Shown: piece by piece, positions 1 to 64,000 of the stretch
Layout: each line of letters starts with the position of its first letter
Numbering within the stretch: position 1 is the first letter of the stretch
Origin: Candidatus Woesearchaeota archaeon
GTDB lineage: Archaea > Nanobdellota > Nanobdellia > Woesearchaeales > JAGVYF01
Length of the DNA: 64,000 bases
Reading direction: 5' to 3'
NCBI GenBank assembly: GCA_041650315.1
Contig: JBAZLJ010000001.1
Location: forward strand, 280,259-344,258
Program-made: the position numbers and the translations under genes
Notes under the pieces: generated by a model
Databases searched by the model: none
What the model saw: only the letters and a program-made list of their open reading frames with translations
Told to the model about the DNA's origin: nothing

Positions 1-152
1 AAGATCAATGAGTTTCTTTCTAGTGGCTTCATCTATGATTGCCTGAGCAGTTGCTGCCATACTCTAAATTGAGGCATCTCAAGTTTATATGGCTTTCTAA
101 GTGGCATATTGTGATAGATATATGCAGTATATGTATTACATACACGTAAAAA

Positions 153-394
153 GGGCGTGTCCAGAATGCTTGTTGATACAAGCCAATGTCGTACAAGAAC
201 TGCTTTGCAGTTCTGTGCACAGGAGTACTTAGTACTCCTTGTGCCTCACATCTATTTCTTTAATATAATCTGCAGAATAGATTCTGCTAATTATTTGTAG
301 ATTAAGTATGTTCAGTATAGACATTGGTTCTGTCAGAGCTGAAGCTCTGAGTATGCTCAAAGCCGTAGCTTTGACACATTCTGGACACGTCCCG
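153..394. mobile_element. MITE-like non-autonomous element, copy A (~241 bp). Terminal inverted repeats are GGGCGTGTCCAGAATG (153-168) and CATTCTGGACACGTCCC (377-393); it is flanked by TAAAAA on both sides (147-152 and 395-400). No ORF of its own.
   Basis: Ends are near-perfect reverse complements (16/17). Internal sequence is shared with 50886-51026 and 9339-9397. The six-frame ORFs 29..220(-) and 229..420(-) lie inside or across it and look spurious. Confidence 0.6.
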
Positions 395-461
395 TAAAAA
401 CAAATATTTTTAAACTGCATTTGCTAGAATAGTACTAGTTATCTTATAATAATACAAAAAG

Positions 462-1052
462 GTGAAATTCATGAAAAAAGAAATACTTCCTCCAAGCTTT
501 GGAGATGATTTGGTTTTAGGTTTGAAATATCCATGGAATCATGCCAAAAGGCAATGGAATATCCTTTGGGCATTAATCCCTATATTCGGTTGGTTCGCTT
601 TAGTCGGTTACGGCAAGAAAATCATACTTGAATTGGTTGCCGGTAGAAGAGAAGGGCTTCCTGCGTTCGGAGATTTCTGGAAGAACTTCCAGGAAGGAGT
701 CATGATATTCATATTCATGATCCCTACATTCTTGGCGATTGGATTCCTTAATGTGATTCCTATAGTAGGCAAATTGATAGCGTTTTTAGCGCATGCTTTC
801 CTTATGCCATGGTTGACAATCAATTTCATGGTCAAAGGCAAATTCGAGGCATTGTGGGAATTAGAGAAAGCATATAATGTAGTGTTCGGTAATGTGAAAG
901 AATATCTAGTGTTCCTTTTACAATCTGCGATATTCTGCACAGTGTATTGGTTTGCAAGCATGCTTTTGGTGGGCATACCTGGACTAGCGTTCGGCCATAT
1001 GTATTTCTTCACGCAGTTCTATCAAAAGCATCAGCTTAAACTGAAAAAATGA
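462..1052 (+). CDS. Hypothetical polytopic membrane protein
   Basis: 196 aa with several hydrophobic helices (e.g. ILWALIPIFGWFALVGY, VMIFIFMIPTFLAIGFL). No recognisable catalytic motif. Confidence 0.45.
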   Translation: MKFMKKEILPPSFGDDLVLGLKYPWNHAKRQWNILWALIPIFGWFALVGYGKKIILELVAGRREGLPAFGDFWKNFQEGVMIFIFMIPTFLAIGFLNVIPIVGKLIAFLAHAFLMPWLTINFMVKGKFEALWELEKAYNVVFGNVKEYLVFLLQSAIFCTVYWFASMLLVGIPGLAFGHMYFFTQFYQKHQLKLKK

Positions 1053-1306
1053 GGAAGTTAATCTCTTTTTTTCTTCTTTTTGTTTTAGTTCTTTTTTCTG
1101 GTTGCGGTGATGTTGTTGACGAGAAATCATGTTCTATTGATACAGATTGCGCATGCGGACGGCATGTTGTCTCCGGCGACTGCTTTTTCGGGAATTCTGC
1201 GTTCGTTGATGTGTCTGAGCAGTGCCCTGATTATTGTACGGGGATAGCTGCGCAATTCGCTATACAATGCGTAGATAAGAAGTGTGAACAAGTACGGATT
1301 AGATAA
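1049..1306 (+). CDS. Small Cys-rich lipoprotein-like secreted protein
   Basis: Start overlaps the upstream stop (ATGA). Signal peptide plus lipobox-like LFSGC. About 11 Cys in the mature ~65 aa. Confidence 0.35.
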   Translation: MRKLISFFLLFVLVLFSGCGDVVDEKSCSIDTDCACGRHVVSGDCFFGNSAFVDVSEQCPDYCTGIAAQFAIQCVDKKCEQVRIR

Positions 1307-1318
1307 ACATATTTTTCT

Positions 1319-2050
1319 TCAAAAGAATAATGTCATCAATACCGCGAGAATAATCATATTGCCAAAGTCTGCGATTGATGTTGTGATAGGTATCAAGAAG
1401 TTGTTAGGGTCTTCTTCATTCTGGAATAGTATTAATCCGCCTATAACTGATACTAAGAATAAAATTGTTATCAACACTCCTGTATCTATGAGCGCAATCA
1501 TCATGATCTTTATGCTGTATTCAAGGTTCATGCCATGGCCGGAATAATCCGATATCAATAATGCAAGCCCTCCGCTCATGGCTGCAGTAATCATCGATAT
1601 CAAGAACATCTGCAGGAACATTTTAACAAGGCCCTTTCTCCAAAATTCAGAATCTACTTTTTTCTGATGCAGCAATGTAGAGAATCTTGAAGAGATGACT
1701 GTTCCGTAGCTTCCGATCATGTTGTTCAAAGTTGGGAACATGATGACCAACGGCATTATCTCCATGAACAATACTTTTATTTCTTCTAATGCAAGTCCAC
1801 CAAGAGAGCTCAATAGGCAAGCAAATGCTAATATACCTATACTTTCCATGATTATGACTTTGATTATATGCGAATGAGGGCCATATTCCTTAATGTAGAA
1901 TAATGTTTTTTTAGAAATGTTATATTTGGTGTGGACTTTGTTCAGGATAGGGTGGTGCTTATGTCTTTTTATCTTAGTCACATTAAGAATATGTTTCTGG
2001 AAAAGCCTTTTCTTTTCGTAGTTCCAAAGATGATTATAGTATTCTTTCAT
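1319..2050 (-). CDS. MgtE/SLC41-type divalent cation transporter membrane domain protein (no cytosolic N-domain/CBS domains)
   Basis: C-terminal helix carries the MgtE signature EDPNNFLIPITTSIADFGN (D-P-[DN]-N...P..T...D..G). Five or more TM helices. Confidence 0.55.
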   Translation of the reverse strand: MKEYYNHLWNYEKKRLFQKHILNVTKIKRHKHHPILNKVHTKYNISKKTLFYIKEYGPHSHIIKVIIMESIGILAFACLLSSLGGLALEEIKVLFMEIMPLVIMFPTLNNMIGSYGTVISSRFSTLLHQKKVDSEFWRKGLVKMFLQMFLISMITAAMSGGLALLISDYSGHGMNLEYSIKIMMIALIDTGVLITILFLVSVIGGLILFQNEEDPNNFLIPITTSIADFGNMIILAVLMTLFF

Positions 2051-2051
2051 T

Positions 2052-2594
2052 TTATAAGATTAATAATGCGACCAATAATGATAGTATGCCCACCACATCG
2101 CCAACTGCTGTTATAAACGGCCCTATTATGTTGTTAGGGTCATGGCCTTTCTTGAAAAGATATAATATAGATACGAGCGTTAATGGAATTTCGATACCAT
2201 TCGATATGATTCCGGCTATCAATGGTATGATTATGATTGTGGGATAGTATAATCCCATCAAGTAATAATTGAATGTGAATGCTATCAATCCTAGCATAAT
2301 AGATACTAAGATTCCTAGGAGGAATGAGGCTATAATATTTCCTTTGATTATCTTGGTCTTCATTCGGTTAGGTTTTATTATATGCAGGAATAGTCCCGAA
2401 GTTATTCTTGATGAGAAAGACCCAGCTATGTTGTTGCGCATTTCCAAGAAACCTGGAATCATTATGAGCATGCCAGGGATTATAAGAAGATTATCTTCAT
2501 ATATGGCTAATATAGTGCCAGCTATAATTCCGCCTATTATGCTGAACATCTGAGTGCCTAATATTTCAGTGAAATCTTTATCAAAAAATGCCAT
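2052..2594 (-). CDS. MgtE/SLC41-type divalent cation transporter membrane domain protein (paralog of the gene immediately downstream)
   Basis: GHDPNNIIGPFITAVGDVVGI signature in the last helix. Polytopic. Only a 1-bp gap to the neighbouring MgtE-TM gene. Confidence 0.55.
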   Translation of the reverse strand: MAFFDKDFTEILGTQMFSIIGGIIAGTILAIYEDNLLIIPGMLIMIPGFLEMRNNIAGSFSSRITSGLFLHIIKPNRMKTKIIKGNIIASFLLGILVSIMLGLIAFTFNYYLMGLYYPTIIIIPLIAGIISNGIEIPLTLVSILYLFKKGHDPNNIIGPFITAVGDVVGILSLLVALLIL

Positions 2595-2749
2595 CTGTAA
2601 ATATACTGAATTCTATAATATATTAATGTTTTGAATATGCATATTGATTTTATTGATTACAAATATTTATATATTGAAACTGCCTGAATTTAGATGTATT
2701 AATAACATAATATAACATAATATATTATAATTATAGGGTGTGATAGAAT

Positions 2750-3100
2750 ATGCCAAAAACAATAATGGTTGTTGATGATGAGCCGGATATCCGCGCTACA
2801 GTAAAAACAGTTCTTGAGAAGAATGGTTTCAAAGTCATTACCGCAGTAAATGGCGATGATTGCCTTGATAAGCTGAAGAAAGAGAAACCTGATCTGATAC
2901 TTCTTGACATAATGATGCCGGGGACTCCTGTCAAAGAGATTGTGCCTAAGATTAAGGGCAAAATCGCATATCTGACTGTTGTCAGAGTGACTGAAGCGGA
3001 GAAAGAGCAACTTTTGAAAAATAAGAATATAGTAGATTTCATACAGAAGCCTTTCGATATCAAAGACTTAGTGAAAAGAGTGACTAAATTAACTTCATGA
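2750..3100 (+). CDS. Stand-alone response regulator receiver (CheY-like REC) domain protein
   Basis: MVVDDEPDIR...LILLDIMMPG...K. Conserved acidic pocket (DD), phospho-acceptor Asp in LLDIMMP, and conserved Lys. 116 aa. Confidence 0.85.
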   Translation: MPKTIMVVDDEPDIRATVKTVLEKNGFKVITAVNGDDCLDKLKKEKPDLILLDIMMPGTPVKEIVPKIKGKIAYLTVVRVTEAEKEQLLKNKNIVDFIQKPFDIKDLVKRVTKLTS

Positions 3101-3639
3101 GATTGGTTGAAATGGATATTACTAAAGAATTGAAGGACAATCAGGTTGTGCTTTTGCTAGTTGAGGGATTGGAGTACAATGATCTTTCTTTGAAAGTGGC
3201 TAAAGAACTTTTCGGCAAGAAAGTGTGCTATGTGACTCTGAACAAGACGTGCCCTTCGATTATCGAGAACTTTTCGAAAGCGAATATAAAAACTAAGGGT
3301 GTGACGTTTGTTGATGCAATTTCCAAAACTATTACCGGCAGGCCTAAGGCAGTTGACTCTTGCATGTATCTCAGTTCGCCAGGAGCATTGACTGAGTTGT
3401 CAATAGCAATCACTGAATTCATAAGGGAAGGATATGATTATATCATCTTTGATTCATTGACTAATTTGCTGATATACCAGGGCAAAGGGCCTGTCGCTAA
3501 ATTCGTCGCTAATCTGATCACTAAGATAAAAGCCAGCAAGACTCGCGCTGTGTTTTATGCACTTAAAGTCGATCAGCATCAAGAGCTTATACAGGAAGCG
3601 TCCATGTTTGTAGATAAAGTTGTGGATGCGAGCAAATAA
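3097..3639 (+). CDS. KaiC/RecA-fold (COG0467-like) protein with degenerate Walker A
   Basis: Start overlaps the REC gene stop (ATGA). The layout VVLLLVEGLEYNDL...DYIIFDSLTNLL resembles the KaiC/RadA-like core, but the GxxxxGK[ST] P-loop is replaced by EGLEYNDL. Family call is by pattern only. Confidence 0.4.
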   Translation: MRLVEMDITKELKDNQVVLLLVEGLEYNDLSLKVAKELFGKKVCYVTLNKTCPSIIENFSKANIKTKGVTFVDAISKTITGRPKAVDSCMYLSSPGALTELSIAITEFIREGYDYIIFDSLTNLLIYQGKGPVAKFVANLITKIKASKTRAVFYALKVDQHQELIQEASMFVDKVVDASK

Positions 3640-3691
3640 TCTCAATCATATCAGTATCGGGAAAGATTTTGTTTCCCATAATCAGTTTAAC

Positions 3692-5866
3692 ATGAAAGAG
3701 CAACCGAAAAAAGAGGGAGTTGATTCAAGTAGGTCTTTTTCTAGATTTTATTTCAGCAAATTGAATATTAAATTATTCATGATAGCTTTCATGTTTTTAA
3801 TTCTCGCAATATCTTCTTTTGGGATAGTCATCTATTATGTGGTCATTGATTCATTGAGTTTTCAGATACAATCTGAATTAGAATTGGCGGCCACTTTGAC
3901 TTCCAATCATGTAATAACCTATTTCGATGAAAAGACTGAGCTTATCAAGCTGATAACCAGTAGAACGCAGTTGAGGCGGGATTTGAATAATTATATTTCT
4001 GCTCCGAATCAGGATTTATACAATGAGATTGTGCTAAAACTTAAGGATTCTAAAGGGTCGATTGAGGAAATACAAAATCTTTGCTTCATCAATATGGGAG
4101 GCATTGTAGATGCCTGCAGTGATAATAGTATCACCGGAACTGATTTTTCTCAAGAAAGATTTTTTTCACAAGGCAAAATTTCAGAAGGCAGTTATTTCTT
4201 TAAAAATTCAGGCAATTGGAATATTGTGATTTCCGGTCCGATATATGAAAATAATCAGATATTGGGCGTCGTAATAGTAGTGTATGGTTTGCAAGAGCTT
4301 GGTGATATCATCACAGAAAGAGCTGGATTAGGGGAGACTGGTGAAGTATTGATTGCATTCAATGATAATAATGGGCAGACCATATATCCTTTGCCAAGGC
4401 GTTTTGAGAATGATGCGGTATCTATGAATTTTGTGGGATTACCGATGCAAGCTGCTCTAAATAAAGAATCTACTTTTTTTAAGAAAACCTATGATTACAG
4501 GGATGTGCAGGTGATTGCGGCTACTAAATATATTGACAGCGTTAAATTAGGATTGGTATCAAAAATAGATTATGCTGAAGCCATTCTGCCGGTACGTGAC
4601 AGACTTATTATTCTTTTCGTCAGAGTTAGCTTAATCTTAGTTCTGGTCTTGACATTGCTTTTCTTTTTAATATCTCTACGTATAATTAAACCTATACATG
4701 AGTTGATATCCGCTGCTGAAAGGTTGAAGAACAATGATTTCAAAGTTCATTTGAATATCAAGACTGATGATGAGCTTGAGCAGTTAGCGGGGACTTTTAA
4801 TACTACTGCAGAGATACTTGATAATCTTGAGAATGAAAGAAAACAGATTGATAAGGCGAAGACTGAGTTCTTGTCAATCACGTCGCATGAATTGCGAAGT
4901 CCGATGACGCCGATGAGGGCGCAATTGCAAATGGTGCTCGGTGATTATTTCGGGAAACTTAATGCTGAACAGAGGAATGCGCTTGAGATTGTGCTGAACA
5001 ATACTGAACGTCTTGACAAGATAATCGTCGATTTCCTTGAGATCTCGCGTATTGAGGCTGCTCGTTTGAAATTCAATTTCGTGAAAGCTGATTTAACTAA
5101 AATGATAAATCTTGTTGTTGAAGAAGTTAAATCATTTATGCCTGAGAAGAAACTTCGGATTGAGTTGGATGTCGGCAGATTGCCCATTATTGAATGCGAT
5201 CCTGACCGTGTATCACAAGTACTGCGTAATCTTTTGACAAATTCTATTAAATTCTCGCATCAGAACGGGCGTGTTTTAGTGTCTGTGAAGCACACAGATG
5301 GAATGATTCAGTTTAGCGTGAAAGATGAGGGTGTAGGCATATCCGAGAAAGATCAGAAGCATCTTTTCGAGCCGTTCTTCCAAGTCGAGAATATGTATCA
5401 GCATAAATCCGGCGGTACTGGTCTAGGGCTTGCTATCTGTAAGGGCATTGTAGAGAGTCAGAACGGGAGGATTTGGCTTGTTTCTCAAGAAGGCAAAGGA
5501 ACTGTTTTTAATTTCACTGTGCCGTTGAAACCAGTGCATGAGATTAAGGCCATAAAGATTTTGTTCTCGAACGGACAGAAGACGGATGAGCTCGTCAAAA
5601 ATTTATTTATTGAATATATCGGGCCATTAGGTGAACGTGAATTCGAGGAATTGCAGAAAAGCAAAGGGATTACTTATGAATCTGTGCATCAATATATATC
5701 GGATTTAGCCAAGAAAGGAATACTTATGAAAGAGAATTCCGAAGAATTTAAAAGCAAGATTGCTATGGTATTTGGCAGAGAAGAAAAAGAGGTTAAGAAA
5801 TTGAAAAAGAAAGAGAGATTGACTTTGCCTCAACAGGAGGTAGCTGAGTTTTTCAGCAAAAACTAA
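3692..5866 (+). CDS. Sensor histidine kinase: N-terminal TM, extracytoplasmic Cache-like sensor, second TM, HAMP, HisKA (H-box ITSHELRSP), HATPase_c (GGTGLGLAICKGIVE), plus an extra C-terminal ~115 aa module
   Basis: H-box SHELRSPMTPM. N-box LRNLLTNSIKFS. G-boxes DEGVGI and GGTGLGL. Two TM segments flank a ~270 aa periplasmic-type domain. The ORF is open from 3620 (MWMRANN...) but ATG 3692 (MKEQPKKEG) avoids overlap with the upstream gene. Confidence 0.85.
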   Translation: MKEQPKKEGVDSSRSFSRFYFSKLNIKLFMIAFMFLILAISSFGIVIYYVVIDSLSFQIQSELELAATLTSNHVITYFDEKTELIKLITSRTQLRRDLNNYISAPNQDLYNEIVLKLKDSKGSIEEIQNLCFINMGGIVDACSDNSITGTDFSQERFFSQGKISEGSYFFKNSGNWNIVISGPIYENNQILGVVIVVYGLQELGDIITERAGLGETGEVLIAFNDNNGQTIYPLPRRFENDAVSMNFVGLPMQAALNKESTFFKKTYDYRDVQVIAATKYIDSVKLGLVSKIDYAEAILPVRDRLIILFVRVSLILVLVLTLLFFLISLRIIKPIHELISAAERLKNNDFKVHLNIKTDDELEQLAGTFNTTAEILDNLENERKQIDKAKTEFLSITSHELRSPMTPMRAQLQMVLGDYFGKLNAEQRNALEIVLNNTERLDKIIVDFLEISRIEAARLKFNFVKADLTKMINLVVEEVKSFMPEKKLRIELDVGRLPIIECDPDRVSQVLRNLLTNSIKFSHQNGRVLVSVKHTDGMIQFSVKDEGVGISEKDQKHLFEPFFQVENMYQHKSGGTGLGLAICKGIVESQNGRIWLVSQEGKGTVFNFTVPLKPVHEIKAIKILFSNGQKTDELVKNLFIEYIGPLGEREFEELQKSKGITYESVHQYISDLAKKGILMKENSEEFKSKIAMVFGREEKEVKKLKKKERLTLPQQEVAEFFSKN

Positions 5867-6618
5867 TGGCAGAATTATCATTATATTTAGCTAATCTAAC
5901 AGGTATATTCTCTATAATCACAGCTATACTAGGGATACGCCTTATTCTGGCTATTCTTTCTAAGAAGAAGAGTCCTATCCAAAGAACAATTCATATCATA
6001 TTTGGATTATTAGTGATAAGTTTTATATCATGGGCTTCAGCTGAGACGATATGGGCAATTTTATCTATTATGGGAATAGATCCGGCATTCGGAATTGCCG
6101 AATACTTTTATTTATTCGGTTATTTATGCTCCGCAATAGCTTTAATCTATTTCGCTAAAATAAATCTTTCCCATTCAGCTTTTGAAGAGATTTTCTCAGT
6201 TTCTGTAATCGGTGGCTTGTTCATATTATTCGCGTTATTCTCAGTAAACTTTGTAGTCTCGGGTTATGTGGAGAAATTGCCGGCATTAGAGATGTTTCTA
6301 AGCTATTTTTATCCAATAGGTAGCGCTATTTTATTTGCGCTTTCTTCAACTGTGTATATTTTCTTTCGTAAGATAAAAATTATTGAGATACCATTGATTC
6401 TCATAGCTGCGGGATACATATTCAATTTTGTAGGGGATCTTGGATATACATATTATTCATTGAGAGAAATTTATGGCACAATAGGCATAATTTCAGATAT
6501 TTGTTTTATGATTCAATATCTTTTAGTAGCTAAGGCATTCTGCTTATTAATATCATCATTATCAAATGGAAATTGCGGATTCAATATAAAATCAAAGACT
6601 AAAAATGAAACAGAATGA
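5866..6618 (+). CDS. Hypothetical 7-TM integral membrane protein (possible sensor-associated membrane module)
   Basis: 250 aa and almost entirely hydrophobic helices. Start overlaps the kinase stop; its own stop overlaps the next gene's start. Confidence 0.4.
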   Translation: MAELSLYLANLTGIFSIITAILGIRLILAILSKKKSPIQRTIHIIFGLLVISFISWASAETIWAILSIMGIDPAFGIAEYFYLFGYLCSAIALIYFAKINLSHSAFEEIFSVSVIGGLFILFALFSVNFVVSGYVEKLPALEMFLSYFYPIGSAILFALSSTVYIFFRKIKIIEIPLILIAAGYIFNFVGDLGYTYYSLREIYGTIGIISDICFMIQYLLVAKAFCLLISSLSNGNCGFNIKSKTKNETE

Positions 6619-8899
6619 ACAAATAATCGGCGGATTGATTGGGATTGTTTTTGTCGCAGCTATCTTAGTTATGATTGGATGGATATTCGGAGTAGATACT
6701 CTAAAAAGCATTGTTCCCGGTTTCGTGACAATGAAGTTCTCCACAGCAGTCGCGTTCTTAATAGTGGGATTAATATTGCTGGGAATGTCAAATTTATTAG
6801 ATATATCTTATTTGTATAAAGGCGTATTTTTCTTTTCAACACTATTATTGATATTCATGGGATATATGCTGGTAACTTCTCTATTGGGTTTAACTAGCGG
6901 CATCGAAAATCTAGTTGTGGAAGAAGCAGCAGGTGCATTGAAAACCAGCAAGCCCGGCATGCCTTCGGCAGCGACCATGCTTAATTTCGTTCTTATCGCA
7001 GTCGCTGGACTGATTTCATTATCTTCATATAAACAGAAGGGATTCAGAATAATTTCTGTGATTGTCGGATTATTGGGTGTAAGCAGTGTGCTAGGATATA
7101 TCTCAAACAGCCCTTCATTGTATTTCTATATCGAAGGGATTAGCTCTGCGATGGCGCTTCATACGGCTTTCTTATTCGTGTTCATAGGGATTGCCATATA
7201 TCTTCTTTCAGGACTAGTTTCTGAGAAAAATAATATACAGATAGGCACTGAGATTTTCTTAGGGTTCTTTTCAATTGTAGTATTGATGGTATTCATGATA
7301 GGATTGAGCTCTCAGATCAATACTCAGAGGCTTGAGAATACTCAGATGATAAGGGATGTCGAAGCTCCTTTGGAACTGATGGTTGAACAAGTCAGGGGGT
7401 ATGATGCCATACTCACTAGTGCTGCACACGAATCTTTATTGCATGCACAAAAAGGCGAATTCAATTATGCTAGGCAGCATAAAGTCAAATATGATGAAAC
7501 CAGCGCTAAATTGGATACCCTTCTTAAGTTCAATGCCCCAAAGCTGCTTGCAAAAAGTTTTAGACCGCAGATTGATAAGGATAAAGTAATCGAGATATTG
7601 AATGAACTGGATATTGTGAATATTGAATTGGTTGATTTAGAGATGCGTGCATTTGAAGCTATCGAGAATAAGGACACCGAATCGGCATATTCATTGATTG
7701 TTTCTGAACAATACTCTGAATCTAAGGAAAGGCTTGTTAATTTATACAATGAATGGGTAGCAATTGAAATAAGAACGACTTCTGAGCTTAGAGCTAAGAT
7801 TATAGATGAATCCAATCAGTTAGATTCGCTTAATTTTTATTTTTCAATAATTGTAGTGATATTCGCATTGATATTCTCGATATTCATGACATTGTCTTTA
7901 ACCAGGCCTATCAAAAGATTGGAAAATGAAGTGATTGAGATATCTAAAGGAAAACTGGATCTGCAACTTAGTAAAAGCAATCTTGAAGAAGTGCAAAATT
8001 TATCTGATTCATTGAGCAGGATATTGGCTACCATGAAGCTTGCTGTACTTAGGACCGGACTAACTAAAGCTGAACTTGGTTTTGAGGAAATTGTGAAGGC
8101 GAAGGAAGAAATTGAAAAAAAATATAAGATATTGTTTGACGTTTCTCAGGATGCGATTATGACTATTGCGCCGCCTAAATGGAATTTCACTTCTGGAAAT
8201 CCTGCGACTTTGAAAATGTTTAACATCAATAGTGAGAAGCAGTTGGCATTATTGAATCCAGCAGAATTATCTCCTGAAAGGCAACCTGATGGCCAGCTTT
8301 CATCAGCAAAAGCTAAAAAGATGATTGATATTGCCGTGAAAAAAGGTTCTAATTTCTTTGAATGGACGCATAAGAGATACAAAGGCGAGAATTTCGCAGC
8401 CAATGTTTTGTTGAGCAAAGTCAATGAGGACGGGGAAACCTATCTCCAAGCTACTGTGAGAGATTTATCTAATACAATAATCGGAGAACAGAAATTTAAA
8501 ATACTCATAGAGAGTATGGATGATGCAGTTTATTTGCACGGATTTGAACCTGACGGAAAGCCTACTAATTTCATCGATGTCAATTCTGCGGCATGCAAGA
8601 GGATGGGTTATACTCGCGCAGAATTCCTTAAGATGAGTCCTATGAAATTGGATTCGCCTAAAGGTGCAAAGAACATACCTAAAATAATGAAAATTTTGTT
8701 ATCCACTGGCAAAGCATTGTTTGAAGGAGAGCATATCACTAAGAAAGGTAAGACAATACCTGTCGAGATAAATAGCAGTATCTTGAATATCGCAGGGAAG
8801 AAGTATGTGCTTTCTATCGCGAGAGACATCTCTGGGCGTAAATCCGGCGGATATATCAAGCTGAATACTAACGGAAGAACTGAAAAGTATATGATGTGA
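6605..8899 (+). CDS. Membrane-bound PAS sensor protein: ~7 TM N-terminal domain, HAMP-like linker, two PAS domains, no kinase/MCP/GGDEF output
   Basis: TM region extends to ~aa 235. A second TM lies at ~aa 400, followed by RPIKRLENEVIEISKGKLDLQ (HAMP-like). PAS-like blocks are KYKILFDVSQDAIMTIAP... and KFKILIESMDDAVYLHGFEPDG...KRMGYTRAEFLKM. No H-box or ATPase motifs. Confidence 0.6.
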   Translation: MKQNEQIIGGLIGIVFVAAILVMIGWIFGVDTLKSIVPGFVTMKFSTAVAFLIVGLILLGMSNLLDISYLYKGVFFFSTLLLIFMGYMLVTSLLGLTSGIENLVVEEAAGALKTSKPGMPSAATMLNFVLIAVAGLISLSSYKQKGFRIISVIVGLLGVSSVLGYISNSPSLYFYIEGISSAMALHTAFLFVFIGIAIYLLSGLVSEKNNIQIGTEIFLGFFSIVVLMVFMIGLSSQINTQRLENTQMIRDVEAPLELMVEQVRGYDAILTSAAHESLLHAQKGEFNYARQHKVKYDETSAKLDTLLKFNAPKLLAKSFRPQIDKDKVIEILNELDIVNIELVDLEMRAFEAIENKDTESAYSLIVSEQYSESKERLVNLYNEWVAIEIRTTSELRAKIIDESNQLDSLNFYFSIIVVIFALIFSIFMTLSLTRPIKRLENEVIEISKGKLDLQLSKSNLEEVQNLSDSLSRILATMKLAVLRTGLTKAELGFEEIVKAKEEIEKKYKILFDVSQDAIMTIAPPKWNFTSGNPATLKMFNINSEKQLALLNPAELSPERQPDGQLSSAKAKKMIDIAVKKGSNFFEWTHKRYKGENFAANVLLSKVNEDGETYLQATVRDLSNTIIGEQKFKILIESMDDAVYLHGFEPDGKPTNFIDVNSAACKRMGYTRAEFLKMSPMKLDSPKGAKNIPKIMKILLSTGKALFEGEHITKKGKTIPVEINSSILNIAGKKYVLSIARDISGRKSGGYIKLNTNGRTEKYMM

Positions 8900-8903
8900 T
8901 AAT

Positions 8904-9305
8904 ATGAAGAAGATAATATGGACTACTAAACTCGCAATCGGAATTGATGAAATAGATAATCAGCATAAGCAATTCATCAAGATATTGAACACTTGCTGTA
9001 CTCCCAAAAACATAGATTCACAGAAATTGAAAGAAATCTTTTCCGAATTGATTGAATTCGTAAGGGTTCATTTTTCTACAGAAGAAAAATATTTCGAGAA
9101 ATGGGAATATCCCTATGCTCAAGAGCATATGATTGAGCATGAAAAACTGATAATAAATACGTTGAAATACCAGATGAAGTTTGAGAAGATTGGGGGTAAA
9201 GTTGTCCCTGAACTTTTGAAATTCTTGGAAGATTGGTTTGAGAATCATTTGAAGAAGCATGATTTCAAATACAGGGATTATTTTATAGAGAAAGGTTTCA
9301 TTTAG
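8904..9305 (+). CDS. Hemerythrin-like (HHE cation-binding domain) protein
   Basis: W.....GI..ID.QH...F, then H(x3)E ... HF..EE..F ... H..EH ... H...D. This is the hemerythrin His/Glu/Asp ligand pattern. 133 aa, 4 bp after the PAS gene. Confidence 0.8.
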   Translation: MKKIIWTTKLAIGIDEIDNQHKQFIKILNTCCTPKNIDSQKLKEIFSELIEFVRVHFSTEEKYFEKWEYPYAQEHMIEHEKLIINTLKYQMKFEKIGGKVVPELLKFLEDWFENHLKKHDFKYRDYFIEKGFI

Positions 9306-9338
9306 TTCTGATGGGCTCTGTAGAAAATCTCGTTATCA

Positions 9339-9397
9339 CACAAGAACTGCTATGCAGTTCTGTGCACAGAAGCACTTTGTGCTTCTTGTGCTCGCCA
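9339..9397. repeat. Partial copy of the MITE internal module: two adjacent palindromic hairpins (GAACTGC-WW-GCAGTTC, then GAAGCAC-TTT-GTGCTTC)
   Basis: Matches 193-248 of the element at 153-394. The first palindrome is identical. The second has complementary changes on both arms (GGAGTACT/AGTACTCC becomes GAAGCAC/GTGCTTC). No TIRs here. Confidence 0.55.
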
Positions 9398-9605
9398 CCA
9401 ACAGCAATTTGACCTTGCTAGGTCAATTCTCAAATAATGTTTGAGAAAATGTTGCTATTTCAAAAGTGAGGGTGCTATATCGTCATAGACTTCTATAACG
9501 CACTTGATGTTAGAATTGAGAACATTTTGAGAAGGTTGGTGGACTTTTCTACAAAGCCATTCTGATACAAAGTCTTATAAATAATCTATATTCTCTAGTA
9601 GCTAT

Positions 9606-10829
9606 ATGGCAACTAAATCAAAATCTCATAAATGTGAATTGTTAGCGCCAGCTGGAAATCGCGAAATGCTTGTTGCGGCTATTGATGCAGGATGCGATTC
9701 AGTATATTTCGGCGTGAAGTCGTTCAATATGAGAGTGAATGCCGGCAATTTCTCGGTTTCTGAACTTCCTGATGTTGTTAAATATTGTCATGCGCATAAA
9801 GTAAAAGCTTACTTGACTCTGAATTCTATCATATACGATAATGAGCTTGCTGAGCTTGATACTGTTTTGAAAGCTGCGAAATCTGCTAAGATTGATGCAA
9901 TCATATGTTGGGACATGTCTGTGCTCAGATTGGCGCAGAAATACAAATTGGATGTTCATCTTTCTACGCAGGCTTCTGTCAGTAATTTTGAAGCTGTTGA
10001 ATATTATGCGAAGTTGGGGGTTAAACGTATTATCTTGGCTAGGGAGCTATCGCTTTCACAGATTAAGTCTATAACTGACCAGATTATTAAACGTAAACTT
10101 AACGTTTCAATCGAGACTTTTGTTCACGGCGCGATGTGCGTTGCGGTTTCTGGACGTTGCTTTACATCGCAGTTTTTATTCAAGCGTTCTGCTAATCGCG
10201 GGGACTGCCTTCAACCATGCAGGCGCGCGTATAAAGTCACGGATATGGAGACTGGCGGAGAAGTAAAACTTGACAATAATTATGTCATGTCTGCTAAGGA
10301 TCTATGTGCGCTGCCATTCATTGATAAATTGAAGGATGCGGGGATATCTGCGTTTAAGATCGAGGGCAGATGCAGAAGTCCTGAATATGTGAAGGTTGTT
10401 ATTTCTGCGTATAGGAAAGCGATTGATAATGCGCTGAGTGAAGTTCAGAAGAAGGAATTGATTGCTAAGCTGAAGAGTGTATATAATCGGAAGTTTTCAT
10501 CTGGTTTCTATCTTGGTCTTCCTACAAATGATGATTTCACTGATATTTATGGAAGCGCTGCTACTTACGTTAAGGAGTATATCGGCTATGTATGCAATTT
10601 CTACAGCAAAATAAATGTGGCAGAAGTTAATATAGAATCTAACGGACTTAAGGTTGGCGATCATCTGATGATAATCGGGCCTACAACCGGTGTAAAAGAG
10701 CAGAAGCTGTCATCCATTGAGATAAACCATCACAAGATAAAATCTGCGAAAAAAGGCAGGCATATCGCTGTTAAACTGAATTTCTTAGCGAGAATCAATG
10801 ACAAAGTATTTGTGATAAGAAAAGCGTAG
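9606..10829 (+). CDS. Peptidase U32 family protein (collagenase-like; the family includes the RNA hydroxylation enzymes RlhA/TrhP)
   Basis: N-terminal ELLAPAGN...AI.AGADAVY signature and a Cys-rich central region (CVAVSGRCF...GDCLQPCRR). 407 aa. Confidence 0.75.
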   Translation: MATKSKSHKCELLAPAGNREMLVAAIDAGCDSVYFGVKSFNMRVNAGNFSVSELPDVVKYCHAHKVKAYLTLNSIIYDNELAELDTVLKAAKSAKIDAIICWDMSVLRLAQKYKLDVHLSTQASVSNFEAVEYYAKLGVKRIILARELSLSQIKSITDQIIKRKLNVSIETFVHGAMCVAVSGRCFTSQFLFKRSANRGDCLQPCRRAYKVTDMETGGEVKLDNNYVMSAKDLCALPFIDKLKDAGISAFKIEGRCRSPEYVKVVISAYRKAIDNALSEVQKKELIAKLKSVYNRKFSSGFYLGLPTNDDFTDIYGSAATYVKEYIGYVCNFYSKINVAEVNIESNGLKVGDHLMIIGPTTGVKEQKLSSIEINHHKIKSAKKGRHIAVKLNFLARINDKVFVIRKA

Positions 10830-10831
10830 AA

Positions 10832-11584
10832 CTAATAATAGGATTTAGCTTTATTCTTGACAAGCTTAACTGCTTTCTTCTTAATTGGTTTGATTTTTTT
10901 TGTTGATACTTTTGCTTTTTCTGCAACTTTCGCAATCTTAGCGACTTTCTTAGCTTTGACTTTCGCGATTATTTTTTTAACTATATTCTTCTTCACGCTT
11001 TTTTTGCTTGCGTTGACTTTCATCTTGCCTGCTTCTTTATGGATGTGAAGCTTTTTCTTTTCAGGCATCAATGGCGCAACTTCGATCTTTAAGAAGTCTT
11101 CAGCTTCTTTGATTTTGTGCTGGATCTTGATTATGTCTTGAGAATTGTCCTGCTGTTGGATAAGCGAACCGCATTCAGGGCATTTGAATTCAAAATTCAT
11201 AGCTTGCTCGAAATCCAGCCTGATACAGCCTTCAGGGCATGCGAAGAATATTGCAGAATTCTCACGTTCAAGCCTTTCTCTGAGTTTGGTGAGTCTTTCT
11301 TTCTGCAGTTTGATTGTAAGATATTTTATTTGATTAGGATTGAATGTCCAGTAATAGATGTACCAACCTTTCACTCTGTCTTTCTTTCTTATGAAATGGA
11401 CCAGATCTTGGTCAAGAAGGCGGTAGAGCATATTCCTTGTAATATTGATCTGCTCTTTCAGAATCTCAGCTATCTTAAACTCGGAAATGTTCTTCTTGTC
11501 CTTTATCGCTAGGATCAACGGAACAGTATCTTCACCGGCTACTGTGCTTATTACTTCTTCAATTAATTTGTTTGTTATCTTCAT
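10832..11584 (-). CDS. tfe: Transcription factor E alpha (TFE, TFIIE-alpha homolog) with a ~75-aa Lys/Ala-rich C-terminal extension
   Basis: Winged helix plus GWYIYYW motif, then FFACPEGCIRLDFEQAMNFEFKCPECGS zinc ribbon. The tail KKAVKLVKNKAK / AKVKAKKVAKIAKVAEKAKV is not part of canonical TFE. Confidence 0.85.
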   Translation of the reverse strand: MKITNKLIEEVISTVAGEDTVPLILAIKDKKNISEFKIAEILKEQINITRNMLYRLLDQDLVHFIRKKDRVKGWYIYYWTFNPNQIKYLTIKLQKERLTKLRERLERENSAIFFACPEGCIRLDFEQAMNFEFKCPECGSLIQQQDNSQDIIKIQHKIKEAEDFLKIEVAPLMPEKKKLHIHKEAGKMKVNASKKSVKKNIVKKIIAKVKAKKVAKIAKVAEKAKVSTKKIKPIKKKAVKLVKNKAKSYY

Positions 11585-11789
11585 TTTGCAAGCTGTTCAG
11601 TTTCATCAATAGCTCTTGATACTCTTTCTTCAAACCTTCGTAGTATTTCACTTTGCCAGCATTCAATTGGTTCTTACTGAAGTCCCAATCTAATGTAGCT
11701 AAACGAGGTTTGACTTCCGCAATCTTTGCTTTTATTGTATCTAGTTCTGGGTTCATGTTTAGACCTTCCCCTATAAGCCGATCTTTCAT
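11559..11789 (-). CDS. Hypothetical small protein (possibly starting at the internal Met, 11756)
   Basis: 76 aa ORF overlapping the TFE 5' end by 26 nt. Charged and helical. No motif recognised. Confidence 0.25.
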   Translation of the reverse strand: MKDRLIGEGLNMNPELDTIKAKIAEVKPRLATLDWDFSKNQLNAGKVKYYEGLKKEYQELLMKLNSLQNEDNKQIN

Positions 11790-11982
11790 GCCTCTTTTAA
11801 TTAGAATAGACTATTGGGGACTCTTAATGTAATTCTGGCGATATCGGTTTATAAACATTTCGTTACTATATCTCTAATTACCTATATTATATACTATATT
11901 ACAATAAGGTTTATAAAGAAAACCACTACTTTGAGGTAGTAATATCGATTTAGCGATATATATCATAATCAAATAACCATAT

Positions 11983-13677
11983 ATGGAGGAATCACAAATG
12001 AAAGCGCTTAAAAACTTTTTAGTAATGGCTTTGGCCATGCTAGTGCTTGTAGTTAGTGCAAGTGCAGCGACTTCTTTGACCTTGACTGCTACACCTAGTG
12101 CAGTAACAGTTAACGAAGGTACAGAAGTAAGTATTAGTTTAACCGCAGCAAGCGGAAGTGGAGTATATGCTTACCAAATCACAGGTACAGATATCCCTGG
12201 AGTATCTAATGGAGCAATGACAAGTAATGTATTCACTTGGATCCCAGAATACCTAGAATCAGGAGTATATTTCATTAAATTCAAAGCAACTGAAGGCCCA
12301 AATGACAGCCCAGAATTGAATGTCGCAGTCACAGTCAACGATTATCAACCATTGACTATGGATGCAGATGTCTTAATCGGTGGTCCATCACAGCAAAGGA
12401 GCAATCCACATGCTGAAGATGACAGCAGAAAGACAGTATATGCTGAAAAAGTGTTCAAGATACACAACGACGGCGATTTAGACGTAGTTGTAAGCTTGGC
12501 AACCACAGCAGCATCAGAATATGATGTTACTTTGACACCAGCAACAGGTACAGCAGCAGCGGCTACAGTACCAGCTAACAGCGATCTTACTGTTACAGCA
12601 AAAGGCTTTGTCCCAAAAGACTTGCCATCATTCTTCCCAACAAGAGCTGACTATAATGATAGAAGGAATCTATTGGGCGAATTGAACGTTGCTACAACCA
12701 CATCAGGCATATCAGCATTCAAGACAAACTTGTACATGGAAGCTGAAAACCTATTGATTGCTAAGAAATTGTATGTTTCAGTTGATGGCGATGAGAACAA
12801 GGTATCAGACCTAGAAGAAATCGAAGATGTCAAACCTGACAGCGATGTAGAATTAAGAGTAATCGCTGAAAACAAATATGACAGCAACGACAATGAAGAT
12901 CTAGAGATGAACGATATCGTATTCAATGTCAGAGTAGATGACAGCGACCTAGATGTCGATGAAGACCTTGATTTCGAAGACCTCGGCGCAGAAGAAACAT
13001 CTGAAGATACTATTTCATTCCAGATGGACAGAACCGAAGTGACTGAATCAAATTACTACATGTACGCAGTATTGTCCGGCGAGGACGAGAACGGCGCAGT
13101 AATGGGTGAAAAATACACCATAGAACTTATGGTTGAAAGAAAAAGCCATGAAATCTTGGTAACAGATATCAGCATTTCACCTAGTGAACTAACATGCAAA
13201 GAAACAGCTACATTGAGATTCGATCTTGCTAATATCGGCAAGAAGAATGAAGATGAAGTGTCATTCAAAGTGGACAGCCCAGCATTGGGATTATCCAAAA
13301 TTGAATACGACATAGAGCTGGATACAAGCGATGATGTAACTAGATCAATACAAATTCCTTTGAAGAATGTTAAACCTGGCGATTATGACATCCAGATAAC
13401 TTCTTATTACAATAGGGACGATGTATCTAACGAAGAAATAGCAACATTGCACGTATCAGCATGCGCAACAACTGCACCAGTCGTGACACCAGTAGTAACT
13501 CCAGTAGTTACACCAGTCACAGGCAATACAGCAGTGCAACCACCAGTTACAATAATCCCAGAATTGGAAAGCTTCAATGATTTCCAGAACAGTACAATAT
13601 ATACTGTGCTATTGGGCGGACTTGTGCTAGTGTTGGCTATCGCATTAATAGTGTTGTTAGTCAAATTTGTCTTCTAG
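11983..13677 (+). CDS. Cell-surface protein: signal peptide, beta-rich domains, acidic region, Thr/Pro/Val linker and C-terminal TM anchor
   Basis: N-terminal hydrophobic LVMALAMLVLVVSASA. VVTPVVTPVVTPVT repeat. C-terminal LLGGLVLVLAIALIVLLV followed by stop. About 564 aa. Confidence 0.55.
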   Translation: MEESQMKALKNFLVMALAMLVLVVSASAATSLTLTATPSAVTVNEGTEVSISLTAASGSGVYAYQITGTDIPGVSNGAMTSNVFTWIPEYLESGVYFIKFKATEGPNDSPELNVAVTVNDYQPLTMDADVLIGGPSQQRSNPHAEDDSRKTVYAEKVFKIHNDGDLDVVVSLATTAASEYDVTLTPATGTAAAATVPANSDLTVTAKGFVPKDLPSFFPTRADYNDRRNLLGELNVATTTSGISAFKTNLYMEAENLLIAKKLYVSVDGDENKVSDLEEIEDVKPDSDVELRVIAENKYDSNDNEDLEMNDIVFNVRVDDSDLDVDEDLDFEDLGAEETSEDTISFQMDRTEVTESNYYMYAVLSGEDENGAVMGEKYTIELMVERKSHEILVTDISISPSELTCKETATLRFDLANIGKKNEDEVSFKVDSPALGLSKIEYDIELDTSDDVTRSIQIPLKNVKPGDYDIQITSYYNRDDVSNEEIATLHVSACATTAPVVTPVVTPVVTPVTGNTAVQPPVTIIPELESFNDFQNSTIYTVLLGGLVLVLAIALIVLLVKFVF

Positions 13678-13683
13678 AGACAA

Positions 13684-13720
13684 ATTTCTTTTTTTCTTTT
13701 TTATTATTCTCTTTTTCTTA
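13684..13720 (+). terminator. Oligo-T tract typical of archaeal intrinsic termination downstream of the surface-protein gene
   Basis: TTTCTTTTTTTCTTTTTTATTATTCTCTTTTTCTT immediately after the stop codon. Confidence 0.35.
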
Positions 13721-13729
13721 TAATTTAAT

Positions 13730-13850
13730 ATTTGCCATCAGTTCGCAAGCGTTTAGAATTAGTTGTAATTGGCCTTCCCTCGGATAGGGGACAACCTCCC
13801 TTGCCATTAATGCGTATTAAGCAGTATTTTGCTCACTAAGGATGGCAAAT
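13730..13850 (+). repeat. ~120-bp 'GCCATC element' copy 1: termini ATTTGCCATC / GATGGCAAAT, conserved core GGCCTTCCCTCGGATAGGGGACAACCTCCCTTGCC, conserved GCTCAC near the 3' end
   Basis: Shares ordered blocks with 32455-32585, 35388-35508 and (core only) 61553-61668. Ends 31 bp before the AMMECR1-like gene start. Confidence 0.55.
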
Positions 13851-13881
13851 ATTTATTAAGTAATTAGACGTAAGTTTCTCT

Positions 13882-14436
13882 ATGTTCAATGATAAAGACG
13901 GAAAAGAATTGCTTAAGTTGGCTCGTGCAGTGATAGAAGCTGAACTTAAGAAAGAAGTGTATATTGTTTCTGATTCAGTTAAGAGCAAGTATAAGCAGGC
14001 GCAGGGTTTGTTTGTGACTATGCGCAAGAATGGTATGGATAGAGGCACTTTCGGTTATCCAGAGACATTATTTCCTCTTTGGAAGTCTGTTGTCCAGGTC
14101 GCTAAGGCTGCTGCTTTCAATGACAACAGGTTCCCTCCAATTGGTTTGGTTGAACTGAAGGACGTGAAGATAGAAATTACAATACTTTCTACATTGGAAT
14201 TGGTTTCTGAACCTATCTCTAAATATTCCGAGCAGATTGACCTAGAGAATCACGGGTTGATGCTGATATCTGCGCAAAGCAAATCATTGCTGTTGCCATC
14301 ATTGCTTCGGAAATACGCGCATACGCATGAAGAAGCTTTGGATCTTTTGTGTCAAGGCGCAGGATTGCCTAAGCATGCTTGGTCGGATTCAGCGAATAAA
14401 ATCTACAAGTTCGAAGTAGTTACTTTTATAGAATAA
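13882..14436 (+). CDS. AMMECR1-domain-like protein
   Basis: LKLARAVIEAEL...GLFVTMRKNGMDRGTFGY resembles the AMMECR1 core (hFVT...LRGCIG). The canonical Cys is absent, so the call is tentative. Confidence 0.4.
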   Translation: MFNDKDGKELLKLARAVIEAELKKEVYIVSDSVKSKYKQAQGLFVTMRKNGMDRGTFGYPETLFPLWKSVVQVAKAAAFNDNRFPPIGLVELKDVKIEITILSTLELVSEPISKYSEQIDLENHGLMLISAQSKSLLLPSLLRKYAHTHEEALDLLCQGAGLPKHAWSDSANKIYKFEVVTFIE

Positions 14437-14445
14437 AATTAAAAC

Positions 14446-14706
14446 TTAGAATAATTTTTTAAATTTGTCAAGCTCTTTCTGGAGCTCTTTTGCAGCATCT
14501 GCAATTACTTTCTTAGGTTCTTTTGATTTGGTCTCAAGTATGAATACAGGACTGCCGATAAGAGGATGGTCTATCTTATAGCTCGCTAGCTTTACATCTT
14601 CGTTGTCAGTCAATTGCTGTTTTAGAGCATTGCAGAAAGTGTGATCTTCTCCTTTGACTTCGAAAATCATCCTGGTTTTTGATTCTTCAATTACTTTGAA
14701 TTCCAT
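14446..14706 (-). CDS. rpoL: DNA-directed RNA polymerase subunit L (Rpo11)
   Basis: MEFKVIEESKTRMIFEVKGEDHTFCNALKQQL...VKLASYKIDHPL is the typical Rpo11 signature (GEDHT, HPL). 86 aa. Confidence 0.85.
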   Translation of the reverse strand: MEFKVIEESKTRMIFEVKGEDHTFCNALKQQLTDNEDVKLASYKIDHPLIGSPVFILETKSKEPKKVIADAAKELQKELDKFKKLF

Positions 14707-14761
14707 GGTTGTTATGGATTTGACTGGTATTTATAAAGCTTTCTGAGGGTTTTGCCTAATT

Positions 14762-15475
14762 CTATATGCTTTTCCTTCTTAATACGAAACAGGCAACTTT
14801 CACGTCTTTGATTCGTTTAGTATGGAATTCCATGCTTCTTTTGATTAGGAAGTGAAATCCTATTGTATCTACAAGTCCGAAACCGCGGTCATTGGCAAGC
14901 TTCTGCACGAAGTTCTGGCTTTCAATCTTATGCAGCGAGTAGATATTGTCGCTTATTTCCATAGCTTTTTCTAAGAATTCTTTGTCGGCATGCTCTTTCT
15001 GCACGCCAAAAGGAGGATTCTGGATGATTGTGTCAACTTTAGTTCTGAATTCAGAAATTGGCTTGTTTATGTAGGTAATTGGGAGTTTTATTCCATATTC
15101 TTTCTCTATGGTTTTTTGATTCTCTTTCGCTATTTTTATCGCATTCTCGTCAATCTCTACCATATAGACTTTCTTTGCGCCGAGTAGCGCCGCCCCTATT
15201 CCGAGTATGCCTGTGCCTGCGCCTAGATCAGCTATTGTCTTGAGATTGCCGTCCATATAGCATTTCCATAGCATGACTGCAGCTATCTCTGACCAAGTAG
15301 GATATTGCTCCAGGTCTGCTCTAGGATTCTCGAATACCTTGAGCTTTGACAGGATTATAGCGAGTTTGATCTTGTTGAGCATCATATGCGTTTGATTATC
15401 TCTCTTCCTTTTAATTTTTGCTGAATAATGGCTATTCTCATCTTTCGCTATAAAATTCATGATTGTTGCAGACAT
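14762..15475 (-). CDS. Class I SAM-dependent methyltransferase with NPPF motif (HemK/METTL5-like N6-adenine/glutamine MTase family)
   Basis: DLGAGTGILGI (motif I), EIDENA, IIQNPPFG (motif IV). The first ~30 aa may be an over-extension; an internal Met is at MMLNKIK. Confidence 0.7.
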   Translation of the reverse strand: MSATIMNFIAKDENSHYSAKIKRKRDNQTHMMLNKIKLAIILSKLKVFENPRADLEQYPTWSEIAAVMLWKCYMDGNLKTIADLGAGTGILGIGAALLGAKKVYMVEIDENAIKIAKENQKTIEKEYGIKLPITYINKPISEFRTKVDTIIQNPPFGVQKEHADKEFLEKAMEISDNIYSLHKIESQNFVQKLANDRGFGLVDTIGFHFLIKRSMEFHTKRIKDVKVACFVLRRKSI

Positions 15476-15640
15476 CGCTTAATCCACCGAAAGCTATATA
15501 AGTATGTAAGTGTATGTATAAATATGTAATAGTATGAAACAGTCAAAAAGCCAGACTATTACAAATACGCCAAATTGCTGACATTGCCGGGATGCCAAAA
15601 ACCCGGCGGTTAGCTTTTCATTCCTAATTCACGTGAGACC

Positions 15641-15817
15641 ATGACCAAAGAAAGGATCACTATAACAATCGACAAAGAGTTGTTGAAATGGCTCGATAAG
15701 AAGGTCGATGAAAGGGTTTTCGCTAATCGCAGTCATGGCCTTGAATTCTTATTGCAGCAGAAGATAAACAGCGAAAGCAGCATTGTCAGCAGAGGTGGCA
15801 TCGATGGACTTCTATAA
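15641..15817 (+). CDS. Ribbon-helix-helix (CopG/NikR-like) small DNA-binding protein; not in the supplied ORF track (58 aa)
   Basis: ATG at 15641, TAA at 15815-15817. MTKERITITIDKELLKWLDKKVDE...SHGLEFLL fits a beta-strand/helix/helix RHH layout. Its 3' end overlaps the Ca-ATPase start. Confidence 0.5.
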   Translation: MTKERITITIDKELLKWLDKKVDERVFANRSHGLEFLLQQKINSESSIVSRGGIDGLL

Positions 15818-18482
15818 AGAAGAGATCGGACCATTGTACAAGAAATTCAATTCATCTTCACTAGGCCTAACTACAAAACGCGCGAATATATCTCTAGCGC
15901 ATCATGGTAAAAACGAATTAACCCAAAAAAAGAAAATAAACCCCCTTGTAATTTTTTTAAGCCAGTTCAAATCGTTCATAATCTATATTCTATTGCTGGC
16001 TTTGTTTATTTCTTTGGCATTGGGTTATATCAATGAAGATCCGCAGGATAAATATGACAGCTATGTGGATGCTTTTGTTATTTTTGTGATTCTATTCCTT
16101 AATGCATTGCTTGGTTTCATACAAGAGTATCGAGCTGAAAAATCCATTGAAGCTTTGAAGAAGTTGGCTGGATTGAAAGCGACAGTTATACGTGACGGCA
16201 AAACCCAGGATATTGACGCTTCACTTCTTGTGCCAGGCGATGTGATTATATTAGAAACCGGTGATAAGGTGCCGGCAGATGCTCGTATGATTGAAGCGAT
16301 TAATCTCGAGACGCAGGAAGCTCCACTTACGGGAGAATCAATGCCTGTGGCAAAGATCAGTAATGTGATAGATAAGACAGTTGGTGTCGCTGAACGAAAG
16401 AACATGGTTTATTCTGGTACGATTATAACTCGCGGACGCGGAAAAGCGCTTGTCTGCGCGACCGGTATGCATACAGAATTGGGCAAGATTGCCCGGCTTA
16501 TCCAAGAGCAGGATTCTATGATAACTCCTTTGCAGCAGAAGCTTGAGCAGCTTGGTAAGATGGTCGGATATATTGTGCTAGGCATAGTTTTCATAGTATT
16601 CTTATCGGGTATATTTAGAGGCGTTGCGATTAATGATATGTTCATGGCGGCAGTCGCGTTAGCCGTAGCGGCAGTTCCTGAAGGATTGCCCGCAGTTGTC
16701 ACTATCTCTCTGGCATTGGGTGTGCAACGGATGATAAAGAAGAATGCTTTGATAAGGAATCTTCCCTCTGTGGAGACTTTAGGTTCTACCACTGTGATAT
16801 GTTCTGATAAGACTGGGACTCTCACAAAGAATGAGATGACTGTGAAGGAAGTATATGTGAACAATGAGATTGTTGAAGTCTCTGGCTCAGGTTATTCCCT
16901 TGACGGCAGATTCTCGAAGGATCCGAAGCATTTTGAGATGCTTTTGAAATGCGGGGCGTTATGTAATGATGCTCTGCTTGACGGCACTGTAATCGGTGAT
17001 CCAACTGAAGGCGCATTGATAGTCAGCGCTGGCAAAGCAGGATTACGAAAAGAAGATCTTTCTAAAAAATATCCTCGTGTGAATGAGATACCTTTCGATT
17101 CTGAGCGCAAGATGATGAGCACGATACATTCTGACGGCGAGAAAAAAATAATGTTCACAAAAGGTGCGCCTGAGAATGTTTTGAAGTGCTGCAATTCAGT
17201 TTTGGTGAACGGCAGGATAGAGAAACTTGATGATTCAATCATTCAAAGTATTCTGCGGAACAATATAATTCTCGCGAATAAGGCTTTGCGTGTCCTTGGT
17301 TTCGCTTATCGTGAATCGGCAGGTGATATTTCTAAGGAAGAAGGTCTTGTATTCTTAGGATTGCAGGCGATGATGGATCCGCCGCGCGAAGAGGCTAAGC
17401 AGGCAGTTGAGAAATGCAAAAGCGCAGGCATACGCGTAGTGATGATTACCGGAGATCATAAGGATACTGCTGTTGCTATAGCCAATGAATTGGGTATTAT
17501 CGGCAAGGCGATGACGGGCGATGAACTTGAGAAGATTACCAATCTTGAGAAAATTGTCGATGAGATTGGCGTCTATGCTCGCGTTAATCCTGAACACAAA
17601 TTAAAAATTGTTCAAGCTTTGCAGGCTCGCGGTCATGTGGTTGCTATGACCGGAGACGGCGTGAATGACGCGCCTGCTTTGAAAAAAGCTGATATAGGAA
17701 TTGCTATGGGAATAACCGGCACTGATGTGGCGCGTGAAGCGTCGCAGATGGTGCTGACTGATGATAATTTCGCTTCTATCGTGAACGCTGTCGAAGAAGG
17801 CAGAGGGATATATGACAATATCAAGAAATTCGTATTCTATCTGGTCTCTTCAAATCTAGGGGAAGTGTTGGCTGTGTTCATGGCTATATTGATTGGGGCT
17901 TATAGTGCTGATGGGGTCCTTATAGTTCCTCTTATTGCTATCCAAATATTATGGATAAATCTGTTGACTGATGGACTTCCTGCTCTTGCGCTTGGCGTGG
18001 ATAAAGCAGATACCGATATAATGACCCGCAAGCCTAGACCCAAAGGCGAAAATATCATTAATAGCTATAACATGGCAGTAATGTCTGGAGTGGCTGTCAT
18101 CATGATGGTCGTCACTCTTATGATGTTTTTCAATTATGATCCTGCAGTCAACACTCGTTATGCGCAGACTATCGCTTTCACGTCTCTTGTCATGCTGCAG
18201 ATGTTCAATGTGTTCAATGCCACATCCGAATATCAATCTTTCTTCAAGAAGGGATTGTTCGAAAATCCTTATCTTATACTTGCGATAGCAATGTCATTGA
18301 TACTGCAAGCGGTTATCATGTATACTCCATTCTTCGCATCGATATTCAAGGTGGTGCCATTGGCTCTTGCGGATTGGGGCCTGATTGCATTGATGTCCTC
18401 ATCTGTGCTTTTGTTCGGAGAAACCATAAAGTTAATTAAAAGAAGAATCTATGATAATGGAGAACTAAAATGGCTGAACTGA
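15783..18482 (+). CDS. P-type ATPase, type IIA Ca2+-transporting (SERCA/PMR1-like)
   Basis: TGES, PEGLPAV, DKTGTLT phosphorylation site, [22 protein letters not shown]. The track start 15783 is TTG; the first ATG is at 15804 (MDFYKEE). Confidence 0.9.
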
Positions 18483-19510
18483 AAGAGGCGGAATTGGGAT
18501 TGAGCTGGTACATAATGGGCAGCGCTCTATTCATGCTGCTTGTTCTGGAGTTCACTTTCGGCGCATTTACAGGGATGACTCAGCTTTTCAAATTGTTTGT
18601 TATCGCTGCCATTACTCTTTTTGTTATCATTCAATCTGCTAATTACGCTGTTGGAGCTATATCGAGCTATGCCAAGACGACTGGCATATCTGATTATCTT
18701 ATCGGTTTCTTGGTAGTATCAATTGGAACGACTTTCCCAGACATAAGCACATCAATATTCGCATCTATCGCTAATCAGGGTTCGCTTGTATTGGGTGAAG
18801 TTTTAGGGGCTAGTATTTTTAGCCTGACATTTGTTTTAGGGTTCATGGCGATAATCGGTGGCAAGGTCAAGATCGATAAATCAATCCAAAAGACTCTGGC
18901 CTTGATACTGACTCTTAGCATGTTCGCGATTATGCTGGGCATTGACGGAATCTATTCGCGCGTAGATGGTTTTGTTCTCTTGACTATTTTCTTGATATAT
19001 GTTTTTATAATGGTGTGGAAAGAAGGTCAGACTGGCAAACTCAAGAAAAGTGTACCTTTCAAATTCTTGTGGACTGATATTGTTGTTTTCGGTGGAGCTT
19101 TATCTGCACTGCTTCTTAGCGCGAGATGGCTTGTGATCACTTCGAGTCAGATTGCCGAGATATTGGAAGTGCCTAGCTTTTTCATAGGGCTTGTTCTGGT
19201 CGCTATCGGGAATACTGTTCCTGAGTTTCTTGTCAGCATAAAAGCTTTGCTTGAAGGTGCAATGGATATAAGCATAGGCAATCTTGTCGGCAGTATAATC
19301 CTTAATTTCTATCTCGTATTAGGTATAGCTGCTGCGGTCGCTCCTATTTATGTTGAGTATTATAGTTTTATGATAAGCGCTTGGCTTTTATTATTCCTTT
19401 TGGCTACTGTGCTTGTGTTCAGCAGCAGGAAAGCCATTAACAGATGGCAAGGATTCTTTTACCTGTTAGCATATGTTATTTTCGTATACGCTCAAATCAA
19501 GGTGATGTAG
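18470..19510 (+). CDS. Na+/Ca2+ exchanger (CaCA family, YrbG-like)
   Basis: Two alpha-repeats, GTTFPDISTSIFAS and GNTVPEFLVSI. About 10 TM. Start overlaps the ATPase stop. Confidence 0.85.
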   Translation: MAELKEAELGLSWYIMGSALFMLLVLEFTFGAFTGMTQLFKLFVIAAITLFVIIQSANYAVGAISSYAKTTGISDYLIGFLVVSIGTTFPDISTSIFASIANQGSLVLGEVLGASIFSLTFVLGFMAIIGGKVKIDKSIQKTLALILTLSMFAIMLGIDGIYSRVDGFVLLTIFLIYVFIMVWKEGQTGKLKKSVPFKFLWTDIVVFGGALSALLLSARWLVITSSQIAEILEVPSFFIGLVLVAIGNTVPEFLVSIKALLEGAMDISIGNLVGSIILNFYLVLGIAAAVAPIYVEYYSFMISAWLLLFLLATVLVFSSRKAINRWQGFFYLLAYVIFVYAQIKVM

Positions 19511-21274
19511 ATGTATAAACCAGAAAGATGGGATTTGAAGGATATATTAAACTCACGCGATAAGGCATTTTCTTTGCTTAAAGTCATTGAGAAGAAAGTC
19601 CGCATTATTGAATCGCACAAATCAAAATTGAAGCCCAATATCTCATCTGAGCTATTCTTGGAAATATTCCGCGAGCTTGAAGAAATAAGCGATATTTCTG
19701 CTCATATAGGGCAATATAGCGGGTTGTGGCTGTCGGCTGATACGAAATCGCAGGAAGCCAAGTCTTTCGGCGCGAAGGTCGATGATATTCTAGTTCCTCT
19801 ATCCAATCGATTGCTGTTCTTTTCCCTATGGTGGAAAGATTTGGATGAGAAGAATGCTCAACGTTTAATCTCTTGTTCTGGCGAATACAGATATTATCTT
19901 GAGAAGGCGCGTAAGTTCAAGCCCTATACATTGTCTGAGCCTGAAGAGAAAGTGATCAATATCAAGGATTCTACCGGCGCTGGTTCTTTGATACAATTGT
20001 ATGAATTGTTGAAGACTTCGTTCAAGTATACTTTGGTTGTGGATGGCAAGCGCAAGATTTTGGGTGAGTCTGAAGTCGTGCAGTATGTGCGCAATAAATC
20101 TCCATCTATGAGAAAGGCGGCCTATGACATATTATTATCAAAATATAAAGAAATATCCGATGAATTCGGTTTCGTGTACCAGACAATGGTCCGCGATCTG
20201 AAGAATGAAAGTATTGATCTGCGCGGGTATAAATCACCTATATCCACACGTAACTTATCGAATGATCTTCCTGATGAGGTTATTGATACTCTGCTCCATG
20301 TATGCCAGAAGAATTACGGGCTTTTCCAGAGGTATTTCAAGCTGAAGGCTAAACTGTTGGGTATGAAGAAGATGTCACGTTATCATATCTATGCGCCTGT
20401 CGGTTCAATTGATAAGAAAATACCTTACGATCAAGCGGTTAATATGGTGTTCACTGCATACAATGATTTCTCGCCTGAGATGTGCTCGCTTATCAAAAAT
20501 GTTTTTTTAAAGAATCATATCGATTCAGAGATACGTCCTAATAAATTGTCTGGGGCGTTCTGCGCTAGTGTGACTCCCTCTGTTGTGCCTTATGTATTGA
20601 TGAATTATACCGGTCAATTACGGGATGTTTCCACTTTGGCTCATGAGCTAGGGCATTCTGTGCATACGATGCTGGCTTCCAAGCATTCTGTGTTCACTTA
20701 TCACTCTTGTTTGCCTCTGGCTGAGACTGCTTCTGTTTTCGGAGAGCAGTTGTTGAATGATTATCTTTTAGAGGAAGAGACTGACACTAAGATACGGATT
20801 AATTTACTTGCGCAGGAAATTGAGGATATGTACGCTACTATTATTCGTCAGTGTAATTTCGTTCTGTTTGAGAAAGAAGCGCATGCGGCTGTTGTTCGCG
20901 GTGAGACAACTGAACAGCTTTCGGATAGGTGGATGAAAGGATTGAAAGCGCAGTTTGGAAGCGCTGTTGAAGTGCCTGATCTCTTCAGATATGAATGGTT
21001 GTATATTCCGCATATTTTCGCCACGCCATTCTATTGCTATGCATATGCATTTGGAAATCTACTTGTATTGGCGCTGTATAACATGTATCTTCGTGAGGGG
21101 AAGTCATTCGTTCCTAAGTATTTGCGGATGCTGTCTTACGGCGGGTCGAAAGCGCCTGTTGCGATTTTACGGGAATTGGGCATAGATCCTGCGTCTGAGA
21201 AGTTCTGGCAGCAAGGATTTGACTTGATCGAGAAGAAGATTGATGAGTTTGAGGGACTGGTGAAGAGGGCATGA
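19511..21274 (+). CDS. pepF: Oligoendopeptidase F (M3B family zinc metallopeptidase)
   Basis: HELGHSVH zincin motif with a downstream Glu ligand. Length and architecture are typical of PepF. Start abuts the exchanger stop. Confidence 0.8.
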   Translation: MYKPERWDLKDILNSRDKAFSLLKVIEKKVRIIESHKSKLKPNISSELFLEIFRELEEISDISAHIGQYSGLWLSADTKSQEAKSFGAKVDDILVPLSNRLLFFSLWWKDLDEKNAQRLISCSGEYRYYLEKARKFKPYTLSEPEEKVINIKDSTGAGSLIQLYELLKTSFKYTLVVDGKRKILGESEVVQYVRNKSPSMRKAAYDILLSKYKEISDEFGFVYQTMVRDLKNESIDLRGYKSPISTRNLSNDLPDEVIDTLLHVCQKNYGLFQRYFKLKAKLLGMKKMSRYHIYAPVGSIDKKIPYDQAVNMVFTAYNDFSPEMCSLIKNVFLKNHIDSEIRPNKLSGAFCASVTPSVVPYVLMNYTGQLRDVSTLAHELGHSVHTMLASKHSVFTYHSCLPLAETASVFGEQLLNDYLLEEETDTKIRINLLAQEIEDMYATIIRQCNFVLFEKEAHAAVVRGETTEQLSDRWMKGLKAQFGSAVEVPDLFRYEWLYIPHIFATPFYCYAYAFGNLLVLALYNMYLREGKSFVPKYLRMLSYGGSKAPVAILRELGIDPASEKFWQQGFDLIEKKIDEFEGLVKRA

Positions 21275-24120
21275 ATAAGTGGTGGTTGGTTATAATCTAT
21301 CTAGTTATATTCTTAGCATTATTTCTAATCGATGTATCTGCTATTTCGAGAACTAGATTTGATTATGTCGGAACAAATAAGTTCACATACCTCCAAGGCA
21401 GTAATATTACTTTAAATGATTATCCTTCTAAATTAGGTTTGCTTTATCATTTTGATAATCAAAGTGAATATGGGGAAAATGATACTTTCATATATGATTT
21501 TTCAGGTCATGGACGAAATGGTATTATTCAAGGAGCATCTATAAATACAACTCAAGCAAAATATAATTATAGCGTGACTCTTAATTCTGGCGGTGTTCTA
21601 AAAAACGTAACTTTGAATTATACTATACCCGATGGTACTTCCTTCACAATAAATTTTTGGGCGTATAGAGTTGCTTGGGATTCACATAGTTGGTTTTTAG
21701 GCATAGGTGAAGCTGGAACGGAAGATGATTTTATAGGATTAAGCAGTACTGGGACATTTAGATTCGATGGATCTACCAATACTTGCCCTACTTCATATAT
21801 ACTTCCTGCCAATCAATGGACTATGATAACGGTTTCTTGCCAGGATAGCGTTTCAGGAAATCTAGCTCGGTTCTATATCAATGGTACTTTAATTGGAACT
21901 GATACTACTGGTGTTTGTAATGGATATGCGATTACTAGTTTAGGTTATGCTTTTACTGGGACTTATATGTTAATTGGCAATGTTGATGAATTAGCGGTTT
22001 GGGAGACTGTTTTAGATGATTCTGATATTTCGTTATTATATACAAATACATATCCTATATTCCATACGGCGGGGAATTATTCTCAAATATTTCAGAGCTA
22101 TAATAATAGTTTAAATGTAAGTACTGATACTACAGTTAGATGGAGATCATATTTACAAGGCAATTCTTCAATAAATATCTATGCGTGTGTGGGGAACAAT
22201 TATGTGAATTGCAGATTGCAAACAAATGGTGCCTATCTTAATCTATCTCAAAATGGTTCACAGGTCCAAATTCTGGCTGAATTAATTGCGGATCCAGAAA
22301 ATTCTAGTAATCGACCATACCTAGAGATGTTGGAACCACCAAAACTTTCTTTTTATGTAGATAATCAATCCTCTTTGTGTACTGATTCAAATACAATTAT
22401 CTCAGCTATGAATAGGAGTCATTCTTTTTGCACTATTGAAGCGGCAGCTGAATTAGTGGAATCCGATTCTGAGATGATAGTTCGATATGGACAATATTGT
22501 GATGGGATTGCGATAACTAATTCAGGGACTGAATTATATCCTATATTGATTAATGGAGAAACTAGTGTTAATAAACCCATTTTAAATGGGTCATGCGCTG
22601 ACGAATCTAATGGAATAGAACTTCTAGGTGAAGATTATATTAATTATTCTAATTTTGAGATTGTGAATTTCAGTAATGATGCTTTAAATATTCATGGTGA
22701 TAGTATTAATGTGAATTTCCAAGCAATTTATGGGCATGATAACGGCTATAGCCATACTTCAGCGGCAGGAGATTGCATTAGTTTTCATGATACTGCCCAT
22801 GGGGCTATTTCTCGGGATTTGAATTGCAGCAATAATTATAAATCAACAATCGTTGATATACAAAGTTCAATTTCTTATTATTATAATATCTATGGGAAAA
22901 ATAATCGTCTTTATGGCGCTTATTTTTATGGTGCCGCTGAAGGGTCAACTAATGATGTCGCTTATCATGAAATCAACAATATGGTAATAGATGATTCTCC
23001 GGGTTGTTTTTGGAGTGAAGTTGAATCATCAGGTTATGATATTACTTGCAATAATATAACTGGAAAAGGGATATATTTAGCATATAGAAATAATTTGATA
23101 AATAGGTTTAAGGTTAATACTTCAGGCGGTCTTTCAATTAAGATATTGGGCGCGACAATATATAATATAAGTTTAATTGATGGATCTTTCAATGAAAATA
23201 TTACGGTTATCAACTCTACAAATGTCATTTTGACAAATGTTACCTATAATTTAGATAATGAAAGTGTTGATATGAATTCTAAACTAATTCGGAAATGGTA
23301 TTTAACCCTAGGTTCAACTCAGGAAGGAATAACTATCACAGCTAAAAATTCATCAGGGAATTTAATATATTCAAATGTTACTTCTTCTGGAAATTTGATT
23401 TTTTCTGAAGAGGCGTTTATTGGATATATTAATACCGGGGGAAATATTACAAATGAAACTTTGACAATCACAGCTTCTCGAACGGGGTATAATGCCCAAA
23501 ATCAATCAATCATATTAACTAATAATACTAAACTAATTTTTACTTTGACGGGGATTATCTCTCAAATCGACGATTCCTCCTCCGGTGGCGGAAATTATGC
23601 GACGACTGGTGGCGGTTATTCCACGTTCAAACTGACTTCTGGGCAGTTTAAAGAAGGCTATCAGAAAAAGATGTATAAGGATTGGAGAATGAAATTCGAG
23701 GTATTGGGCGAAGGGCATGAGCTGAAAGTGGATAATGTCTTTGATGAATATGCGACTATCACAATCTCAAGCGAGCCTCAGACATTCAATCTGGGTATCA
23801 ATGAGACTAAAAAGCTAGATATGAATAATGACAGCTATTATGATCTATTGGTTTCTCTCAATGATATCGGAGGAATTATTGATAATCACTGGGCGAATAT
23901 ATCGATATCATCCACTCTTGAGAAAATTCCAGTCCGCAAGGAAATAGTCAATGAGAGTATCAATGAATCAATTGAACAAAAATCTGCTATAAGTGAATCT
24001 TCTTTTGCAGAAGAGAATTCTAACATAGGTATTTTCTCTATATTGGGATTGTTGATTATTTTAGTTCTTTTCTTGGCGATACTGAGATTCAGACCTAAAT
24101 CCAGAAGCAAGAAGAAATAG
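21271..24120 (+). CDS. Large cell-surface glycoprotein candidate: signal peptide, LamG/ConA-like jelly-roll, right-handed beta-helix repeats, C-terminal TM anchor plus basic tail
   Basis: FTINFWAY...FDGS...LARFYINGTL...IGNVDELAVWETVL is a LamG pattern. NxIxG/NIHGD repeats. The tail is ...ILVLFLAILRFRPKSRSKKK. More than 40 N-x-S/T sequons. Confidence 0.6.
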   Translation: MNKWWLVIIYLVIFLALFLIDVSAISRTRFDYVGTNKFTYLQGSNITLNDYPSKLGLLYHFDNQSEYGENDTFIYDFSGHGRNGIIQGASINTTQAKYNYSVTLNSGGVLKNVTLNYTIPDGTSFTINFWAYRVAWDSHSWFLGIGEAGTEDDFIGLSSTGTFRFDGSTNTCPTSYILPANQWTMITVSCQDSVSGNLARFYINGTLIGTDTTGVCNGYAITSLGYAFTGTYMLIGNVDELAVWETVLDDSDISLLYTNTYPIFHTAGNYSQIFQSYNNSLNVSTDTTVRWRSYLQGNSSINIYACVGNNYVNCRLQTNGAYLNLSQNGSQVQILAELIADPENSSNRPYLEMLEPPKLSFYVDNQSSLCTDSNTIISAMNRSHSFCTIEAAAELVESDSEMIVRYGQYCDGIAITNSGTELYPILINGETSVNKPILNGSCADESNGIELLGEDYINYSNFEIVNFSNDALNIHGDSINVNFQAIYGHDNGYSHTSAAGDCISFHDTAHGAISRDLNCSNNYKSTIVDIQSSISYYYNIYGKNNRLYGAYFYGAAEGSTNDVAYHEINNMVIDDSPGCFWSEVESSGYDITCNNITGKGIYLAYRNNLINRFKVNTSGGLSIKILGATIYNISLIDGSFNENITVINSTNVILTNVTYNLDNESVDMNSKLIRKWYLTLGSTQEGITITAKNSSGNLIYSNVTSSGNLIFSEEAFIGYINTGGNITNETLTITASRTGYNAQNQSIILTNNTKLIFTLTGIISQIDDSSSGGGNYATTGGGYSTFKLTSGQFKEGYQKKMYKDWRMKFEVLGEGHELKVDNVFDEYATITISSEPQTFNLGINETKKLDMNNDSYYDLLVSLNDIGGIIDNHWANISISSTLEKIPVRKEIVNESINESIEQKSAISESSFAEENSNIGIFSILGLLIILVLFLAILRFRPKSRSKKK

Positions 24121-24159
24121 CATCAATCTTTATAAATCGCCAGTCACTTTGGGATATAT

Positions 24160-25830
24160 ATGTCACAGACTCAGTATTTCGCGGAGATTATCAAGACGCT
24201 GAAAGCTAGCAAGATTGCTAAGATTGATATGACCAATCTGAAGAATAATCTCGCTAAAAAGTTTTCTATTAAAGTGATTCCGACTGATACTGAAGTGCTA
24301 ATGAATGCCGCTGTTTCGGATATTCATAAATTAGGAATATTGCAGAACAAACCTACACGTACGATGTCCGGCGTTTCTGTGATTGCTGTGATGTCGAAGC
24401 CATACAAATGCCCGCACGGCGCGTGCATAATGTGCCCATCAAATGTCTCTAAAGGCGTTCCACAGTCATACACCGGCAAAGAACCTGCTACTATGAGGGC
24501 AATAAGGAATTGCTTCGATCCGTATCTTCAAGTGTTCAATAGATTGGAGCAGTATGTAGTCACGGGCCATAATTTCGACAAGGTCGAATTGATCATCATG
24601 GGCGGCACTTTCCCGAGCTTCAATTACGCTTATCAGAAGAATTTCGTGATGCTTGCTTTGAAAGCGTTAAATGATTTTTCTAAGATGTTCATCAAGAAAA
24701 AAGGCACTATTGATTATGTGAAATTCAAGAAGTTCTTCGAGCTGCCAGGTCCAGTCGGCGATGAAGAACGCACATCATCTGTTCATAAAAAATTGTTGAA
24801 GCTGAAAGGCAAATCAACTTTGATCGCAGAACAACTGCGCAACGAAAAAGCTTTCGTCAAGTGCATAGGAATGACTGTCGAGACGCGCGCGGATTACGGC
24901 AAATTGAAGCACGACAATCGTCTGCTCGAGCTTGGCGTTACTAGAGTTGAATTGGGGATTCAGTCAGTCTATGATTCTGTGCTGAAAACAATCCACCGTG
25001 GACATACAGTCACCGATAATATAGAATCGATTAGAACATTACGTGATCTTGGTTTCAAACTGAATTTCCATTACATGCCTGGACTTCCGGGCGTCAATCG
25101 CAAAAAGGATTTCGAAGGCATGCTTGAGCTATTCAGGAACTCTGATTACGTTCCAGACATGCTGAAGATATATCCCTGCATGGTAATGCCTGAGACTGAA
25201 TTGTACAAATTGTGGAAAGCCGGCAAGTTCAAGCCGATTACAACTTCGGAAGCGGCTGAGATGATTGCTAAATTCAAGGCGTTTGTGCCTGAGTATTGCA
25301 GGATTATGAGAGTTCAACGTGATATTCCTACTTATGTGACTTCGGCTGGCGTTGACAAGACCAATCTGCGTCAGTACGTGTCAGAGTTCATGTTAAAGAA
25401 CAATATCACCTGCCGTTGCATAAGATGCAGGCAGCCGAAAGAGGGAGTTCATTATCCTAAGTACGACATCCATGTGCGTGAGTATGATGCTGCGCATGGG
25501 AAAGAATATTTTATATCAGCGGAAGCTGGCGATTGCTTGCTAGGGTTTTGCAGGCTCAGGTTGCCGTCACAATCACTTCGTAAAGAGATAACTTCGGATT
25601 CTGCGCTTATCCGTGAGCTTCATGTGTATGGCGAAGCTGTTCCTGTGGGTGAAGTTGGCGTTGTGCAGCATAATGGCATTGGTTCGCGTCTTATGAAAGA
25701 AGCCGAAGGCATCGCTAAATCCTACGGCAAGAACAAAATCGTAGTCATTTCAGGTATAGGTGTGCGTGGGTATTACATCAAGAAATTGGGTTATAAGAAA
25801 GATGGCGTCTATGTGAGTAAGAAGATATAA
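24160..25830 (+). CDS. elp3: Elp3-family protein (radical SAM + GNAT; tRNA wobble-uridine modification)
   Basis: N-terminal radical-SAM Cys cluster (CPHGACIMCP), a central Elp3-specific region, and a C-terminal GNAT motif (GIGSRLMKEAEGIAKSYG). Confidence 0.85.
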   Translation: MSQTQYFAEIIKTLKASKIAKIDMTNLKNNLAKKFSIKVIPTDTEVLMNAAVSDIHKLGILQNKPTRTMSGVSVIAVMSKPYKCPHGACIMCPSNVSKGVPQSYTGKEPATMRAIRNCFDPYLQVFNRLEQYVVTGHNFDKVELIIMGGTFPSFNYAYQKNFVMLALKALNDFSKMFIKKKGTIDYVKFKKFFELPGPVGDEERTSSVHKKLLKLKGKSTLIAEQLRNEKAFVKCIGMTVETRADYGKLKHDNRLLELGVTRVELGIQSVYDSVLKTIHRGHTVTDNIESIRTLRDLGFKLNFHYMPGLPGVNRKKDFEGMLELFRNSDYVPDMLKIYPCMVMPETELYKLWKAGKFKPITTSEAAEMIAKFKAFVPEYCRIMRVQRDIPTYVTSAGVDKTNLRQYVSEFMLKNNITCRCIRCRQPKEGVHYPKYDIHVREYDAAHGKEYFISAEAGDCLLGFCRLRLPSQSLRKEITSDSALIRELHVYGEAVPVGEVGVVQHNGIGSRLMKEAEGIAKSYGKNKIVVISGIGVRGYYIKKLGYKKDGVYVSKKI

Positions 25831-25904
25831 TTCTCTTTGTCAAACTAAACCTTTATATATATGCACTACTTTTCGTATATATACAAATATTCGTGTGATT
25901 AAAT

Positions 25905-26063
25905 ATGGCAACATTCACAGTGTCAATACCTGAAGATCTAAAGAAACAGATAGATATGCACCCAGAGATAAATTGGGCGGAATACCTTAAGCAAAGATTT
26001 GAATTACGCCTTAATGAGCTTCATAGATTCGAACAGATGAAAGCTTCAGGGGGACTGAAATGA
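25905..26063 (+). CDS. Small ribbon-helix-helix protein (52 aa; not in the supplied ORF track)
   Basis: MATFTVSIPEDLKKQIDMH... has the classic RHH N-terminal strand. The stop overlaps the next start (ATGA). Confidence 0.45.
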   Translation: MATFTVSIPEDLKKQIDMHPEINWAEYLKQRFELRLNELHRFEQMKASGGLK

Positions 26064-26347
26064 CTTCTTTGACATTATCTCTTTCTGAAGAAATGAAAAA
26101 TCAGTTGAAAGCCTATTCTTGGGTAAATTGGAGCGAGATTGCTAGGGAAGAAGCTTTGAAGAAGTTGATATTCGAGAATTATCTCAAAGCGGGAACAATC
26201 ACTGATGAAGAATGGGAATTCTGCGAAAAAATGGATTGGCATCCTACTGATGAACTTCCGTTGAAAAAAGAGTTTGCTGACAAGTTGAAATCCGTCAGAA
26301 AAGAAAAATCTATTAAAGTCAAGTCAGTTTCCAACATATTCAAATGA
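26060..26347 (+). CDS. Putative antitoxin (RHH-like N-terminus) of a RelE/ParE toxin-antitoxin pair
   Basis: MTSLTLSLSEEMKNQLK... Its 3' end overlaps the toxin start (ATGA at 26344). Confidence 0.5.
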   Translation: MTSLTLSLSEEMKNQLKAYSWVNWSEIAREEALKKLIFENYLKAGTITDEEWEFCEKMDWHPTDELPLKKEFADKLKSVRKEKSIKVKSVSNIFK

Positions 26348-26613
26348 ATTATGCATTGGAAATAAAACCTTCTTGCCAGGATCAAATTCGTAAATTGTGC
26401 AGGAAGAATGCTTCTTTTGAACTAATCTTGAAGAAAAAGATTGAAGAGATATTATCTGATCCATATCATTTCAAGCCGTTGAGGTATGGTCTTGCTGGAG
26501 AAAGAAGGGTGCATATCATGAAAAGTTTTGTTCTTAAATATGAAATTGATGAGTCTAGAAAGATAGTCACTTTGCTGTTCTTCGGACATCATGATGATGC
26601 TTATCAGAGATAA
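26344..26613 (+). CDS. RelE/ParE-family type II toxin
   Basis: KPLRYGLAGERRVHIMKSFVLKYEIDESRKIVTLLFFGHHDDAY matches the RelE/ParE consensus (L.G.L.G.R..HI...YRiiY.id....i.iL.igHR.d.Y). Confidence 0.7.
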   Translation: MNYALEIKPSCQDQIRKLCRKNASFELILKKKIEEILSDPYHFKPLRYGLAGERRVHIMKSFVLKYEIDESRKIVTLLFFGHHDDAYQR

Positions 26614-26690
26614 GGGAGACTAAAGGGCATTTCTGCAAGAAGGTTTGTTTTCAGAATATTTATATATGGATTGTGCCTTGAGAAGTATAG

Positions 26691-27410
26691 GTGATATTCA
26701 TGAATAAAAAACTAAATTGTATCTTCTTAATCTCAGTTATGGTCATTCTTTTCTCAAGTCTTGTTTCAGCAGATGTTGTTGAAGGCATTCAAGTCTGTCA
26801 AGATCCGAATACAGGCAAGCAGATGAGCGGCGATGCGTGCAAGGGTATTTGTTTATCCGGTTCTAAGTTCGTATATTGCAATGCACCTGCTACAACTACT
26901 GAACCAGTGACTGCACCAACACAAACTGTTCCTACTACAACTGAGCAGATAATCGAACAGTTAGAGATTGAGACTGCTACAGCTAAAGGACAGAGGTATT
27001 TCGAAGAGTATATCACTTTGAAAAATAAATATTCTGAGCTTATAGGTGAGTTATCTGCAAAAGAATTCGAAGAGAAAATGGCTCAGCTCGCTAAGGATAG
27101 CGAATGTTATAATTGCAATACCGGTTGCACTGGTGATTGCGCAGATGAGTTCCAGGCGTGCCTTGATGCGTGTAATGCAGAAAGTGAACTCGCGATGAAA
27201 GAGATTGAAGCAAAATATGCACCTATGAAAGCTGAGCTTGAATCATTACAAAAATCTGAATTAGGTAAATTGCTAACGACTGTGAAAGACTCAAGTGCTT
27301 CTAAAGGCATTCTTTCTGGAATAGGCAGATGGTTCAGGAATCTTTTTGGTCAGATATTCTTCAAGACGAAGACTTCTGATGCTGGTCGAGTGATGACTCC
27401 GGTGTATTGA
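26691..27410 (+). CDS. Secreted Cys-rich hypothetical protein
   Basis: Signal peptide MNKKLNCIFLISVMVILFSSLVSA. Thr/Pro linker. Cys cluster CYNCNTGCTGDCADEFQACLDACN. Confidence 0.4.
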   Translation: MIFMNKKLNCIFLISVMVILFSSLVSADVVEGIQVCQDPNTGKQMSGDACKGICLSGSKFVYCNAPATTTEPVTAPTQTVPTTTEQIIEQLEIETATAKGQRYFEEYITLKNKYSELIGELSAKEFEEKMAQLAKDSECYNCNTGCTGDCADEFQACLDACNAESELAMKEIEAKYAPMKAELESLQKSELGKLLTTVKDSSASKGILSGIGRWFRNLFGQIFFKTKTSDAGRVMTPVY

Positions 27411-27441
27411 GAATAAATAAAATAATAAAAATAAAAAGGAA

Positions 27442-29271
27442 TCAGAATCTGAATCTTTTCTTGAGCTGGACGTTCATGTCAGGACGATCTTCTTGGCTGA
27501 TTCCAAGCTCTTCATGCTTGTAGAGGTCGACTTCTAGTCCGCCGATACCTGCAGGCATAGTGATTCCGTAATTCTCGGATTTCCTGTCATTGCCATGAAT
27601 CTGCTTGCCATATTCTGCGAACAATCTGACGCCGCCGATATTCAATCTGATGAAGTCAGTTTTTGTAAGTTCGTCAACAGATTGTCCAGCTTCAACATTG
27701 ACTTTTCCTCTGCCAATTACGACTGAATATTCTTTGCCTTCAAGTTTGCTTGCATATTTCAGCATGATGCCTCTCATAGCTTCATTCAATTTGTGCCTTG
27801 CTTCAACCAGGTCATGTTCTCTGCCTGCGAAGTGGCTGTATCTCAATCTGTCGAGCTCTTTGACATGCTCTAGAAATTGAGCTGCATCGTTCTTGCCGAG
27901 TTTCAGATATATCTCTTGCTCGTTATTTGAATTGACTGATGCAGTGACTAGTTTTGAATTGAAATATACGCCTAAATTGCCTTCAGAATCTTTCATTCCG
28001 ATAAATGGGGTGTATTTGCCAAAAGTTTTCCCTGCGAAAAGATTCAATTGCATATCGCGTGATGTCCTGTCAGTGGCTGTTGTTGTGATTTTACCATCAT
28101 TCTCCACTTCAAGAGTTCCTTTTGTCTCTGTATATACATCAGCGAGATCTACGAAATAGAATGCTTTCTTTCCTTTCCTGTCTACGAACATGTGCGTCAG
28201 TGTACTGTTGCTGATTTCTTCTAGGTCACTGCCTTTGTTTATGTTATGGAATCCATCCAATGATGCGTTGAATCCTAGTTGGAAATCTTCATGCCCTACT
28301 TCTAGATTGGTCTTGTTCATACCGATACCTGCATAGAGGTTCGGTTTGAGTTTCAATGTCATCTGATTAGCGTCAGTATCCTCAAGTGTATAATCCAATA
28401 GATATTCATATCCTGCATATGCTCTGATATCATGGCCTGTCCATTCAGCAGTCCTATTCTCGAAGTCGAATACTATTTTGCCAAGGTCCCATGATGCGCC
28501 AATATCTGCTTTGCCTTTGCCGGTGCCATTCGCTCTCAATATTTTAGCTTGCTCGAATTTGAATTCTGGCGCTTCCATGACTGAATATAATGAAAATTTG
28601 CCTTCAGCAGTTACTTCTCTTTCAAATTTCATGCCCCTAGAAGTTGGTGTGCTGTAACGTTCGAATTGGTTGAATATATTCGGGATTTTTTTAATTCCGC
28701 CCAATGTCTCTGATTCGATATCGAATATATCTTTGAATCTATCTTCTATTCCAGATTGCTTTAGTGCGTCTTGGAACTGCCTGAGCTCTTGAGACAGTTG
28801 CTGTCCTGCGGTTCTAGCTGCTTCGATATCTTTTGATTCTAATGCAGAAAGCAGTTGATTGAATGAGAATTCTGCATTTCTCACCATTGCCGCTTCTGGG
28901 CCGTGCATGAAATTGTCCAGATTGGACTGAAGTTTATGCAGGTCATTCTGCAGATATTTATCAAAATCAAGATTATTTAGATTTTTATATCCAGGGATAA
29001 GCAGATCGAATAGTTTATCTGAATCGCCAATTGTTTGGATGACATCTACAAGGCTTAGATCTTTGTCCATAGTACCATTTATGTTGAAATTAAAATTGGT
29101 TCTGTTCCTGACTGCGCCAGTCTGTTTAGTCTGTAAAGCTTTCACTGAAGGGTCAGTCTGGAGGTATTCAGCGGATTCTGTAGGCCTAGTTGTCACTGTT
29201 TGCGCTTGAGAATTCACAGGCATCATGCTCATCAGGCCTGCTACAATCATTGATAATGTTGGGCGTTTCAT
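27442..29271 (-). CDS. Large secreted hypothetical protein (signal peptide, beta-rich)
   Basis: MKRPTLSMIVAGLMSMMPVNSQA signal. 609 aa. Ends ...KKRFRF (aromatic terminal residue). Confidence 0.4.
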   Translation of the reverse strand: MKRPTLSMIVAGLMSMMPVNSQAQTVTTRPTESAEYLQTDPSVKALQTKQTGAVRNRTNFNFNINGTMDKDLSLVDVIQTIGDSDKLFDLLIPGYKNLNNLDFDKYLQNDLHKLQSNLDNFMHGPEAAMVRNAEFSFNQLLSALESKDIEAARTAGQQLSQELRQFQDALKQSGIEDRFKDIFDIESETLGGIKKIPNIFNQFERYSTPTSRGMKFEREVTAEGKFSLYSVMEAPEFKFEQAKILRANGTGKGKADIGASWDLGKIVFDFENRTAEWTGHDIRAYAGYEYLLDYTLEDTDANQMTLKLKPNLYAGIGMNKTNLEVGHEDFQLGFNASLDGFHNINKGSDLEEISNSTLTHMFVDRKGKKAFYFVDLADVYTETKGTLEVENDGKITTTATDRTSRDMQLNLFAGKTFGKYTPFIGMKDSEGNLGVYFNSKLVTASVNSNNEQEIYLKLGKNDAAQFLEHVKELDRLRYSHFAGREHDLVEARHKLNEAMRGIMLKYASKLEGKEYSVVIGRGKVNVEAGQSVDELTKTDFIRLNIGGVRLFAEYGKQIHGNDRKSENYGITMPAGIGGLEVDLYKHEELGISQEDRPDMNVQLKKRFRF

Positions 29272-29322
29272 GTTGGAATTGGGATAAAATCCTTGTTTAT
29301 AAGCGTATATGGCGGAAAATGA

Positions 29323-30510
29323 TTGTTTTGGAGAATTCGTTCATATTCTTACAGGTGGCTTTATAAACGATTTAAATACCCTCAATATGAAATGAATGCC
29401 ATTGAACATACAAAGTTCTACTCTAGGAAGATGGGATGCCTTAGCAAAGGATGCACTCTTTGCGTGCAGGGCAAGAAGCTAGTCTTGTTTGTGACTGGTG
29501 TCTGCGCCAAAAATTGCTATTATTGCCCTTTATCTACTGAGAAGAAGAATGTGGATAAGGTATGGGCCAATGAATGGCTTATTGAGAAAGATGAAGATCT
29601 CATAACTGAAGCAAAGTCAATGGATGCGCGCGGAGCTGGAATAACTGGCGGAGATCCTTTTTTGCGTTTAGATCGCACCTGCAATTATATTCGTATGCTG
29701 AAAAAAGAGTTCGGTTCACATTTTCATATACATCTTTACGCTCCTCTTTGCAATGTTTCTGTTGAATCTTTCAAAATGCTTTTTGAAGCAGGTCTAGACG
29801 AGATAAGATTCCATCCAGATTTCGATAATACAAAAGATTGGAAACTTATTGAAGAAGCTTTGAAATTCAGATGGGATGTGGGTGTAGAGATTCCAGTAGT
29901 CCCTGATAAAAGTCCGCAGATAAAAAAGTTGATTGATTTCTTGGACGGCAAGATAAAATTCCTGAACCTGAACGAATTGGAGATATCGGAAACAAATGCT
30001 GCCAAGCTTGGCGAGCGTAATTTTGCAGTCAAAGATGAAGTGTCCTATGCGATAGGCGGTTCTGAGGAATTGGCTTTGAAACTTATGGATTATTGCCAGA
30101 ATAAATCATTTGATGTACATTACTGCACTTCTCAGCTTAAAGATAAAGTGCAGTTAGCTAATCGTGTGAAACGCACTTCTAAGCAGATTGCGCGTCCTTT
30201 TGATGTGATTACACAATCGGGCATGCTTGTGCGCGGAGCTGTGTTTTTAGAGGATCTTAAGCCTGATGTAGGCTATCGTAAGAAGATTGCTGCTTCGGAT
30301 AAGAAGGCAGTTATGGCGCGGCTTTTTGAATTGAAGGAAAAGATTAAAAAAGAGTTCAAGATTCGTGAAGATCAGATAGAAATAGACCCTTTGAAGCTGA
30401 GGCTTATCACTTCACCGCGTATAGTCAAACTATTCAAAGGCTATTGCAGAGCTATTATAGAGGAGTACCCAACACATGATCAAATGGAAGTCGAACTCAG
30501 GTTCCTATAA
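29323..30510 (+). CDS. Radical SAM protein (activase-like; possibly the AmmeMemoRadiSam type)
   Basis: CAKNCYYCP is a CxxxCxxC cluster, preceded by an extra Cys pair (CLSKGCTLC). The true start is probably an internal ATG (29392 MNAIEH... or 29431). Confidence 0.6.
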   Translation: MFWRIRSYSYRWLYKRFKYPQYEMNAIEHTKFYSRKMGCLSKGCTLCVQGKKLVLFVTGVCAKNCYYCPLSTEKKNVDKVWANEWLIEKDEDLITEAKSMDARGAGITGGDPFLRLDRTCNYIRMLKKEFGSHFHIHLYAPLCNVSVESFKMLFEAGLDEIRFHPDFDNTKDWKLIEEALKFRWDVGVEIPVVPDKSPQIKKLIDFLDGKIKFLNLNELEISETNAAKLGERNFAVKDEVSYAIGGSEELALKLMDYCQNKSFDVHYCTSQLKDKVQLANRVKRTSKQIARPFDVITQSGMLVRGAVFLEDLKPDVGYRKKIAASDKKAVMARLFELKEKIKKEFKIREDQIEIDPLKLRLITSPRIVKLFKGYCRAIIEEYPTHDQMEVELRFL

Positions 30511-31147
30511 ATTATTGAAAGCGTTGCTGATAATCGGTTTGCCTTTCTTATTGCTATTCGCAAGTTTCTCGTATTGGATGTTCAATGAGAATTATTTCGA
30601 ATCTCAGTTTGAGGAAAATGACGTTTATGTGCAATTCGGTTTTGATGAGTATCTCGTATTGAATGAGAATTCTAAACTTTTGAGCTATCTTAAGTTCGGA
30701 GATGGTCTGATTGATTCAGCATTCTATACTCCTGATGAGAAAGCGCATCTTGATGATGTGCGTGTATTAATACAGACTTTCTTGTATTTTGGGATTGCAT
30801 TTAGCGTATTATGGTTTATTGGCTTAGTAATATGCAGGAAGCATATAACTTCAATATTCTATAAAGGCGGATTGCTGTCATTGCTCGTGTTCGTGATATT
30901 GGCAGTCTTGCTGGTGTTTTTCAGTTCTGCATTTATCAAGTTCCATGAAATATTCTTTGAACCTGGCACATGGACATTCGATCCAGCAGTTAGCAATCTC
31001 AAGGCAATGTTCCCAGACGAGTTCTTCTATAATATCACTGAGAAAATATTCGTTAGTTTCGGATTCCTTGCTTTAGTAAGCGTTTCGTCTAAGGTACTAT
31101 TATATTTAACTTATAGACATCTTGGTCGCCGTATAGCTCGCCATTAG
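30476..31147 (+). CDS. Hypothetical integral membrane protein
   Basis: Four predicted TM helices. No motif recognised. Confidence 0.4.
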   Translation: MIKWKSNSGSYKLLKALLIIGLPFLLLFASFSYWMFNENYFESQFEENDVYVQFGFDEYLVLNENSKLLSYLKFGDGLIDSAFYTPDEKAHLDDVRVLIQTFLYFGIAFSVLWFIGLVICRKHITSIFYKGGLLSLLVFVILAVLLVFFSSAFIKFHEIFFEPGTWTFDPAVSNLKAMFPDEFFYNITEKIFVSFGFLALVSVSSKVLLYLTYRHLGRRIARH

Positions 31148-31604
31148 CTTTAACTTCTATATCCAGAACATAGTTTCCTGATAATGCATCTTTAGGTACT
31201 TCTACTCCGATGCCAACTACTCTTACATCTCCAGTATCTAATGCAGTGATAGACCTTTTGTCGGGTTTGAAATATAAGTCTGTATCTTGACCTAGCGGAC
31301 GTATTTTGCTTTTAATTTCGATTTCGAAGTTTGTAGTGTCACTTTTCGAGTTCATCACTCTTAATCCGAATATCTTGAATGAGCCTCTAGCAATTGTATC
31401 TCTCGTAGTGCTTAAGCAAACTTGCTGAGCTCCGCAAGTCAATCCAGCCACTCTATTGTCCAGATCGTCAAAACTTTTCTTTTCCAGTTCAGAAATACCG
31501 CTGAATATGTTGTATAGGAATGTAACCGAGTAACCGAATACTGCTAATGCTAGTATCAAAAGAACAAAAAAATTAATCGATAGCTCCATTGCGTTCTTAT
31601 TCAT
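31089..31604 (-). CDS. Archaeal type IV pilin-like protein (class III signal peptide candidate), start trimmed to internal Met
   Basis: MNKNAMELSINFFVLLILALAVFGY is a short polar N-terminus followed by one hydrophobic helix, then a beta-rich domain. The track ORF extends to 31751 but overlaps another ORF in a different frame. Confidence 0.4.
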   Translation of the reverse strand: MNKNAMELSINFFVLLILALAVFGYSVTFLYNIFSGISELEKKSFDDLDNRVAGLTCGAQQVCLSTTRDTIARGSFKIFGLRVMNSKSDTTNFEIEIKSKIRPLGQDTDLYFKPDKRSITALDTGDVRVVGIGVEVPKDALSGNYVLDIEVKANGELYGDQDVYKLNIIVP

Positions 31605-31816
31605 CGTCCTACGTGGTATTCTTTCACCAATGATATGATGAATAGTATTAGTATAACTATCGATATCACGAAATAGAAGATACCTTCTGAAATCAGGTTT
31701 TGTGACAATATCTTGTAAAGCCCTAATGCAAGCAAGCCGAAACCTAGCCATAGGACTTTGTCAAGCACCAGTAGCAATATCTGGAACTCCTGATCCATTG
31801 AAAGGTATTTTTTCAT
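31601..31816 (-). CDS. Small hydrophobic membrane protein (2 TM)
   Basis: 71 aa with two long hydrophobic stretches. Its existence is uncertain. Confidence 0.25.
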   Translation of the reverse strand: MKKYLSMDQEFQILLLVLDKVLWLGFGLLALGLYKILSQNLISEGIFYFVISIVILILFIISLVKEYHVGR

Positions 31817-31825
31817 TGTGCGTCT

Positions 31826-32359
31826 TTAGACTGTTACTGTTATGTAGAAGTCTACTTCTGGCAGGTTTGTGGAACCGTCAGCTTCTATAGATAATCTGCA
31901 AGCATATCTTCCTTCAGCTAATCCTTCTACACCGATTGTTGCTTCAAATCCTACACTATCACTAGGCAATAATTCAGTCTTGCTGAGTGTGATGAGTTTA
32001 GGCAATTCAGTAACGTCTTCTCCATCTATAGTCGATATACATTTCGAGATAGTTGGTTTGACTTCTCTGAGCGAGATGCTTGCTTTGTTGTAGAATCCGA
32101 TTTTCGCAGTTGTCTGCGAGTTTCTTTTGATCTCTATGTCTGATGAGATTGTCAATGGTTCGACTGCTGTAGGCTGTTTTTCTAAATCAGTAGTCTCAAT
32201 CAATTTCTCGAGTCTTCCGAATGAATCGCCTACTATGCCTCTGATGAATGTCAGGCCTAGACCCAAAAGGGTAATGGCGAGAACTATAATGACTATGGTA
32301 TTAACTGATAGGCTGATATCAGCCTTTTTTTGTCTTGGACCTTGGAATATTGTATACAT
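31826..32359 (-). CDS. Archaeal type IV pilin-like protein
   Basis: QKKADISLSVNTIVIIVLAITLLGLGLTF is a prepilin-like N-terminus, followed by a beta-rich globular domain. Paralogous in architecture to 31089-31604. Confidence 0.45.
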   Translation of the reverse strand: MYTIFQGPRQKKADISLSVNTIVIIVLAITLLGLGLTFIRGIVGDSFGRLEKLIETTDLEKQPTAVEPLTISSDIEIKRNSQTTAKIGFYNKASISLREVKPTISKCISTIDGEDVTELPKLITLSKTELLPSDSVGFEATIGVEGLAEGRYACRLSIEADGSTNLPEVDFYITVTV

Positions 32360-32454
32360 GATATAATCACCTCAATTATATATAGGATATATACAGATTA
32401 TAATGTTTATAAATGTTTTGATGACTTCGAATTTGATGTTATTTTGCTTAGGTT

Positions 32455-32585
32455 TTGCTATCAGTTCTGCCATCGGTTCGCGTGCGCTTCTTGTTCGTGA
32501 TAACTGGCATTCTCCTGTAAGGAGCCCAACACCTCTTGCCGTTGGTTACATGTAGCACGATAGCGCTCACAGCCAGATGGCATAA
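32455..32585 (+). repeat. 'GCCATC element' copy 2 (tandem GCTATCAGTTC / GCCATCGGTTC 5' motif, core GGCATTCTCCTGTAAGGAGCCCAACACCTCTTGCC, 3' GCTCAC...GATGGCA)
   Basis: Block order and spacing match copies 1 and 3. The hairpin arms co-vary (CTCC/GGAG here, CCCT/AGGG in copy 1). Ends 75 bp before rpl10e. Confidence 0.55.
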
Positions 32586-32660
32586 TAACTGGAATATCAT
32601 TATTTAAGGCGTATAATAAACCAAAAGCTTTAAAAAGAGCTTAAATCTCCAGTATGCTCT

Positions 32661-33206
32661 ATGGGATTAAGAAGAGCTCATGCATACAGGAGAATCGAAA
32701 GAGCGTACACTCGTATTTCTAAGTATAGAGAAGAATCTTTCGTAAGATCCAGGCCACATATGGTCATTGCTAAGTTTGATACAGGCAATACTGCTAAGCA
32801 ATTCCAGGATTACAAATACAATCTATTCTTGATTTCAAGATGCAATCATCAGATTAGGCATAATGCTTTAGAATCAGCTAGGACTGTCGGCAACAGGATA
32901 TTAGAGCTTGAAGTCGGCAAAACATCATTCCACTTGAAAATTGTAAAATATCCTCATCATATTCTTAGGGAAAACGTCATGGCTACAGGAGCAGGCGCAG
33001 ACAGGGTTTCACAGGGTATGAGCGCGTCCTTTGGTAAATCTGTCAGTTCTGCAGCACAAGTAAGAGCTGGCGATATCGTAATCAAGGTTGGTGTTGACAC
33101 TTTGGCTCATGCAGCAGTTGCTAAAAGAGCTTTGAAGAAAACATCATGCAAATTGCCTTTGACTTATGTAATTACGATGCAAGAAAACGTGCTTAAAGCT
33201 AAATAA
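32661..33206 (+). CDS. rpl10e: 50S ribosomal protein L10e (uL16)
   Basis: RAYTRISKYREESFVRSRPHMVIAKFDTGN matches the L10e N-terminal signature (AYTR..Y......I..FD.GN). 181 aa. Confidence 0.85.
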   Translation: MGLRRAHAYRRIERAYTRISKYREESFVRSRPHMVIAKFDTGNTAKQFQDYKYNLFLISRCNHQIRHNALESARTVGNRILELEVGKTSFHLKIVKYPHHILRENVMATGAGADRVSQGMSASFGKSVSSAAQVRAGDIVIKVGVDTLAHAAVAKRALKKTSCKLPLTYVITMQENVLKAK

Positions 33207-33237
33207 ACTTTTTTTCTTAATATAATAAATATTTGAT

Positions 33238-34251
33238 TTAACTTAATGTAAGTCTGATTCCCCAATTCTGCCACTTTTTGTCTTTCATCAGCCAGAATCC
33301 TATCCTTTGCAATATGCTACCTAATCGAGTGCTTAATAGCCATACTACTATCTCTTGATATCTTTTCTTCCTCAATATGTCTGGTATGAATTTTGGAGCG
33401 TAATTCTTGTCTAGAATAATATTTGCTATATCTTCTCCTGAAGCCATTGCTGAATATATGCCTTCACCTGTTAATCCATAGGCTAATCCTGCAGCTTCAC
33501 CTATAAGATATTTATTTCCAAATTTGTAACCCTGGTAATCATAGAGTATTGGCATGGATTCTAATTTTGACTCTTCATAATGTATACCTATCCTTTTGCA
33601 CCAATCATTGAACCTTTTTTTTACTTTGATCATATCATCAGATTTAGGGTGGAATCCGCAACCAATTGACGCATAACCTTTATGCGGGAATACCCAAGTA
33701 TACCCTGCTTTGGTTATCTTTGAATTGTAATGCAATTCCAAATTCTTGAACTCACCTTTTATCAAATATTGCATGCATAGATGCATCTTGTCATTACTTA
33801 GTTTAAGATATCTTCTGACTATAGAACCTACGCCGTCTGCGCCGACCAGATGATTGAAATATATCTTCTTTCCATTGACAATCACATTGTCTTTATTGAC
33901 TTCTGTGACTCTTGATGACATAATAATCTTGGCGCCATTCTTCTTAACTTTGGACATCTGCCATTTTCCCAGCTTTTCTCTGCTGAGAGTAGCTACGATT
34001 ATTTTATTTTCTTTTATCTCGATATATCTGCTTTTATGATAGAATCTGAATCTATCGAATTCTTTTTCAAAAAGAGAATTGGGGATGCCATAGCGTATGG
34101 CTTTTAGTGTGACGCCTGCTGCGCAGATTTTCTTTCCGATTGTTTTATTCTTCTCTAGAACCAGAACTGATCTTTTGCTCTTCGCAAGAACTTCTGCGCA
34201 TCTTAATCCGCCCGGACCTGCACCGACAATCACAACGTCATACTTTTCCAT
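33238..34251 (-). CDS. FAD-dependent oxidoreductase, geranylgeranyl reductase family
   Basis: MEKYDVVIVGAGPGGLRCAEVLA is a Rossmann GxGxxG. The GGR-like region includes ...KICAAGVT. 337 aa. Confidence 0.7.
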   Translation of the reverse strand: MEKYDVVIVGAGPGGLRCAEVLAKSKRSVLVLEKNKTIGKKICAAGVTLKAIRYGIPNSLFEKEFDRFRFYHKSRYIEIKENKIIVATLSREKLGKWQMSKVKKNGAKIIMSSRVTEVNKDNVIVNGKKIYFNHLVGADGVGSIVRRYLKLSNDKMHLCMQYLIKGEFKNLELHYNSKITKAGYTWVFPHKGYASIGCGFHPKSDDMIKVKKRFNDWCKRIGIHYEESKLESMPILYDYQGYKFGNKYLIGEAAGLAYGLTGEGIYSAMASGEDIANIILDKNYAPKFIPDILRKKRYQEIVVWLLSTRLGSILQRIGFWLMKDKKWQNWGIRLTLS

Positions 34252-34326
34252 ATATCGAGTGGGATTGAAAATGATATATAAAACTTCTTGCGAATCAGTG
34301 ATAATTTATCTGTTAGAACTAGAGTT

Positions 34327-35331
34327 TTATTCAGCTTCTTCGAATTCTTCTTTAGGGACTTCAGCTTTCTTGAACTTAGGCATTGTGTGATGTATCCTTC
34401 CTTTGAGAGTTGTTATGTCTGTGATTACATCTTTATCTTTTTTGAAATCGTTTGTCACTTCTTTTGGCAAGATGTCTGTCTTGCTCAAGTATACAATGAT
34501 CGGTTTATTCAATGTCCTGAGATTCCTCAGCAATTCGAACTGGTCGCTCAATGGATATGGTTCGGTCAGGTCGAAAATATAGATAAGTACATGCGCGCAG
34601 TATTTTGCGGCCAAGTATGCCTGCATCTCGATATAATTCATTTTTTCGAATCTGTTCAAAGTTCCAGGAGTGTCCAAGAACTGCATTTTCTCTCCATTGA
34701 TATCAGTATAGCCTAGATTCAGGCTTTTTGTAGTGAATGAATAATTAGCGATCTCTGGTTTCGATCCAGTGAGTTTAGATAATAAAGTGCTTTTTCCTAT
34801 ATTCGGGAATCCGCAGATTGCGACAGTAGGCATTTCCTTTACAACTGGATAATTCTTGATGACACGTCTTGCTTCCATAAGATATGTGAAAACATGTTTT
34901 GTCTGTCTGAATAATGAAGAGATCCTGCCGTAATATTCTCTCCTGATTTGCATCATCCTTTCGGCATTGTCGTTCCTGTTGAGCAGTTTTATGTAATTGG
35001 AAGTCATCTCATCAGCTTTCCTGATGATCCAGCCCAATGCGCCTAACGCTTTTTTCAATGCGCCGACGTCCAATGTGCATTTCATAAGTTCGAAATAGAA
35101 CGGATTTAATGCGTCAATCCTAGGGAATGATTTGATTATGTTAGTCATTGAATCGGCAACACTTCTATTGACTGTGCCCATCTTAGTCAATTCAACTTTT
35201 CTGATGACTTCTGCCTTAGGCATTTTGTGATGCTTTGATTTGACAGAACCGCCTTTCTTAGTCGCAGCGGCGAATGCCAAATCTATATAGAAGTCTGCTT
35301 TCTCTACTGTGATTATGTGTTGGAATGACAT
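34327..35331 (-). CDS. Nog1/Obg-like GTPase
   Basis: G1 GFPNIGKST. G2 TT. G3 DTPG. An N-terminal NOG1-like helical domain precedes the G domain. Confidence 0.75.
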   Translation of the reverse strand: MSFQHIITVEKADFYIDLAFAAATKKGGSVKSKHHKMPKAEVIRKVELTKMGTVNRSVADSMTNIIKSFPRIDALNPFYFELMKCTLDVGALKKALGALGWIIRKADEMTSNYIKLLNRNDNAERMMQIRREYYGRISSLFRQTKHVFTYLMEARRVIKNYPVVKEMPTVAICGFPNIGKSTLLSKLTGSKPEIANYSFTTKSLNLGYTDINGEKMQFLDTPGTLNRFEKMNYIEMQAYLAAKYCAHVLIYIFDLTEPYPLSDQFELLRNLRTLNKPIIVYLSKTDILPKEVTNDFKKDKDVITDITTLKGRIHHTMPKFKKAEVPKEEFEEAE

Positions 35332-35387
35332 ATATTCTATAGACTATAAGAGGGCTATATAAGGCTTACGTTGTCCGGTTAAGGTAA

Positions 35388-35508
35388 TTTTGCCATCAGT
35401 TCGCATCTACTTCAGATAGATGATAGCTGGCCTTTCCTTGTAAAGGAGCCAACATCCTTTGCCGCTGATGCACATTGAAAATAATTATGCTCACAATTGA
35501 TGGCAATA
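35388..35508 (+). repeat. 'GCCATC element' copy 3 (TTTTGCCATCAGTTCGC ... GGCCTTTCCTTGTAAAGGAGCCAACATCCTTTGCC ... GCTCAC AAT TGATGGCAA)
   Basis: Same ordered blocks as copies 1 and 2. Ends 58 bp upstream of the MinD/ParA gene. Confidence 0.55.
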
Positions 35509-35566
35509 TCTTCATCTAAATCTTAACCAAAAGCTTTATTAATACAAAAATTCAATTATTTACTAG

Positions 35567-36403
35567 ATGGCTAAAGGAAAATCTATAGGAGTGATAGCTA
35601 TAAAAGGCGGTGTTGGAAAGACTACTACTGTAGTAAGTCTAGGCGCGATTCTAGCGAATGATTACAAACAGAAAGTGCTTCTTATCGACGCGAATCTATC
35701 GGCGCCTAATCTAGGTATGCATTTGGGAATCGGTAAACCTAAAGGCACTCTCAAAGATGTTCTTTTAGATAAGATATCGATTAAAGATGCTTTATTCAAG
35801 CACGAGCTTGGTTTTGATGTATTGCCTTCTGTGTTCACTTCAAATGCTGAAAGGTTCAGTGTATACAAACTTAAAGAGAAGTTGGACGCGATTCGTAGTA
35901 AATATGATTATGTCTTGATTGATTCTTCACCTAATCTCAATAATGAGATGCTTTTGTCGATGGCTGCGTCCGATGAATTGGTTGTTGTTACTACCCCTGA
36001 CAATCCTACTTTAATGTGCACAATTGAAGCGGTCGAAGCGGCTAAAAAACAGAATACGCCTATCAAAGGTCTTATCATCAATAAAAGACGTGGAAAATCA
36101 TTTGAAGTTTCCCAGGAGACTATTGAGAATCTGGCTAAAGTTCCTATATTAGGCGTATTGCCTGATGATATTAATATATTGAAAGCACTATCTGAAGGAA
36201 CGCCGGTATCTAATTATTCAAGAAGGGCTAAAATATCTAATCTTTATCGTGGTATAGCCGAGAATGTGATGGGCAGCGATTTTCAGAAACCGCTTACCAT
36301 AAGCAGACGTTTTAAGAATTTCTTTGGCCAGTTCGTTAGCGTTGAAGCTGAAGATTCTGCTGAACCTAAACCGGTTGCTGCGGATAAACCAATCTTACCA
36401 TAA
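35567..36403 (+). CDS. MinD/ParA-family P-loop ATPase
   Basis: Deviant Walker A KGGVGKTT. Walker B DSSPN/LIDS region. 278 aa with a C-terminal extension. Confidence 0.8.
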   Translation: MAKGKSIGVIAIKGGVGKTTTVVSLGAILANDYKQKVLLIDANLSAPNLGMHLGIGKPKGTLKDVLLDKISIKDALFKHELGFDVLPSVFTSNAERFSVYKLKEKLDAIRSKYDYVLIDSSPNLNNEMLLSMAASDELVVVTTPDNPTLMCTIEAVEAAKKQNTPIKGLIINKRRGKSFEVSQETIENLAKVPILGVLPDDINILKALSEGTPVSNYSRRAKISNLYRGIAENVMGSDFQKPLTISRRFKNFFGQFVSVEAEDSAEPKPVAADKPILP

Positions 36404-36420
36404 TTATCTTATATCTAAAC

Positions 36421-36840
36421 ATGGCATTATTCAAGAAAAATAAAACTGCGCCAGTTATCCAGTCTCAGATACAGCAACTTAGTTTGAAACCTCAGGATCA
36501 ACTGAAATTGCTGCAGAAAAGGGTTGATGTTCTTCAGTCTTCGAATATACAGTTGAGCACGCATATAGGCGAGACTGAACTTAATGCGGAAGGCGAAATC
36601 ACAAGGATACAGATGTTGATGAATAAAATACAGGGCGAAATGGATGAAATCAACCGCAGGATTGATCATATTTCCGGCAATATGGGTTCTTTGATATTCC
36701 AGTTGAATCTCACTGCGAAAGCTGAAGAGCTTGACAGGTTCAAATCAGATATGGATAGAATGCAGCCGTTCAATTTCATGACTCTGAATCAGTTCGAGAA
36801 GTTAGTGAAAGAGATTGTTGACGAGAAGTTCGGCGAATAA
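36421..36840 (+). CDS. Coiled-coil protein (candidate partner of the MinD/ParA ATPase)
   Basis: 139 aa with heptad-like amphipathic repeats throughout. Lies 18 bp downstream of the ATPase gene. Confidence 0.4.
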   Translation: MALFKKNKTAPVIQSQIQQLSLKPQDQLKLLQKRVDVLQSSNIQLSTHIGETELNAEGEITRIQMLMNKIQGEMDEINRRIDHISGNMGSLIFQLNLTAKAEELDRFKSDMDRMQPFNFMTLNQFEKLVKEIVDEKFGE

Positions 36841-36903
36841 ATAGCTTCAATCAAGATTAAAGCTATGATAGTGATTATATATAAGAACAATATTTAATAG
36901 AAT

Positions 36904-37404
36904 ATGAATAAAAAATTAGTTTATGGATTGATAATATCTTTAATTGTAATTACCTTAGGTTATTATATTTCTCTTTATTCGTTGTTGTTATTTGGAATAC
37001 CTTCTCCTATTGATCCATTCGGAGCTCCTCCTGGAGTCTCTAATCCTAATTGCGGAGAGAGTAGATATGAATATGACGCCACAATTAATTCAAAAGAAGA
37101 TTTTATCAATTTTCTGAAACAAAATGAATTATCAGAACCTTTCAAAGGTAATGTGTACATATATTCTGATTTAATTAGCGATTTTAAGCTAAATTATGGA
37201 AATCTTACTGAATTTAATTCGGCTTTAAGATCCGGTAATTTGAAAAATAATTGGGATAAGGTATTGAATGATGTTAAAATAAGTAATGTCGGTTCTAGAG
37301 TTGTTTATGAAACAAGTTATACTTTTTTTTCTCTAGAATGTTCAGGTCATTTGAAAATGACTGAAGATGGTCATGTTTCTATGGTAGGTTGTTGCGGAGC
37401 ATAA
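36904..37404 (+). CDS. Membrane-anchored hypothetical protein
   Basis: N-terminal TM LVYGLIISLIVITLGYYISLYSLLLF followed by a soluble domain. Ends ...VGCCGA. Confidence 0.4.
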   Translation: MNKKLVYGLIISLIVITLGYYISLYSLLLFGIPSPIDPFGAPPGVSNPNCGESRYEYDATINSKEDFINFLKQNELSEPFKGNVYIYSDLISDFKLNYGNLTEFNSALRSGNLKNNWDKVLNDVKISNVGSRVVYETSYTFFSLECSGHLKMTEDGHVSMVGCCGA

Positions 37405-37417
37405 ATTAAGTTATTTT

Positions 37418-38773
37418 CTAAAACCCAGGTATTCTGCCTTTCATCTTGCCCATGAATTTCTTCATGTTGCGTTCAGATGCGTTTGGTCCGAATGATTTCA
37501 TCATCTTCTTGGTCTGCTTGTATTGTTTGAGAAGTTCTCTCACTTCGGATTCTGGCACGCCTGAGCCTTGCGCAATCCTTGTGATTCTTGTCGATGTAAT
37601 TATATCAGGATCTTCCAATTCTTCTTTTGTGCATGATTGCATTACGAATTTCCATTTCTTGAGTTTTTCTTCCTGGACTTTTAATGCTTCCTTCGGAAGT
37701 TTTATCTGGCCCATTCCCGGAATCATTTCCATGATTTTGTCGATAGAACCCATCTTGCTCATGGCTTCCATCTGGCTGTATAAGTCTAATAGATTGAATT
37801 CGCCTTTCATAAGCTTCTTGCTCAGGTCCTGAGCATCTTCTTCGCTTATCGCTTCCTTCGCTTTCTCTAATAGTGATTGAAGATCACCCATGCCTAGAAG
37901 ACGGCTGACGAAACGTTTTGGATCGAACAGTTCCAGGCTGTCGATTTTCTCTCCGACGCCTATGAATTTGACTGGCGCGCCTGTGGTTGCGCAAGCTGAT
38001 AATGCTCCGCCGCCTTTAGCTGTGCCATCTAATTTTGTGATTATAACGCCTGTGACGTTGCATGTTGAATGGAATGTCTCTGCTTGTTTCTGCGCGGCCT
38101 GTCCGACATCTGCCGCTATTACCAATAGCCTTTCATCTGGTTTGATGTATGTGTTCAATGCGTTCAGTTCTTTGACTAGCTCTTCATTCAGCGCATCTCT
38201 TCCCGCAGTGTCGATTATTACCAGATTGTATTCTGATAATTGCTTTTCGAATTCTTTGTAGATATCTAATGGATTCTTTTGTTTAGGATTGCCGAAGACT
38301 GGCACGTTAATCTGTTCACCTAATTGCTCCAATTGTTTGAATGCAGCAGGTCTCCAAGTATCTGTGCTCATTAATGCGACTTTGTATCCGCGTTTCTGAT
38401 AGAATTTAGCGAGTTTAGCTGCGGTTGTGGTTTTTCCGTTGCCGAATAAACCAACAAGCATGATCTTGAAAGGTTTTTTGTTTTCGATTTTTGGTTCAGA
38501 AAGTTCTTTGCCCATGAAATTTGTTAATTCTTCATACAGAACGTTGATGAGATGCTCTTTCTTTGATAATCCTTTAGGAGTATCTTCTTTAAGGACTCTG
38601 TCTTTAATCTTGTTAGTTAGCTCGAACACTAATTTGACGTTAACGTCGCTTTTCAGAAGCGCTTTTTGGAGGTCTTTCACCAGTTCATTCACTAGCTTTT
38701 CATCTACGAAAATCGAGCCTGCAATCTTGCTTAAAGTGGCTTTCAATGATTCTCCTAATGAGTCTAGTACCAT
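37418..38773 (-). CDS. srp54: Signal recognition particle 54 kDa protein (SRP54/Ffh)
   Basis: N domain, then G domain with GLFGNGKTTTAAKLA, DTAGR, TKLDG. C-terminal Met-rich M domain. Confidence 0.9.
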   Translation of the reverse strand: MVLDSLGESLKATLSKIAGSIFVDEKLVNELVKDLQKALLKSDVNVKLVFELTNKIKDRVLKEDTPKGLSKKEHLINVLYEELTNFMGKELSEPKIENKKPFKIMLVGLFGNGKTTTAAKLAKFYQKRGYKVALMSTDTWRPAAFKQLEQLGEQINVPVFGNPKQKNPLDIYKEFEKQLSEYNLVIIDTAGRDALNEELVKELNALNTYIKPDERLLVIAADVGQAAQKQAETFHSTCNVTGVIITKLDGTAKGGGALSACATTGAPVKFIGVGEKIDSLELFDPKRFVSRLLGMGDLQSLLEKAKEAISEEDAQDLSKKLMKGEFNLLDLYSQMEAMSKMGSIDKIMEMIPGMGQIKLPKEALKVQEEKLKKWKFVMQSCTKEELEDPDIITSTRITRIAQGSGVPESEVRELLKQYKQTKKMMKSFGPNASERNMKKFMGKMKGRIPGF

Positions 38774-39072
38774 AGGGATAGTGGACTGAAACCGGATTTA
38801 TAAATATAACTATGATAAGAATGAAAATAACTCCTTTTTTTGCTTATTTACTTCTTGGATTCCAGAAAATTAGGAAATGCAAGAAATTCAGGAACAATAG
38901 GTATAACCAAGGGTTATCTTTCCCAAGGAATCCTAGAAAGCCCAAAAATCCTAACAAACCCATCCAATTGAATTTTTTAGCCATATCAGTAATACTAGTT
39001 GTTTTCGTATATATATCTTTAGTTCCATTATAATCAAAAGAAAAAAGGAGAAAAAGAAAAGTAAAAAGCGGT

Positions 39073-40758
39073 CTATGGTGTACCGCAACCGCCGGCTGGA
39101 GCTTCAGATGTGCTCAATGTGCTTGTGCATCCGCTTAGACCGGGATTAGCTTCGCAATAGGTTTGCTTGATGGTGTTAGCATCGAAACCGCCGAATTGTT
39201 TCTGATTGTTAGCTATCCATGTAGGACTGCCGCCAATATTCAATTCTTGCGCAATCTTGATGTCTTCGCTCAGCAATGCTTTGCCTTCATCGCCTTTAGA
39301 GCAAGTTTCTACTTTTGTGGAATCTATGCTAGCTGCTAATGCGCAGTCTTTCCAATCTAAGTCTTTCACGCCATTAGTAGATCTGCAATAGATGAAATTA
39401 AGCCATTTTTCTTGTGATGCGTATTTATTAACGCATAATTGGACAATATCTTCATCAACTTCGTATTGGCCGTGTAAGCTTTGGAATTCTCCATTCTGTT
39501 CATTAGCTATGTAATGGACACTGTATTTGACGTCTTCTTTGAAGTTTGTGACTACTTCTTTCAATGCTTTAACTGCTTCTTTTCCGTAAGGGCAGTCGCT
39601 CATCACGAACAATTGAAGGTCTTTCTTGATTTCTTCTCTGCATTCGAATGCGTCATTGCACTCAGTGTCTGCGCAGTCAATAAGTTCGTTATTGTTGTCA
39701 TCCACTTCGTTGTCGCAGATTTCTTTAGTTGGATCGAAGCTTGCTCCAATCATCAAATTAAGATATTTGCCTGATGGGACGAAATATCTTTCGATGTTCA
39801 CATAATTAGCATCTGTCTTGACTTCTTCAGTGAAAAGGATAGCTGGCAATGCTGTCAATTGTAGTTCATTGTATAACGCTTTACCTTCTTCGGTTGAATA
39901 ATCAAGGTTTGTAACTGCGAGTTTTGGGAATAGTTGATTTTTCAATGATTGAATGATTGGCGCTGAATCACATTCTTTGCATCTTGCGTCATTCAATACT
40001 GTGATCTTCACTTCTTTGATCTCAGGCAATTCTGCGCATGCTGGGGCTTTGTTGCCTGTTGCTTCGCAGATTGCTCTTATTAGATCATTTGGTGCTCTTC
40101 CACCAGCATATTGCACGCCGTTCAAATAGATTGTAGGGCTGCCTTGGACATTGAGAGATTGAGCTTTCTGGAATGATGCTGCGAGCAATGCTTTGCCTTC
40201 TTCGCCTTGGTAGCAAGTTTCCAATGTTTTTGAATCAATGCCTATTTCATCAGCGCATGTTGTCAATGATGAGACTAAATCACTTGGATTGTTTTTGTTT
40301 TGGCATGCTATAAAATCGAAATATACTGCTGGATAATGGTTTTTTGCACAAGCTTGTATCAAATCGCCTATGACTTCTGGTTCTCCATGAAGGCTGTTGA
40401 AATTCGTTCCATCAGTCTGGCCAATGAATTCTATGTTCATATTGACATAGCCTTTCATCTTGTCAACAACTTCTTTGAATGAGTTTTCTGCCTGCACCCC
40501 ATAAGGACATTGGCTCATGACATAAAGGTCGATATTAGCTTTATCACTTACTGTTGCGAATCCGGTTATTCCGTCTAAAAGATTAGGATAATTAGAATTG
40601 ACTACATATCCGATTGCGAAAACAACTGCTACGATTACTAGAAGTTTCTTATAATCGAAATTGCTTGCTTTTTGTTCAACCTTTGCTTCGACATTGATGA
40701 AAGCAGGTTTCACTTCCGGTTTTGCCGGTTCTGGATTTGCTTGTTGTTCCATTTCCAT
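39073..40758 (-). CDS. Membrane-anchored protein with two tandem GILT-like (thiol-reductase-like) domains carrying non-canonical active-site motifs
   Basis: N-terminal TM LLVIVAVVFAIGYVV. Each ~220-aa repeat has CPYG (where GILT has CxxC) and [FI]xSLHG[EQ]xEV (where GILT has CQHGxxEC), plus the GILT-like hY[IV]a/GQ..G block. About 25 Cys in total. Confidence 0.45.
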   Translation of the reverse strand: MEMEQQANPEPAKPEVKPAFINVEAKVEQKASNFDYKKLLVIVAVVFAIGYVVNSNYPNLLDGITGFATVSDKANIDLYVMSQCPYGVQAENSFKEVVDKMKGYVNMNIEFIGQTDGTNFNSLHGEPEVIGDLIQACAKNHYPAVYFDFIACQNKNNPSDLVSSLTTCADEIGIDSKTLETCYQGEEGKALLAASFQKAQSLNVQGSPTIYLNGVQYAGGRAPNDLIRAICEATGNKAPACAELPEIKEVKITVLNDARCKECDSAPIIQSLKNQLFPKLAVTNLDYSTEEGKALYNELQLTALPAILFTEEVKTDANYVNIERYFVPSGKYLNLMIGASFDPTKEICDNEVDDNNNELIDCADTECNDAFECREEIKKDLQLFVMSDCPYGKEAVKALKEVVTNFKEDVKYSVHYIANEQNGEFQSLHGQYEVDEDIVQLCVNKYASQEKWLNFIYCRSTNGVKDLDWKDCALAASIDSTKVETCSKGDEGKALLSEDIKIAQELNIGGSPTWIANNQKQFGGFDANTIKQTYCEANPGLSGCTSTLSTSEAPAGGCGTP

Positions 40759-40868
40759 ATATTTTCACCTTCATATGATTATGATTGTTTTTATTTGAGA
40801 ACGCTGTTAATAAATATATTGGTTTTTTATGATATATAAAGAAAAAGTAAATAAAAAAAAGAAAAAGC

Positions 40869-41060
40869 TTAGATTTGTGTGTCTAAGTCTTGTTCCAATG
40901 CGTCTAGGTCAGATGTATCTACGCTTGTTTGGTCAATGGAATCGATATCCGATATGTCGGAACTTAAGTCCATTGAAGCATCTGTTGTTGTTTCTTTAGC
41001 GCAACCATACATTGTCGCTACTAATAACAACGCTAATATCAAAATTGCTGCTTTTTTCAT
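40869..41060 (-). CDS. Small secreted acidic lipoprotein-like peptide
   Basis: Signal peptide with ...VATMYGCAKE, then a D/S-rich 35 aa. Confidence 0.3.
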   Translation of the reverse strand: MKKAAILILALLLVATMYGCAKETTTDASMDLSSDISDIDSIDQTSVDTSDLDALEQDLDTQI

Positions 41061-41071
41061 TCATCTCACCT

Positions 41072-42427
41072 TTATGCAGTTCCTTCAACAGCTGCTTCTG
41101 CTGCATCTGTATTGGATTCTGCAAGCTCTTCAACGCCTTCATTGGATACTACGCTTTTTATAATTTGCTGTAGTATCTTCTGCGCATCTGCTAATGCTTG
41201 CTTAGCCAATTTCATGTGCTGTTCAGCTGCTTTGACGTATTCGTCAATAGCTTTCTTATCGGTGTCTGCCAGTTTAGCTTCGACTTTTTTATCCAATTCT
41301 GTCTGAGCTGCTTGGAATTCTGTCTTTGCAGTATCTAGCTTTACTTTGAATTGGTCTACCAATGGTTGGATAGTTGTTGTGTCTTTGCCGTTCTCTGTCA
41401 TCCTTTCCATGATCCTGTTCAATTTCACTTCAAGATATTTGGATTTGATGATTACTCCGCCCATTCTTGAGTTGACTAATCTTGCATTGACTGATTTGAT
41501 TACCAATTTAGCATCAGCAATAGCGCCTTTCATCTCTTTCATCGCCGCATTCACTTCTTCTTTGGTAGAATTTTCGTTAAGAGCTGCAATCTTTGCCTTG
41601 ACATCATTGATGTCTTCTATCTCTTGATCGAGCCAGCCTTTATAGACAATAGTGTTCTCTTCAGTTATATACTCTGAAGATTCTACATTAGCAAGCACTT
41701 TCTCAAGCATTTTGATAGTCTGGTCTGCTGCGTTGTTTGTCATGTCTCTTGCTTTAATTTTCAGTTCTTTATCCTTTTCTTCACAATCATCTGCTTCTTT
41801 GCAAACTTTTCTTTCTGCTAACTTAGCTGCTAAATCTGCTTTCAATGTCAGATGTTTTGCTTTAGCTTCGTCTACTCTAGCTTTTGCGTTAAGATAATTT
41901 AGGTTAGATTTCTCTTTCTTCTCTTTGATTAATTCTCTTACTTTGAACTCTTTGTCTTTATCGAATCCTTGGAATCCAGATTCGTCTTTCATTTCATTGA
42001 ATCTTTCGATTGCTTTGTTTTTAAGTTCAACGAGTTTCTGCAATCTTGTGAGATCCTTCTCTTGAAGTTTCTGCACTAGCTCAGTTCTTTTCTGCAGTTT
42101 CTCTTCACATTTAGTAGAATCGTTGCTTGTTTCTTTGCAAAGTTCTATTGCTTTATTCAATTGCTCTTGCTGAAATAACCTGAATTCTTCAGCTTTCAAG
42201 CTTTCAATTTCCCTTTCTCCAGCCATGACAGCTTTCCTTATAGAATTGATAGTATTTCCTTCGGAATCAGCCATCATCTTTGGTTCGTCTATTTCGTTTT
42301 CTTCGTCATCTTGTGTGCTATATTTACCATTTTTACCATTTTCTGCGAATGCTGTTGGTATTATGCTTATCATAAACATGCATAAAACCAATATCGCGAA
42401 TGTTTTTTTCATTTTCGTAACCTCCAT
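41072..42427 (-). CDS. Secreted long coiled-coil protein (K/E-rich)
   Basis: Signal peptide MKKTFAILVLCMFMISIIPTAFA. About 400 aa of heptad-rich, charged sequence with a few Cys. Confidence 0.4.
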   Translation of the reverse strand: MEVTKMKKTFAILVLCMFMISIIPTAFAENGKNGKYSTQDDEENEIDEPKMMADSEGNTINSIRKAVMAGEREIESLKAEEFRLFQQEQLNKAIELCKETSNDSTKCEEKLQKRTELVQKLQEKDLTRLQKLVELKNKAIERFNEMKDESGFQGFDKDKEFKVRELIKEKKEKSNLNYLNAKARVDEAKAKHLTLKADLAAKLAERKVCKEADDCEEKDKELKIKARDMTNNAADQTIKMLEKVLANVESSEYITEENTIVYKGWLDQEIEDINDVKAKIAALNENSTKEEVNAAMKEMKGAIADAKLVIKSVNARLVNSRMGGVIIKSKYLEVKLNRIMERMTENGKDTTTIQPLVDQFKVKLDTAKTEFQAAQTELDKKVEAKLADTDKKAIDEYVKAAEQHMKLAKQALADAQKILQQIIKSVVSNEGVEELAESNTDAAEAAVEGTA

Positions 42428-42569
42428 CGTTTGTTTTTGAATGTGATCTGCAGATATGATTTACGAATTTTGTTTATATAGATACTTTCAGATTAGTTTT
42501 GTTTGAAGCTTTATACGGGCGTTTAACACCTTAGGAAAGTTCATATGGTCAGTTTAATCTTTAAATCGG

Positions 42570-43337
42570 TTGAATCAGGCTTGTTTTGTTTTTTCATTGC
42601 AAAGCTTTTTATATCAATATTATTTAGATAAGGACATGAATAGATTATTTTTGTATCTGGCAATGTTCTTTGTTTTGACTTCATTAGTTTCGGCAGCAAC
42701 TGTTCATGGCTCAGTCTATGACCTTTCTCTTGAGAAAGTCAGCGATGTTAGGATGTCGGTTAATTCTGCTCCTGCGCAGACTTTGATATCTAAGGATGGG
42801 GCTTATTCATTTGAATTGCCATCAGGCGAATATATTTTGAAGGCGGAATATTATGAAAATAGAATTTTAATATCTACTGCTGAAGAGTCTGTGAAAATTG
42901 GTTCTGACGGGAATTATGTGATTGATTTAGTCTTATTTCCAGTGCTTGAGGAAGAAATCGATGATGTTGAAGTCCCTGATGAATTGAATGGTGATTCATA
43001 TTGGTATTATTATGCGCCGTTAATTATTTTTGTGCTGGTTTTGATTTATTTACGTTATCGCAAATTGCAGATTAGAAAATTGAAGATCATGAAACTTGAA
43101 GAGGCAAGGCATGTCGCGCATATCAAACCTTCTGTTGCCGTTGATCCTGAGCTTGAGAAGCTGTTGGATTTCATCAAATCGAATGAAGGACGAGTGACGC
43201 AGAAAGATGTGCGCAAAGCTTATCCTTCTTTGTCTGAAGCTAAAATCTCTCTTATGGTCGCTGAATTGGAGCATAAAGGGATAGTCAATAAAATAAAAAA
43301 GGGAAGAGGTAATCTCATATGGTTAAGAAAACATTAA
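42570..43337 (+). CDS. Membrane-anchored winged-helix transcription regulator: signal/anchor, extracytoplasmic beta-sandwich (CarboxypepD_reg-like) domain, TM, cytoplasmic wHTH
   Basis: Probable start is the internal MNRLFLYLAMFFVLTSLVSA. GSVYDLSLEKVSDVRMSVNS... is beta-rich. TM YYYAPLIIFVLVLIYL is followed by a basic stretch. The C-terminus LLDFIKSNEGRVTQKDVRKAYPSLSEAKISLMVAELEHKGIV is MarR/TrmB-like wHTH. Confidence 0.5.
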   Translation: MNQACFVFSLQSFLYQYYLDKDMNRLFLYLAMFFVLTSLVSAATVHGSVYDLSLEKVSDVRMSVNSAPAQTLISKDGAYSFELPSGEYILKAEYYENRILISTAEESVKIGSDGNYVIDLVLFPVLEEEIDDVEVPDELNGDSYWYYYAPLIIFVLVLIYLRYRKLQIRKLKIMKLEEARHVAHIKPSVAVDPELEKLLDFIKSNEGRVTQKDVRKAYPSLSEAKISLMVAELEHKGIVNKIKKGRGNLIWLRKH

Positions 43338-44104
43338 AACTTTTATTGTCTAAACTGAATCAGTCTAGATTTGTCCACAAATTAAAGCATTTCAAGTATT
43401 GGAGATTGGTATTCGCTGCATTTGCTATATTCATTTTATTCGGAGGATATTTCGGTTATTCATATCTTAAACAGAAGCAATTCACAGATGATTATAATGC
43501 GATGAATTCCAAGTATAAAGAAGCACTTTATGCAACAGGCAGCGCGCCAAAGACTTCGCTTGCTAAAGTTTCTGCGTATAATGATGCTTTCACTATATTC
43601 TTCAATAAGTATAGAGATAATCCGCCTAAGGATTTCGCTAAAGATATGTCTTTCTCCGGCGATATGGAAGCGATTGCTTTGCTTTCAGAGAATGCGTTGT
43701 TCTACACACAGGAATCAGAATATTCTCTAGCGCATGCTGAGCTTGAAAGCATACGTCAGGTCTGGCAGTTGCTTTTCAAAAGGAATGATGTGGGGATGAT
43801 GTCTTATTATATGACTGATTTCCATGATGCGATGGAATCCGTTATCTCTCTTGCTGATATAAAAGATGCAGCCGGCGTTTCTGAATTGTGCCCTTCACTT
43901 ACTGAGAAATGGGCTGCCATTAAGAACATGGAAGTGTCTTTCTCTGTCGATAAACTGATTGATTTCAAGAATCAGGTCTCTGCTGAGGAAATAAACGTGA
44001 GGAATCTTTGCTCTGCTGCAGAAAGTAAAAATATAGAAAAGCTGCCTTATCTGGCAGCAAAGATGAAATCAGGTTTCATCAGCGCATACTTAAGGTATGG
44101 CTGA
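43319..44104 (+). CDS. Membrane-anchored hypothetical protein (N-terminal TM, helical soluble domain)
   Basis: TM WRLVFAAFAIFILFGGYFGY. Overlaps the upstream regulator gene by 19 nt. Confidence 0.4.
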   Translation: MVKKTLKLLLSKLNQSRFVHKLKHFKYWRLVFAAFAIFILFGGYFGYSYLKQKQFTDDYNAMNSKYKEALYATGSAPKTSLAKVSAYNDAFTIFFNKYRDNPPKDFAKDMSFSGDMEAIALLSENALFYTQESEYSLAHAELESIRQVWQLLFKRNDVGMMSYYMTDFHDAMESVISLADIKDAAGVSELCPSLTEKWAAIKNMEVSFSVDKLIDFKNQVSAEEINVRNLCSAAESKNIEKLPYLAAKMKSGFISAYLRYG

Positions 44105-44109
44105 TTATT

Positions 44110-46044
44110 TTATTTTTTAATTTCAGGTTTCGGCTGCTCAGGCAGTTTCTTTGATTTAATCTCTTTGAGCAGGCGTTCTATCAAATCATCAGCTTTGACA
44201 TCATTGCTGACCAATCCTTCCCTGGTCCTTACCGCGACTGTGTGAGATGCTTCTTCTTTCTCTCCGACAACTAGGATATAGTTTATCTGCTTAAGTTGAG
44301 CGTCTCTCACTTTTTTAGGTATGGATTCTGCTCTGGTGTCGAGTTCGACTCTTAATCCATAATCGCTCATTTTCTCCATTAGTTTCTCAGCATAGCCGTT
44401 GAATTTGTCGGATACTGTCAAAATAGAGATTTGGATTGGGCTCAACCATAGCGGGAATCTTCCGGCAAAGTGTTCTGTCAATATGCCTAAGAATCTCTCT
44501 ATACTGCCGTAAACAACGCGATGAAGCATGACTGGCCTGTGCTTTTTGCCATCTTGGCCTTCGTAAGTCAAGTCAAACCTTTCTGGCATCTGGAAATCAA
44601 GCTGGCATGTCGCGCACTGCCATGTCCTTCCCAATGAATCCTTGATATGGAAATCGATCTTCGGACCATAGAATGCGCCGTCTCCTGGATTTATCTTGAA
44701 CGGCATTTTCAGTTCATTCAGCGATTTCTCAAGAGTTTTTTCTGCAAGTTCCCATAGTTTAGGGTCGCCCATAGCTTTGTCAGGTTTTGTAGAAAGCTCA
44801 ACATGATATTCGAATCCGAATATATCTTTATAGAAATGATCTATAAGTTTCACAACTCCTTTTATTTCATTTTCAAGTTGGTCTTCTGTAACATACAGAT
44901 GAGCATCATCTTGATGGAAGCATCTTACCCTGAATAATCCGGATAATACGCCTGATAGCTCATGTCTGTGCACTAATCCGACTTCAGCCGCTCTCAAAGG
45001 CAATTCTTTATAGCTGTGTATCCTTGATTTATATGTAATCATTCCGCCAGGACAGTTCATAGGTTTAACTGCATAATCTGCTTGATCTATCTTAGTGAAA
45101 TACATGTTTTCTTTGTAATGGTCCCAATGACCTGACTGTAGCCATAATGCTTTGTTAAGTATGATTGGCGTTTTGATTTCTACGTATCCGGCTTTCTTGT
45201 GTTCAGCTCTCCAGAAATCTAGAAGTTCGTTCCATATTACCATGCCTTTAGCGTGTATGAACGGCATTCCTGGCGCTTCGTCATGGAAGCTGAAAAGATC
45301 CATATCACGTCCGATTTTTCTGTGATCTCTTTTAGACGCTTCTTCAAGTAAAGTCAGGTAACCATTCAAATCTTTCTTGTCAGGGAAACTTATTCCGTAT
45401 ACTCTCTGGAGCATCTTGTTCTTATTATCGCCTCTCCAGTATGCACCGGCTATTTTTGTGAGTTTCACTGCTTTGATCTGGCCGGTGTGCTGCACGTGCG
45501 GACCTCTACAGAAATCGATGTAATTGCCGTGCTGGTAGATTGTCAATGTGTCTTCTTTCAGTTCGTTGATCATTTCAATCTTGTATTGATTGTCCTTGAA
45601 AAGCAGCAGAGCTTCTTTCTTGCTGACTTCTCTTCTTTCGAACTTGAGATCCTGCTTGATTATCTCCTGCATCTTTTTCTCAATTTTTTCCAAGTCTTCT
45701 GGCTTGAATGGTTCGTGATCGAAATCGTAATAGAATCCTTCAGCCACCGCTGGGCCGATTGTTGGCTTTGCATAGGGGAATAATTGGACTACTGCATCAG
45801 CCATGATGTGCGCTGTCGAATGCCTGAACACTTCAACGCCTTCAGGGTCTTTGAATGTTATGATTTTTATCTTCGCATTGTGATTTATCGGTCTGCTAAG
45901 GTCCCATAGATTTTCATCTACTTTGATGGCTACTGCATTTCTCGCTAATCCTTCAGCGATACCTTTAGCTATCTCTAGACCTGTAATTCCTTTTTTGAAA
46001 TCTTTAGAACTCCCATCAGGGAAAATTATGTTTACGCTATCCAT
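44110..46044 (-). CDS. thrS: Threonyl-tRNA synthetase (with TGS and bacterial/eukaryal-type N2 editing domain)
   Basis: TGS N-terminus. HSTAHIMA editing-site His. Class II motifs (FRVRCFHQDDAH, GGMITYKSR). An anticodon-binding C-terminus. 644 aa. Confidence 0.9.
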   Translation of the reverse strand: MDSVNIIFPDGSSKDFKKGITGLEIAKGIAEGLARNAVAIKVDENLWDLSRPINHNAKIKIITFKDPEGVEVFRHSTAHIMADAVVQLFPYAKPTIGPAVAEGFYYDFDHEPFKPEDLEKIEKKMQEIIKQDLKFERREVSKKEALLLFKDNQYKIEMINELKEDTLTIYQHGNYIDFCRGPHVQHTGQIKAVKLTKIAGAYWRGDNKNKMLQRVYGISFPDKKDLNGYLTLLEEASKRDHRKIGRDMDLFSFHDEAPGMPFIHAKGMVIWNELLDFWRAEHKKAGYVEIKTPIILNKALWLQSGHWDHYKENMYFTKIDQADYAVKPMNCPGGMITYKSRIHSYKELPLRAAEVGLVHRHELSGVLSGLFRVRCFHQDDAHLYVTEDQLENEIKGVVKLIDHFYKDIFGFEYHVELSTKPDKAMGDPKLWELAEKTLEKSLNELKMPFKINPGDGAFYGPKIDFHIKDSLGRTWQCATCQLDFQMPERFDLTYEGQDGKKHRPVMLHRVVYGSIERFLGILTEHFAGRFPLWLSPIQISILTVSDKFNGYAEKLMEKMSDYGLRVELDTRAESIPKKVRDAQLKQINYILVVGEKEEASHTVAVRTREGLVSNDVKADDLIERLLKEIKSKKLPEQPKPEIKK

Positions 46045-46140
46045 TTTTTACACCTTCATACTGCGATATACAAAATCGCGAGCATGGGCTGTTGTATAGA
46101 TATCTCTTATAAAAATGTTACTATAATTGATATATAGAAT

Positions 46141-47238
46141 TTACTTGGCGCCGATGAATTTGAGTATCTCGTTTTCAAGATAATCGAAGACGCTTTCTTT
46201 CTTTTTCATTGGAGTTGGTCTGGTAAATTCCAATTCAGGCACTTGCGGGACTGGTTCAGGCAGGTCTATCCTCATATCATCTGGTTCCTGCGTTATGTCC
46301 GGCAGTTCTAATGTATTAGGAATATGATGCTTCTGTTCCATTGGTCTTGGCGCTTCCATCATAGGGAATGATTCCGGAAGTTCTCCGATTGTTTCGAATT
46401 TGATTGGTTCTATGTTCATGTTCTTCCTGCTTTCATATTTCAGAGCCATCTCATTGAATTTGTTCTTCAATGCTGTGATCTTTTCGATTAATGGTTTAAG
46501 CCTTCTTTGGCTGTGCTTGCTCTGCATCTTTATGAGTTTCATCTCGAACATCTTTATGGTCTTGTCGAGCTCTTTCATCTTATCTTTGTGTGCTTCCATT
46601 TTCTCATTCTCTTCAGCTACTTTTATCGCGATCAATTGATTAAGCTTGTCCTGCATCTGGGCAAGCGAGTTCTGCATAGTATCGACCCTTTTGTCTTTAG
46701 CCATGATTGGCTCTATTTTTTTAACTACTTCTAATGTAGGTCTGATTATCTCTTTCTTGATTATGACTGGGCTTCTGTGCTTGAGCTCTTTGAGTTCATC
46801 TGCTAATGCCTCTATTTTATCTTCTTGCTCTTCGTTGATGGATTCTTGTTCCTCTTCCCATTCTTCATCTTCTTTCACTTTACTTTCGATGTTGTTAACT
46901 TCTGAGAACAGGTCGTAGATACGTTTTTCATCTTTGCTGAGCTCTTTTTTAGTCTCATCAATTTTATTATCAGTCTCTTTTACTCTCGTATTAAGCAGAT
47001 TAAGAGCTTCTTTCTCTTTAGTCTCTACGATTATCTTAGGCATCATCGGTTGGAAATCGTCCTTGAATTTCCTGATTGTATCGCCTATATCAGAATGCTG
47101 TTTCGGTCCAGGCATATCGGTCATATGCGGTCTTTCTGTTTTTTTTATCTCAGGCATTTTCGGTTGTAAGTCTTCCTGTTTCAATCTCTTGAAATGTAGA
47201 AGTAATCTCCTGACTTTCCGAGGATGCAGTTCAGCCAT
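46141..47238 (-). CDS. Coiled-coil protein, paralog A (C-terminal motif EAPRPME...KKKESVFDYL)
   Basis: 365 aa. K/E-rich heptads. Pro/Met-rich termini. Shares the C-terminal motif with the adjacent gene. Confidence 0.4.
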   Translation of the reverse strand: MAELHPRKVRRLLLHFKRLKQEDLQPKMPEIKKTERPHMTDMPGPKQHSDIGDTIRKFKDDFQPMMPKIIVETKEKEALNLLNTRVKETDNKIDETKKELSKDEKRIYDLFSEVNNIESKVKEDEEWEEEQESINEEQEDKIEALADELKELKHRSPVIIKKEIIRPTLEVVKKIEPIMAKDKRVDTMQNSLAQMQDKLNQLIAIKVAEENEKMEAHKDKMKELDKTIKMFEMKLIKMQSKHSQRRLKPLIEKITALKNKFNEMALKYESRKNMNIEPIKFETIGELPESFPMMEAPRPMEQKHHIPNTLELPDITQEPDDMRIDLPEPVPQVPELEFTRPTPMKKKESVFDYLENEILKFIGAK

Positions 47239-47240
47239 TT

Positions 47241-47786
47241 TTATTTGAATAATTCAGAGAAGCTTTTCTTCTTTTTCTCAGGTAATCTTGGCGGAGGCGG
47301 CATTGGCGCTCCTGTCAATGGTTTTGATTCCATTGGTCTTGGTGCTGAGAAACTTGGCGGTGGCATAGGCGAAAAACTCTGTTTCGGCATATCAAAGCTC
47401 ATCTGCGGCTTTGATGAGGCGCCCATATTGCCTACCATTCTTTTGATGTATGGAATGTCACTATTCAGCATGTTCGCTACTGCGATTATGCCTTTTGCGA
47501 TCTTTTCATTTTGCTCTACTACCTGATCAAGTTTGTCTTGAATAGGTTTTAATTCTTTTATGAATAATTCTTCTTCTCTTTCTTCAAGTTTCATCTCTTC
47601 AGTTGCTTCTTCGAATGTCTGTGTGAAATCTTGGAGCGTTGTCGCTAACTTCTCCATAGTGTCCATGACATTCTCTGGACTTGCTTTCTTCTTAGAAACA
47701 GCTGTTTTTGTGAGTTTTAACGCTTCGATCTCTCTTTTCAGAGCATCAAGCTTCTCGAAAGGTAATGCTTCTTCATCTTTAGCCAT
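47241..47786 (-). CDS. Coiled-coil protein, paralog B (C-terminal motif SAPRPME...KKKKSFSELF)
   Basis: 181 aa. Helical N-terminal two thirds, then a Pro-rich tail PMPPPSFSAPRPMESKP...PMPPPPRLPEKKKKSFSELFK. Lies 2 bp from paralog A. Confidence 0.4.
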   Translation of the reverse strand: MAKDEEALPFEKLDALKREIEALKLTKTAVSKKKASPENVMDTMEKLATTLQDFTQTFEEATEEMKLEEREEELFIKELKPIQDKLDQVVEQNEKIAKGIIAVANMLNSDIPYIKRMVGNMGASSKPQMSFDMPKQSFSPMPPPSFSAPRPMESKPLTGAPMPPPPRLPEKKKKSFSELFK

Positions 47787-47903
47787 GATATCACCGCTTT
47801 TTTTGATTATTATAAATATAAATTATCCTAATACTATATGGAATTAGCGATTTTAGTATTTATATATGTTTTGGTGGGTTTATATAGAACGAGTATTGAA
47901 ATC

Positions 47904-48365
47904 TTATAATTCTTTAGAATAGACTATTGTCTTGCCCTGAGACTTAAATTTATTATGTTTCATGATTTTCTGCATATTCTTGTTCCAGTCATATACAAGT
48001 CCGAATATCCTTTTGATATGCCTTTCTCTAGATTCCTGTTCAACTGCTTTCATTAGCAAGCTGCCGATGCCTTGACCTCTACATTTGGGAGATACCACTA
48101 TTTTTGACCAATACGTGTATTTCATAATCTCTTCAAATTCAGCTACTGTCGCTCCGCAGATTTTCTTTTCTATTTCTGCAATAATTATTCTTAATGTGTT
48201 CGATCTTAGGCAGTTTAGGAAATACTTTTTATCATGCTTTTGATTAGAATAATCTATTATCTCATGGACATTGGAATATAACCTGACTAATTGCGGGATA
48301 TCCTTGGTTTGCGCTTTCCTTATGATGATATCTGGATTTTGTTTCAATATCTCTTTTGAGAGCAT
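47904..48365 (-). CDS. GNAT-family N-acetyltransferase
   Basis: RGQGIGSLLMKAVEQ is the motif A Q/RxxGxG/A. 153 aa. Confidence 0.75.
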   Translation of the reverse strand: MLSKEILKQNPDIIIRKAQTKDIPQLVRLYSNVHEIIDYSNQKHDKKYFLNCLRSNTLRIIIAEIEKKICGATVAEFEEIMKYTYWSKIVVSPKCRGQGIGSLLMKAVEQESRERHIKRIFGLVYDWNKNMQKIMKHNKFKSQGKTIVYSKEL

Positions 48366-48418
48366 TGCAATCTTATAAATATGTGGGTTAAAAGAATAAG
48401 AAAAAATGTAGAATTAAT

Positions 48419-50062
48419 CTACATCATGCCTTCAGGAGGCATTCCGCCCATGCCGCCCATTCCGCCAGGCGGTGCTTGATTCTTTGAGCTTGAACCTGCG
48501 ATGACATCGTCAATCCTTAGAATCATGATTGCGACTTCTGCTGCGCTTTGGACTGCTTGAGTTTTAATCTGCAATGGTTCGATTACGCCGTTTGCCCATG
48601 CGTCTACGACTTTGCCTGCGAATACGTCAACGCCTGCCCATTTCTGGCCTTTGTCATGCGCTGCTTTCATTTCTGTAAGCATGTCAATAGGGTCAAGACC
48701 TGCGTTCTCTGCTAGAGTTCTAGGCACTATTTCGATTGCTTCTGCGAATGCGTTAACTGCCAGCTGTTCTCTGCCGCACAATGAATCTGCGAAAGCTCTC
48801 AATCTTTTGCTTAGCTCGATTTCGATAGCTCCTGCGCCTGCGACTACTTTACCTGTCCTGATTGCTGAAGCTAGTACGCCTAACGAATCGTCAAGCGCTC
48901 TTTTTACTTCATCAACGACATGGTCTGTGCCGCCTCTCACTAGAATTGTGACTGCTTTAGGGTTTGAGCATTGCTCAATAAATGTCATCATCTCATCGCC
49001 GACTTTTTTCTCTTCTACAAGTCCTGCGAAGCCTAGCTCTTTTTCTGAAAGGTCGTCTAGGTTTGTTACCATTTGCGCGCCTGTTGCTCTTGCAAGTTTT
49101 TCTATGTCAGATTTCTTTACTCTCCTAGCAGCATAGATTCCTTTTTTCGCAAGGAAATGTTGAGCGATGTCATCAATGCCTTTTTGGCAGATGACTACGT
49201 TTGCGCCTGACTTTGCGATTTTCTCGACCATATTTCTGATTATTTTTTCTTCTTGGTCCAAGAAAGCCTGCATTTGGTTAGGATCAGTTATTTGGATTTT
49301 TGCGTCAGTCTCTGTGCTTTTCACTTCGATAGCTGAATCGATCAATGCGATTTTCGCATTTTTAACTACTGTCGGCATAGCTGGATGGACTCTTTCTTTG
49401 TCCAGAATTATACCTTCAATCAATTCAGAATCTTCTACGCTTGAGCCGACTTTTTTGTCGACTTTGATATCGTCAAGGCTGATAGTTTTCTTACCGTCTT
49501 TCTCAACTGTGACTTTCAAAACTGCTTCTACTGCGATTTTCGCTAGTTTGTCTTTTGCGATTTCTGCGCCTTTGCTTGACATTGCAGTCATAGCTAGTTT
49601 AGTAAGAGTCACTTTGTCGTTTGTGTTGACTGGTTCAGCCATTTCATGCAATAATGATAATGCCTTTTCTGAAGCTATTTTGTAGCCTTTTGATAGAACT
49701 GTTGGATGGATGTTTTGGTCCAATAAGAATTCAGCTTTTTTCAATAGTTCGCCAGCAAGGACTGCTGCTGTTGTAGTGCCGTCACCGACTTCGCTCTCTT
49801 GCGTTTTTGCGACTTCTACTAGCATCTTTGCTGCAGGATGCTCGATCTGCATCTCTTGAAGAATTGTAACGCCGTCGTTTGTTATAATCACATCGCCTAG
49901 GCTATCGACAATCATCTTGTCCATTCCTTTTGGACCTAGAGTTGTCCTGACTGCTTCCGCGACCATTCTTGCGGCCATTATGTTATTCCTTTGAGCGCTC
50001 TTTCCGGATGTTCTTTGAGTGCCTTCAGGCAGTATGAAGATAGGTTGCATTTGGTTATTCAT
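48419..50062 (-). CDS. ths: Thermosome subunit (group II chaperonin)
   Basis: [24 protein letters not shown]-terminal GGMGGMGGM tail. 547 aa. Confidence 0.95.
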
Positions 50063-50179
50063 TTTGACATCACCTTGTGTGTTTAGTTATTATTTTGTAT
50101 TGTTATAGAACTATCACCTGATAGATGGTTTTTCTGGCGAGTTGTATTTAAAGGTTATGGTAGGAAAGGCCAAATTTTA

Positions 50180-50827
50180 TTAGAGGAGATGGATATTTGC
50201 TTCTCTATGGATAATCTCTACCATTTCAGTCAGATTTCTGGCTTCATAATCCGGTCTTATCTGCGTCTTCTGTCTCCAATTCATGAAAATAGTTCTGGCA
50301 CCCATAGCTTTGCCTGTAGCTATATCATCAGGCGCATCTCCTATGAACCATTTCTCTTGTCCCGGTTGATATCTTCCATTAATCATTTTTAATCCTCTGT
50401 ATGGATCCGGTTTGTTCGGGTCGCGGAGATTGTTACAAGAAATATCTGTGAAATGCTTTGCTAGATCAAATGTATCTATCTCAGCTTTGGCTTGATCTTC
50501 AGGAGTGTTAGTGAAAAGATAGAGATTCGCAATTTTTTCTAATGCACTTAAAGCTTCGTGTGTGTCAGGAAATAATCTTATCTTTCCTTCTTTGATGGCT
50601 TGGCTTCTTTCTTTTAATCCATTGTGCTTGTTATATTCATGCCAGAATCTTTGCGGATCAATCGGGAAGTTCATCAAATAATTTCTACCTTTCATGAAAT
50701 CTTCTTTAGTAACATCTATGCCAAATCTTTTGTAATTCTCTATACCTGATGGGATGTAGTATCCTTCCCAGATATCCACTAAAGTGTCATCAAGATCGAA
50801 AAATATGTAGAGGTCTTTCATGGGCAA
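50180..50827 (-). CDS. HAD-superfamily hydrolase
   Basis: Motif I FFDLDDTLVD. Later motifs (FTNT; GDAPDDI). Confidence 0.7.
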   Translation of the reverse strand: MPMKDLYIFFDLDDTLVDIWEGYYIPSGIENYKRFGIDVTKEDFMKGRNYLMNFPIDPQRFWHEYNKHNGLKERSQAIKEGKIRLFPDTHEALSALEKIANLYLFTNTPEDQAKAEIDTFDLAKHFTDISCNNLRDPNKPDPYRGLKMINGRYQPGQEKWFIGDAPDDIATGKAMGARTIFMNWRQKTQIRPDYEARNLTEMVEIIHREANIHLL

Positions 50828-50885
50828 AGAGATTTACTTGGTTTTTATAAAGCTAACTTCGGATTTTTCATTAAATTCTCTATCG

Positions 50886-51026
50886 GGCGCGTCCAGAATT
50901 CTCGTTTCACTCGATCAATGCCATCTCACATCTACTTCTTTTCATCTATCTTCAGAATGGATTCTGCTAATTATCTGTACATGTAGTATGTTCAGTATAG
51001 GCATTGGTACCATTCTGGACATACTC
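50886..51026. mobile_element. MITE-like element copy B (shorter and degenerate): TIRs GGGCGCGTCCAGAATT / CATTCTGGACATACTC
   Basis: The interior aligns with 241-340 of copy A (CACATCTACTTCTTT...GATTCTGCTAATTATCTGTA...GTATGTTCAGTATAGGCATTGGT). It lacks the double-hairpin module. Confidence 0.55.
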
Positions 51027-51170
51027 TTCTCTACCCAAACCTTTATAAATAACCTGTTGAAGCTATATGTTTAACAATATAACTCAATTCTTAGGTGAAA
51101 TCACTGCCAAGAGAGCTCTATATTGTGTATTCACATTTATTTTGTATATTATAGGGGAAAATAAGGAGAA

Positions 51171-53780
51171 ATGACTGAAATCATAACTTTCAAGGAAAAG
51201 CCGAACACTTCTGCTGAGATTGAGAAAGTGCTGAATCCGTTAGTTAAAAAATGGTTCTTCTCGAAATTCAAGGAATTCTCGCTTCCTCAGCTGCATGGCG
51301 TTCTTGAGATACATTCACGTAACAATGTTTTAGTATCTGCTCCTACTGGCGCGACTAAAACACTTACTGGTTTTCTTTCTGTACTGAATAGCCTTATTGA
51401 TTGCGATGAAAAAGGCATTCTGCAGGACAAAGTATATTGCATCTATATTTCGCCTTTGAAGGCTTTATCTAATGATATTGAAAAGAACTTGCTTGAGCCA
51501 CTTGCTGAAATGTCTAAGCTTGCGGGCAAGGAATTGCCTATCCGTGTCGCGACACGTACAGGAGACACAACTGCTTCCGAACGTACCAAGATGATGAAGC
51601 ATACTCCGCATATTCTGATTACTACGCCAGAGTCACTTGCTATTTTGCTTTCTAGTCCGAATTTCAGGGACAAATTGAATAATGTGGATTGGTGCATCAT
51701 CGATGAGGTTCACGCACTTGCAGAGAATAAAAGAGGCGTGCATCTTGCGCTTTCTATGGAAAGATTGCAGAAGCTGAGTCCTGGTATGTGCAGGGTTGGA
51801 CTTAGCGCGACAGTCTCGCCGCTTGATGAAGTCGCAAAGTTTCTTGTTGGCGTGAAACGTCCTTGCAAGATAATCGATGTACAATTCATCAAAGAACTGG
51901 ATTTGCAGGTATTGAGTCCTGTGCCAGATTTAATTAATATCAATTATGAGACTTTGAACAAAAAAACTTACGAGCTTATCGATAAACTTATTCAGGAGCA
52001 TAAGACGACACTTGTCTTTACCAATACCAGAGCCGGCACTGAAAGAGTTGTCCATCATCTGAAAACTAATTTCCCTAAGAAATATTGCGAGATCGAAGAA
52101 GGTGATCCTACTAAGATGTCGAGCTTAATTGGTGCGCATCATGGTTCATTATCTAAAGAGCATAGATTGAATATTGAGAATAGTCTGCGTGACGGAAAGT
52201 TGAAAGCAGTTGTCTGCTCGACTTCACTTGAACTCGGCATTGATATCGGTTATATCGATTTAGTTATTCTATTAGGTTCGCCTAAATCTGTGGCGCGCGG
52301 ATTGCAGCGTGTCGGTAGAAGTGGGCACCAATTGCATTCTGTGACAAAAGGCAGAATCATTGTCATGGACCGCGACGATCTTGTCGAATGCTCTGTGCTA
52401 TTGAAAAATGCTATTGAGAAGAAAATTGACAGAATACATATACCAACCAATTGCCTTGACGTACTCGCGCAACAAGTTTTCGGCATATCCCTTGACGGCG
52501 TTGTCGAGGTGCGTGATGTGTATAAGATGGTCAAGCAATCTTATTGCTACGAGAATCTTTCAATGGATGAGTTCATTGAAGTCGTTGAATATCTGGCGGG
52601 TAAGTTTATCTCTTTGGAGGATAGGCACGTTTATGCCAAGATATGGTACGAAGACGGAAAGATGGGCAAGCGCGGAAAGCTCGCTAAAGTCTTGTACATG
52701 ACAAACGTCGGTACAATCCCAGATTCATCAGGTATGATTGTCAAAGTAGGCACTTCTGTCATTGGAACAATCGATGAAAGTTTCCTTGAGAGATTGAAGC
52801 CGGGAGATATTTTTGTTTTAGGCGGAGATACTTATCAGTACAAGCATTCGAAAGGGATGGTCGTTCAGGTAGTCGCCGCTGTGGGCAAGAAACCGACTGT
52901 GCCTTCATGGTCTTCAGAGATGCTACCATTGTCTTTTGATCTTGCAGTTGATATCGAGAGGTTCAGATGGCTAATGCAAGATAAATTCAACAGCAAGCTG
53001 AAGAAGTTCGAGATAATCAAGTTCATCAATGAATATCTGTATGTTGATGATATTGCGGCTGAAGCAATCTATAATTATATGAGAGACCAATATGAATTCA
53101 TAGGCATACCTAATTTGCGTTGGATATTCGTAGAGCATTATAATGAAGGCGATAAAAGATTCAGTCTGTTCCATTCTTTATTCGGAAGGCGTGTGAATGA
53201 CGTTTTAGCTCGCGCTGTCGCTTTTGCAATTTCGCGCACACAGCATCGTGATGTCGAGATTGGCGTGACTGATAACGGATTTTATGTTGCTTCTGACAAG
53301 CCGATAAATGCTTTGAAAGCGTTTGAGATGCTGAAAGCGAAAGATTTGCGTAAGATAATGGATCTTGCTATCGATAATACTGAAGTTTTACGTCGTCGTT
53401 TCAGGCACTGCGCAGGACGTTCGCTGATGATATTGCGCAATTATATGGGGCATAAGAAGATGGTTGGTAGACAACAGGTTAGTTCAATGATATTATTGGC
53501 GGCTGTCAAACGTATATCCGAGAATTTCTCAATCCTGAAAGAAGCTAGACGTGAAGTCCTTGAAGATCAGATGGATGTCGCGAATGCTGGCGTTGTCCTG
53601 CAGATGATTGAGGATAAGAAATTGAAGATTACCGAGCATACCACTAAGATTCCGTCTCCTTTTGCGTTTAACTTAGTATTGCATGGCTATTCAGACTTGT
53701 ATAAGATAGATGACAAGCTCGAGTTCTTGCGTAAGATGCACGGACTTGTTCAGGCGAAGATTGGATTGAATAAGTTTTAA
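51171..53780 (+). CDS. lhr: Lhr-like ATP-dependent helicase (DEAD/DEAH superfamily 2, Lhr-core)
   Basis: Motif I APTGATKT. Motif II DEVH. SAT-like LSAT. Motif VI QRVGRSGH. Long C-terminal winged-helix/domain 4 region. 869 aa. Confidence 0.85.
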   Translation: MTEIITFKEKPNTSAEIEKVLNPLVKKWFFSKFKEFSLPQLHGVLEIHSRNNVLVSAPTGATKTLTGFLSVLNSLIDCDEKGILQDKVYCIYISPLKALSNDIEKNLLEPLAEMSKLAGKELPIRVATRTGDTTASERTKMMKHTPHILITTPESLAILLSSPNFRDKLNNVDWCIIDEVHALAENKRGVHLALSMERLQKLSPGMCRVGLSATVSPLDEVAKFLVGVKRPCKIIDVQFIKELDLQVLSPVPDLININYETLNKKTYELIDKLIQEHKTTLVFTNTRAGTERVVHHLKTNFPKKYCEIEEGDPTKMSSLIGAHHGSLSKEHRLNIENSLRDGKLKAVVCSTSLELGIDIGYIDLVILLGSPKSVARGLQRVGRSGHQLHSVTKGRIIVMDRDDLVECSVLLKNAIEKKIDRIHIPTNCLDVLAQQVFGISLDGVVEVRDVYKMVKQSYCYENLSMDEFIEVVEYLAGKFISLEDRHVYAKIWYEDGKMGKRGKLAKVLYMTNVGTIPDSSGMIVKVGTSVIGTIDESFLERLKPGDIFVLGGDTYQYKHSKGMVVQVVAAVGKKPTVPSWSSEMLPLSFDLAVDIERFRWLMQDKFNSKLKKFEIIKFINEYLYVDDIAAEAIYNYMRDQYEFIGIPNLRWIFVEHYNEGDKRFSLFHSLFGRRVNDVLARAVAFAISRTQHRDVEIGVTDNGFYVASDKPINALKAFEMLKAKDLRKIMDLAIDNTEVLRRRFRHCAGRSLMILRNYMGHKKMVGRQQVSSMILLAAVKRISENFSILKEARREVLEDQMDVANAGVVLQMIEDKKLKITEHTTKIPSPFAFNLVLHGYSDLYKIDDKLEFLRKMHGLVQAKIGLNKF

Positions 53781-53806
53781 ATAGTTCTTACTTATATTCT
53801 TTTTTA

Positions 53807-54511
53807 ATGAAAAAAACAGTGATGGGATTAGCTTTAGCAGCAGTGCTTTCTTTAGGTTATGGTGATTCTTCTTCTGCTAAGGATAAAACCATTGATAAGC
53901 CAGTACCGATAGAATGCGTTCGTGGGAATGATAAAGTTTATTTCAAGTCTCAGGAAGAAGGTGAGAAAGATCTAGCGGCTCAAGTCTTATCTTCTAAAGT
54001 GGAAGATTCTTGGTTTTATTGGAATGGGGTATGGGCAGATGTTGGCACCAATGAACTTCCTAAAGAGGTATCAGTAAATCCTGATTTAGAGGATTTGATG
54101 AATAATAAGTTCAAAGGAATAAAGGCAGGCGATGTTATTTATGATTATCATATACATCCTTTTTCAGGGTTTACAAAAGAAGGTAAGAAAAAAATTCCTT
54201 TGATGTCTTTAGCGGATTTATTACTGCATTCTACGATGAGGAAAAAGTTGGAGCCTTATGGCGTTATCTTGAAGTCTAGAATAGTCGATGAATTCGGCGT
54301 CACTGAATATTCGCTTCATGATGAATTGTACAGCAGGATGCATACTGGTGATAAAACCGGAATCAAGGATATCCTCAGTGAAAATATTCTATTAAAAGTT
54401 CTTTCCGGATTCAGCACAGGCATAGATTTGCGTGACGCGTATTACTACGGATTGATTATGAAAGGCGTGAAGATAGACATACGTTCTTTCAAAGGACAGA
54501 AGTTCTATTGA
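53807..54511 (+). CDS. Secreted hypothetical protein
   Basis: Signal peptide MKKTVMGLALAAVLSLGYG. No motif recognised. Confidence 0.35.
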   Translation: MKKTVMGLALAAVLSLGYGDSSSAKDKTIDKPVPIECVRGNDKVYFKSQEEGEKDLAAQVLSSKVEDSWFYWNGVWADVGTNELPKEVSVNPDLEDLMNNKFKGIKAGDVIYDYHIHPFSGFTKEGKKKIPLMSLADLLLHSTMRKKLEPYGVILKSRIVDEFGVTEYSLHDELYSRMHTGDKTGIKDILSENILLKVLSGFSTGIDLRDAYYYGLIMKGVKIDIRSFKGQKFY

Positions 54512-54556
54512 ATGTTCTGAGCAAAGTATATAAATCTTGGAATTAGTATTTATTCT

Positions 54557-55393
54557 ATGATTGAACCATTCTTGGCGATAGTTGGAGGCGCTTCTGCTGT
54601 GTTGTTTAGCCGTCAAGTGCTTTCTACTTACAAGCTCGGTTTCAAAGAGTATCTGTCTCTTGCGTTCTGGATGAACTGCCTTATCATGCTCCCTTTCCTG
54701 TACTGGATGAATAATTTCTCTCTCGTGATGCTTTTTAAGATGCCTGTGCTGTATATGGCTGGATTGATATTGACGGCGTGCATCTACAATTTCTTTTATT
54801 TCAAAGGATTCGCGCATGAACGCCTTAGTGAAGTTCAATCATTGATGCTACTTATCCCTCTGTTCGCTACGGGTTTCGCTTATGCTTTTTACCCGGTTGA
54901 AAGACATATTGTGCCTGTAGTGATGGCTATTGTTGCTACGCTTTTCTTGGTATGGGCGCATGTGTCGCATGGACATGTGAAATTCACCAAAAATTCTATT
55001 TATGTGCTTATTGCAGTCATCTTTTTTGGTCTTGAATATGTGTTCATGAAGAAACTGCTTGAAGTGTATAATCCGTTCACTCTTTATTTTGTTCGTTGTT
55101 TCATAATTGGAGTTATTTTCTTTTTCATGTGGGGCGTAAGGTATTCTTCAGTGAAGCCGAAGGCCTGGAAGTATTTGGTTGCGGCACAAGTAAGTTATGT
55201 AATTCAGTTCATTGCCGTATTTTGGAGCGTTGAGAAGAATGGGATTGTGCTGACTAATGTTGTATTGAATCTAATTCCTGTGCTGGTGTTCACGTATTCG
55301 TATTTCCATTACAGAGATCATCCCGGCTGGAAGAAGATGCTTGCTGGTTTTGTCATATTGATTTGCATTGTTATAGCTCAGCTTTATAGGTAG
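54557..55393 (+). CDS. Polytopic membrane protein, possibly DMT/EamA-like transporter
   Basis: About 10 TM helices, two halves of similar topology. Confidence 0.35.
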   Translation: MIEPFLAIVGGASAVLFSRQVLSTYKLGFKEYLSLAFWMNCLIMLPFLYWMNNFSLVMLFKMPVLYMAGLILTACIYNFFYFKGFAHERLSEVQSLMLLIPLFATGFAYAFYPVERHIVPVVMAIVATLFLVWAHVSHGHVKFTKNSIYVLIAVIFFGLEYVFMKKLLEVYNPFTLYFVRCFIIGVIFFFMWGVRYSSVKPKAWKYLVAAQVSYVIQFIAVFWSVEKNGIVLTNVVLNLIPVLVFTYSYFHYRDHPGWKKMLAGFVILICIVIAQLYR

Positions 55394-55413
55394 ATTTTTA
55401 TAGTTTTTTTCAT

Positions 55414-56136
55414 TTGTTGTTTTCTATGGAATTGATTAAAGGAATCAAGGTTGTTGATCTGGCGCTTGTTATCGGTAAGACTTTAGTTCTAGGGGACGTG
55501 CATATCGGATACGAAGAAGCGCTGAATAAGCAGGGCGTTCTTATCCCTAGATTCCAGTACGCTGATATCGTCAATCGGATTGAATCAATCCTTGGTTCTG
55601 GCACATTCGATACCATTGTGATAAACGGCGATCTGAAGCATGAGTTCGGAGTGATAAGCAGGACTGAATGGAAGCAGACTCTTGACATCCTGCAATTGCT
55701 TGAGACTCACTGCAAGAAAATAGTTTTAGTGCGCGGGAATCATGATAAAATATTGGAGCCGATTGCTAGGGTGAAGAATCTAACTATTGTGGATGAGTAT
55801 GTTGTTTCCGGCGTTTATATTTGTCATGGGCATAAGATTCCAACCACTTCTGCATTCAAGAAAGCTAAGGTTGTCGTTATAGGTCATGAGCATCCTGCAG
55901 TGAATCTGGACAGCGGAGTGCGTGTTGAGAAGTATAAATGCTATCTTTTGGGAACTTATCGCGCGAAGAAATTAATTGTCATGCCGTCCTTTAATCTAGT
56001 CGGCGAAGGGACTGATGTGTTGAAGGATAGATTGCTTTCGCCTTTCTTGAAGGATATAAATTCTTTTAAAGTGTATGTGGTTGGAGATAAGATATACGAT
56101 TTCGGTAAAGTCTCTAAGCTTCGTACAAAATGGTAG
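55414..56136 (+). CDS. Metallophosphoesterase (calcineurin-like)
   Basis: GDVH, GDLKHEFG, GNHD, ICHGH, GHEHP. This is the canonical MPE motif series. Confidence 0.75.
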   Translation: MLFSMELIKGIKVVDLALVIGKTLVLGDVHIGYEEALNKQGVLIPRFQYADIVNRIESILGSGTFDTIVINGDLKHEFGVISRTEWKQTLDILQLLETHCKKIVLVRGNHDKILEPIARVKNLTIVDEYVVSGVYICHGHKIPTTSAFKKAKVVVIGHEHPAVNLDSGVRVEKYKCYLLGTYRAKKLIVMPSFNLVGEGTDVLKDRLLSPFLKDINSFKVYVVGDKIYDFGKVSKLRTKW

Positions 56137-56594
56137 ACCATTCTAAGATCAGGCGGATAATAAATCGGCATGATTATTCAGGCAAGATTGTTCTTGATCT
56201 AGGCTGCGGTCCTGGATTTGGGCTTGAGGCGCTCGTCAAGCATTCTCCTAAGCAGATAATCGCTCTTGATATGTTGGATTCTGTATTGCTGAAAGCTCGG
56301 TTGCGTGTTTCTGCGGATTATGTGCGCGGAACTTTCGAAGAGATTCCTTTGCGTAATGATTCTGTTCATATAGCACTTTCTACCTACGCTAACTTTCTTG
56401 ACGGAGATGTTAGATTGCGATGCTCTGAAGTCTATCGCGTGTTGCGTCCCGGCGGAGAATTGACTATTTTATGCACTAAGCCCTATCATTTCAATCTCGA
56501 TAATGATTGGATCTATTCTTTGTATTCTGAGAAGTTCAGTTATGTGCATATGACTGACCAGAAGCATCTTGTGACATTAATCGCTAAAAAATAA
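56130..56594 (+). CDS. Class I SAM-dependent methyltransferase
   Basis: VLDLGCGPGFG (motif I), LRPGGEL (post II). Confidence 0.7.
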   Translation: MVDHSKIRRIINRHDYSGKIVLDLGCGPGFGLEALVKHSPKQIIALDMLDSVLLKARLRVSADYVRGTFEEIPLRNDSVHIALSTYANFLDGDVRLRCSEVYRVLRPGGELTILCTKPYHFNLDNDWIYSLYSEKFSYVHMTDQKHLVTLIAKK

Positions 56595-56597
56595 ATC

Positions 56598-57464
56598 TTG
56601 TTTTTTTCAGCAAACTTTATAAACGGAGTTTTTTCCTTTAGATTCATGCAAAAACTCAGCGTCAGAGATTTTGATTTGGGCTTGACATTAGAGTCTGGCC
56701 AGTTCTTCAGATACAAGAAGTTCGCAGGAATGTATTACGTTAATTCGGCGGACAAAGTATTTGTCGTAGGGCAGAACGAAGGTAAATTGATTTATGACGG
56801 CGTTGATAAAAAATTCATTTCCAATTTCTTCGGTCTCAATGATGATTATTCTGGAATAGTTAAAGCAATATCTAAAGATTCTGTAATGAAGAAGCTTACT
56901 GCTAAGTATCCTGGACTTCGTTTGATACGTCAGGATCCATGGGAGTGCATGATGTCATACGTCTGTTCGTCCGCTTCTAATATTCCAAAGATTCAGAAGA
57001 ACGTCAATCTTCTTTCACAATCATTCGGTTCACCTGTGCGCGTCGCTGGTTATGCGTCGCATTCATTCCCAGAAGTGGGCGATATTGACCATTTGCCGAC
57101 TATTAAGGAATGCAAGACTGGCTTTAGGGCTAACTATATTTATGAATTGAATAAAATGATAACTCCTACTCAAGTCGCACATCTGCAGAACATGGATTAC
57201 GGCGAGGCTGTTAATGTATTGACGCAATTGCCGGGCATCGGTCCGAAAGTCGCAGATTGCATCGCATTATTCTCACTCGGTCATACAAACGCATTCCCTG
57301 TGGACACGCATATCCGTCAAGTGATGAGACATTGTTATCCTCAGCTGAAGAATGTGGCTGATTCTGAAATTAAATCTTTTGCGCAAGATCATTTCGATCC
57401 TTACGCGGGCTATGCTGAATTGTTCTTGTTTGAGTATGGGCGGAAAGAGCTTAATAAGAACTGA
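56598..57464 (+). CDS. ogg: N-glycosylase/DNA lyase, Ogg-type HhH-GPD (8-oxoguanine DNA glycosylase)
   Basis: LPGIGPKVADCIALFSLGH..FPVDTH has the HhH, catalytic Lys and Asp. 288 aa. Confidence 0.75.
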   Translation: MFFSANFINGVFSFRFMQKLSVRDFDLGLTLESGQFFRYKKFAGMYYVNSADKVFVVGQNEGKLIYDGVDKKFISNFFGLNDDYSGIVKAISKDSVMKKLTAKYPGLRLIRQDPWECMMSYVCSSASNIPKIQKNVNLLSQSFGSPVRVAGYASHSFPEVGDIDHLPTIKECKTGFRANYIYELNKMITPTQVAHLQNMDYGEAVNVLTQLPGIGPKVADCIALFSLGHTNAFPVDTHIRQVMRHCYPQLKNVADSEIKSFAQDHFDPYAGYAELFLFEYGRKELNKN

Positions 57465-57466
57465 TT

Positions 57467-57676
57467 CTATTCATTCTTATCATTAATTACAAATACGACT
57501 ACATTCTTCCCGATATATCTTTTTAGGAAAGGTATTACTGCGCCATTTCCACTTTTCTTGACTGATAATGATTCTCCTTTAGCATCAGTTGTGAACATTC
57601 CTAGTGCATGGTCTATCCTAATCTTGCTGCTCATCAAAACATCTAGATTGTATCCTTGAGTTATTTTTTCTTTCAT
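57467..57676 (-). CDS. Small AbrB/MazE-like (swapped-hairpin) domain protein
   Basis: LSVKKSGNGAVIPFLKRYIGKNVVVFVIND resembles the SpoVT/AbrB core. Low certainty. Confidence 0.3.
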   Translation of the reverse strand: MKEKITQGYNLDVLMSSKIRIDHALGMFTTDAKGESLSVKKSGNGAVIPFLKRYIGKNVVVFVINDKNE

Positions 57677-57695
57677 TTTAACCTCCTTTTATGAT

Positions 57696-57989
57696 TTATC
57701 TCATCTTAAAGTCGACATCGTATTCCACTTCATACAATATTTCTTTCTGAACAAGCTTGATCTTCAACTCATCCATGCAGTCGAATAAGTCTTTGAATAC
57801 TAAATTCAGGACCATAATCACTGCTTCAATAGATTCCTCAACTTGTCCTTCATAATAGCCTGTCTTTTTGGAAAGAGTGAAACCCTTCCAGTATTTCTTA
57901 AGTACATCGACAATCTTTTGCTTGTATTCGTCATCTATAACTTTAGTCTTATTGTCTGCGCCTATGTAGAGTCTTATCTTTATCCCCAT
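57696..57989 (-). CDS. Hypothetical protein
   Basis: 97 aa. No motif recognised. Confidence 0.3.
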   Translation of the reverse strand: MGIKIRLYIGADNKTKVIDDEYKQKIVDVLKKYWKGFTLSKKTGYYEGQVEESIEAVIMVLNLVFKDLFDCMDELKIKLVQKEILYEVEYDVDFKMR

Positions 57990-58090
57990 TAAATCACCCC
58001 TTAGTGTTAATGGGAATTTTTACTTATTTATATGTATATACATAGTCTAGACATTAGAATATATAAAGATTATGTTTTGAATGAATATTA

Positions 58091-58714
58091 TTAGAATTCA
58101 ATACCACGTCGTGCATACACACCGTCGTTATATGGGTGCTTCTCTTCGTTCATTACTGTGACTAAATCGGCTGCATCTTTGAGCTGTTGTGGGGCGTTTC
58201 TGCCGGTGAGTATTAGTTCGGTGTTCTCGGGCTTGGTTTGGATTAGTTCAAGCACGTCGTCCAAGGGGATTAATCCTTTTGCTACGCAGTTGTTGATTTC
58301 GTCGAGGAATATAAGATTGTAATCGCCGGATTTGATGATTTCTTTCGCTTTAGAAAACGCGGTTCTGACGAACTCTTTTTCTTCAACGTCTGATGTGAAA
58401 CAGGATCTGCAATCACCGCAGTCTTCTTCAGTACGCACATGGAATCTGTGGAGATACGGCTCATTGAATTCCTTGAGTTTGATCTGCACTTTCTCTTTCA
58501 GGCAAGGCTTTCCGTGCTGTTCTATGTGTATCAAGTCGTTCATGTAGTTCTGGATAGCTACGAACTCGCCAGTGTAATGTCCGCCTTTCAAGAACTGGAT
58601 TATCTTCACTTTCAGGTTCTGGCCCGCTGCTCTAAGCGCCATGCCGAAAGCTGTTGTAGACTTGCCTTTACCATTGCCTGTGTAAATGTGGACCAGACCT
58701 AGATTCTTTGGCAT
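58091..58714 (-). CDS. cobA: Cob(I)yrinic acid a,c-diamide / cob(I)alamin adenosyltransferase (CobA/BtuR/CobO family) with a Cys-rich insert
   Basis: IYTGNGKGKSTTAFGMALRAAG...IIQFLKG...GE...FLDE...ILTGR matches BtuR block by block. Insert C...CGDCRSC lies between blocks. Confidence 0.8.
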   Translation of the reverse strand: MPKNLGLVHIYTGNGKGKSTTAFGMALRAAGQNLKVKIIQFLKGGHYTGEFVAIQNYMNDLIHIEQHGKPCLKEKVQIKLKEFNEPYLHRFHVRTEEDCGDCRSCFTSDVEEKEFVRTAFSKAKEIIKSGDYNLIFLDEINNCVAKGLIPLDDVLELIQTKPENTELILTGRNAPQQLKDAADLVTVMNEEKHPYNDGVYARRGIEF

Positions 58715-58721
58715 TATCTCC

Positions 58722-60860
58722 TCATGCTATCGAACATTTCGAATATCCGCAGCTTGGACATGTCGAACATCCTTCTGAAAAGTACAATTTGGATTTGCAA
58801 TTCGGACAGAGATCGTCTTTCTTCTGGAGTTTTGTCGTGTCCAGATTGATCACTTGCTCAGATCTGCTTCTGTCACGATAAATAGTTACTCCTTTGCAAC
58901 CGAGCTTGTATGCCATTAGATAAGTGTTCTCGACATCTTTAGTAGTAGCATCGGATCTGAAATTGACTGTCTTCGATACTGCATTGTCAGTATATTTCTG
59001 GAATGCGGCCTGTATCTTGATGTGCCATTCTGGGTCTATATCATGCGCAACGACAAACACTTTTTTCACATCATCTGGTACTTCAGGCATATGATGCACT
59101 GTGCCTGACAAAGCAATCTTCTCCATCAAGTCTGTAGAATAGAATCCTTTATGCTTAGCAGCTCTTTCAAAATATTTGTTGACATAGACCAATTTCTGAG
59201 TATCCATGACATGTTTCGCGAAAGATAATGCGAATAAAGGTTCGATGCCATTTGAAGCATCTGCGATCATGCCGATTGTGCCTGTTGGAGCGATTGTTGT
59301 TCGTGTCGCGTTCCTCATCTTACTGCTTTTGTAGACGCTTCTTGCGATGTTCGGGAACGAGCCTCTTTTCTCAGCAAGTTCGATAGATGCTTTATCAGCT
59401 TCTTCTTTAATGAATTTCATTACTTTTTCGGCAGTTTTCATGCCTTCTTCTGAATTGTATGGGATATTGAGCTCAAGCAGCATATCTGCGAAACCCATTA
59501 TGCCAAGGCCAATCTTCCTGTTGCCTTTTGTCATCTGCTCTATTTGCGGCAATGGATATTTGTTCATATCAATTACATTGTCCAGGAAATGCACGCCTAG
59601 ATGCACATATCTTTTCAGATTGTCGAAATCAATCTCGTCATTATGCACAAACTTAGCCAGATTTATGGACCCTAGATTGCATGATTCGAATGGAAGCAAT
59701 GGCTGTTCTCCGCAAGGGTTTGTGCTTTCAATCTCTCCGATTTCCGGAGTAGGATTGTCTCTGTTCATCCTGTCGATGAATACAATACCTGGTTCTCCAT
59801 TCTTCCAGGCGTTAGTTACAATCAGGTTGAATACATCTTTGGCTCTTAATCTTTCTACCACGTCTTTCGTCTTAGGATTGATGAGATCGTATTCTTTGTC
59901 TTGGATTACTGCCTGCATGAACACTTCAGTCAATGCAACTGAGATATTGAAATTGTTCAACGCGCCTTCTTTCTCTTTGCAGTTAATGAATTCAAGAATG
60001 TCTGGATGATCCACGCGAAGTATACCCATGTTAGCGCCACGCCTTTTGCCGCCTTGTTTTATTACTTCAGTGGCGATGTTATATACTTTCATGAATGATA
60101 TCGGGCCGGATGATACTCCATGCGTTGATTTAACCATATCGTTTTTTGGTCTGAGTCTTGTGAATGAGAATCCTGTGCCGCCGCCGGATTTGTGGATCAT
60201 GGCTGCGTATTTCACGCCGTCAAATATTTCTGAAATAGAATCGCCGACAGGAAGCACGAAGCATGCTGATAATTGCTGCAGTTCGTTGCCGGCATTCATC
60301 AGAGTAGGACTATTAGGCAAGAATTTCAAAGTGGACATCGCTTCATAGAATTCGTGGGCAGTCTTGCTCAGGTCTGCATCTTTGTTGTACAATTTATCAG
60401 CCTGCGCGATATTGTTCGCGACTCTCTCGAACATTAATCTTGGCGATTCGATAATCTTGCCATCTTCATCTTTTCTCAAATATCTTTCTACAAGCACTTT
60501 AAGGCTATTATATGATATATGCAATTCGTCTTCCATACCTAGGAGCTTGACTTTCGCTTCACGTTCTTCTTTTCTTTTTTGTCTATAAAGGATATATGCT
60601 TTCGCAGTCTTAGCATGGCCTTCTTCCATAAGCACTTTTTCCACTATATCTTGTATCTCTTCAACTTTTGGGATAGTATGGCCGTCAAATTTCTTTTCTA
60701 TCAGATCTGCAACGATTTCAGCCAATTGGTCTGCTCTTTTTCTGTCTTTTCCGCCGACAGATAATGCGGCTTTGAAAATAGCGTCCGCAATCTTTTGTTT
60801 ATTGAATTCAACTATAGAACCATTGCGTTTCTGGATTTTTTTAAGCGTGATGTTCGTCAT
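58722..60860 (-). CDS. nrdJ: Adenosylcobalamin-dependent (class II) ribonucleotide reductase with N-terminal ATP-cone and C-terminal Zn-ribbon
   Basis: ATP-cone KRNGSIVEFNKQKIADAI. Catalytic-core Cys/Asn/Glu blocks (SACFV, NPCGEQPL). C-terminal CPNCKSKL...CSTCPSCG. 712 aa. Confidence 0.85.
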   Translation of the reverse strand: MTNITLKKIQKRNGSIVEFNKQKIADAIFKAALSVGGKDRKRADQLAEIVADLIEKKFDGHTIPKVEEIQDIVEKVLMEEGHAKTAKAYILYRQKRKEEREAKVKLLGMEDELHISYNSLKVLVERYLRKDEDGKIIESPRLMFERVANNIAQADKLYNKDADLSKTAHEFYEAMSTLKFLPNSPTLMNAGNELQQLSACFVLPVGDSISEIFDGVKYAAMIHKSGGGTGFSFTRLRPKNDMVKSTHGVSSGPISFMKVYNIATEVIKQGGKRRGANMGILRVDHPDILEFINCKEKEGALNNFNISVALTEVFMQAVIQDKEYDLINPKTKDVVERLRAKDVFNLIVTNAWKNGEPGIVFIDRMNRDNPTPEIGEIESTNPCGEQPLLPFESCNLGSINLAKFVHNDEIDFDNLKRYVHLGVHFLDNVIDMNKYPLPQIEQMTKGNRKIGLGIMGFADMLLELNIPYNSEEGMKTAEKVMKFIKEEADKASIELAEKRGSFPNIARSVYKSSKMRNATRTTIAPTGTIGMIADASNGIEPLFALSFAKHVMDTQKLVYVNKYFERAAKHKGFYSTDLMEKIALSGTVHHMPEVPDDVKKVFVVAHDIDPEWHIKIQAAFQKYTDNAVSKTVNFRSDATTKDVENTYLMAYKLGCKGVTIYRDRSRSEQVINLDTTKLQKKDDLCPNCKSKLYFSEGCSTCPSCGYSKCSIA

Positions 60861-60963
60861 TTATATCAACCCCCCAAAATTAGATATCTGATTGGAATTT
60901 CTTTTATTTATTAACCTTTTGAATTTCACTGAATAATGACAATAAATATAGAAAGAGAAATAT

Positions 60964-61170
60964 CTATTCTTTGATGATGTCGATGCAGTTAACTGGGCAG
61001 ACTTCTTTAGCTTCCTGATTCTTGCCGATATTGTCTAGCACGAGTTTTTTTGGTTTCGCTTTATACATTCCGCCTTCTTCTGCAAGCTCCCAATTCTCTG
61101 GACACTGGACTGTGCATGCTCCGCAACCAATGCACTCATCTTTTTTGAAAATGATTTTGTATTTAGTCAT
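60964..61170 (-). CDS. 4Fe-4S ferredoxin
   Basis: CIGCGACTVQCP ... C...CPVNC gives two cluster-binding Cys groups. 68 aa. Confidence 0.75.
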   Translation of the reverse strand: MTKYKIIFKKDECIGCGACTVQCPENWELAEEGGMYKAKPKKLVLDNIGKNQEAKEVCPVNCIDIIKE

Positions 61171-61490
61171 TCTTCTTCCTCATCTTCGCTGTCTTCAGAG
61201 TCTGAATCCTCATCGTATTCTTTTTTATCGGATTCATGCTCAATAAGTTCGTTTATCTCGTCAACCATCTCTTTGATCTCTTCGCCGTTCATACCATGAC
61301 CCATACAGCCTTGCTCTATTGTCTCTGTGTATGCGACATGGCAACCAATGCAGTGTAGTCCGTACTTGAGCATGACCATTGCTGCGCCGGGATGCTTTTC
61401 CAGCACTGCGCCGAAAGTCATTTCTTTTGTTACTGGCTTAGGTTTTTCTGGTTCTTTTGCAGATGGTTTCTTGTTCATAGGGTATAGCAA
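61167..61490 (-). CDS. DUF1858-like (hybrid-cluster-protein-associated redox disulfide) protein with an acidic tail
   Basis: MTFGAVLEKHPGAAMVMLKYGLHCIGCHVAYTETIEQG fits the DUF1858 pattern with CxxC. C-terminal DEDSDSEDSEDEEEE. Confidence 0.5.
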   Translation of the reverse strand: MLYPMNKKPSAKEPEKPKPVTKEMTFGAVLEKHPGAAMVMLKYGLHCIGCHVAYTETIEQGCMGHGMNGEEIKEMVDEINELIEHESDKKEYDEDSDSEDSEDEEEE

Positions 61491-61552
61491 GCTTACGTTT
61501 ATTTTTAAAGTTTATTGTTTTGCAGAGATTATTAAGTCTGGAAATGAATATA

Positions 61553-61668
61553 AAGTCTGCAAATGATAAATTTTCTACTTTCCAAGGCAATGACAGACAT
61601 TTCCCGTAGGGACAACCCCATTGTCTGTTCACTTCTTTAGTTATAAAATTTATAGTTGTTGCAGACTT
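61553..61668 (+). repeat. Diverged relative of the 'GCCATC element': termini AAGTCTGCAA / TTGCAGACTT, shared core TTCCCGTAGGGACAACCCCATTG
   Basis: The core matches TTCCCTCGGATAGGGGACAACCTCCCTTG of copy 1. Terminal inverted repeats differ. Ends 69 bp before the GT2 gene. Confidence 0.4.
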
Positions 61669-61737
61669 TTGATAATTATTTAGTATATAGAATATAATCT
61701 AGAAATCTTATTAAATGGATGTAGAAGCAGAAGTCAT

Positions 61738-62991
61738 ATGGATATGATAATGGCATTTTCGGTTATTCCTTTCTCAGTGTTATTTCTGTTCCTTTTGTTC
61801 GGTGCCATCACTGTTGTGATTTCCGCGTACAAGAAAGAAGAGTATCCTGATATCGAGCCGGAAGTGTCTGTCGTGATTCCCGCATATAATGAAGAGAAGA
61901 ATATACAGATGACTTTAGATTCTATCTTCAATCTTGATTATCCGCAGGAGAAGATCGAGCTTATCGTTGTTGATGATGGTTCGACTGACAAGACCGGCAT
62001 GATACTGCGTTCTTATGCGAAGCATCACAAGAATATGCAAGTTATCAAAGGCAAGCATGAAGGCAAGTCTGAATCATTGAATCTCGGTATAAATAAAGCG
62101 AAGAATGAAATTGTCATGACTCTTGATGCTGATACAATCATACGTAAGGATTCAATGCGCAAGATAATAAAGCCGTTCTCAAGAGATAATGTTGGTTCTA
62201 CAAACGGGACTTGCACAATCAAAAATCCAGGCACAATACTCAGCGTGTTCCAGAGGGTTGAATATCACAGCAATAATCTGATGCGTAAAGGTTTCTCTTC
62301 AGTTTTCAGCAACGGCATCTGGTTCTTCGGAGCTATGGCTTGCTATCGTAAAAGCATACTTGAGCGTATAGGATATTTCAAGAAAGATACGCAGGCTGAA
62401 GATTTCGATACTGCGCTTGAGATGTATTCACTCGGGTATAATACGATAAATGTGCCTGATGCTTATGGCAAGACGGTAGTGCCTGAAACTTTCAAAGAAT
62501 TGGCGAATCAAAGAAAAAGATGGTGGATTGGCGTGATACAAGCATTGAGCAAGCACAAGCACCTATTTCATTGGAAAGCAAATCCTTCTATATTATTCCT
62601 TTTCATAAATCATTACTGGTGGTCATTTTATGCAATCATTTCTTTGCCGTTGATTGCTTATCAAGTCTATTATTGGCTGCCATATAATACGGGCAGTTTC
62701 TATTCGGTATTCATGTACTTATTCAGATGGTTCTCAATGGTGGGTCCTGTCTATGTGATCTATATGATTCCGCAATGGGGAATTTCAGCGTTCAGTATAT
62801 TCGGAGTGATATCTGGATTGATATCTTCCGGATTAATGGTATACGCGATATATTTCTTCGGGGATAGATTGAGGATTAGGAATTTGTTCGCGATATTCTT
62901 CTATTTTCCATACACGATAATTTTAAATACTATCATAATCATAAGTGTCCTAAGAATTATGAAGGTAAATAAAAGGTATTTTATAGATTAG
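61738..62991 (+). CDS. Family 2 glycosyltransferase, processive synthase type (QxxRW), with C-terminal TM helices
   Basis: VVIPAYNEE, VVDDGSTD, TLDADT, QRKRWWIG. Two or three N-terminal and four or more C-terminal TM helices. Confidence 0.75.
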   Translation: MDMIMAFSVIPFSVLFLFLLFGAITVVISAYKKEEYPDIEPEVSVVIPAYNEEKNIQMTLDSIFNLDYPQEKIELIVVDDGSTDKTGMILRSYAKHHKNMQVIKGKHEGKSESLNLGINKAKNEIVMTLDADTIIRKDSMRKIIKPFSRDNVGSTNGTCTIKNPGTILSVFQRVEYHSNNLMRKGFSSVFSNGIWFFGAMACYRKSILERIGYFKKDTQAEDFDTALEMYSLGYNTINVPDAYGKTVVPETFKELANQRKRWWIGVIQALSKHKHLFHWKANPSILFLFINHYWWSFYAIISLPLIAYQVYYWLPYNTGSFYSVFMYLFRWFSMVGPVYVIYMIPQWGISAFSIFGVISGLISSGLMVYAIYFFGDRLRIRNLFAIFFYFPYTIILNTIIIISVLRIMKVNKRYFID

Positions 62992-63009
62992 ATTGAGGTT
63001 TCATACACT

Positions 63010-64000
63010 ATGTCATTTTTAGATCCTATATTACAGATAATCGCAGCTAACCGCTGGTTCTTTGATCCGGTATATGCTTTTGCTGAACCTGTTTTTGCGA
63101 TTATCCTATACTTAGCTGTATTCCTGACGATTATTTATTTTTTTATGACTTTAGTTTCTATTTTTTTTAAGAAAGATAATGATGAATTGCCTTTTGATAT
63201 GAAACTTGCTCCTTTTGTGACTATTCAGATTCCAACTCGTAATGAGTTGATTGCTTTGCGTTGCGCAGAATGTTGCTTAGCTTTCGATTATCCTAAGGAT
63301 AAATACGAGATATTGATTGGAGATGATTCAAATCAGCCGGATGTTTCTTACCAATTGCAGGAATTTGCTAACTCTCATCAGGGAGTTAAAGTGTTCAAGC
63401 GAGAACAAAATGTTGGATTCAAGCCAGGCAATCTCAATAATCTGCTTCAACATACGAAAGGCGAGATAATTGTGATATTCGATTCGGATTATACGCCTGA
63501 ACCTGATTTTTTGAAAAGATTGATTGCGCCTTTTGTGAACGATCCAAAAGTATCCACTGTCCAAGCGAGATGGAATTTCAATAATTTCAGCCAGAATCTA
63601 GTTACAATCATGGCTTCAACCATCATTTATGTCTTTCATCATGTGAATCTTACTTTCCTTCATGCGTTTGATACGAGTTCTTTATGCGGTTCGGCTGAGG
63701 CTGTGAAGAAAAAAGATCTTGTCGAGCTAGGCGGATGGAAATCTGGATGCTTGACTGAGGATGTTGAATATTCTTTGCGTCTGCATAAAGCGAACAAGAA
63801 GATGGTGTATTTGCCAAATCTTGAATGTTATAGCGAAGTGCCTTATATCGCGAAAGATCTCTATAAGCAGCAGATGAGATGGGCCTACGGAGTTGTAGGC
63901 GCTTATATCTTTCATATACCTGGGATTTTATTCAACAAAGGCATTTCTTTTAAGCGTAAATTGCTGAGCATGTGCGCAGGTTTCGGTTACCTCTTTCCTA
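63010..64000 (+). CDS. Second family 2 processive glycosyltransferase (partial; runs off the window end). Not in the ORF track because no stop is reached.
   Basis: ATG at 63010 (MSFLDPILQ...). IQIPTRNE, DDSNQPD, DSDY, TEDVEYSLRLH, QQMRWAYG. Confidence 0.65.
   Translation, partial: MSFLDPILQIIAANRWFFDPVYAFAEPVFAIILYLAVFLTIIYFFMTLVSIFFKKDNDELPFDMKLAPFVTIQIPTRNELIALRCAECCLAFDYPKDKYEILIGDDSNQPDVSYQLQEFANSHQGVKVFKREQNVGFKPGNLNNLLQHTKGEIIVIFDSDYTPEPDFLKRLIAPFVNDPKVSTVQARWNFNNFSQNLVTIMASTIIYVFHHVNLTFLHAFDTSSLCGSAEAVKKKDLVELGGWKSGCLTEDVEYSLRLHKANKKMVYLPNLECYSEVPYIAKDLYKQQMRWAYGVVGAYIFHIPGILFNKGISFKRKLLSMCAGFGYLFP

Follow-up and report, generated by a model that had tools for sequence, protein, structure and literature searches.

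The genomes of DPANN archaea measure about 1 Mb, and a large part of the genes conserved in them lacks an assigned function. The window analysed here, a 64-kb stretch of woesearchaeotal DNA (64,000 nucleotides), contains two adjacent genes, hereafter A and B, that belong to this category: a conserved but unannotated pair in a reduced DPANN genome. The question is what such a pair does. The first-pass annotation described the products as paralogous coiled-coil proteins ending in a nearly identical terminal motif and proposed a filament-forming, membrane-remodelling duo of the ESCRT-III/PspA type, in which the C-terminal motif docks an MIT-domain AAA ATPase. We examined the two genes, their families, their gene neighbourhood and their predicted structures, and compared them with these and other systems.

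The gene pair and its two products

A and B are both real open reading frames. They lie back-to-back on the minus strand, the stop codon of A being separated from the ATG of B by 2 nt, which confirms the tandem arrangement described previously. The AT-rich region upstream of A contains TATA-like runs and a Shine-Dalgarno-like GGTGA located 4 nt ahead of the A start codon, and is likely to be the promoter and leader of the A-B unit, as judged from the letters themselves. Both proteins are rich in Lys and Glu (13% and 12% in A, 14.5% and 14% in B) and AlphaFold2 predicts long helices in both, in agreement with the initial description; compared with shuffled sequences, heptad periodicity is above background for A and marginal for B. 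No transmembrane segment was found in either protein (the highest Kyte-Doolittle values over 19 residues being 1.02 in A and 0.42 in B) and neither carries a signal peptide, both N-termini being hydrophilic. With no transmembrane helix and no NCBIfam sorting-signal match, A and B also lack archaeosortase/PGF-CTERM-type sorting signals. The coordinates of all features are given in Table 1.

Table 1. Features of genes A and B and of the region upstream (positions in the window; residues of the respective protein)
Feature	Residues	Position	Strand	Basis or remark
Upstream intergenic region		47787..47903	(-)	AT-rich; sequence read directly
Shine-Dalgarno-like GGTGA		47791-47795
Gene A	181 aa	47241-47786	(-)	NCBI tag WC471_01675; member of a large unannotated family
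A, N-terminal helix	11-29	47700..47756	(-)	AlphaFold2
A, helical core	37-120	47427..47678	(-)	AlphaFold2, heptad test, invariant columns
A, family signature EQNEKIAKGIIAVANM	91-106	47469-47516		inside the helical core
A, Pro/Met-rich disordered linker	121-170	47277..47426	(-)	AlphaFold2; includes APRPME (residues 148-153) at 47328-47345
A, C-terminal tail KKKKSFSELFK	171-181	47244..47276	(-)	putative MinD-type membrane-targeting amphipathic peptide
Gene B	365 aa	46141-47238	(-)	tag WC471_01670; fast-evolving coiled-coil partner of A
B, N-terminal basic amphipathic helix LHPRKVRRLLLHFKRLKQEDL	4-24	47167..47229	(-)	AlphaFold2 helix 6-24
B, long helix / coiled coil 1	74-154	46777..47019	(-)	AlphaFold2; heptad segments 73-127
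B, two helices	183-239 and 244-272	46423..46692	(-)	AlphaFold2; break at the conserved SKHS turn
B, Pro/acidic disordered linker	273-344	46207..46422	(-)	pLDDT < 55; includes APRPME (residues 296-301) at 46336-46353
B, linker segment P..LELPDI..E..DLPEP.P	307-331	46246-46320		invariant in the clade (4 orthologs)
B, C-terminal tail KKKESVFDYLENEILKFIGAK	345-365	46144..46206	(-)	AlphaFold2 helix 350-362, pLDDT ~78

AlphaFold2 models A as a short N-terminal helix followed by one continuous long helix, in which the heptad segments 38-73 and 82-111 flank the invariant Pro81; across the family this helical core ends in EQNEKIAKGIIAVADM. An acidic-aromatic motif of the DDYELMP type precedes the N-terminal helix in 151 of 171 A-family representatives. 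It is degenerate in the window clade (EEALPFEK), where the Tyr is missing. The linker that follows the core in A is modelled without secondary structure (pLDDT ~47-64, as means of 10-residue blocks); in the family at large, linkers measure 21-179 aa and have a median Pro content of 30%. Clustered at 50% identity, the A family numbers 1291 clusters when E <= 1e-3 is accepted and 883 when the limit is E <= 1e-10, its size being best read as a lower bound of at least 883 clusters. No family of Pfam, NCBIfam, PHROG or the PDB matched it. The pair as a whole is likewise unassigned in Pfam, NCBIfam and PHROGs, and the only source names met are 'hypothetical protein' and the generic 'chromosome segregation ATPase'.

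The B model, built from 4 sequences, contains helices at residues 6-24, 74-154, 183-239 and 244-272, the first coiled coil with a pLDDT of 87-91 (block means, residues 81-150). The N-terminal helix has a hydrophobic moment of 0.68 and a net charge of +7, and harbours a motif, hHPxxhRRFhxHL, that is kept across B proteins; the last two helices align with the C-terminal '(S/G)KHSKxDLxRVKxxIDxHK' region of the family. Starting from the B protein of the window by itself, jackhmmer failed to retrieve the other B proteins; the window clade was connected to the main B family by a profile-profile comparison (hhalign probability 93.8%, E 1.8e-7) together with shared motifs, the score being biased by coiled coils and the motifs being short. 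When the alignment of 48 B sequences was used in a large protein search, which K/E-rich words dominate, at least 5 proteins were returned.

The pairing itself is highly conserved. A B-type coiled-coil gene is located directly downstream of A, on the same strand, in essentially all of ~50 related loci, mostly at a spacing between a 4 nt overlap and 10 nt; the two apparent exceptions correspond to a contig end and to an in-frame stop. These loci are spread throughout Woesearchaeota/Nanoarchaeota MAGs, and the wider neighbours vary from one to the other. A thermosome gene is found upstream on the same strand in 19 of 49 loci and in the window, outside the A-B operon, with other or opposite-strand genes intervening. 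A small histone-fold-like gene, convergent and adjoining B, is present in 34 of 49 loci and absent from the window. Division genes were considered as neighbours and discarded: FtsZ occurs within 4 kb of the pair at a single locus out of 50, and the window has no FtsZ gene.

The two proteins are not paralogous, contrary to what had been proposed. BLASTP of A against B returned a lone 12-residue patch (E = 0.03), and hhalign of the two families gave a probability of 2.3% over 19 columns. The Pro/Met-rich C-terminal segments are indeed present in both proteins, where they are disordered, and so is an exact hexapeptide common to the two, APRPME. It is seldom shared by chance (15 of 2000 whole-protein shuffles, 7 of 5000 tail-only shuffles), and its coding DNA is identical at 17 of 18 nt between A and B. 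Despite these low chance odds, a role as functional conserved motif was ruled out by the orthologs: among those of A only the closest has the peptide, as APRPPME, with a one-residue insertion, and none of the 4 aligned B orthologs has it. The peptide is probably specific to this lineage, being either a patch within linkers of low complexity or the product of a micro-conversion. Of the nearly identical terminal motif, what is kept is the KK..F..L end, and this within each family.

The C-terminal tails and the MinD membrane-targeting sequence

As first noticed, both proteins end with a Lys cluster followed by F/L residues. In the A family the tail has the consensus KKKG[LF]F[GS]x[FL]KK, a basic cluster at the extreme C-terminus followed by a short F/L-rich amphipathic stretch of the KKGF[LF]xx[LF]F type. 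Using a loose definition (basic cluster and hydrophobic pair within the last 16 aa), it was found in 145 of 171 representatives; about 15% have no canonical tail motif, many of these being variant or apparently truncated. A strict MinD-like pattern was matched by 60 of the 171 A-family tails and by none of 411 neighbouring ORFs. Tail variants such as KKPLFKIKF, KKGFFSLGKK and KKKWLF keep the pattern more than the exact sequence, as lipid binding would predict.

The tail of MinD has the same layout, with a Lys cluster, then a Gly and an F/L-rich amphipathic stretch at the extreme C-terminus (E. coli MinD ends in ...EEEKKGFLKRLFGG), the MinD-type membrane-targeting sequence being a functional motif class rather than a homologous family. 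Some A-family tails are almost identical to that of MinD: the C-terminus of member P0021, EKKGFFKRLFKR, closely resembles E. coli EKKGFLKRLFGG. The membrane-targeting sequence of B. subtilis MinD is KGMMAKIKSFFG (PMC13537761), and certain B tails (KSLWEKVKGFFGFR) resemble this type. In position and pattern, the terminal motif fits a MinD-type membrane-targeting helix, which points to lipid binding rather than to MIT docking. The MIM-like docking motif suggested initially is not supported. The computed hydrophobic moments of the tails are unremarkable (0.2-0.5), and the tails are short.

Outside the peptide, there is no homology to MinD. Unlike in MinD, the A tail is joined to a coiled coil by the Pro-rich linker, and there is no ParA/MinD ATPase fold: searches for a deviant Walker A P-loop ATPase gave no CbiA, ParA or AAA_31 match for A or B. 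The MinD-like protein proper of the window is encoded by a separate gene (35567-36403). In MinD, one membrane-targeting sequence by itself has weak affinity, and dimerisation is required (PMC8155659). As A and B have no nucleotide switch, avidity would have to stem from oligomerisation of the coiled coils.

The B tails are more diverse. In the window clade the tail is kept in 4 orthologs, with orthologs reading KK(P/K)GFFxY(L/V)xxEVKKF(I/L); the core of the window B tail is acidic (net charge -2) and less membrane-like than the tails of its orthologs. Analogous amphipathic tails are carried by the B proteins of loci L003, L008, L010, L012 and L059, and equivalents elsewhere among B proteins include KSLWEKVKGFFGFR and GSFLKRLFRVRR. 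PK-rich polybasic tails end ~8-9 B proteins, and ~32 of ~50 have no tail whatever. No complementarity was seen between the presence of the A tail and that of the B tail across loci.

Comparison with ESCRT-III and PspA

ESCRT-III/Snf7 and PspA/Vipp1 proteins are, like A and B, helical, charged and membrane-associated (probably so in the case of A and B), and often occur in paralogous sets; A and B, as shown above, are not paralogs. A further point in favour of such a kinship is the conserved Pro-rich DLPEPVP.VP segment of the clade B linker, in which we take the VPxVP part to have a loose MIM2-type likeness only; the terminal tail does not seem to fit the MIM1 consensus. However, the profile and structure comparisons were all negative. 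At E <= 1, the Pfam scan of A and B returned generic coiled-coil families only, with neither Snf7 (PF03357) nor PspA_IM30 (PF04012), and hhalign to E. coli PspA gave probabilities below 1% (0.5% for A, 0.4% for B). Profile searches against the PDB, with alignments of 28 sequences for A and 48 for B, matched generic or designed coiled coils only, no ESCRT-III, PspA or Vipp1 chain being present among all 18 matches of A and the best 60 of 468 matches of B. Foldseek against the PDB gave 0 matches for A and nothing significant for B: the B matches were generic helical proteins, ESCRT-III was absent from those with E < 3, and Vipp1 (6zvr) came at rank 42 with an E value of 3.3 and a probability of 0.20, AlphaFold2 monomer models of coiled coils being weak evidence of fold.

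The helix layouts also differ. The ESCRT-III core consists of five helices (a long alpha1-alpha2 hairpin against which alpha3-alpha4 pack, and alpha5), whereas A has two, one short and one long, and the layout of B is different again. ESCRT-III and PspA proteins have an N-terminal helix as membrane element; in A and B the putative counterpart lies at the C-terminus, beyond a long linker. A phmmer search of the 64-kb window with the AAA module of E. coli FtsH revealed no classical AAA domain. With no Snf7 or PspA/Vipp1 link in sequence, profile or fold, we regard an ESCRT-III/PspA-like identity, with its docking of an MIT-domain ATPase, as highly improbable. What stands of the proposed remodelling duo is its outline: A and B, paired in ~50 loci, appear to form a functional duo for which a role at the membrane is plausible.

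Possible functions of the pair

At about even odds, in our estimate, A-B is a membrane-tethered coiled-coil scaffold, heteromeric and encoded bicistronically, that is specific to the Woesearchaeota/Nanoarchaeota (DPANN). Such a scaffold would be built from two non-homologous, cytoplasmic and mostly helical coiled-coil subunits forming a hetero-oligomer on the cytoplasmic side of the cell membrane, to which it would attach through the MinD-like peptide at the extreme C-terminus. The flexible Pro-rich linker would space this peptide from the coiled-coil body. A lone peptide would bind lipid weakly, stable binding being gained by oligomerisation, and in the window clade the second tail, on B, would add avidity. 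Contacts, either between the two subunits or with a client, might be made by the conserved acidic-aromatic motif at the N-terminus of A (degenerate here) and by the basic helix at the N-terminus of B. Such a scaffold is favoured by the conservation of the pair despite a varied wider context, the size and architecture of the A family, its MinD-like tail, the predicted helical B tail, and the lack of transmembrane or export signals. Against it are the shortness and unremarkable moments of the tails, the acidic core of the window B tail, the absence of a tail from most B proteins and of the canonical motif from ~15% of A representatives, and the coiled-coil-biased score and short motifs by which the window clade was assigned to the main B family. 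A more elaborate form is possible, and is a rather less probable proposal: a two-component membrane skeleton or tether not described before, in which a hetero-oligomeric coiled-coil lattice would lie under the membrane on MinD-like peptides held by Pro-rich leashes, with short terminal motifs (acidic-aromatic DDYELMP-type, LELPD-type) recruiting a client such as the division, envelope or host-contact machinery. In different lineages, such motifs seem to have switched from one of the two non-homologous proteins to the other.

The tail might instead dock a protein: a chaperone, a cytoskeletal polymer or some other hub. In that case A and B would be adaptors by which one shared partner is recruited to a coiled-coil scaffold. 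The fairly sharp G-[LF]-F-[GS] consensus could equally suit this use, the positions L/F-F-G/S being fairly strictly kept (Phe at position 2 in 98 of 135), and the motif ends a long disordered linker, as do many short linear motifs; the thermosome gene upstream also speaks for this reading. However, a lipid-binding role of this very pattern is established for MinD, the variants keep charge and hydrophobicity rather than sequence, polybasic tails stand in for the motif in some B proteins, and the thermosome is not in the A-B operon. We consider docking unlikely. It is more doubtful still that A-B is a nucleoid-associated or chromosome-organising complex, perhaps a DNA-membrane tether in which B would hold DNA through its basic N-terminal helix and its polybasic tails, and A would hold the membrane through its own tail. 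The PK-rich ends of ~8-9 B proteins resemble histone H1/HU tails, the N-terminal helix of B is strongly basic, a histone-fold-like gene often adjoins B, and one ortholog is named 'chromosome segregation ATPase' by its source, a generic coiled-coil label. Yet neither A nor B has a DNA-binding domain or an ATPase, and anionic lipids are bound by polybasic tails as well. The histone-fold gene runs convergently rather than being co-transcribed and is missing from the window, and the window B tail is amphipathic rather than polybasic.

A comparably slim chance is given to A-B being among the coiled-coil proteins (CCPs) that Hamm et al. 2024 described as specific to DPANN and proposed to act, along with type IV pilus-like machinery, where symbiont and host cells meet. 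That study reports one or two such proteins per genome in DPANN of cluster 2, Woesearchaeota among them, and a chaperonin gene in the CCP 'Locus 1' (PMC11291902), a likeness to the thermosome found near A-B in the window and in 19 of 49 loci; the comparison is made by published description. The CCP loci were, however, chosen by adjacency to type IV pilus genes and their products were read as surface or attachment proteins (PMC11291902). Around A-B we found no CpaF, TadC or pilin genes among the neighbours covered (ten ORFs of the window, the largest clusters of recurrent neighbours, and six loci by their precomputed Pfam matches), and the A and B tails suggest the cytoplasmic face rather than the cell surface. 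Prefoldin, V/A-ATPase stalk subunits, SNARE-like proteins and sortase signals were also considered and rejected, with no Pfam or NCBIfam match at E <= 1 and with long Pro-rich linkers that misfit.

A membrane-tethered scaffold would have parallels of design in known systems. In ZipA, SepF and FtsA, an anchor or an amphipathic helix attaches to the membrane, and a long and flexible Pro/Gln-rich linker leads from it to a module for protein interaction. These division-ring tethers, together with the Mycoplasma FtsZ that has its own amphipathic helix, are similar to A/B in design but have no sequence kinship with them. The bacterial proteins DivIVA/GpsB, crescentin and FilP are likewise peripheral-membrane coiled-coil scaffolds; A and B differ from these in having no DivIVA-type lipid-binding domain and in their two-gene architecture and terminal motifs. 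Crescentin is among the weak generic matches of the B profile (E ~4e-3, amid designed coiled coils), a compositional match.

The MinD-type tail, the leash and the terminal motifs turn two hypothetical proteins into a testable membrane-scaffold candidate, a module that could serve the membrane organisation, the division or the host-attachment apparatus of uncultivated symbionts. They also offer an example of motif convergence or transfer, in which the same short, putatively lipid-binding peptide is found on an unrelated protein chassis.

Conservation of the A-B gene pair

Genes A and B lie side by side on a 1.0-Mb contig of a Candidatus Woesearchaeota (DPANN) MAG, with 2 nt between the A stop codon and the B ATG. 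A 117-nt AT-rich spacer containing a GGTGA element precedes A; a GNAT acetyltransferase and a thermosome gene are located upstream of the pair and a threonyl-tRNA synthetase gene downstream, all on the minus strand. Related loci were compared through individual homologs (six loci) and from one-genome-per-species contigs (50 loci). Each contains one copy of A, followed directly and on the same strand by a B-type gene, the spacing mostly ranging from a 4 nt overlap to 10 nt apart. There are two apparent exceptions, L034, at a contig end, and L025, in which B carries one in-frame stop. The L025 homolog is otherwise intact; its stop could be recoded, mark a pseudogene or come from an error in sequencing. 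The conserved unit is the A-B pair itself, and the wider neighbours vary from locus to locus: a convergent histone-fold-like gene of ~55 aa (34/49 loci), a Glu/Gln-tRNA-synthetase-like gene (26/49) and an upstream thermosome gene (19/49) recur, none of them in the same operon as A-B. A-B is a genuine two-gene module, conserved and uncharacterised.

The histone-fold-like gene, which immediately follows B, has weak DUF1931 and CBFD_NFYB_HMF matches, ends in ...RAEANNRKTVMAKDL and is absent from the window. Coiled-coil proteins specific to DPANN archaea, numbering one or two in each genome, have been described (Hamm et al. 2024, PMC11291902); their loci contain type IV pilus genes, and one locus a chaperonin. 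Because of the thermosome adjacency, it is possible that these proteins include A or B; a check of ten window ORFs, of the precomputed Pfam matches in six loci and of the largest clusters of recurrent neighbours found no pilus genes near A-B.

Pair-bearing records are titled Woesearchaeota, Nanoarchaeota or 'archaeon', except for TPA bins titled 'Methanosarcinales'. The title 'uncultured Methanosarcinales archaeon' is given to thirteen species-representative MAGs (loci L012, L014, L020, L022, L027, L036, L037, L043, L047, L052 and L057-L059) that carry a Woesearchaeota-type A-B pair, one of these records being a 0.77-Mb 'chromosome' (OZ246410.1). These titles appear to assign DPANN bins to the wrong taxon.

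Features of the window and of related loci (L numbers) that carry the A-B pair
Feature	Locus	Position	Strand	Remarks
Gene A	window	47241-47786	-	181 aa; NCBI WC471_01675, 'hypothetical protein'
Gene B	window	46141-47238	-	365 aa; NCBI WC471_01670, 'hypothetical protein'
APRPME-coding stretch of A	window	47328-47345
APRPME-coding stretch of B	window	46336-46353
B residues 307-331	window	46246-46320
B homolog with in-frame stop	L025	5520-6080	+
Histone-fold-like gene	L003	7152-7322	-
Histone-fold-like gene	L005	5227-5391	-
Histone-fold-like gene	L007	1538-1705	-
Histone-fold-like gene	L009	6200-6373	-
Histone-fold-like gene	L025	6078-6242	-
CarboxypepD_reg + DUF7343 protein	window	42570-43337	+	adjoins threonyl-tRNA synthetase
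CarboxypepD_reg + DUF7343 protein	L001	9752-10411	-	adjoins threonyl-tRNA synthetase
MinD/ParA-type ATPase	window	35567-36403	+
Helical protein	window	36421-36840	+	139 aa
Thioredoxin-fold protein	window	39073-40758	-	561 aa
Three small consecutive ORFs	window	25905-26613	+	52, 95 and 89 aa

The A and B protein families

As the first-pass annotation had described, both proteins are rich in Lys and Glu (A, K 13%, E 12%, with P 10.5%; B, K 14.5%, E 14%). A word-indexed search with A recovered 28 relatives, and an exhaustive profile search 1291 clusters (50% identity) at E ≤ 1e-3, 883 at E ≤ 1e-10 and 197 at E ≤ 1e-30; the best 150 span 132-308 aa. Databases name them 'hypothetical protein' or, generically, 'chromosome segregation ATPase', and A has no significant match in Pfam, NCBIfam, PHROG or PDB sequences, only generic coiled-coil noise. 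At the acidic N-terminus, 151/171 representatives carry the DDYELMP-type motif [DE][YF]x-h-h-P, of which the window clade has a degenerate version. A helix comes next, then a conserved core of the form F.EA.EEMKLEE...L.P...EQNEKIAKGI(I/V)A(V/I)ADM and a linker rich in Pro (30%) that is 21-179 aa long, with a median of 65 aa. The terminus is KKKG[LF]F[GS]x[FL]KK, and 145/171 fit a loose pattern of it. The AlphaFold2 model of A (28 sequences, pLDDT 70.6) has a short helix (11-29), one long helix (37-120) and then 60 disordered residues. In a crude heptad test A scored above shuffles (0.82 vs 0.55) and B was marginal. In L051-L058, a clade with a short B (~140 aa), the A linker has a conserved KPLP(S/T)YN(L/M)P directly before the KKKGF.NFK tail.

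The downstream B proteins (n=49; 100-412 aa) form a single phmmer cluster, which the window B clade (4 sequences) joins with an hhalign probability of 93.8% (E 1.8e-7), a score that coiled-coil composition may inflate; common to both are an N-terminal basic helix, hHPxxhRRFhxHL, and a '(S/G)KHS..L..h..I' turn. The AlphaFold2 model of B (4 sequences, pLDDT 67.6) comprises helices 6-24, 52-61, 74-154, 183-239 and 244-272, disorder over 273-349 and a terminal helix, 350-362. Most B proteins end with the coiled coil and nothing beyond; others have a PK-rich polybasic tail (~8-9 loci) or a Pro-rich linker and an amphipathic peptide (window clade, L003 KSLWEKVKGFFGFR, L008, L010, L012 and L059 GSFLKRLFRVRR). 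A subset (L022, L024, L030, L031, L034, L035, L036, L043, L045 and L050) starts with an acidic-aromatic EDYxEL..P resembling the DDYELMP N-terminus of A; the non-homologous A and B seem to have short terminal motifs in common, or to have exchanged them. Despite lying in the disordered tail, P..LELPDI..E......DLPEP.P (residues 307-331) is invariant in the four clade orthologs; it resembles a short linear motif, its VPxVP part being loosely MIM2-like.

Shared termini and a putative membrane scaffold

A and B had been proposed to be paralogs sharing a functional C-terminal motif that includes APRPME. Paralogy was contradicted by BLASTP, which aligned the APRPME patch alone (E 0.03), and by profile-profile comparison (2% probability). 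The exact hexapeptide does occur in both proteins, at a chance frequency of 15/2000 in whole-protein shuffles and 7/5000 in tail-only shuffles; however, no B ortholog has it, and of the A orthologs the nearest alone retains it, interrupted by one inserted residue (APRPPME); it does not qualify as a functional motif. What stands of the shared motif is the terminal KK..F..L portion, conserved in each family. The two APRPME-coding stretches are identical at 17/18 nucleotides, near-identity that, in otherwise unrelated genes, may reflect a small gene conversion or duplication inside low-complexity linkers.

The same annotation had likened the pair to ESCRT-III/PspA proteins with MIM-like docking motifs. 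Neither Snf7 nor PspA_IM30 matched A or B in Pfam at E ≤ 1, and hhalign to E. coli PspA gave <1% probability. In PDB profile searches, all 18 A matches and the best 60 of 468 B matches were free of ESCRT-III, PspA and Vipp1 chains; what matched was crescentin, dynactin and designed coiled coils. Foldseek returned 0 matches for A and, for B, helical matches only (E > 0.7), with Vipp1 at rank 42. Neither FtsZ nor a classical AAA domain is encoded in the 64-kb window. As no profile or structure search revealed a significant relationship, the ESCRT/MIM analogy was rejected at the level of sequence and fold.

The tails resemble instead the C-terminus of MinD, which ends in ...EEEKKGFLKRLFGG in E. 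coli and whose membrane-targeting helix in B. subtilis is KGMMAKIKSFFG (PMC13537761). Among the A-family tails, EKKGFFKRLFKR, KKKGLFGGLFKK and EKKGFFSKFKK are examples that match this pattern, which in its strict form is present in 60/171 A tails vs 0/411 neighbouring ORFs; among tail variants, charge and hydrophobicity are kept, sequence less so. Hydrophobic moments are not striking, and the tail of the window B is more acidic than the ortholog tails. Judged from the pattern, the tails are putative MinD-type membrane-targeting peptides. Neither protein has a transmembrane segment, and their hydrophilic N-termini show no signal peptide, which argues that both are cytoplasmic and peripheral. 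A single MinD targeting sequence binds weakly and dimerisation is required (PMC8155659); by analogy, the tails here would need oligomerisation of the coiled coils to bind. The favoured explanation, to which we give about an even chance, is that A and B form a hetero-oligomeric coiled-coil scaffold, which would be held at the membrane by the MinD-like C-terminal peptides and would place a known membrane-binding principle on a new protein chassis.

Other genes of the window

The window also encodes a MinD/ParA-type ATPase in which an MTS-like segment, ISRRFKNFFGQFVS, precedes an acidic/Pro extension. The helical protein encoded after it starts with MALFKKNK and has a weak UPF0158 match; the two could constitute a separate positioning system of the same genome. 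The 561-aa protein contains two thioredoxin-fold regions (GILT/DsbA-like matches), which is notable for a reduced DPANN genome. The three small ORFs, judged by eye from their sequences, look like an antitoxin/toxin cassette.

Follow-up and report, generated by a model that had tools for sequence, protein, structure and literature searches.

In a DPANN Woesearchaeota archaeon with a genome of ~1 Mb, the gene for a class II ribonucleotide reductase (RNR), nrdJ, is followed directly by a gene for a CobA/BtuR-type corrinoid adenosyltransferase in which a four-Cys insert replaces the usual lid loop. The two genes may form a salvage-and-use module, in which NrdJ is served by a four-Cys CobA with a putative [4Fe-4S] relay fed by ferredoxin; we give this reading a probability of about 0.5. 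The window analyzed is the whole stretch of 64,000 nucleotides taken from contig JBAZLJ010000001.1 (positions 280,259 to 344,258), and all coordinates below are counted from its first letter.

The nrdJ-cobA operon and its neighbors

nrdJ (58722-60860, minus strand) encodes an adenosylcobalamin-dependent class II RNR of 712 amino acids, identified by Pfam and NCBIfam matches, and cobA (58091-58714, minus strand) encodes a CobA/BtuR-type adenosyltransferase of 207 amino acids. Both open reading frames lie where the first-pass annotation had placed them, and the 7-bp gap that it reported between them is exact: the junction reads TGA-GGAGATA-ATG, comprising the nrdJ stop codon, the spacer (58715-58721, minus strand) and the cobA start codon. 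Because the spacer is Shine-Dalgarno-like, with GGAG, co-transcription of nrdJ and cobA is implied and their translation is probably coupled. No cobalamin riboswitch was seen: across the whole window, no Rfam match reached gathering score. Promoters and terminators were scanned using bacterial consensus patterns, which say little for an archaeal host.

NrdJ contains the Pfam domains ATP-cone, Ribonuc_red_lgN and Ribonuc_red_lgC, with the ATP-cone, an allosteric activity domain, at amino acids 8–98 (60567-60839, minus strand; PF03477, E = 4.1e-25), the all-alpha domain at amino acids 116–194 and the barrel domain at amino acids 198–661. Scores exceeded the curated cut-offs of two equivalog models for B12-dependent RNR, at 1016.6 bits for PRK08665 (cut-off 961) and 745.4 bits for TIGR02504 (cut-off 400). 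In the translation, the C-terminal tail (amino acids 685–709; 58734-58808, minus strand) reads CPNC-x9-CSTCPSC-x4-C, with six Cys at 685, 688, 698, 701, 704 and 709 in the arrangement CxxC-x9-CxxCxxC-x4-C, and Pfam gave a weak zinc-binding-domain match at amino acids 673–695. By this pattern the tail resembles the Zn-finger/redox tail of class II RNRs, which is reportedly present in most of them. Domain matches and translation agree with the architecture first described for the protein, an ATP-cone, a core and a Cys-rich C-terminal tail.

The pairing of nrdJ with cobA is not due to chance. The four-Cys-type CobA clade was covered by 23 archaeal loci (14 first loci and 9 further metagenome loci), and at every one nrdJ was directly upstream of cobA on the same strand; the arrangement was absent from all 72 loci whose CobA is standard. 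This kept adjacency bears out the functional coupling that had been proposed for the operon. For the metagenome scan, the insert region was used as the query and the search pattern was a generic Walker-B motif, leaving ~11 of 80 loci informative.

Upstream of nrdJ lies a gene for a single-cluster [4Fe-4S] ferredoxin of 68 amino acids (60964-61170, minus strand; CxxCxxCxxxCP ... CPxxC; Fer4_13, E = 1.6e-9). Its start is overlapped by 4 bp by a gene for a DUF1858 or 'hybrid-cluster-protein-associated redox disulfide' protein of 107 amino acids with a CIGC motif (61167-61490, minus strand; PF08984, E = 1.1e-16; TIGR03980, 75 bits against a cut-off of 45). Homologs of the ferredoxin adjoin nrdJ-cobA in L002, L006, L084 and L092, and the DUF1858 protein recurs beside the pair in L006, L007, L084, L087 and L092. 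A ferredoxin gene lay ≤2 kb from nrdJ-cobA in 5 of the 14 first loci, with one more weak case (L099); adjacency is a minority feature, and the counts are too low to link it with CobA Cys type. The window ferredoxin is a candidate electron donor to CobA.

The four-Cys insert of CobA

CobA matched PF02572 over amino acids 6–207 (E = 4.5e-55; 186.9 bits, cut-off 25.7). It fell below the trusted cut-off of TIGR00708, the NCBIfam cobA equivalog (162.6 versus 167.75 bits), and below that of PRK05986 (166.7 versus 185 bits), a small shortfall due to the insert. The AF2 model had a pLDDT of 88.2, and the top Foldseek matches were Salmonella CobA 1G64 and 4HUT (E ~ 3e-13; target-normalised TM 0.80–0.87). 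The P-loop GNGKGKST (amino acids 13–20; 58655-58678, minus strand) aligns to GNGKGKTT of 4HUT and fits the family pattern GxGKGK[ST]T; across the alignments G13, K16 and K18 never vary and G15, G17 and T19 hardly do. In an 80-sequence alignment, D138, E139, T170, G171, H193 and R202, which belong to the LDE, TGR and KH motifs and to the conserved Arg close to the C-terminus, form an invariant core and R172 and K192 are nearly invariant. By profile, alignment and model, the protein is a genuine CobA/BtuR-fold enzyme, with catalysis predicted. It has the Pfam family, RecA-like P-loop fold and core residues in common with Salmonella enterica CobA and E. coli BtuR (PDB 1G5R, 1G64, 4HUT), and presumably shares the chemistry of Salmonella CobA, in which Co(I) attacks C5′ of ATP and triphosphate is released. 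Unlike Salmonella CobA it is without the ~25-residue N-terminal extension, and it is linked to nrdJ, whereas genes of the Salmonella/E. coli type stand alone or in cob operons.

CobA has Cys at 71, 99, 102, 105 and 143. The insert, delimited by Cys conservation and alignment placement, spans C71–C105 (58400-58504, minus strand) as C71-x27-C99-x2-C102-x2-C105, followed by an invariant F106 (motif GKPC-x27-CGDCRSCF). The C-x~30-CGDCRSC insert of the first-pass annotation is therefore real, its measured spacing of 27 being close to the value given. In Salmonella CobA, Phe91 and Trp93 cover the lower corrin face and force four-coordinate Co(II). Alignment with BtuR/CobA placed the insert at this Phe91/Trp93 lid loop: G90-F91-T-W93 of E. 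coli BtuR falls at G68...C71/L72 with the insert directly after, profile positions 54–107 take the place of Salmonella CobA residues 76–96, and ~33 additional residues stand in place of the Salmonella/E. coli loop. The model predicts a beta-hairpin in the insert (amino acids 74–78 and 90–94), in a stretch with pLDDT of 60–74. With the GFTW lid loop replaced, F106, directly after the third Cys of CxxCxxC, may be the counterpart of Salmonella Phe91.

An ordinary CobA loop was ruled out, as the insert is missing from E. coli BtuR and from 170-aa CobAs and has no counterpart in standard CobA. Lineage noise was ruled out as well, the Cys being kept across homologs at 45–50% identity: CxxCxxC was found in 112 of the 120 best CobA homologs, and C71, C99, C102 and C105 were each at least 90% conserved in the 80-sequence alignment. 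The insert region alone (54 aa) gave chance matches only against the PDB (E > 0.6), and neither Fer4 nor any other metal-domain model matched CobA, PF02572 being the sole Pfam match at E ≤ 0.01. Relatives of CobA that lack the Cys retain a Phe of the F106 type and occur in the same nrdJ-cobA context (L007, L097, L100, L105 and the contig of P0103), so the Cys site appears dispensable for adenosylation as such.

Strictly anaerobic bacteria, including but not limited to Halanaerobiales, carry a short-spacer form of the motif, C-x12-CxxCxxC-F, in their CobA (examples are Halobacteroides halobius, Acetohalobium arabaticum, Orenia and Syntrophomonas). The 12-residue spacer was present in 115 of 117 bacterial homologs, with Phe next in 110 of those 115, and many have Pro directly after the first Cys, a feature shared with ferredoxins. 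These proteins share both the motif and its place with the window CobA (G-x-x-C ... CxxCxxC-F), but their 12-residue spacer is without a hairpin, whereas the 27 residues of the window CobA contain the predicted one. Their genes lie inside cbi operons (CbiA-CobA-CobS, CbiC-CbiA-CobA), not beside nrdJ, and in a rough neighbor-joining tree the proteins fall outside the archaeal clade. They are annotated only as generic adenosyltransferase. A Cys module special to the nrdJ operon was ruled out by these bacterial cbi operons. The named four-Cys carriers are all strict anaerobes (Halobacteroides, Acetohalobium, Orenia, Natroniella, Syntrophomonas, DPANN and Altiarchaeota), and the GFTW lid is kept in the sampled aerobic or facultative CobAs, from E. 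coli, Metabacillus and Alkalihalobacillus. Since the short-spacer motif is found in strict-anaerobe CobAs within cbi operons, the Cys module, as read from these sequences, marks a CobA subfamily of anaerobes to which the DPANN form adds a hairpin.

Proposed electron relay and alternative readings

Co(I) is among the strongest biological reductants, and its generation is the hard step of making coenzyme B12. In the proposed module, the host would take up ready-made corrinoid. No cob, cbi or btu genes were found in the ~56 kb of the window that were annotated, of a host genome of ~1 Mb; the earlier suggestion of a corrinoid scavenger fits within that part of the genome, and we infer that the host makes no corrinoid and depends on a scavenged supply. 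CobA would turn the corrinoid into adenosylcobalamin, which NrdJ would spend on deoxyribonucleotides. The lid loop of CobA is rebuilt as a ~33-residue excursion, its base held by the four conserved Cys and followed by F106, and the Cys would hold a putative [4Fe-4S] cluster adjoining the corrin site. Low-potential ferredoxin, from the gene two genes upstream, would give the cluster one electron to be passed to Co(II), and the Co(I) so formed would attack C5′ of ATP. Cluster and ferredoxin would fill the role that flavodoxin FldA has for Salmonella CobA, the expected reductant being ferredoxin for the window CobA versus flavodoxin for the Salmonella enzyme. CxxCxxC with a fourth, remote Cys, conserved in CobA homologs, is the classic [4Fe-4S] ligand pattern; from it and the gene neighborhood we infer metal binding, the cluster type, the electron relay and ferredoxin as donor.

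The first-pass annotation had called CobA self-reducing through its cluster, which was overstated: one cluster would be a relay, and an outside donor would still be required. The methanogen CobA with a ferredoxin-like domain that it offered as an analogy was not found, the sampled CobAs of methanogen lineages (L016, L062, L077) being standard and without the motif. A methanogen CobA-ferredoxin fusion was rejected as a precedent, the longer CobA relatives examined being MeaB, CbiJ or CbiX fusions or tandem CobAs. One of these longer relatives, P0182, is a MeaB-CobA fusion. In anaerobes, the Fe-S proteins RamA and RACo reduce Co(II) to Co(I), and such reductive activases may be the source of the analogy; they have unrelated ATPase folds, and what they reactivate is methyltransferase corrinoid proteins, without any adenosyl transfer.

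The four Cys could instead bind structural Zn(II) whose only role is to make the enlarged lid loop and its hairpin more rigid, Co(II) being reduced directly, as it is in ordinary CobA, by an external protein or an unbound reduced carrier; we consider this possible but rather unlikely. Structural zinc sites of the form CxxCxxC with an additional Cys are known, that of horse liver alcohol dehydrogenase being C97, C100, C103 and C111, and a cross-brace makes sense at the base of the predicted hairpin, where the site lies. That no Fe-S domain model matches CobA, and that relatives without the Cys operate in the same gene surroundings, also fit zinc. However, a zinc brace would not need the confinement of the motif to strict anaerobes seen among the named organisms, a distant Cys (often Cys-Pro) beside CxxCxxC is more typical of cubane clusters, and the site coincides with the very loop by which cobalt coordination and redox potential are controlled. 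This last point can also be read otherwise, since the Phe91/Trp93 loop that the insert replaces forms four-coordinate Co(II) in Salmonella CobA, and a single Fe(II) or Zn(II) bound by the Cys might be needed for that state, as in EutT, without any electron transfer. EutT has an HX11CCX2C motif and mononuclear Fe(II)/Zn(II), with no cluster proposed. It is cited in a 2020 review as a metal-dependent corrinoid adenosyltransferase, which makes it a precedent. We nevertheless regard an EutT-like site as improbable: the folds of CobA and EutT are unrelated and their motifs differ, the window CobA gave no EutT family match among Pfam and NCBIfam profiles, F106 could still serve as a lid after the third CxxCxxC Cys, and the Cys-less relatives keep a Phe of this type. 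Metal-free, redox-sensitive disulfides that switch CobA with the cellular redox state would be in keeping with the CxxC redox-disulfide protein (DUF1858) encoded beside the operon in several loci, but the strict conservation of all four Cys and their CxxCxxC spacing point to metal binding much more than to disulfide switching; nothing else speaks for such a switch, and we give it very little credence.

With the ferredoxin-fed relay as the preferred reading, other adenosyltransferases provide functional parallels. EutT depends on a metal held by Cys, and its gene lies in the ethanolamine operon with that of the B12 enzyme it serves, a likeness to the window CobA by functional analogy only. PduO with PduS, and MMAB/MeaB, are dedicated adenosyltransferase systems encoded with the one B12 enzyme served. 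PduS delivers electrons via [4Fe-4S] clusters (PMC2982820). PduO-type enzymes belong to a different adenosyltransferase family and their Fe-S reductase is separate, whereas the putative cluster of the window CobA would be built in. A more far-reaching version, which we hold to be unlikely, would make the four-Cys CobA both an adenosyltransferase and a cob(II)alamin reductase, self-contained and driven by ferredoxin, with a built-in [4Fe-4S] cluster under the corrin, a fourth mechanistic class widespread in anaerobes; in DPANN it would also be a dedicated loader and repair partner of NrdJ, with the DUF1858 protein and ferredoxin supplying electrons both for cobalt reduction and for re-reduction of the NrdJ C-terminal Cys.

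Implications for B12 use in anaerobes

To our knowledge, the natural electron source of CobA-type enzymes is known only for Salmonella (flavodoxin), and we know of essentially none established for CobA in archaea and strict anaerobes. Four conserved Cys on the cobalt-coordination loop suggest a concrete, testable answer, and the cultured carriers Halobacteroides halobius and Acetohalobium arabaticum make experiments practical. By its sequence the four-Cys CobA belongs to a known enzyme family, PF02572, as a variant whose conserved Cys loop appears new within the literature searched, including one 2020 review, where no published description or solved structure of the insert was found. Nothing relevant was found in searches on Fe-S forms of CobA, on nrdJ paired with an adenosyltransferase or on cobalamin in DPANN. 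The strict nrdJ-cobA pairing also shows which functions survive in an archaeon that has a reduced genome and relies on a host: of B12 metabolism, apparently nothing but the final activation step remains, wired directly to DNA-precursor synthesis, which bears on what such archaea must get from their partners.

The nrdJ and cobA genes and their immediate neighbours

Both genes lie on the minus strand. nrdJ (58722-60860), assigned by Pfam and curated equivalogs, encodes a 712-aa class II ribonucleotide reductase (RNR) with an ATP-cone (residues 8-98), an all-alpha domain (116-194) and a barrel (198-661), and six cysteines fall in its final 28 residues (CPNC-x9-CSTCPSC-x4-C). It scores above the curated cut-offs of two B12-dependent RNR equivalogs (PRK08665, 1016.6 bits against 961; TIGR02504, 745 against 400). 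cobA (58091-58714) encodes a 207-aa protein of the CobA/CobO/BtuR family (PF02572, E = 4.5e-55), which lies 5 bits under the strict NCBIfam cobA equivalog cut-off and, judged by profile, core residues and predicted fold, is a CobA/BtuR family member. The junction reads TGA-GGAGATA-ATG; this 7-bp spacer, of the length that the first-pass annotation gave, contains a Shine-Dalgarno-like GGAG and is expected of genes that are co-transcribed and probably translationally coupled. The first-pass description of the two genes is accurate.

Two small ORFs follow cobA on the same strand, of 97 aa (57696-57989) and 69 aa (57467-57676); the 101 bp that separate them from cobA are AT-rich and include a TATA-like stretch and a GGGGTGA ribosome site. 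Neither matched a family except weakly DUF2080, and neither is conserved in an 82%-identical relative (compared CobA locus L092). Directly upstream of nrdJ (60964-61490, minus strand), the gene for a DUF1858 "redox disulfide" protein, which has a CIGC motif and an acidic tail, shares 4 bp with that for a single-cluster ferredoxin. At least one of these two genes lies no more than 2 kb from nrdJ-cobA in 7 of the 14 loci compared first, and one or both were located near the pair in L006 (11543-12017), L084 (6059-6694), L092 (3258-3753), L007 (7016-7231) and L087 (6871-7146). Part of the published work places DUF1858 among selenoprotein/redox families; linked to ferredoxin, it could reduce the cysteine tail of NrdJ.

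Pairing of nrdJ and cobA across genomes

In a survey that took one genome for each GTDB species, 80 CobA loci came up. The best eight, all from DPANN archaea (Woesearchaeota, Nanoarchaeota, Naiadarchaeum), carried a same-strand nrdJ directly upstream (8/8), against none of the other 72, which came from bacteria, Bathyarchaeia, Thermoplasmatota and methanogen lineages and encode CobAs of ~170 aa. Adding contigs from exact protein look-ups raised the count to 14/14, a metagenome scan gave nine further loci, all with nrdJ upstream, and spacers were mostly 0-30 bp. The pairing is conserved, chance is excluded, and the operon coupling proposed at first reading is upheld.

NrdR is usually seen as a repressor of RNR in bacteria. 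Several DPANN archaeal contigs nevertheless carry NrdR-like genes, with Zn_ribbon_NrdR and ATP-cone domains, just upstream of nrdJ: L084 (1506-1955), L085 (3197-3700) and the contig of the homolog P0103 (order NrdR-NrdJ-CobA); the window has none. On L084, a related DPANN contig, NrdJ (1968-5387) spans 1139 aa and contains an intein bearing a LAGLIDADG endonuclease domain. Two RNR genes lie near cobA in L087 (1925-5987; NrdD-NrdJ-CobA), L094 and L095 have a second, weaker RNR-like ORF upstream, and nrdJ-like genes flank cobA on both sides in L105. Fe-S assembly genes (NifU_N, cysteine desulfurase-like Aminotran_5) adjoin nrdJ-cobA in L087 (7061-8696) and L085 (1-208), which may be coincidence.

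A four-cysteine insert in place of the lid loop

CobA residues 3-53 align with residues 25-75 of Salmonella CobA and 108-207 with 97-196 (pairwise and profile), and 54 residues stand where the Salmonella enzyme has 21, 33 more on balance. What has been replaced is the loop bearing Phe91 and Trp93, which close over the corrin lower face in structure 4HUT (four- and five-coordinate cob(II)alamin) and which, in the 2012 work of Moore et al., were reportedly critical for forming four-coordinate Co(II). The window CobA shares profile, core residues and predicted fold with the Salmonella enzyme but appears to lack a lid of its type. In a MAFFT alignment with the E. coli btuR product, G90-F91-T92-W93 falls at G68...C71/L72, the insert comes next and the helix resumes at about residue 110, so that both references confirm a Cys-rich insertion between conserved blocks.

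The AlphaFold model (pLDDT 88.2 overall, 60-74 in the insert) superposes on Salmonella CobA with a target-normalised TM of 0.80-0.87. It places a beta-hairpin at 74-78 and 90-94; because C71 lies just before it and C99, C102 and C105 just after, the four cysteines would meet at its base. Structure searching with the whole model and a PDB search with the insert alone found no solved structure containing the insert.

CxxCxxC with a lone cysteine ahead was present in 112 of the 120 closest homologs, and in an 80-sequence alignment C71, C99, C102, R103 and C105 were at least 90% conserved and F106 invariant. Eight close homologs have none of the four cysteines but keep the Phe and a loop of intermediate length; such Cys-less forms are likewise nrdJ-linked (L007, P0103, L097, L100, L105). 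A shorter C-x12-CxxCxxC-F occurs in other archaea (e.g. Altiarchaeota-like contigs, also nrdJ-linked) and in bacteria, where cobA of motif-bearing relatives sits within B12 biosynthesis operons (CbiA-CobA-CobS; CbiC-CbiA-CobA). Searching from one bacterial short-spacer member, the motif was found in 115 of 117 homologs, with Phe next in 110 of the 115; of the 150 top-ranking representatives of clusters at 50% identity, 12 have it. Carriers from the bacterial-seeded search include strict anaerobes in culture, namely Halobacteroides halobius, Acetohalobium arabaticum, Orenia, Natroniella, Halonatronum, Sporohalobacter, Selenihalanaerobacter, Fuchsiella, Zhaonella and Phosphitispora; Syntrophomonas CobA also has the motif.

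In a rough neighbour-joining tree of the CobA core, with the insert masked, the long-spacer DPANN group (88 leaves: 83 long-type, 5 scored as short) is followed by Cys-less nrdJ-linked forms and then archaeal short-spacer forms, with bacterial short-spacer forms placed elsewhere. This tree and the homolog spread indicate that the module is a trait of a CobA subfamily of anaerobes, and the DPANN CobAs a derived version with a hairpin added. As judged from these sequences, the module also occurs apart from nrdJ and does not depend on that linkage.

Possible role of the four-cysteine site and corrinoid supply

We favour, with a probability of about 0.5, a putative [4Fe-4S] site through which electrons would pass from ferredoxin to the CobA cluster and on to Co(II). 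The ligand pattern (three cysteines two residues apart plus a remote one, often Cys-Pro in short forms) points this way, as do the restriction of named carriers to strict anaerobes while sampled aerobic or facultative CobAs retain the GFTW lid, the position on the loop controlling cobalt coordination and hence reduction potential, and the gene for a single-cluster ferredoxin, which lies two genes upstream in the window and adjoins the operon at L002, L006, L084 and L092 as well. Counting against a cluster are the lack of any Pfam Fe-S domain match on CobA, the moderate model confidence in the insert, the Cys-less relatives in the same nrdJ-cobA context and a ferredoxin adjacency confined to about one quarter to one third of loci. 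So does alcohol dehydrogenase, in which a similar Cys pattern binds structural zinc; that the four cysteines do likewise here is a weaker but serious prospect. A EutT-like mononuclear metal role seems improbable, and a disulfide switch very improbable.

Even with a cluster, the "self-reducing" CobA of the first-pass annotation would be wrong, since a single cluster requires an outside electron donor. Its proposed precedent, methanogen CobAs with ferredoxin-like domains, was not found: the sampled methanogen-lineage CobAs (L016, L062, L077) are plain, and long CobA relatives showed no ferredoxin fusions. Those relatives (P0182, P0266, P0197, P0122) either join CobA to MeaB, CbiJ or CbiX or consist of two CobAs in tandem (~340 aa). 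MeaB is the G-protein chaperone of methylmalonyl-CoA mutase, and its fusion is another adenosyltransferase bound to one client enzyme. In the full-text literature searched, neither an Fe-S CobA nor a DPANN nrdJ-cobA pair turned up; a 2020 tetrapyrrole biosynthesis review gives three types of adenosyltransferase and does not refer to an Fe-S CobA.

Pfam-labelled gene calls over ~56 kb of the window include no cob, cbi or btu genes, the sole CbiA-domain matches there being SRP54 and a ParA/Mrp-like ATPase, and the window holds no cobalamin riboswitch. Such a gene content is consistent with corrinoid import and with retention of just the last step, activation, in the service of a single client enzyme; over that ~56 kb, about 6% of the genome, it agrees with the suggested scavenging. 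Rfam gave no family match at gathering score, and ARAGORN no tRNA gene, in the whole 64-kb window.

Like PduO with PduS, EutT and MMAB/MeaB, this is a dedicated adenosyltransferase encoded beside its client, but it serves a ribonucleotide reductase, and the transferase itself would house the putative redox cofactor. Coupling of the two genes in an operon is elegant but no surprise; what a B12 enzymologist would wish to test is the conserved four-Cys lid.
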